Shown: positions 1 through 17,710 of the stretch, one piece after another
Numbering within the stretch: the first letter of the stretch is position 1
How the letters are laid out: each line of letters starts with the position of its first letter
Source of the DNA: Macrostomum lignano
Lineage: Eukaryota
DNA length: 17,710 bases
Assembly: GCA_002269645.1 (NCBI GenBank)
Contig: NIVC01005247.1
Location: 1-17,710 of the forward strand
Direction of reading: 5' to 3'
Position numbers and translations under genes: made by a program
The notes under the pieces: generated by a model
Databases searched by the model: none
What the model saw: only the letters and a program-made list of their open reading frames with translations
Told to the model about the DNA's origin: nothing

Positions 1-401
1 ACACTATGTTGACGACACTTTTGCCATTTTCAAAGCGAACTCGTATCATGAACGGTTTCTTACCGCTCTGAACTCCACTCATAAAAACATCCAGACTTAG
101 CATACCGGAATCAATGTACATCAAGAATAAAAAAACAAGTCTCAATGTCCAGCTTATTCACAGTGGTGCGGGTCATTTGTTCAAGGTATTCTTAGTGTAG
201 GCACGAAGCATTGTAGTGCGCCCGCCTGTTTAAAACTTCCATCCAATGTACCTTCATAATTGGACAATCTGCCCCCCCTTTGGACTGTACAGAAACGTTT
301 TCTTATATAATTTGATGCATACGTGAAAAATAAAATATATCTCAGACGCTGAACATGGCCGCTGACTAAACCAAACGCGTTGGCTGACTGATTTAATTAA
401 A
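1..401 (+). mobile_element. Penelope-like element relic, partial at window edge (RT YVDD fragment, endonuclease C-terminus, 3' region)
   Basis: HYVDDTFAIF...FLTALNSTHKNIQ, then IPESMYIKNKKTSLNVQ in another frame (102-200). These resemble PLE RT motif C and the PLE C-terminal 'ES..IK...PSLN' motif. The 3' boundary is approximate (set at ATTAAA 396-401). Confidence 0.7.
342..387 (+). ncRNA. Degenerate minimal hammerhead-ribozyme-like motif (PLE pLTR type), present in every unit
   Basis: TCAGACG-CTGAACA-TGG..CC-AAA-CGCG-TT-GGCTGA. CUGANGA-like and GAAA-like boxes are both mutated, with a palindromic ACGCGT stem III, flanking TCAGAC/GGCTGA pairing (1 mismatch) and ATTAAA 9 nt downstream. Confidence 0.4.
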
Positions 402-630
402 GCAATCTATGTTGGTTTTGTTATTTATATTTCTGTGCTTACTCAAGCGAGCTACTTTTTAGCTCAACAAAAGCTTCTGATGCATTCTGACCTCTACGTT
501 ATGTCGGATATACGTTCAACTCTAGTTGTTGCCTTGATAGGGTTGATTCTGGGCATCTCTGCACTTCGCACCGACAATGATATTGTCATTTTCGTTGGGA
601 TTAAAATAGCAACAATGCAATTAACCGGTT

Positions 631-669
631 CTCTCTCTCTCTCGCTCTCTCTTGCTCTCTTTCTCTGTC
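631..669 (+). repeat. Interrupted (CT)n microsatellite, length-variable among units
   Basis: First (CT) run has 6, 7, 6, 6, 8 and 7 copies in units 1-6, followed by GCTCTCTCTTGCTCTCTTTCTCTGTC. Confidence 0.95.
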
Positions 670-776
670 GTTTGGAGCCATTCGACACTCATCTAATACC
701 CAAAAAGGAAATAATAAAAAAGACAATGAACGAACAGCTTCAACGGAAATAATAACGCATACTTCCTTTCAATCGG

Positions 777-782
777 TTTATT
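777..782 (-). terminator. Putative polyadenylation signal AATAAA of the peptide gene (also 3192, 5604, 11734, 14151, 16563)
   Basis: Plus-strand TTTATT is AATAAA on the minus strand, ~100 nt downstream of the TAA stop at 886-888. Confidence 0.65.
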
Positions 783-885
783 TTTCAGTTTTGAATCAAC
801 TGAATCGCAGGTTGTCAAAACGCACTCCTCCTATTCTAGGACAATCGACGGTCATGCTTCCATCGTTACCTTAATTAAAACAGAT

Positions 886-1071
886 TTATCCGCCATATCC
901 TTCGCAAGGTACAAAATCCCCTGCGCCAGCGCAACCCAAACCGCTATTACATAATTCAGGATAGCTGATGTAGCAGACTTCTTGCAAGCAGTAACAGCCT
1001 TGTCCATTGGCTGAATATGCTGCAAACGCAAGAAGCAACACCAGAAGAGAGAGGAAAGCTAGTCTCTGCAT
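886..1071 (-). CDS. Secreted cysteine-rich peptide precursor, 61 aa, copy 1
   Basis: MQRLAFLSLLVLLLAFAAYSANG|QGCYCLQEVCYISYPELCNSGLGCAGAGDFVPCEGYGG*. Classical signal peptide (basic N-terminus, Leu core, A-x-G cleavage site) plus 6 Cys. The true ATG is at 1069-1071; the ORF track's 81-aa version starts at a TTG. Confidence 0.8.
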   Translation of the reverse strand: MQRLAFLSLLVLLLAFAAYSANGQGCYCLQEVCYISYPELCNSGLGCAGAGDFVPCEGYGG

Positions 1072-1136
1072 TTGAACGGCGCTTGTTGCGATAAAAAAGG
1101 GACAAAACTTGCTGTCTCTTAGTGATTTCAATCAGC

Positions 1137-1168
1137 AATACTGCCAAATGCCCATGCAAGGCTATATA
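1137..1168 (-). promoter_or_regulatory. Putative core promoter of the peptide gene (TATA-like box and Inr-like site), repeated in each unit
   Basis: Minus strand TATATAG at 1168-1162. GCAGT with its A at 1142 lies 26 nt downstream. There is no ATG between 1142 and the start codon. CCAAT on the minus strand at 1268-1264. Confidence 0.5.
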
Positions 1169-1506
1169 GAAAATCAGTCCGGATGCGATAAGCAGATTTA
1201 TTATCGGAAAGCTCCTTATTTGGTATACACTGCATATACACACGCACACGCCTAGTAGCGATTATTGGTCGGACACACAATCTGAAAGATTTTAGAAATT
1301 AGCGATGTTGAATGAACAGGAAAGGCGATAAAGGTAAACAGGCAGAGCACTACGGTAGGAGCACTAGCAGAATGCCGATTCCGAATGCAGAGTTGCGTTA
1401 AGAAATTTCCACTGACACTGGCAGGTGGAGTCTGGCTGATCACCACTTTAGCATCGATAGCATACTATACGAGAGTATTTTAGGCACGGCGAGATAGGAA
1501 AACGAG

Positions 1507-1545
1507 TTGAAGATTGAAGATTTAAGATTGGAGATTGATTGAAGA
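1507..1545 (+). repeat. Degenerate 7-bp tandem repeat (TTGAAGA)
   Basis: TTGAAGA TTGAAGA TTTAAGA TTGGAGA TTGA TTGAAGA. Confidence 0.8.
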
Positions 1546-1855
1546 CGGAGCATCATTGACTTTGCTAGGGGTAAAATATCCAGCGCGACAGATAAAACAT
1601 TTTTTATTATCGATAGGAGATGGGTACAGGCAAGGTGCAAGGTGAGAATATTGAACATTAATTAGCTAGCCCAGGGAGGTGACGGTAAAATGACTGACCG
1701 CAAGCTACGTAGTGTACAAGTGTACATAAAAAGCTGCTTTGACTGGCCGACAAAACCATCAAGACAGCACTGCCTTGCAGCTTAATGAAAAGCGGTAGGC
1801 TGTGCGGCATTTTGCTTATTTTTAGGTTTGCATAATTAAGCTAAAGAGAGTAAAT

Positions 1856-1926
1856 CCAGAAAAGAGATGCTAAGCTGTGGACAAGAATGACGCTTAGCAC
1901 CTCTCCACAGACAATCCCGTTTCTGG
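1856..1926 (-). other. Crossing inverted repeats (pseudoknot-capable) inside an outer stem, present in every unit
   Basis: 1864-1875 pairs with 1892-1903 (12 bp; one A.C on plus becomes G.U on minus). 1876-1881 pairs with 1904-1909 (6 bp). 1856-1862 pairs with 1920-1926 (7 bp). Confidence 0.6.
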
Positions 1927-2082
1927 TTTATCCAGCCTGGGGCTGGTGCACATTTTCGGTTTGGGAGGCCGTAATTACGTGCTGGCTGCTGTCTGGTGCA
2001 GGTGCAATTGCGCGCGTGCACTATCCCTGGATGATAACGCTGAAGCCAAAGCTTTTTAAGCCCAGGCCGATAGCATACGGAT

Positions 2083-2370
2083 ATCGAGATGCTGTTAAGG
2101 AACGCCGAGACCTGGACGCTGACGGAATCGCTCGAACAGCAGGGTCGATGCGGCGCACGCTGGCCTGCTGCGCGCCGCCTTCAAGATCGGTTACGAGCGA
2201 GTCACCAATGCGGCACTCTATTGCTGCACCGGCCTGCTCCGTCCAAGCGAGCTGTTGTGCCGTCGGCGACTCCAGCTGGCAGGCCATATTTTATCCGAGC
2301 CGAGTCGTACTGCCCACAGCCGGTGCAGGAGGTGCTGCTGCTGACGCTGCAAGCACCCTACCGGCGGGGG
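2083..2370 (+). pseudogene. Degenerate RTE retrotransposon fragment (C-terminal coding part), copy 1
   Basis: Aligns by eye to 11178-11463 of the full-length element at roughly 85-90% identity, with frameshifts. Encodes NAETWTLT and IRAESYCPQPVQEVLLLTLQAPYRRG. Confidence 0.93.
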
Positions 2371-2814
2371 AAGCAGTGGATGACACCCTAAATTGTGCGC
2401 CTAGATTCTACAAACACTATGTTGACGACACTTTTGCCATTTTCAAAGCGAACTCGTATCATGAACGGTTTCTTACCGCTCTGAACTCCACTCATAAAAA
2501 CATCCAGACTTAGCATACCGGAATCAATGTACATCAAGAATAAAAAAACAAGTCTCAATGTCCAGCTTATTCACAGTGGTGCGGGTCATTTGTTCAAGGT
2601 ATTCTTAGTGTAGGCACGAAGCATTGTAGTGCGCCCGCCTGTTTAAAACTTCCATCCAATGTACCTTCATAATTGGACAATCTGCCCCCCCTTTGGACTG
2701 TACAGAAACGTTTTCTTATATAATTTGATGCATACGTGAAAAATAAAATATATCTCAGACGCTGAACATGGCCGCTGACTAAACCAAACGCGTTGGCTGA
2801 CTGATTTAATTAAA
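2371..2814 (+). mobile_element. Internally deleted Penelope-like element relic
   Basis: APRFYKHYVDDTFAIF...FLTALNSTHKNIQ (RT motif C region) is joined at ~2510 to IPESMYIKNKKTSLNVQ (PLE C-terminus), then a hammerhead-like motif (2755-2800) and ATTAAA (2809-2814). Confidence 0.72.
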
Positions 2815-3300
2815 GCAATCTATGTTGGTTTTGTTATTTATATTTCTGTGCTTACTCAAGCGAGCTACTTTTTAGCTCAACAAAAGCTTCTGATGCATTC
2901 TGACCTCTACGTTATGTCGGATATACGTTCAACTCTAGTTGTTGCCTTGATAGGGTTGATTCTGGGCATCTCTGCACTTCGCACCGACAATGATATTGTC
3001 ATTTTCGTTGGGATTAAAATAGCAACAATGCAATTAACCGGTTCTCTCTCTCTCTCTCGCTCTCTCTTGCTCTCTTTCTCTGTCGTTTGGAGCCATTCGA
3101 CACTCATCTAATACCCAAAAAGGAAATAATAAAAAAGACAATGAACGAACAGCTTCAACGGAAATAATAACGCATACTTCCTTTCAATCGGTTTATTTTT
3201 CAGTTTTGAATCAACTGAATCGCAGGTTGTCAAAACGCACTCCTCCTATTCTAGGACAATCGACGGTCATGCTTCCATCGTTACCTTAATTAAAACAGAT

Positions 3301-3486
3301 TTATCCGCCATATCCTTCGCAAGGTACAAAATCCCCTGCGCCAGCGCAACCCAAACCGCTATTACATAATTCAGGATAGCTGATGTAGCAGACTTCTTGC
3401 AAGCAGTAACAGCCTTGTCCATTGGCTGAATATGCTGCAAACGCAAGAAGCAACACCAGAAGAGAGAGGAAAGCTAGTCTCTGCAT
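3301..3486 (-). CDS. Secreted cysteine-rich peptide precursor, copy 2
   Basis: Translation identical to copy 1. Confidence 0.8.
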   Translation of the reverse strand: MQRLAFLSLLVLLLAFAAYSANGQGCYCLQEVCYISYPELCNSGLGCAGAGDFVPCEGYGG

Positions 3487-4497
3487 TTGAACGGCGCTTG
3501 TTGCGATAAAAAAGGGACAAAACTTGCTGTCTCTTAGTGATTTCAATCAGCAATACTGCCAAATGCCCATGCAAGGCTATATAGAAAATCAGTCCGGATG
3601 CGATAAGCAGATTTATTATCGGAAAGCTCCTTATTTGGTATACACTGCATATACACACGCACACGCCTAGTAGCGATTATTGGTCGGACACACAATCTGA
3701 AAGATTTTAGAAATTAGCGATGTTGAATGAACAGGAAAGGCGATAAAGGTAAACAGGCAGAGCACTACGGTAGGAGCACTAGCAGAATGCCGATTCCGAA
3801 TGCAGAGTTGCGTTAAGAAATTTCCACTGACACTGGCAGGTGGAGTCTGGCTGATCACCACTTTAGCATCGATAGCATACTATACGAGAGTATTTTAGGC
3901 ACGGCGAGATAGGAAAACGAGTTGAAGATTGAAGATTTAAGATTGGAGATTGATTGAAGACGGAGCATCATTGACTTTGCTAGGGGTAAAATATCCAGCG
4001 CGACAGATAAAACATTTTTTATTATCGATAGGAGATGGGTACAGGCAAGGTGCAAGGTGAGAATATTGAACATTAATTAGCTAGCCCAGGGAGGTGACGG
4101 TAAAATGACTGACCGCAAGCTACGTAGTGTACAAGTGTACATAAAAAGCTGCTTTGACTGGCCGACAAAACCATCAAGACAGCACTGCCTTGCAGCTTAA
4201 TGAAAAGCGGTAGGCTGTGCGGCATTTTGCTTATTTTTAGGTTTGCATAATTAAGCTAAAGAGAGTAAATCCAGAAAAGAGATGCTAAGCTGTGGACAAG
4301 AATGACGCTTAGCACCTCTCCACAGACAATCCCGTTTCTGGTTTATCCAGCCTGGGGCTGGTGCACATTTTCGGTTTGGGAGGCCGTAATTACGTGCTGG
4401 CTGCTGTCTGGTGCAGGTGCAATTGCGCGCGTGCACTATCCCTGGATGATAACGCTGAAGCCAAAGCTTTTTAAGCCCAGGCCGATAGCATACGGAT

Positions 4498-4784
4498 ATC
4501 GAGATGCTGTTAAGGAACGCCGAGACCTGGACGCTGACGGAATCGCTCGAACAGCAGGGTCGATGCGGCGCACGCTGGCCTGCTGCGCGCCGCCTTCAAG
4601 ATCGGTTACGAGCGAGTCACCAATGCGGCACTCTATTGCTGCACCGGCCTGCTCCGTCCAAGCGAGCTGTTGTGCCGTCGGCGACTCCAGCTGGCAGGCC
4701 ATATTTTATCCGAGCCGAGTCGTACTGCCCACAGCCGGTGCAGGAGGTGCTGCTGCTGACGCTGCAAGCACCCTACCGGCGGGG
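4498..4784 (+). pseudogene. Degenerate RTE fragment, copy 2
   Basis: Same as 2083-2370; terminal G run is G4 instead of G5. Confidence 0.93.
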
Positions 4785-5228
4785 AAGCAGTGGATGACAC
4801 CCTAAATTGTGCGCCTAGATTCTACAAACACTATGTTGACGACACTTTTGCCATTTTCAAAGCGAACTCGTATCATGAACGGTTTCTTACCGCTCTGAAC
4901 TCCACTCATAAAAACATCCAGACTTAGCATACCGGAATCAATGTACATCAAGAATAAAAAAACAAGTCTCAATGTCCAGCTTATTCACAGTGGTGCGGGT
5001 CATTTGTTCAAGGTATTCTTAGTGTAGGCACGAAGCATTGTAGTGCGCCCGCCTGTTTAAAACTTCCATCCAATGTACCTTCATAATTGGACAATCTGCC
5101 CCCCCTTTGGACTGTACAGAAACGTTTTCTTATATAATTTGATGCATACGTGAAAAATAAAATATATCTCAGACGCTGAACATGGCCGCTGACTAAACCA
5201 AACGCGTTGGCTGACTGATTTAATTAAA
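4785..5228 (+). mobile_element. Internally deleted Penelope-like element relic
   Basis: Same sequence as 2371-2814. Confidence 0.72.
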
Positions 5229-5712
5229 GCAATCTATGTTGGTTTTGTTATTTATATTTCTGTGCTTACTCAAGCGAGCTACTTTTTAGCTCAACAAAAG
5301 CTTCTGATGCATTCTGACCTCTACGTTATGTCGGATATACGTTCAACTCTAGTTGTTGCCTTGATAGGGTTGATTCTGGGCATCTCTGCACTTCGCACCG
5401 ACAATGATATTGTCATTTTCGTTGGGATTAAAATAGCAACAATGCAATTAACCGGTTCTCTCTCTCTCTCGCTCTCTCTTGCTCTCTTTCTCTGTCGTTT
5501 GGAGCCATTCGACACTCATCTAATACCCAAAAAGGAAATAATAAAAAAGACAATGAACGAACAGCTTCAACGGAAATAATAACGCATACTTCCTTTCAAT
5601 CGGTTTATTTTTCAGTTTTGAATCAACTGAATCGCAGGTTGTCAAAACGCACTCCTCCTATTCTAGGACAATCGACGGTCATGCTTCCATCGTTACCTTA
5701 ATTAAAACAGAT

Positions 5713-5898
5713 TTATCCGCCATATCCTTCGCAAGGTACAAAATCCCCTGCGCCAGCGCAACCCAAACCGCTATTACATAATTCAGGATAGCTGATGTAG
5801 CAGACTTCTTGCAAGCAGTAACAGCCTTGTCCATTGGCTGAATATGCTGCAAACGCAAGAAGCAACACCAGAAGAGAGAGGAAAGCTAGTCTCTGCAT
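5713..5898 (-). CDS. Secreted cysteine-rich peptide precursor, copy 3
   Basis: Translation identical to copy 1. Confidence 0.8.
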   Translation of the reverse strand: MQRLAFLSLLVLLLAFAAYSANGQGCYCLQEVCYISYPELCNSGLGCAGAGDFVPCEGYGG

Positions 5899-6908
5899 TT
5901 GAACGGCGCTTGTTGCGATAAAAAAGGGACAAAACTTGCTGTCTCTTAGTGATTTCAATCAGCAATACTGCCAAATGCCCATGCAAGGCTATATAGAAAA
6001 TCAGTCCGGATGCGATAAGCAGATTTATTATCGGAAAGCTCCTTATTTGGTATACACTGCATATACACACGCACACGCCTAGTAGCGATTATTGGTCGGA
6101 CACACAATCTGAAAGATTTTAGAAATTAGCGATGTTGAATGAACAGGAAAGGCGATAAAGGTAAACAGGCAGAGCACTACGGTAGGAGCACTAGCAGAAT
6201 GCCGATTCCGAATGCAGAGTTGCGTTAAGAAATTTCCACTGACACTGGCAGGTGGAGTCTGGCTGATCACCACTTTAGCATCGATAGCATACTATACGAG
6301 AGTATTTTAGGCACGGCGAGATAGGAAAACGAGTTGAAGATTGAAGATTTAAGATTGGAGATTGATTGAAGACGGAGCATCATTGACTTTGCTAGGGGTA
6401 AAATATCCAGCGCGACAGATAAAACATTTTTTTTATCGATAGGAGATGGGTACAGGCAAGGTGCAAGGTGAGAATATTGAACATTAATTAGCTAGCCCAG
6501 GGAGGTGACGGTAAAATGACTGACCGCAAGCTACGTAGTGTACAAGTGTACATAAAAAGCTGCTTTGACTGGCCGACAAAACCATCAAGACAGCACTGCC
6601 TTGCAGCTTAATGAAAAGCGGTAGGCTGTGCGGCATTTTGCTTATTTTTAGGTTTGCATAATTAAGCTAAAGAGAGTAAATCCAGAAAAGAGATGCTAAG
6701 CTGTGGACAAGAATGACGCTTAGCACCTCTCCACAGACAATCCCGTTTCTGGTTTATCCAGCCTGGGGCTGGTGCACATTTTCGGTTTGGGAGGCCGTAA
6801 TTACGTGCTGGCTGCTGTCTGGTGCAGGTGCAATTGCGCGCGTGCACTATCCCTGGATGATAACGCTGAAGCCAAAGCTTTTTAAGCCCAGGCCGATAGC
6901 ATACGGAT

Positions 6909-7196
6909 ATCGAGATGCTGTTAAGGAACGCCGAGACCTGGACGCTGACGGAATCGCTCGAACAGCAGGGTCGATGCGGCGCACGCTGGCCTGCTGCGCG
7001 CCGCCTTCAAGATCGGTTACGAGCGAGTCACCAATGCGGCACTCTATTGCTGCACCGGCCTGCTCCGTCCAAGCGAGCTGTTGTGCCGTCGGCGACTCCA
7101 GCTGGCAGGCCATATTTTATCCGAGCCGAGTCGTACTGCCCACAGCCGGTGCAGGAGGTGCTGCTGCTGACGCTGCAAGCACCCTACCGGCGGGGG
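6909..7196 (+). pseudogene. Degenerate RTE fragment, copy 3
   Basis: Same as 2083-2370. Confidence 0.93.
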
Positions 7197-7639
7197 AAGC
7201 AGTGGATGACACCCTAAATTGTGCGCCTAGATTCTACAAACACTATGTTGACGACACTTTTGCCATTTTCAAAGCGAACTCGTATCATGAACGGTTTCTT
7301 ACCGCTCTGAACTCCACTCATAAAAACATCCAGACTTAGCATACCGGAATCAATGTACATCAAGAATAAAAAAACAAGTCTCAATGTCCAGCTTATTCAC
7401 AGTGGTGCGGGTCATTTGTTCAAGGTATTCTTAGTGTAGGCACGAAGCATTGTAGTGCGCCCGCCTGTTTAAAACTTCCATCCAATGTACCTTCATAATT
7501 GGACAATCTGCCCCCCTTTGGACTGTACAGAAACGTTTTCTTATATAATTTGATGCATACGTGAAAAATAAAATATATCTCAGACGCTGAACATGGCCGC
7601 TGACTAAACCAAACGCGTTGGCTGACTGATTTAATTAAA
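7197..7639 (+). mobile_element. Internally deleted Penelope-like element relic
   Basis: Same as 2371-2814 except a C6 rather than C7 run. Confidence 0.72.
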
Positions 7640-7901
7640 GCAATCTATGTTGGTTTTGTTATTTATATTTCTGTGCTTACTCAAGCGAGCTACTTTTTAG
7701 CTCAACAAAAGCTTCTGATGCATTCTGACCTCTACGTTATGTCGGATATACGTTCAACTCTAGTTGTTGCCTTGATAGGGTTGATTCTGGGCATCTCTGC
7801 ACTTCGCACCGACAATGATATTGTCATTTTCGTTGGGATTAAAATAGCAACAATGCAATTAACCGGTTCTCTCTCTCTCTCGCTCTCTCTTGCTCTCTTT
7901 C

Positions 7902-7907
7902 TCTGTC
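7902..7907 (+). repeat. Left target-site duplication TCTGTC
   Basis: Empty units read CTCTGTCGTTTGG. The filled unit has TCTGTC at both 7902-7907 and 11621-11626. Confidence 0.9.
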
Positions 7908-8448
7908 TTAATTTATTTGCAGTCTTAATTTATTTGCAGTCTTAATTTATTTGCAGTCTTAATTTATTTGCAGTCTTAATTTATTTGCAGTCTTAATTTA
8001 TTTGCAGTCTTAATTTATTTGCAGTCTTAATTTATTTGCAGTCTTAATTTATTTGCAGTCTTAATTTATTTGCAGTCTTAATTTATTTGCAGTCTTAATT
8101 TATTTGCAGTCTTAATTTATTTGCAGTCTTAATTTATTTGCAGTCTTAATTTATTTGCAGTCTTAATTTATTTGCAGTCTTAATTTATTTGCAGTCTTAA
8201 TTTATTTGCAGTCTTAATTTATTTGCAGTCTTAATTTATTTGCAGTCTTAATTTATTTGCAGTCTTAATTTATTTGCAGTCTTAATTTATTTGCAGTCTT
8301 AATTTATTTGCAGTCTTAATTTATTTGCAGTCTTAATTTATTTGCAGTCTTAATTTATTTGCAGTCTTAATTTATTTGCAGTCTTAATTTATTTGCAGTC
8401 TTAATTTATTTGCAGTCTTAATTTATTTGCAGTCTTAATTTATTTGCA
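7905..8448 (+). repeat. 32 perfect tandem copies of GTCTTAATTTATTTGCA (17 bp) at the retrotransposon 5' end
   Basis: 544 bp = 32 x 17. Phase was checked at every 60-nt line start and no variant was seen. The first GTC is shared with the TSD. Confidence 0.98.
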
Positions 8449-8465
8449 CCACGGTGCAGATAAAT
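8438..8465 (+). other. 12-bp hairpin with CACG loop at the junction of the repeat array and the ORF
   Basis: ATTTATTTGCAC-CACG-GTGCAGATAAAT, with one G.U pair. The last two stem bases are the AT of ATG 8464-8466. Confidence 0.8.
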
Positions 8466-11400
8466 GCCGCTACCTCCTCGTGGTCAGAGCGGAGAGCCGC
8501 GCTTAACTGCTGCGGCGGCCAAATGCGGCAGGACCAAGCGAGGGCAGCGGAGCGCCCGTCGGCGTGTTGAGCGCCGGCGTGAGCGGAACCGACGAGGCCG
8601 GCTGCGTGGCGCCGCCCGTCGAGCTGCCGCGCGGGTCCACTCGGATCCTCCGGGTGGCGCCGGGGACCGTGAGGCTCAACTGCATCGAGCCCCAGCCGTA
8701 CCACAGGGCATGCTTCGGGTCGGGACGCTGAACTGCCGCACTCTCAAGGCTGCTTGGCGTAGAGGGGTGCTGGCGAAGCTGGCGTACGACCTGAGCTGCG
8801 ACATCATCTCGCTGCAGGAGGTGTCTATCAAGGCCGACCCGGGACTTCATTGTGAGGACTTGGGCGCCGGGTGGACCCTCTACTATACTTCTGCGGACCA
8901 GCGAGGCCGTGGAGGAGTTGGAGCGCTGATCGGGCCGAGGCTGCAGCAGAGCTGTCGCTGCATCTCCCTGTCCCCCGGTTGCTTCGGATCGACGTCCGGC
9001 TACGCGGTCGGAATGCTCGCCTGTTCTGCGCGTACGCGCCCCCTGCCACACGCCCTGACGAGGCTCAAGAGTTTTTCGAGCAGCTCTCAGTGCAGGTAGA
9101 GGCGACGGCGCAGCGTGACACAGCGGTCGCCCTCGGAGACCTGAACGCAGTCCTGCGTAGGTCCGAGAGGTCGCTGTTCGTGACGCCACGCGGGAACAAC
9201 AACACCGAGGCACTAGAGGACTTCCTGGAGAGGCAGGACATGGTGTCGGCCAACACCCGCTTCCGCAAGCCACTGAGCGGTCTCGCAACCTTCGTGGGCT
9301 GCAAGCGGAGGCGACGGAACGCGCGTGGCAGGAACGCAACCCGGAGACAAGCACAGCTCGACCACGTGCTCGTGCGTTTCCGTGAGCGTCGTCGCGCCGT
9401 CAACTGCCGCACCATCACGCCGCTGGCTCTGCGGTCCGATCACCGGCTCCTCATCTGCGACCTCAACCTTCGCGATCCGCTCTACCGTCCGCCGAAGCGG
9501 CCACCGCGGCGCTACTACCGCGCGCTCAGAGCCACCGATACGCAGCGTCGCTTTGCTAGCGCCTTTAACACCGCGCTGGGCGACAAGCGTGGAAGTGCCG
9601 AGTATGCGGAAGTGTGCGCTGCAATCAGAACCGCCGCGGAGCAAGCAGTCCCGATGATGCAGCCGGCTCAACGTGGGCAGCCGGTCTGGCAGGACGACCC
9701 CGCGATTCAGGCAGCGAGGGAAGATCTGGAGAAGCTCCGCTTGAGCAGGCGACCAACCCGCGAGGCAGAGGCAGCTCTGGCAGCTGTCTACCTGCAGCGC
9801 CAACAAGCGGCTGTCGATGACGCCATTCAGGCTGTCTCTGCCGCTGGGCCCGATGCCAGAGGGCGCGTGGCCTGGTCCGCCATCAACGCTCTGACGGGAC
9901 GAAAGCGGCGCAATCCGCTGAACCTGGCTGGTGACACGCCGGACGAGCGTAGGAACGAGCTGCGCGAGTTCTTCGCCGCCATCGTCAACGCGCCGCCACC
10001 CCCGCTGCCAGACAGTCTGACGCTGCCGCCGGAGACGCCGCTGCCGGCAGAGGAGAGTTTCAGCGTAGCCCCAGTCAACGCAGCCGACGTTGTCAAGCTC
10101 GCCCAGCAGTCACCGGGCGGGAAAGCGCTGGGTCCGGACGAGGTGCCCATCGAGGCGCTGCGCATCCCCTGTGTGGCCGCTGAGGTCGCCAGAGTGATGA
10201 ACCGCGTGCTCTTCGGTGAGGCGGCGCCCAACGAATGGACCACGGCGCACATCGTCGCTGTTCCAAAGAAGCCGGGCACCACTAGGCTTGAAGACCATCG
10301 AGGCATCTGCCTTCAGTCCTGTGCAGCGAAGCTGTTCAACCGGATGCTGCTTTCGCGGTTGCAGCCCGTGCTGGATCCGTACCTGCGCCCAGAGCAGAAC
10401 GGGTTCCGGCCCCATCGCGGCACAGTGGCGCAGATCCTGGCTCTTCGCCGAGTCATCGAGGAGGCGCGGATTCGTCAGTCGATACTGATTTTAATCTTTA
10501 TTGATTTCAAGAAGGCATTCGACTCGGTTGTCAGAGCCGTGCTTCCAATGGTGCTCCGCGCGTACAACGTGCCTGAGCAGCTGATCTCCGCCGTCATGGC
10601 GATGTACCGTGATACGACAGCTGCTGTGACAACACCGGACGGCCTATCGGACTCCTTTGAGACATCCTCCGGAGTGCTTCAGGGAGATACGCTGGCGCCG
10701 TTTCTGTTCGTCCTGGTGCTTGACTGGGTGCTGCGGACTGCTCTTCCTACCGACGACGACGGTTTTCTGCTGCAGCGACGCGTGGGTCGACGTCAACCGG
10801 AGAAGCGGCTCAGCGTGCTTGGCTACGCCGACGACCTCGCCCTGCTGTCCTCGACCGTCGAGGGCGCCCAACGGCAGCTGGACAGGCTGGTTGCCGTTGC
10901 GGCGAGTGTCGGCCTGGTGGTCAACACGCAGAAGACCGTTGTGCTCTGCGTGCCGGACGACATCGAGGCTGCAATATTTTGCCGAGGCGCTGACGGGCAG
11001 GCGACCGAACTCCCGCGATGTCAGCAGTTCGTCTACCTCGGCGGTCTGGTTCCAGACGCTCGCGAGGACCTGCGACGCCGCCGCGGGCTTGCCTGGGCTG
11101 CCTTTCGTTCTGTGAGGGCAGTCCTGCAGTCCGAGGCCCTACCGGACCGCCAGAGGGCGGCGCTGTTCCAGGCGGTAATCGAGACCGTCCTGCTGTACAA
11201 CGCCGAGACCTGGACGCTGACGGACTCACTCGAACAGCAAGTCGATGCGGCGCACGCTGGTCTGCTGCGCGCCGCCTTCAACATCGGCGTCGAGCGAGTC
11301 ACCAACGCGGCACTCTATCGCCGCGCTGGCCTGCCACGTCCAAGTGATCTACTGCGCCGTCGGCGACTCCAGCTCGCAGGCCATCTCATCCGCGCCGAGT

Positions 11401-11575
11401 CGTACTGCCACAGCCGGTGCAGGAGGTGCTGCTGCTCACGCTGCAGGCACCCTACCGGCGAGGTCAAGCGCGAACTCGGCGTTATGTCGACTGTCTGCTG
11501 GCTGACGCCGGCGCCCCGGACACTGCCGGTGGCGCGGCCTTTGTTCGCGCCCACGCCATGAAGCGCGCCCTGTGA
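8464..11575 (+). CDS. Retrotransposon APE endonuclease-reverse transcriptase polyprotein (1037 aa if two missing C bases are restored; frameshifts at 8972-8976 and 11408-11409)
   Basis: APE motifs: TLNCRTL, LQEV, CAYAP, GDLNA, LDHVL, SDH. RT motifs: HRGICL, EQNGFR, IDFKKAFDSV, GVLQGDTLAPFLF, YADDL, GLVVNTQKT, YLGG. Split across track ORFs 8464-9099 and 8871-11561; the corrected stop is TGA 11573-11575. Confidence 0.9.
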
Positions 11576-11605
11576 CGCTGACTTTTACCATCATGACAGC
11601 GTATT

Positions 11606-11620
11606 TTGTTGTTGTTGTTG
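11606..11620 (+). repeat. (TTG)5 3' tail of the retrotransposon
   Basis: TTG x5 directly before the right TSD. RTE elements typically end in short tandem repeats. Confidence 0.9.
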
Positions 11621-11626
11621 TCTGTC
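11621..11626 (+). repeat. Right target-site duplication TCTGTC
   Basis: Followed by GTTTGGAGCC, where the host unit resumes. Confidence 0.9.
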
Positions 11627-11842
11627 GTTTGGAGCCATTCGACACTCATCTAATACCCAAAAAGGAAATAATAAAAAAGACAATGAACGAACAGCTTCAA
11701 CGGAAATAATAACGCATACTTCCTTTCAATCGGTTTATTTTTCAGTTTTGAATCAACTGAATCGCAGGTTGTCAAAACGCACTCCTCCTATTCTAGGACA
11801 ATCGACGGTCATGCTTCCATCGTTACCTTAATTAAAACAGAT

Positions 11843-12028
11843 TTATCCGCCATATCCTTCGCAAGGTACAAAATCCCCTGCGCCAGCGCAACCCAAACCG
11901 CTATTACATAATTCAGGATAGCTGATGTAGCAGACTTCTTGCAAGCAGTAACAGCCTTGTCCATTGGCTGAATATGCTGCAAACGCAAGAAGCAACACCA
12001 GAAGAGAGAGGAAAGCTAGTCTCTGCAT
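11843..12028 (-). CDS. Secreted cysteine-rich peptide precursor, copy 4
   Basis: Translation identical to copy 1; not disrupted by the insertion. Confidence 0.8.
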   Translation of the reverse strand: MQRLAFLSLLVLLLAFAAYSANGQGCYCLQEVCYISYPELCNSGLGCAGAGDFVPCEGYGG

Positions 12029-13039
12029 TTGAACGGCGCTTGTTGCGATAAAAAAGGGACAAAACTTGCTGTCTCTTAGTGATTTCAATCAGCAATACTG
12101 CCAAATGCCCATGCAAGGCTATATAGAAAATCAGTCCGGATGCGATAAGCAGATTTATTATCGGAAAGCTCCTTATTTGGCATACACTGCATATACACAC
12201 GCACACGCCTAGTAGCGATTATTGGTCGGACACACAATCTGAAAGATTTTAGAAATTAGCGATGTTGAATGAACAGGAAAGGCGATAAAGGTAAACAGGC
12301 AGAGCACTACGGTAGGAGCACTAGCAGAATGCCGATTCCGAATGCAGAGTTGCGTTAAGAAATTTCCACTGACACTGGCAGGTGGAGTCTGGCTGATCAC
12401 CACTTTAGCATCGATAGCATACTATACGAGAGTATTTTAGGCACGGCGAGATAGGAAAACGAGTTGAAGATTGAAGATTTAAGATTGGAGATTGATTGAA
12501 GACGGAGCATCATTCACTTTGCTAGGGGTAAAATATCCAGCGCGACAGATAAAACATTTTTTATTATCGATAGGAGATGGGTACAGGCAAGGTGCAAGGT
12601 GAGAATATTGAACATTAATTAGCTAGCCCAGGGAGGTGACGGTAAAATGACTGACCGCAAGCTACGTAGTGTACAAGTGTACATAAAAAGCTGCTTTGAC
12701 TGGCCGACAAAACCATCAAGACAGCACTGCCTTGCAGCTTAATGAAAAGCGGTAGGCTGTGCGGCATTTTGCTTATTTTTAGGTTTGCATAATTAAGCTA
12801 AAGAGAGTAAATCCAGAAAAGAGATGCTAAGCTGTGGACAAGAATGACGCTTAGCACCTCTCCACAGACAATCCCGTTTCTGGTTTATCCAGCCTGGGGC
12901 TGGTGCACATTTTCGGTTTGGGAGGCCGTAATTACGTGCTGGCTGCTGTCTGGTGCAGGTGCAATTGCGCGCGTGCACTATCCCTGGATGATAACGCTGA
13001 AGCCAAAGCTTTTTAAGCCCAGGCCGATAGCATACGGAT

Positions 13040-13327
13040 ATCGAGATGCTGTTAAGGAACGCCGAGACCTGGACGCTGACGGAATCGCTCGAACAGCAGG
13101 GTCGATGCGGCGCACGCTGGCCTGCTGCGCGCCGCCTTCAAGATCGGTTACGAGCGAGTCACCAATGCGGCACTCTATTGCTGCACCGGCCTGCTCCGTC
13201 CAAGCGAGCTGTTGTGCCGTCGGCGACTCCAGCTGGCAGGCCATATTTTATCCGAGCCGAGTCGTACTGCCCACAGCCGGTGCAGGAGGTGCTGCTGCTG
13301 ACGCTGCAAGCACCCTACCGGCGGGGG
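13040..13327 (+). pseudogene. Degenerate RTE fragment, copy 4
   Basis: Same as 2083-2370. Confidence 0.93.
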
Positions 13328-13771
13328 AAGCAGTGGATGACACCCTAAATTGTGCGCCTAGATTCTACAAACACTATGTTGACGACACTTTTGCCATTTT
13401 CAAAGCGAACTCGTATCATGAACGGTTTCTTACCGCTCTGAACTCCACTCATAAAAACATCCAGACTTAGCATACCGGAATCAATGTACATCAAGAATAA
13501 AAAAACAAGTCTCAATGTCCAGCTTATTCACAGTGGTGCGGGTCATTTGTTCAAGGTATTCTTAGTGTAGGCACGAAGCATTGTAGTGCGCCCGCCTGTT
13601 TAAAACTTCCATCCAATGTACCTTCATAATTGGACAATCTGCCCCCCCTTTGGACTGTACAGAAACGTTTTCTTATATAATTTGATGCATACGTGAAAAA
13701 TAAAATATATCTCAGACGCTGAACATGGCCGCTGACTAAACCAAACGCGTTGGCTGACTGATTTAATTAAA
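13328..13771 (+). mobile_element. Internally deleted Penelope-like element relic
   Basis: Same as 2371-2814. Confidence 0.72.
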
Positions 13772-14259
13772 GCAATCTATGTTGGTTTTGTTATTTATAT
13801 TTCTGTGCTTACTCAAGCGAGCTACTTTTTAGCTCAACAAAAGCTTCTGATGCATTCTGACCTCTACGTTATGTCGGATATACGTTCAACTCTAGTTGTT
13901 GCCTTGATAGGGTTGATTCTGGGCATCTCTGCACTTCGCACCGACAATGATATTGTCATTTTCGTTGGGATTAAAATAGCAACAATGCAATTAACCGGTT
14001 CTCTCTCTCTCTCTCTCGCTCTCTCTTGCTCTCTTTCTCTGTCGTTTGGAGCCATTCGACACTCATCTAATACCCAAAAAGGAAATAATAAAAAAGACAA
14101 TGAACGAACAGCTTCAACGGAAATAATAACGCATACTTCCTTTCAATCGGTTTATTTTTCAGTTTTGAATCAACTGAATCGCAGGTTGTCAAAACGCACT
14201 CCTCCTATTCTAGGACAATCGACGGTCATGCTTCCATCGTTACCTTAATTAAAACAGAT

Positions 14260-14445
14260 TTATCCGCCATATCCTTCGCAAGGTACAAAATCCCCTGCGC
14301 CAGCGCAACCCAAACCGCTATTACATAATTCAGGATAGCTGATGTAGCAGACTTCTTGCAAGCAGTAACAGCCTTGTCCATTGGCTGAATATGCTGCAAA
14401 CGCAAGAAGCAACACCAGAAGAGAGAGGAAAGCTAGTCTCTGCAT
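14260..14445 (-). CDS. Secreted cysteine-rich peptide precursor, copy 5
   Basis: Translation identical to copy 1. Confidence 0.8.
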   Translation of the reverse strand: MQRLAFLSLLVLLLAFAAYSANGQGCYCLQEVCYISYPELCNSGLGCAGAGDFVPCEGYGG

Positions 14446-15455
14446 TTGAACGGCGCTTGTTGCGATAAAAAAGGGACAAAACTTGCTGTCTCTTAGTGAT
14501 TTCAATCAGCAATACTGCCAAATGCCCATGCAAGGCTATATAGAAAATCAGTCCGGATGCGATAAGCAGATTTATTATCGGAAAGCTCCTTATTTGGTAT
14601 ACACTGCATATACACACGCACACGCCTAGTAGCGATTATTGGTCGGACACACAATCTGAAAGATTTTAGAAATTAGCGATGTTGAATGAACAGGAAAGGC
14701 GATAAAGGTAAACAGGCAGAGCACTACGGTAGGAGCACTAGCAGAATGCCGATTCCGAATGCAGAGTTGCGTTAAGAAATTTCCACTGACACTGGCAGGT
14801 GGAGTCTGGCTGATCACCACTTTAGCATCGATAGCATACTATACGAGAGTATTTTAGGCACGGCGAGATAGGAAAACGAGTTGAAGATTGAAGATTTAAG
14901 ATTGGAGATTGATTGAAGACGGAGCATCATTGACTTTGCTAGGGGTAAAATATCCAGCGCGACAGATAAAACATTTTTTATTATCGATAGGAGATGGGTA
15001 CAGGCAAGGTGCAAGGTGAGAATATTGAACATTAATTAGCTAGCCCAGGGGGTGACGGTAAAATGACTGACCGCAAGCTACGTAGTGTACAAGTGTACAT
15101 AAAAAGCTGCTTTGACTGGCCGACAAAACCATCAAGACAGCACTGCCTTGCAGCTTAATGAAAAGCGGTAGGCTGTGCGGCATTTTGCTTATTTTTAGGT
15201 TTGCATAATTAAGCTAAAGAGAGTAAATCCAGAAAAGAGATGCTAAGCTGTGGACAAGAATGACGCTTAGCACCTCTCCACAGACAATCCCGTTTCTGGT
15301 TTATCCAGCCTGGGGCTGGTGCACATTTTCGGTTTGGGAGGCCGTAATTACGTGCTGGCTGCTGTCTGGTGCAGGTGCAATTGCGCGCGTGCACTATCCC
15401 TGGATGATAACGCTGAAGCCAAAGCTTTTTAAGCCCAGGCCGATAGCATACGGAT

Positions 15456-15742
15456 ATCGAGATGCTGTTAAGGAACGCCGAGACCTGGACGCTGACGGAA
15501 TCGCTCGAACAGCAGGGTCGATGCGGCGCACGCTGGCCTGCTGCGCGCCGCCTTCAAGATCGGTTACGAGCGAGTCACCAATGCGGCACTCTATTGCTGC
15601 ACCGGCCTGCTCCGTCCAAGCGAGCTGTTGTGCCGTCGGCGACTCCAGCTGGCAGGCCATATTTTATCCGAGCCGAGTCGTACTGCCCACAGCCGGTGCA
15701 GGAGGTGCTGCTGCTGACGCTGCAAGCACCCTACCGGCGGGG
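15456..15742 (+). pseudogene. Degenerate RTE fragment, copy 5
   Basis: Same as 2083-2370; terminal run is G4. Confidence 0.93.
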
Positions 15743-16185
15743 AAGCAGTGGATGACACCCTAAATTGTGCGCCTAGATTCTACAAACACTATGTTGACGA
15801 CACTTTTGCCATTTTCAAAGCGAACTCGTATCATGAACGGTTTCTTACCGCTCTGAACTCCACTCATAAAAACATCCAGACTTAGCATACCGGAATCAAT
15901 GTACATCAAGAATAAAAAAACAAGTCTCAATGTCCAGCTTATTCACAGTGGTGCGGGTCATTTGTTCAAGGTATTCTTAGTGTAGGCACGAAGCATTGTA
16001 GTGCGCCCGCCTGTTTAAAACTTCCATCCAATGTACCTTCATAATTGGACAATCTGCCCCCCTTTGGACTGTACAGAAACGTTTTCTTATATAATTTGAT
16101 GCATACGTGAAAAATAAAATATATCTCAGACGCTGAACATGGCCGCTGACTAAACCAAACGCGTTGGCTGACTGATTTAATTAAA
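15743..16185 (+). mobile_element. Internally deleted Penelope-like element relic
   Basis: Same as 2371-2814 except a C6 run. Confidence 0.72.
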
Positions 16186-16671
16186 GCAATCTATGTTGGT
16201 TTTGTTATTTATATTTCTGTGCTTACTCAAGCGAGCTACTTTTTAGCTCAACAAAAGCTTCTGATGCATTCTGACCTCTACGTTATGTCGGATATACGTT
16301 CAACTCTAGTTGTTGCCTTGATAGGGTTGATTCTGGGCATCTCTGCACTTCGCACCGACAATGATATTGTCATTTTCGTTGGGATTAAAATAGCAACAAT
16401 GCAATTAACCGGTTCTCTCTCTCTCTCTCGCTCTCTCTTGCTCTCTTTCTCTGTCGTTTGGAGCCATTCGACACTCATCTAATACCCAAAAAGGAAATAA
16501 TAAAAAAGACAATGAACGAACAGCTTCAACGGAAATAATAACGCATACTTCCTTTCAATCGGTTTATTTTTCAGTTTTGAATCAACTGAATCGCAGGTTG
16601 TCAAAACGCACTCCTCCTATTCTAGGACAATCGACGGTCATGCTTCCATCGTTACCTTAATTAAAACAGAT

Positions 16672-16857
16672 TTATCCGCCATATCCTTCGCAAGGTACAA
16701 AATCCCCTGCGCCAGCGCAACCCAAACCGCTATTACATAATTCAGGATAGCTGATGTAGCAGACTTCTTGCAAGCAGTAACAGCCTTGTCCATTGGCTGA
16801 ATATGCTGCAAACGCAAGAAGCAACACCAGAAGAGAGAGGAAAGCTAGTCTCTGCAT
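16672..16857 (-). CDS. Secreted cysteine-rich peptide precursor, copy 6
   Basis: Translation identical to copy 1. Confidence 0.8.
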   Translation of the reverse strand: MQRLAFLSLLVLLLAFAAYSANGQGCYCLQEVCYISYPELCNSGLGCAGAGDFVPCEGYGG

Positions 16858-17710
16858 TTGAACGGCGCTTGTTGCGATAAAAAAGGGACAAAACTTGCTG
16901 TCTCTTAGTGATTTCAATCAGCAATACTGCCAAATGCCCATGCAAGGCTATATAGAAAATCAGTCCGGATGCGATAAGCAGATTTATTATCGGAAAGCTC
17001 CTTATTTGGTATACACTGCATATACACACGCACACGCCTAGTAGCGATTATTGGTCGGACACACAATCTGAAAGATTTTAGAAATTAGCGATGTTGAATG
17101 AACAGGAAAGGCGATAAAGGTAAACAGGCAGAGCACTACGGTAGGAGCACTAGCAGAATGCCGATTCCGAATGCAGAGTTGCGTTAAGAAATTTCCACTG
17201 ACACTGGCAGGTGGAGTCTGGCTGATCACCACTTTAGCATCGATAGCATACTATACGAGAGTATTTTAGGCACGGCGAGATAGGAAAACGAGTTGAAGAT
17301 TGAAGATTTAAGATTGGAGATTGATTGAAGACGGAGCATCATTGACTTTGCTAGGGGTAAAATATCCAGCGCGACAGATAAAACATTTTTTATTATCGAT
17401 AGGAGATGGGTACAGGCAAGGTGCAAGGTGAGAATATTGAACATTAATTAGCTAGCCCAGGGAGGTGACGGTAAAATGACTGACCGCAAGCTACGTAGTG
17501 TACAAGTGTACATAAAAAGCTGCTTTGACTGGCCGACAAAACCATCAAGACAGCACTGCCTTGCAGCTTAATGAAAAGCGGTAGGCTGTGCGGCATTTTG
17601 CTTATTTTAGGTTTGCATAATTAAGCTAAAAGAGAGTAAATCCAGAAAAGAGATGCTAAGCTGTGGACAAGAATGACGCTTAGCACCTCTCCACAGACAA
17701 TCCCGTTTCT

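Follow-up and report, generated by a model that had tools for sequence, protein, structure and literature searches.

The window analysed here, a stretch of 17,710 nt, is occupied by a head-to-tail array of 2411–2417-bp units, each of which, to judge from the sequence, probably harbours a genuine single-exon gene, restricted to its lineage, that encodes a small secreted peptide (we put the probability of this reading at roughly 0.6), the array itself being recently amplified or continuously homogenised, but otherwise ordinary, repeat-rich animal DNA. The host is likely to be a macrostomid flatworm or a closely related animal. The candidate gene is an ORF of 61 amino acids (aa), present in six minus-strand copies that are identical in both DNA and protein, with no diverged paralogue elsewhere within the window. 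Support for the gene comes entirely from intrinsic features of the sequence and, because neither an orthologue nor a confident fold was obtained, the ORF is treated throughout as a putative gene.

Structure of the array

The array was delineated by self-BLAST of one unit (886–3300) against the window, in which the copies are 99.8–100% identical, and by alignment of the units (Table 1). Successive ORFs are spaced by 2415, 2412, 6130 (spanning an insert), 2417 and 2412 bp, and the array content of the window amounts to 5.8 unit lengths. Both ends of the window fall inside a unit, so the array continues past both of them, as the initial annotation had stated for its units of about 2.41 kb. That annotation extended the array over the whole of positions 1 to 17,710; the array is real, but 3.7 kb within it is a retrotransposon insertion that had been missed.

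Table 1. Positions of the array, the putative gene with its signals, and the retrotransposon sequences within the window
Feature	Position	Strand	Remarks
Array, left part	1..7907	.	Self-BLAST, 99.8–100% identity; unit alignment
Pieces of left part	1-885; 886-3300, 3301-5712; 5713-7907		Partial unit; two full units; interrupted unit (first 2195 bp)
Array, right part	11627..17710	.	Self-BLAST; unit alignment
Pieces of right part	11627-11842; 11843-14259, 14260-16671; 16672-17710		Interrupted unit (last 216 bp); two full units; partial unit
61-aa ORF, copy 1	886..1071	-	Signal peptide and six-cysteine acidic region; stop codon included
61-aa ORF, copy 2	3301..3486	-	
61-aa ORF, copy 3	5713..5898	-	
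61-aa ORF, copy 4	11843..12028	-	Retrotransposon junction ~220 bp downstream of stop, ~110 bp beyond AATAAA
61-aa ORF, copy 5	14260..14445	-	
61-aa ORF, copy 6	16672..16857	-	
Putative TATA box CTATATAGCC	3575..3584	-	TATATAG begins 97 nt upstream of ATG
Same TATA motif, other units	1160-1169, 5987-5996, 12117-12126, 14534-14543, 16946-16955		
Putative poly(A) signal AATAAA	3192..3197	-	104–109 nt past stop; sole AATAAA within 300 nt
Putative AATAAA, other units	777-782, 5604-5609, 11734-11739, 14151-14156, 16563-16568		
(TC)n microsatellite	3043..3081	.	In every unit, length varies between units; neighbourhood of retrotransposon insertion (TRF, unit alignment)
Non-LTR retrotransposon, near-full-length	7908..11620	+	Endonuclease and reverse transcriptase; inserted next to the (TC)n tract of a unit
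17-mer GTCTTAATTTATTTGCA, 32 perfect tandem copies	7905..8448	+	5' end of retrotransposon; TRF, 100% matches
(TTG)5 3' tail of retrotransposon	11606..11620	+	Same tail in relatives L001–L004
Target-site duplication TCTGTC	7902..7907 and 11621-11626	.	
Old frameshifted fragment, C-terminal coding region of the insert's retrotransposon family	4504..4791	+	In every unit, e.g. 2089-2380, 13046-13340

The units are about 99.9% identical over their whole length, non-coding sequence included. Only 10 of 2417 columns vary among the five full units in the alignment: two are substitutions, both private to one unit, four are one-base deletions, of which three fall within or next to homopolymers, and four reflect length differences of (TC)n. 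Each unit is a mosaic that contains two microsatellites and a retrotransposon fragment filling about a tenth of its length; the fragment is 88.7% identical to window positions 11199–11460, inside the insert (blastn), and is also matched in tblastn searches with the ORF of the element and with at least 30 relatives. A fragment in each unit and a near-full-length element in one characterise the array as amplified, ordinary repeat-rich DNA and not as a clean gene cassette, and such a mosaic is what would be expected of normal genomic DNA amplified around a gene.

The near identity of the units, and the one-base deletions with their homopolymer contexts, such as long-read errors would give, raise the question of whether a single- or few-copy segment, or a small circle, was written out as a tandem array during assembly or amplification. 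We regard this as very improbable, given that one unit holds a retrotransposon with its target-site duplication while the array stays in register on either side, that one unit has two private substitutions, that (TC)n length differs among units, and that assemblers usually collapse near-identical arrays of this kind rather than expand them. A concatemer of a small circular replicon or virus was rejected since none of the ORFs in the unit resembles a Rep or capsid gene and the array contains a retrotransposon with a target-site duplication.

As far as the alignments can tell, the identity of about 99.9%, which embraces transposon debris and microsatellites, reflects recent amplification or homogenisation and not constraint on the peptide. 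Because the non-coding parts are equally identical, the identity of the ORF copies is uninformative on selection or dosage, and the earlier step from identical copies to amplification for dosage does not follow. The gene could be real and its amplification neutral or selfish, for instance in a young ampliconic or heterochromatic block where most copies are silent; identity that is just as high in non-coding sequence fits a very recent expansion or gene conversion irrespective of the ORF, and a retrotransposon insertion has been tolerated within the array. We consider such an origin improbable; each of the six ORF copies is intact, as is its putative promoter, and the sequence is equally compatible with selected dosage.

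The retrotransposon insert

The non-LTR element has a GC content of 65% (GC profile) and makes up 21% of the window. It matches the Pfam families RVT_1 (5.8e-28) and, weakly, Exo_endo_phos; its relatives are 50–89% identical, every named one is from Macrostomum lignano, and two frame breaks are present relative to the closest. A duplication similar to the 17-mer repeats is found at the 5' end of relative L004. A 5' hairpin accounts for these repeats better than a spliced-leader remnant, an origin that was rejected because a gap and mismatches are needed to match the 17-mer to the 3' part of the M. lignano leader. Site-specific insertion into (TC)n, considered since the insert abuts the TC tract, is not supported either, given that the sequences flanking relatives L002 and L003 are unrelated.

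Members of the RTE clade, to which elements are assigned by reverse-transcriptase phylogeny, have a single ORF for endonuclease and reverse transcriptase, a length of about 3.2–3.5 kb and a simple-repeat tail. The insert shares with RTE-type elements a body of about 3.2 kb, a single long ORF with AP-endonuclease-like and reverse transcriptase domains, a tail that is a short microsatellite rather than poly(A), and a short target-site duplication, whereas the 32-copy array of 17 bp at its 5' end is unusual. Its domains and size, like the (TTG)n tail that its relatives also have, fit the RTE clade, which is a candidate placement.

A putative secreted-peptide gene in every unit

The initial annotation had described one 61-aa ORF per unit, with six copies encoding the same protein, a signal peptide and a 38-aa mature region, all of which is borne out. 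The predicted signal peptide begins with an n-region, MQR, followed by a 15-residue h-region, LAFLSLLVLLLAFAA (GRAVY 2.85), and a predicted cleavage site at G23|Q24 with the small residues A21 and G23 at -3 and -1 (heuristic and direct reading); the ORF thus has the features that our heuristic takes as classical, namely a positive n-region, a hydrophobic h-region of 7–15 residues and small residues at -3 and -1. The predicted mature region contains an even number of cysteines, six, spaced C-X-C-X4-C-X7-C-X5-C-X8-C (direct reading), together with three glutamates and one aspartate and no lysine, arginine or histidine, which gives a calculated net charge of about -4.3 at pH 7 and a mass of 3.93 kDa.

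The ORF is flanked by a TATA-like motif and an AATAAA for which we infer promoter and poly(A)-signal functions (Table 1). The ORF and both motifs are intact in six of six copies, and the insertion point of the retrotransposon lies outside the putative transcription unit. In the unit, TATAWA has a frequency of about 0.001 per nt on each strand; at motif rates of this order (about 0.001 per nt), the probability that TATATAG and AATAAA are both in place is about 0.014. The predicted 5' UTR contains no upstream ATG; the start codon has C, not a purine, at -3, which counts against a gene.

The chance expectation for such an ORF was estimated from 4000 simulated units of 2415 bp (second-order Markov model). 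ORFs that start with ATG, reach 50 aa or more, look like signal-peptide precursors and have six or more cysteines after the signal arose at a rate of 0.0025 per simulated unit, and none in the 4000 units was also free of K, R and H; ATG ORFs reaching 50 aa numbered about five per unit. Among the ten ATG ORFs that reach 40 aa in a real unit, the 61-aa ORF is the only one to pass the signal-peptide heuristic. The features were picked after the ORF had been seen, so these estimates are optimistic.

The same numbers bear on the reading of the array as a complex satellite or a non-functional segmental tandem repeat, in which the 61-aa ORF arose by chance or survives as a dead relic, neither transcribed nor translated. 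Some five chance ORFs in every unit, and a rate of 0.0025 per 2.4 kb that translates to hundreds of such ORFs in a genome of several hundred Mb, are compatible with it, as are the transposon fragment and two microsatellites in each unit, the insertion and persistence of a retrotransposon in the array, and a peptide that lacks homologues, an annotation and a confidently modelled fold. It is nonetheless unlikely per window that a textbook signal peptide, six cysteines without a basic residue, a TATA motif at -97 and the sole nearby AATAAA at +105 should occur together, and we judge a satellite to be an unlikely explanation, albeit one of some weight.

Searches for relatives

The family went unrecognised in the initial annotation, and our searches agree. 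No homologue of the 61-aa peptide was found in a word-indexed search of 5.8 billion clusters or by exhaustive phmmer against 1.84 billion protein representatives. Neither the precursor nor the mature region matched a Pfam family, the only rows being sub-threshold hits to DIM and GPR180 that match the hydrophobic signal segment, and there was no match among PDB sequences. In JGI metagenome contigs, none of 600 matches to back-translated peptide patterns was confirmed, and a DNA pattern of the cysteine framework returned, among the matches listed, TG/GC-microsatellite artefacts only. String searches of the literature gave no occurrence of the peptide. The structure prediction and Foldseek comparison proposed earlier yielded an AlphaFold2 single-sequence model of low confidence (mean pLDDT 65.7), with an N-terminal hairpin only, and no match in the PDB.

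No RNA gene or other recognisable protein that could explain the array was found in the unit. An exact-product look-up gave no match for the 61-aa ORF or for two plus-strand ORFs in the unit, of 208 and 167 aa, and a homology search with the 208-aa ORF was empty. An array of RNA genes (5S, snRNA, SL RNA or tRNA) was rejected because the corresponding searches were all empty: Rfam gave no match at gathering score over the full window, nor any at E up to 1 in a single unit, no tRNA was found, and the M. lignano spliced leader (PMC8629364) was not found with up to three mismatches allowed.

Proposed working and significance

If the gene is real, its transcript, of about 380 nt, would be driven by a TATA-type promoter located about 97 nt 5' to the ATG and would end shortly past the AATAAA, some 105 nt beyond the stop codon. 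The 61-aa precursor would enter the secretory pathway via its N-terminal signal peptide and be cut, most likely, at G23|Q24 or, alternatively, at S20|A21. Three disulfides would form in the 38-aa product, in which the Gln at the N-terminus may cyclise to pyroglutamate and the Gly at the C-terminus may be turned into an amide. The resulting peptide, of 3.9 kDa, would be strongly acidic and resistant to proteases, and would be released outside or into the lumen of a gland. The array may have been created, and may be kept homogeneous, by unequal crossing-over between its units; a large number of identical, self-contained transcription units would make for a higher output, and selection for dosage is conceivable.

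Such a peptide would be an unannotated, taxon-restricted secreted product in a flatworm model clade for work on reproduction, adhesion and regeneration, one missed entirely by gene callers and protein databases and absent from every collection searched. The high-copy, near-identical array would then offer a clear case for relating copy number to secretory output, and would warn annotators that small ORFs in repeat-masked tandem arrays get discarded. Without expression of the ORF, the window would hold a complex tandem repeat of an ordinary kind into which a retrotransposon has inserted, of little wider importance.

Comparison with known peptides and arrays

Knottins, CS-alpha/beta defensins, EGF-like domains and metallothioneins of the CUP1 type were considered and rejected. 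Knottins follow the consensus C-X3-7-C-X3-6-C-X0-5-C-X1-4-C-X4-13-C and have a knotted fold; with observed loops of 1, 4, 7, 5 and 8, the peptide has loops 1, 3 and 4 out of range for an inhibitor cystine knot, and no Pfam or PDB sequence match was found. CS-alpha/beta defensins pair a CXXXC with a C-terminal CXC and usually have a net positive charge, whereas the peptide has no CXXXC, a sole CXC that is N-terminal, a charge of about -4 and no Pfam match. The order of loops also differs from that of EGF-like domains (C-X7-C-X4-5-C-X10-13-C-X-C-X8-C), with no Pfam match at E up to 10. Metallothioneins of the CUP1 type are cytosolic, have no signal peptide and consist of 20–30% cysteine in CXC and CXXC clusters; the peptide has a signal peptide, 6 cysteines in 38 residues (16%) and one CXC (direct reading). 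Six separate cysteines (C-C-C-C-C-C) define conotoxin framework IX, in which superfamilies are set by a conserved signal sequence; the peptide formally fits the bare framework, and since neither its signal nor its mature region has a sequence relative among the 1.84 billion representatives, membership is without support.

The water-borne pheromones of Euplotes raikovi (Er-1 and relatives) and attractin of Aplysia are strongly acidic peptides of about 38–58 residues with a signal peptide and three disulfides. The 38-aa peptide is like them in size, acidity, signal peptide and six cysteines, a resemblance in kind only, as they come from unrelated organisms and have helical folds, other cysteine spacing and no sequence similarity. 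By analogy with these ciliate and sea-hare pheromones, likewise acidic and with six cysteines, one might speculate, and hardly more than that, that the peptide founds a new disulfide-rich family with its own fold, an acidic product blocked at its two ends, by pyroglutamate and by an amide, and made in bulk by a free-living flatworm from dozens of identical copies, perhaps as a water-borne or mating signal or a component of an external secretion.

In the arrays of yeast CUP1 (units of about 2 kb, a 61-aa cysteine-rich product) and of fish antifreeze proteins, near-identical units lie head to tail and copy number sets output. In a dosage-amplified array every unit is expressed as an independent transcription unit and output scales with the number of copies; the 2.4-kb array, with ORF, TATA motif and AATAAA intact in each of its six copies, would be a candidate. 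The 2.4-kb array is similar in having units of a few kb, each with a very small ORF and its own, here putative, promoter. The CUP1 product differs in being a cytosolic metallothionein with no signal peptide and a much higher cysteine content, and a link between copy number and phenotype is established for the CUP1 and antifreeze arrays, whereas for the present one such a link is hypothetical.

Within M. lignano, which belongs to the probable host clade, many gland-specific secreted proteins have no identifiable homologue, and the putative seminal-fluid proteins Mlig-pro1-76 are small, with predicted signal peptides, several of them lacking any identifiable homologue or domain (PMC5977470). The strings of the peptide are absent from the text and supplements searched of that study and, unlike the 61-aa ORF, the Mlig-pro genes are not described as 2.4-kb tandem arrays. 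The putative peptide is nevertheless like the Mlig-pro proteins in being a small orphan with a signal peptide.

Array and candidate coding sequence

Self-comparison of the window resolves it into head-to-tail units of 2411–2417 bp that are 99.8–100% identical, with both window ends falling inside a unit. The tandem array described in the initial annotation is therefore real and continues beyond the window on both sides, but it does not fill the whole window, being interrupted by a GC-rich insertion that had been missed. When the five full units are aligned, only 10 of 2417 columns vary. Four of these are length differences in (TC)n and two are substitutions, both in one unit; the remaining four are one-base deletions (alignment columns 721, 792, 1481 and 1800, for example in the region of window position 4781), of which three fall within or next to a homopolymer run (A after T6, G5, C7) and the fourth is the loss of an A within GGGAGG. 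This pattern suggests residual long-read errors, so that the true identity of the units may exceed the measured one. One of the deletions decides whether a plus-strand ORF is 208 or 167 aa long. That the array itself is an artefact of assembly is very improbable, because the insertion bears a target-site duplication and one unit carries private substitutions.

Features of the window and their coordinates
Feature	Position	Strand	Remarks
61-aa ATG ORF, six copies	886-1071, 3301-3486, 5713-5898, 11843-12028, 14260-14445, 16672-16857	minus	one per unit
YVDD-type stretch	2406-2510	plus	equivalents in each unit
Retrotransposon fragment	4504-4791		290 bp, frameshifted, C-terminal coding region, same family as the insertion; equivalents in each unit
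Non-LTR retrotransposon insertion	7908-11620	plus	65% GC; interrupts the array
Target-site duplication TCTGTC	7902-7907 and 11621-11626		flanks the insertion
17-mer, 32 perfect copies	7905-8448		5' start of the insertion
17-mer copies with terminal hairpin	7905-8480		last copy is the 5' arm
Frame breaks in the insertion	8950-8970 and 11402-11408		relative to P0001, its closest relative
(TTG)5	11606-11620		3' tail of the insertion

The product of the 61-aa ORF consists of a signal-peptide-like start, MQRLAFLSLLVLLLAFAAYSANG, followed by the 38-residue region QGCYCLQEVCYISYPELCNSGLGCAGAGDFVPCEGYGG, for which a mass of 3.93 kDa and a net charge of about -4.3 are calculated. Its description in the initial annotation holds on re-reading: the cysteine spacing is C-X-C-X4-C-X7-C-X5-C-X8-C, and of the residues in the mature region four are acidic and none is K, R or H. 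The six copies do encode one protein, as had been claimed, and they are identical in DNA as well. No variant column lies inside the ORF, where less than one difference is expected at such low variation. Since so few differences exist throughout the unit, the identity of the six proteins is uninformative on purifying selection and reflects recent amplification or homogenisation of the entire unit. Amplification for dosage, which the initial annotation derived from the identical copies, is possible, yet does not follow from the sequence, the whole unit being homogeneous; that the gene is real and its amplification neutral or silent is, in our estimate, distinctly improbable.

Among the ten ATG ORFs of at least 40 aa in each unit, the 61-aa ORF is the only one that passes a simple signal-peptide test. 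A second-order Markov model, with the array as its training set, was used to simulate 4000 units. Per unit, these contained 4.9 ATG ORFs of 50 aa or more, 0.031 signal-peptide-like ORFs, and 0.0025 signal-peptide-like ORFs in which six or more cysteines followed the signal; none of the 4000 contained such a cysteine-bearing ORF without K, R or H. On the minus strand, a TATATAG begins 97 nt upstream of the ATG, the predicted leader containing no upstream ATG, and an AATAAA lies 104–109 nt past the stop codon, the only one within 300 nt. Each motif has a frequency in the unit of about one per 1000 nt and strand, which gives a probability of about 0.014 that both would be so placed by chance. These figures are generous, because the calculation came after the ORF had drawn attention and relied on a crude signal-peptide rule, but within a single window they point to a real gene rather than to a functionless complex repeat in which the ORF arose by chance, a reading that we regard as unlikely.

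Judged from its sequence, the gene is thus plausible, and the reading to which we give a probability of a little under 60% is that of a real gene for a secreted peptide, carried by self-contained units in an array homogenised by exchange. Each unit would be a self-contained, TATA-driven, intronless transcription unit yielding an mRNA of ~380 nt. The precursor would be translocated and then cleaved at G23|Q24, three disulfides would form in the cleaved peptide, and conversion of the N-terminal Gln to pyroglutamate and amidation at the C-terminal Gly could both occur; the end product would be a small, stable, very acidic secreted peptide. Unequal exchange between units would have made the array and would keep its units uniform.

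Other contents of the unit

Each unit also contains the microsatellites (TTGAAGA)4.6 and (TC)n, and a retrotransposon fragment with 88.7% DNA identity to positions 11199-11460 of the inserted element, a match also recovered by tblastn. The translation adjoining this fragment, FYKHYVDDTFAIFKANSYHERFLTALNSTHKNIQT, includes a YVDD-type motif. No Pfam family matches this stretch, which seems to be what is left of the YVDD region of a different reverse transcriptase. None of the unit's other ORFs matches any Pfam family. No tRNA was found in the unit, no Rfam family even at E values up to 1, and no copy in the array of the 35-nt M. lignano spliced leader (PMC8629364); the array therefore falls outside the classical RNA-gene types. 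The array looks like ordinary repeat-rich genomic DNA amplified as a block.

The inserted retrotransposon

The insertion encodes a reverse transcriptase (Pfam RVT_1, 5.8e-28) and an endonuclease-like domain (Exo_endo_phos, weak), and lies downstream of the fourth ORF copy, ~220 bp from its stop codon, past the putative poly(A) signal and in convergent orientation. Its size, single ORF and tail would fit the RTE type. Its relatives are 50–89% identical to it. Close ones (53–89% protein identity) occur in Macrostomum lignano and in marine (Tara Oceans) and other metagenomes, and the 3' ends of all four that were read (L001-L004) consist of (TTG)4-7 without poly(A). Judged by these relatives, the host probably belongs in or near the macrostomid flatworms. 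The two frame breaks may be genuine mutations that inactivate the element, or single-base errors of assembly such as may also separate the units.

At the 5' end there is a hairpin, ATTTATTTGCACC / GGTGCAGATAAAT, whose 5' arm is the last copy of the repeated 17-mer. A hairpin of different but compensating sequence occupies the same place in two relatives (L002, 1-90; L004, 1-60), and in L004 a 17-nt piece with the 5' arm is likewise duplicated in tandem; a conserved 5'-terminal hairpin whose 5' arm is repeated may characterise this family of elements. Read across the repeat junction, the 17-mer AGTCTTAATTTATTTGCAGT is similar to the 3' part of the M. lignano spliced leader, AGACTCAATTTATTGCATG, if one gap and a few mismatches are allowed. 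This likeness is probably a coincidence, but the 5' end of the element could conceivably still derive from trans-splicing.

Search for relatives

The family had not been recognised in the initial annotation, and no relative of the peptide was found by a word-indexed search of 5.8 billion clusters, by an exhaustive phmmer scan of 1.84 billion representatives, in Pfam or PDB sequences, or, using back-translated patterns, in JGI metagenome contigs. A DNA scan for the cysteine framework gave only microsatellite artefacts among the matches listed. The gene-position index has no record of the peptide or of two longer ORFs of the unit, and the source genome therefore lies outside its coverage. The absence of homologues is hence weaker evidence than it appears; in addition, a true relative of this 38-residue cysteine-rich domain would miss the E-value threshold in such large libraries if its identity were below about one half. 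Structure prediction followed by Foldseek, the check proposed initially, gave a low-confidence model (AlphaFold2 without alignment, mean pLDDT 65.7) that shows a hairpin at its N-terminus and an undefined C-terminal half and had no Foldseek match in the PDB.

Comparison with known systems

Its features set the peptide apart from knottins, CS-alpha/beta defensins, EGF-like domains and metallothioneins. The bare C-C-C-C-C-C framework is formally present, but nothing in the sequence connects the peptide with conotoxins. Tandem arrays that encode secreted, cysteine-rich peptides of restricted taxonomic range are well known. By analogy, the candidate peptide would be alike in kind to the pheromones of Euplotes and Aplysia, which are likewise acidic and have six cysteines, and the genomic organisation of the array recalls the dosage arrays of yeast CUP1 and of fish antifreeze genes. 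Closer to hand, many orphan gland-secreted proteins have been reported from M. lignano itself (PMC5977470), and the predicted peptide may be of a similar kind.

Follow-up and report, generated by a model that had tools for sequence, protein, structure and literature searches.

Why does a retrotransposon of Macrostomum lignano begin with 32 perfect copies of the same 17 nucleotides? The element lies within the window analysed here, a stretch of 17,710 nucleotides of M. lignano DNA, and its array stands between the left target-site duplication and the start codon. Such an array could belong to this locus only, or it could be a product of the way in which the element copies itself, and the features that bear on the question are the following, with the evidence for each in brackets.

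1..7901, + strand: host tandem repeat, left part, with a unit of about 2414 bp (direct-repeat families, Tandem Repeats Finder rows)
7902..7907, + strand: target-site duplication, left copy, TCTGTC (five empty units aligned with the junctions; sequence)
7905..8448, + strand: tandem array, 32 x GTCTTAATTTATTTGCA, the reiterated 5'-terminal 17 nt of the element (Tandem Repeats Finder, pattern search, start of homology in the relative L013)
8438..8465, + strand: predicted RNA hairpin (fold, family folds, covariation)
8464..11575, + strand: single ORF with an APE-type endonuclease and a reverse transcriptase, RT (translations, Pfam, homologues, PDB matches)
11576..11620, + strand: short 3' UTR with a small stem, ACGCTG...CAGCGT, ending in ATTTTG(TTG)n (sequence)
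11621..11626, + strand: target-site duplication, right copy, TCTGTC (junction alignment)
11627..17710, + strand: host tandem repeat, continued (direct-repeat families, flank comparison)

The insertion, its array and its reading frame

The window is built of a host tandem repeat whose copies are spaced 2411-2417 bp apart and are 95-100% identical, as judged from direct-repeat families. Each host unit contains a (TC)n tract, a (TTGAAGA)4.6 block and older retroelement fragments, and the ORF translations of the left part (1..7901) include RTE-like and other RT fragments. The repeat is interrupted once, by 3.7 kb with a G+C content of 62-68%, compared with about 42% in the host. Five empty host units, which read ...CTCTTTCTCTGTCGTTTGG, were aligned with both junctions, and from this alignment the empty site is ...CTCTTTCTCTGTC/GTTTGG (here and below, a slash marks a boundary) and the target-site duplication is the 6-bp TCTGTC found at 7902-7907 and again at 11621-11626. 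Next to the insertion, the host sequence differs from the other units by small length changes only, without a single substitution, and the insertion must therefore be young.

Immediately inside the left junction, Tandem Repeats Finder reports an array at 7905-8448 with 32.0 copies of period 17, 100% matches, no indels and a score of 1088; it comprises 544 bp in tandem copies of the unit GTCTTAATTTATTTGCA, with internal junctions that read TTTATTTGCAG/TC. When the whole window was searched for the unit with up to 3 mismatches allowed, exactly 32 copies were found, each with 0 mismatches and none outside the array, against a chance expectation of 0.08; a total of 32 copies was reached in 0 of 200 shuffles. 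The array is absent from the five empty host units. Its first three bases, GTC at 7905-7907, are common to the left target-site duplication and to repeat 1 and thus form a 3-nt microhomology at the 5' junction, for which reason the element-derived number of units is 31.8 to 32, the count of 32 being that read in the assembled contig. Within the same microhomology, the outer edge of the array is in phase with nucleotide 1 of the unit. A preliminary description of this DNA, made from its letters, had put 32 invariant copies at these positions, inside the target-site duplications and sharing GTC with the target, and had seen the last copy run into a hairpin with the repeat as its 5' arm. The copies and coordinates are confirmed by Tandem Repeats Finder and by the mismatch-tolerant search, the placement by both junctions compared with the five empty units, and the hairpin by the folds discussed below, in which the last copy (8432-8448) enters a stem that begins at 8438.

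The remainder of the insertion, about 3.2 kb without the array, is a non-LTR element with an APE endonuclease, an RT and a (TTG)5 tail at 11606-11620; among relatives, the 3' ends are (TTG)n, (TTATG)n or (ATT)n. The ATG of its ORF lies at 8464, 16 nt past the array, and the stop codon at 11573-11575. The window copy has lost one nucleotide from each of two C runs, 8972-8976 (C5) and 11408-11409, and its frame is thereby interrupted; one of these two frameshifts is also present in the independent contig L014. Only two Pfam domains were found on the protein, RVT_1 with 98.4 bits (E = 5.8e-28), which indicates a LINE-type RT, and Exo_endo_phos, which on the window copy scores 17.7 bits and is thus under the Pfam cut-off; PF03372 is recorded on most full-length homologues. 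The RT domain matches R2Bm, R2Tg and L1 ORF2p in PDB at E = 1e-17 to 1e-20, and the best database relatives of the protein are 56-89% identical to it, many of them from M. lignano.

The RTE clade is characterised by a single ORF, a length of about 3.2 kb, a microsatellite tail and a short target-site duplication. Judged by its architecture, the present element is RTE-like. The endonuclease is N-terminal to the RT in one ORF, and between array and ORF there is no room for an ORF1. It resembles RTE-clade elements (RTE-1, BovB, SR2/Perere-type) in its single APE-RT ORF, in having no ORF1, in its length of about 3.2 kb without the array, in its very short UTRs, in a 3' terminus that consists of a short tandem repeat and not of poly(A), and in its short target-site duplication. 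We know of no description of an RTE-clade element with a terminal 16- or 17-nt array or with a 5' hairpin that holds the AUG.

The junction hairpin and the 5' ends of related elements

The predicted hairpin joins the array to the reading frame. Its 5' arm (8438-8449) consists of the last 11 nt of the final repeat together with C8449, its loop is CACG (8450-8453), and its 3' arm (8454-8465) ends in the A and U of the start codon at 8464; the window hairpin folds at -13.9 kcal/mol with z = -3.9. Numbered from nucleotide 1 of the unit, bases 7-18 pair with bases 23-34.

We read further 5' ends from contigs that encode homologues of the protein, so that nine family 5' ends are available in all. 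They are listed here by the handles of their contigs, with the sequence that follows the last unit where it was compared.

Window: 32 x GTCTTAATTTATTTGCA, then C cacg GTGCAGATAAATG
L015 (ENA; 56% protein identity; (ATT)n tail): at least 8.5 perfect copies of GTCTTAGCATATTTTCA, the contig starting inside the array, then C tgcg GTGGAAATATG
L012 (JGI): at least 5.2 perfect copies of GTATCTTTATATTTGCA, the contig starting inside the array, then C tct GTGCAAATATG
L007 (Logan): contig start GTGCCATGATATTTTCA, period 17
L010 (Logan): contig start GTGTTGGCTATTTTCA, period 16
L013 (the closest relative with a 5' end): exactly one unit, GTCTTGAATTATTTGCA, with unrelated sequence before it and a hairpin as in the others
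L003: one unit
L004: about 1.4 units
L001: hairpin only, with a (TCATTCAC)n tract upstream

All nine 5' ends fold as a hairpin of 11-14 bp (z = -3.3 to -5.4). In six of them the C that closes the loop is base 18, and we therefore take the unit to be bases 1-17, with the next base closing the loop. In a covariation test on the five gap-free members, 55 of 55 cells were paired (100%) and three pairs had changed on both sides, for example from G-C to U-A, whereas controls in which the 3' partner was slid by 1-3 columns gave 32-60% paired cells. Every mismatch is a G-U wobble and would read C-A on the opposite strand, so that the hairpin can be assigned to the plus-strand RNA. The 5' arm is part of the unit, and so the unit sequence and the 3' arm co-evolve; every unit of each array, in turn, matches the proximal copy that the hairpin constrains. 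Most probably the hairpin acts at the RNA level, in the control of translation or in the binding of a protein, and it is not a template boundary.

Four of the relatives (56-78% protein identity) thus carry a perfect array of their own, each built from a different unit of 16 or 17 nt. Since their contigs begin inside the arrays, the unit counts are minima. At a lag of 17, mismatches number 0 of 127 in L015 and 0 of 71 in L012. In each of the two Logan contigs, L007 and L010, exactly 30 bases of array come first. This number is k-1 if k = 31, the k-mer that we take the Logan assembly to have used, and it would be expected of contigs that broke off where the cycle and exit branches of a longer array part. 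All observed arrays are perfect, and in all five the edge unit, beside unique sequence, is identical to the rest. At the other extreme stands L013, whose local alignment with the window begins at nucleotide 1 of the unit and extends with 79.8% identity over 366 nt. As the homology of this single-unit copy starts at unit nucleotide 1, the repeated segment is the element's own terminus.

It had been asked in the preliminary description whether other copies lack the repeat and whether the number of units is fixed, and both questions were put to these relatives from other samples. L015, L012, L007 and L010 carry arrays, L013 and L003 have one unit and L004 about 1.4, and the number is not fixed: across the family it is 1, 1, about 1.4, at least 5, at least 8 and 32, in a comparison that spans families and samples rather than copies within one genome. 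More distant relatives (L002, L005, L006 and L011, with 49-65% protein identity to the window) have long, unrelated 5' UTRs, in which neither hairpin nor array was found, and the feature is therefore restricted to one sub-lineage. As far as the compared sequences go, the array is a trait of that sub-lineage and not of the window locus alone.

Wider searches for the same design gave the following. A search with the N-terminal alignment yielded only two distantly related loci from metagenome contigs, both with uninformative 5' ends, and none from viral contigs. The pattern TTTKCAGT-N9-TTTKCAGT-N9-TTTKCA occurs at 2 loci in viral contigs and at 64 in prokaryotic genome contigs, all of which were rejected as unrelated 17-bp tandem repeats. 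The sole pattern locus with a tblastn match to the RT of the element, L030 (23% identity over 229 aa, E = 3e-7), was likewise set aside and taken as an unrelated prokaryotic RT.

Other RNA structures were also considered. A scan of the whole window with Rfam at gathering thresholds gave no matches. For an HDV-like ribozyme, a nested double pseudoknot (P1, P1.1, P2, P3, P4) known beside the 5' terminus of R2 and of some RTE elements, the candidate was a sub-threshold match to drz-agam-1 at 8455-8528 (28.8 bits compared with a gathering threshold of 37), which we rejected: its P1 cannot pair, the stretch codes for MPLPPRGQSGEPR, and relatives have insertions there. No match to an HDV-like ribozyme was found in eight relatives, and a scan with an HDV-like P1/P3/P1.1 descriptor gave no more hits than shuffled sequence.

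Possible origins of the array

That the same design recurs in relatives with different units suggests that the copying cycle of the element regenerates its own front end. From these sequence comparisons we infer, and put forward tentatively as a real possibility, that the arrays may arise and stay uniform by repeated copying of the terminal module during reverse transcription. The RNA of this lineage would start with a 17-nt module (nt 1-17, GT...YTTTKCA). On an RNA with more than one unit, first-strand cDNA would reach the 5' end of the template, and the 3' end of the cDNA, being complementary to a whole unit, could re-pair one unit further in and recopy the end, so that each slip would produce one more identical unit. 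Transcripts initiating at an internal junction would lose outer units, and this loss from the outside, together with re-copying from the inside, would keep every unit matched to the proximal copy, constrained as it is by the hairpin, and would leave each insertion with a unit number of its own.

End-linked templated seeding from the proximal copy fits best because it accounts for a unit that coincides with the terminus, a period that stays constant among diverging sequences, an edge unit no different from its neighbours and a number that varies. The start of the array, in phase with unit nucleotide 1, likewise agrees with run-off at the 5' end of the RNA. In LINEs of the stringent type, such as UnaL2, the RT makes short repeats at template ends, and by analogy the (TTG)n tail at the 3' end shows that an RT of this type already does so. 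The perfection of the array, on the other hand, is no discriminator, since a young insertion would be perfect under any mechanism.

Several points count against re-copying. First, a 17-bp RNA-cDNA hybrid must melt at each slip. Second, L004 has an apparent partial outer unit that seems out of phase and carries G instead of A at the junction. Third, slippage of DNA and unequal exchange are likewise able to homogenise minisatellites. In addition, the unit is followed by C18-C19-A20 where GTC would be needed, which provides no microhomology for the step from one to two units, and the first duplication must accordingly be rare or ancestral. As for the length of the template, what was compared is the number of units in DNA, about 1.4 in L004 and 1.0 in both L013 and L003.

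The preliminary description had proposed a possible iterative synthesis in the manner of telomerase, which realigns on its template next to a boundary helix. Of this proposal, iteration gains from the array being a family trait, from its variable length and from its apparent seeding from the hairpin-proximal copy, but the analogy with a boundary helix has to be given up. The sole 5' boundary of the unit is the end of the RNA, and the one helix that is conserved, between nt 7-18 and nt 23-34, shares bases with the unit and is situated on the 3' side, so that on the RNA the RT passes the hairpin before it comes to the unit. It is conceivable, if doubtful, that a LINE-type RT adds repeats at the 5' end of its own RNA and in this way rebuilds and homogenises the leader array at each insertion.

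The array could instead be inherited as a module of the 5' UTR or promoter, like the monomers of mouse L1 in miniature; its unit number would change mainly by DNA slippage or unequal exchange and be passed on through the RNA. The junctions would then be initiator-like motifs (TCAGT or GCAGT) that offer many putative start sites, and the AUG-holding hairpin would be moved away from the cap. Consistent with this, CA/GT occurs at every junction in all five arrays (TTTGCAGTC, TTTGCAGTA, TTTTCAGTC, TTTTCAGTG and TTTTCAGTG), with CA/C in the last copy; single-unit copies, for which this reading accounts just as well, begin at G1, as would RNAs initiated at the last junction; and tandem units in variable number across the family (1 to 32) upstream of an ORF have precedents in the short 5' tandem repeats of other non-LTR elements (MoTeR, FoTeR, mouse L1, SVA). 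However, starts inside the array can only shorten it, and a separate process of expansion is still needed. Turnover at the DNA level usually leaves the edge unit most diverged, whereas here it is identical in all five arrays, and no copy shows the extra A that would be expected from a start at the A of CA/GT. Weighing the sequences on both sides, we consider an inherited promoter array possible but rather unlikely. A downstream promoter element of the DPE type was also looked for: AGATA lies at +28 from the last junction in the window, and, by inspection by hand, it is absent from that position in L013 and L012, so that we attribute it to chance.

The array could also be a minisatellite that expanded at this locus after insertion, unconnected with the life cycle of the element; recent replication slippage produces perfect 17-bp arrays of this kind, and a single copy is what was seen from the window genome. 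We disfavour it as improbable: in four further families, which come from different samples and assemblers, an array of matching period and phase occupies the corresponding position and is built from a family-specific unit, and the boundary of the unit coincides with the terminus of the element.

It has also to be considered whether trans-splicing gave rise to the array, either as a series of strong 3' splice acceptors that would provide read-through transcripts with a capped leader, or as relict, truncated spliced leaders added one per retrotransposition cycle. Between about 10 and 30% of Macrostomum genes are trans-spliced, depending on species and method (PMC8629364; PMC10468722), and the spliced leader is reported to be highly conserved within the genus (PMC10468722). 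Every junction reads YTTTKCAG/T and resembles a 3' splice site with its T-rich tract and CAG. The window unit, compared as AGACTCAATTTA-TTGCA with AGTCTTAATTTATTTGCA from the 3' half of the M. lignano leader (PMC8629364), matches at 15 of 18 positions (shuffle p = 0.004), and the portion of that leader after its internal AG is 17 nt, the length of the unit. Nevertheless, the unit is not identical to the leader, and the units of the other families are unlike it (p = 0.17 to 1.0), in a comparison with the M. lignano leader, which may not be that of their hosts. No full leader precedes either the window array or the single unit of L013, the last copy ends in CA-C rather than CA-G in 9 of 9 elements, unlike a leader-to-body junction, and the unit covaries with a 3' arm that the element itself encodes. 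An origin by trans-splicing therefore seems quite improbable to us.

Finally, perfect repeats of short period are prone to length errors and the two 1-nt deletions in C runs could be sequencing errors, yet it is highly improbable that the array or its length of 32 units is an artefact of assembly, given that arrays occur independently in SPAdes-style NODE-named, JGI and Logan contigs and that one frameshift is shared with L014.

Comparison with known systems

Non-LTR retrotransposons lose 5' sequence when transcription or reverse transcription is incomplete, and the lineage described here offers a case for studying how their 5' ends are kept or rebuilt, a subject that includes the monomer arrays of mouse L1. 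Two known cases of 5' tandem repeats on retrotransposons are the monomers of mouse L1, which are about 200 bp long and diverged from each other, and the hexamer (CCCTCT)n of SVA. Further cases are MoTeR, with TTCGGG[TTTGGG]8 at its 5' end (PMC7367193), and FoTeR, with 5' VNTRs (PMC12857005). All four resemble the window lineage in having 5' tandem repeats whose number varies between copies. The repeats of MoTeR are telomere-like and related to its target site, whereas the window unit is the element's own terminal 17 nt; and the window lineage stands apart from all four by its perfect arrays, by the overlap of the unit with a covarying hairpin, and by a period that is kept between families although each has its own sequence. 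Our search of the literature found no 5' arrays of short units described in RTE elements or flatworm LINEs, nor perfect arrays of the terminal 17 nt of an RTE-type element coupled to a covarying hairpin that holds the AUG. Thus, short 5' tandem repeats on non-LTR elements are already known, and it is for the combination of a perfect array of the element's own terminus with such a hairpin that we found no description and which we regard as new. It provides a clean case, in which a short unit is the exact terminus, the arrays are perfect and the period is kept across families more than 40% apart in protein.

In dinoflagellates, relict spliced leaders are added one per retrotransposition cycle. 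The resulting arrays are like the present one in their tandem units of about 16-17 nt ending in AG, in their position 5' of retro-copies and in their occurrence in a trans-splicing organism. The window element differs from them: its unit, so far as the comparison allows a judgement, is distinct from the leader of the host, there is no complete leader upstream, the final unit has C at its end, and the repeat pairs with sequence of the element. Should the array prove to be one of initiators or of splice acceptors, it would reveal a way in which an element that lacks a promoter draws on the transcription or trans-splicing of its host.

The re-copying that we tentatively favour can also be compared with the template jumping of R2. 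On reaching the 5' end of an RNA, the R2 RT continues on another template without release of the cDNA; its jumps lead end-to-end to the 3' end of another RNA, and untemplated bases are often added. The window element differs from this in its exact junctions, and the acceptor would be an internal repeat in register.

Telomerase is alike in outline, in that a DNA 3' end realigns on a template of slightly more than one repeat and is extended to a fixed stop, which yields perfect repeats. In the window element, however, the stop would be the physical 5' end of the RNA, the conserved helix lies 3' and not 5' of the unit, and the unit of 17 nt makes for a far longer hybrid to melt. Its RT is of the LINE type, with matches to R2 and L1 ORF2p and no sign of TERT-specific domains, and the product is internal to a transposon instead of at a chromosome end. 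If the RT does add repeats in this manner, the lineage would have a built-in answer to the erosion of non-LTR 5' ends and a functional analogue of telomerase translocation. The pattern permits a direct test of repeated re-copying of a template end by a LINE RT, and it bears on the evolutionary link between the RTs of retrotransposons and telomerase.

The host satellite and the insertion site

The RTE-like element is flanked on both sides by a host satellite, a tandem repeat assembled from fragments of retroelements; the element is a live relative of these that has inserted into it. At least seven units of about 2414 bp are present within the window, where the features considered here are as follows.

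Features of the window
1-7901 and 11627-17710: host satellite, units of about 2414 bp
1887-2513 and 2089-2391: host satellite ORFs
2414-4827: example host satellite unit
3043-3081, 7870-7904, 14000-14040 and 16414-16452: (TC)n tract and insertion-site regions compared
8972-8976: first frameshift of the element's ORF, a C5 run

An imperfect (TC)n tract, which varies in length by 2-4 bp among the host units, has the insertion site at its 3' edge. In L001, a contig from another sample with a related element, a microsatellite, (TCATTCAC)n, is likewise found immediately upstream of the element's 5' end. Each host unit was also seen to contain two retroelement fragments side by side, one from the 3' part of an RTE-like relative (..LLRNAETWTLTESLEQQ...IRAESYCPQPVQEVLLLTLQAPYRRG) and one from another RT (..YVDDTFAIF..).

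Frameshifts in the ORF

At the first frameshift, six rather than five C residues would preserve the frame, joining ..SLSP to RLLRIDV... This frameshift is probably not a sequencing error, because the same C5 run occurs (around 510-514) in L014, an independent low-coverage contig named in the SPAdes NODE style, of about 82% nucleotide identity. It could represent a recoding site or mark a sub-lineage that is non-autonomous. The host-embedded fragment does not share the second frameshift (11408-11409).

The repeat unit and the ends of the element

Among the related elements, the unit of L007 (GTGCCATGATATTTTCA; L007 1-30) includes an ATG, which would open a 6-codon upstream ORF per pair of units; the arrays therefore do not exclude upstream AUGs. 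In L004 (85-120), ATTTGC followed by G lies upstream of the single unit. These six nucleotides are the final ones of a unit and stand at the correct 17-nt spacing, with G rather than A as the junction base. They may belong to a partial outer unit joined via a G derived from the cap, or the match may be due to chance.

The same 3' UTR ending, GTATTTTG(TTG)n, is shared by the window element (11600-11620), L003 and L007. The T-rich core of this 3' end is similar to that of the 5' unit (TATTTTCA or TATTTGCA), so that the RT may encounter a similar motif at either end of the RNA.

An HDV-like ribozyme at 8455-8528 was rejected, as P1 fails to form and the relatives lack a match; the Rfam drz-agam-1 score there (28.8 bits, below the gathering score of 37) comes from ACCUCCUCGUGGU and G+C-rich stems.

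Finally, when the repeat junction plus unit, AGTCTTAATTTATTTGCA (7921-7938, or any junction), is set against the 3' half of the spliced leader of M. lignano (AGACTCAATTTATTGCA), 15 of 18 positions agree (shuffle p = 0.004), and the leader segment past its internal AG is 17 nt, the same length as the unit. This likeness may reflect coincidence, ancient capture or mimicry of the leader.
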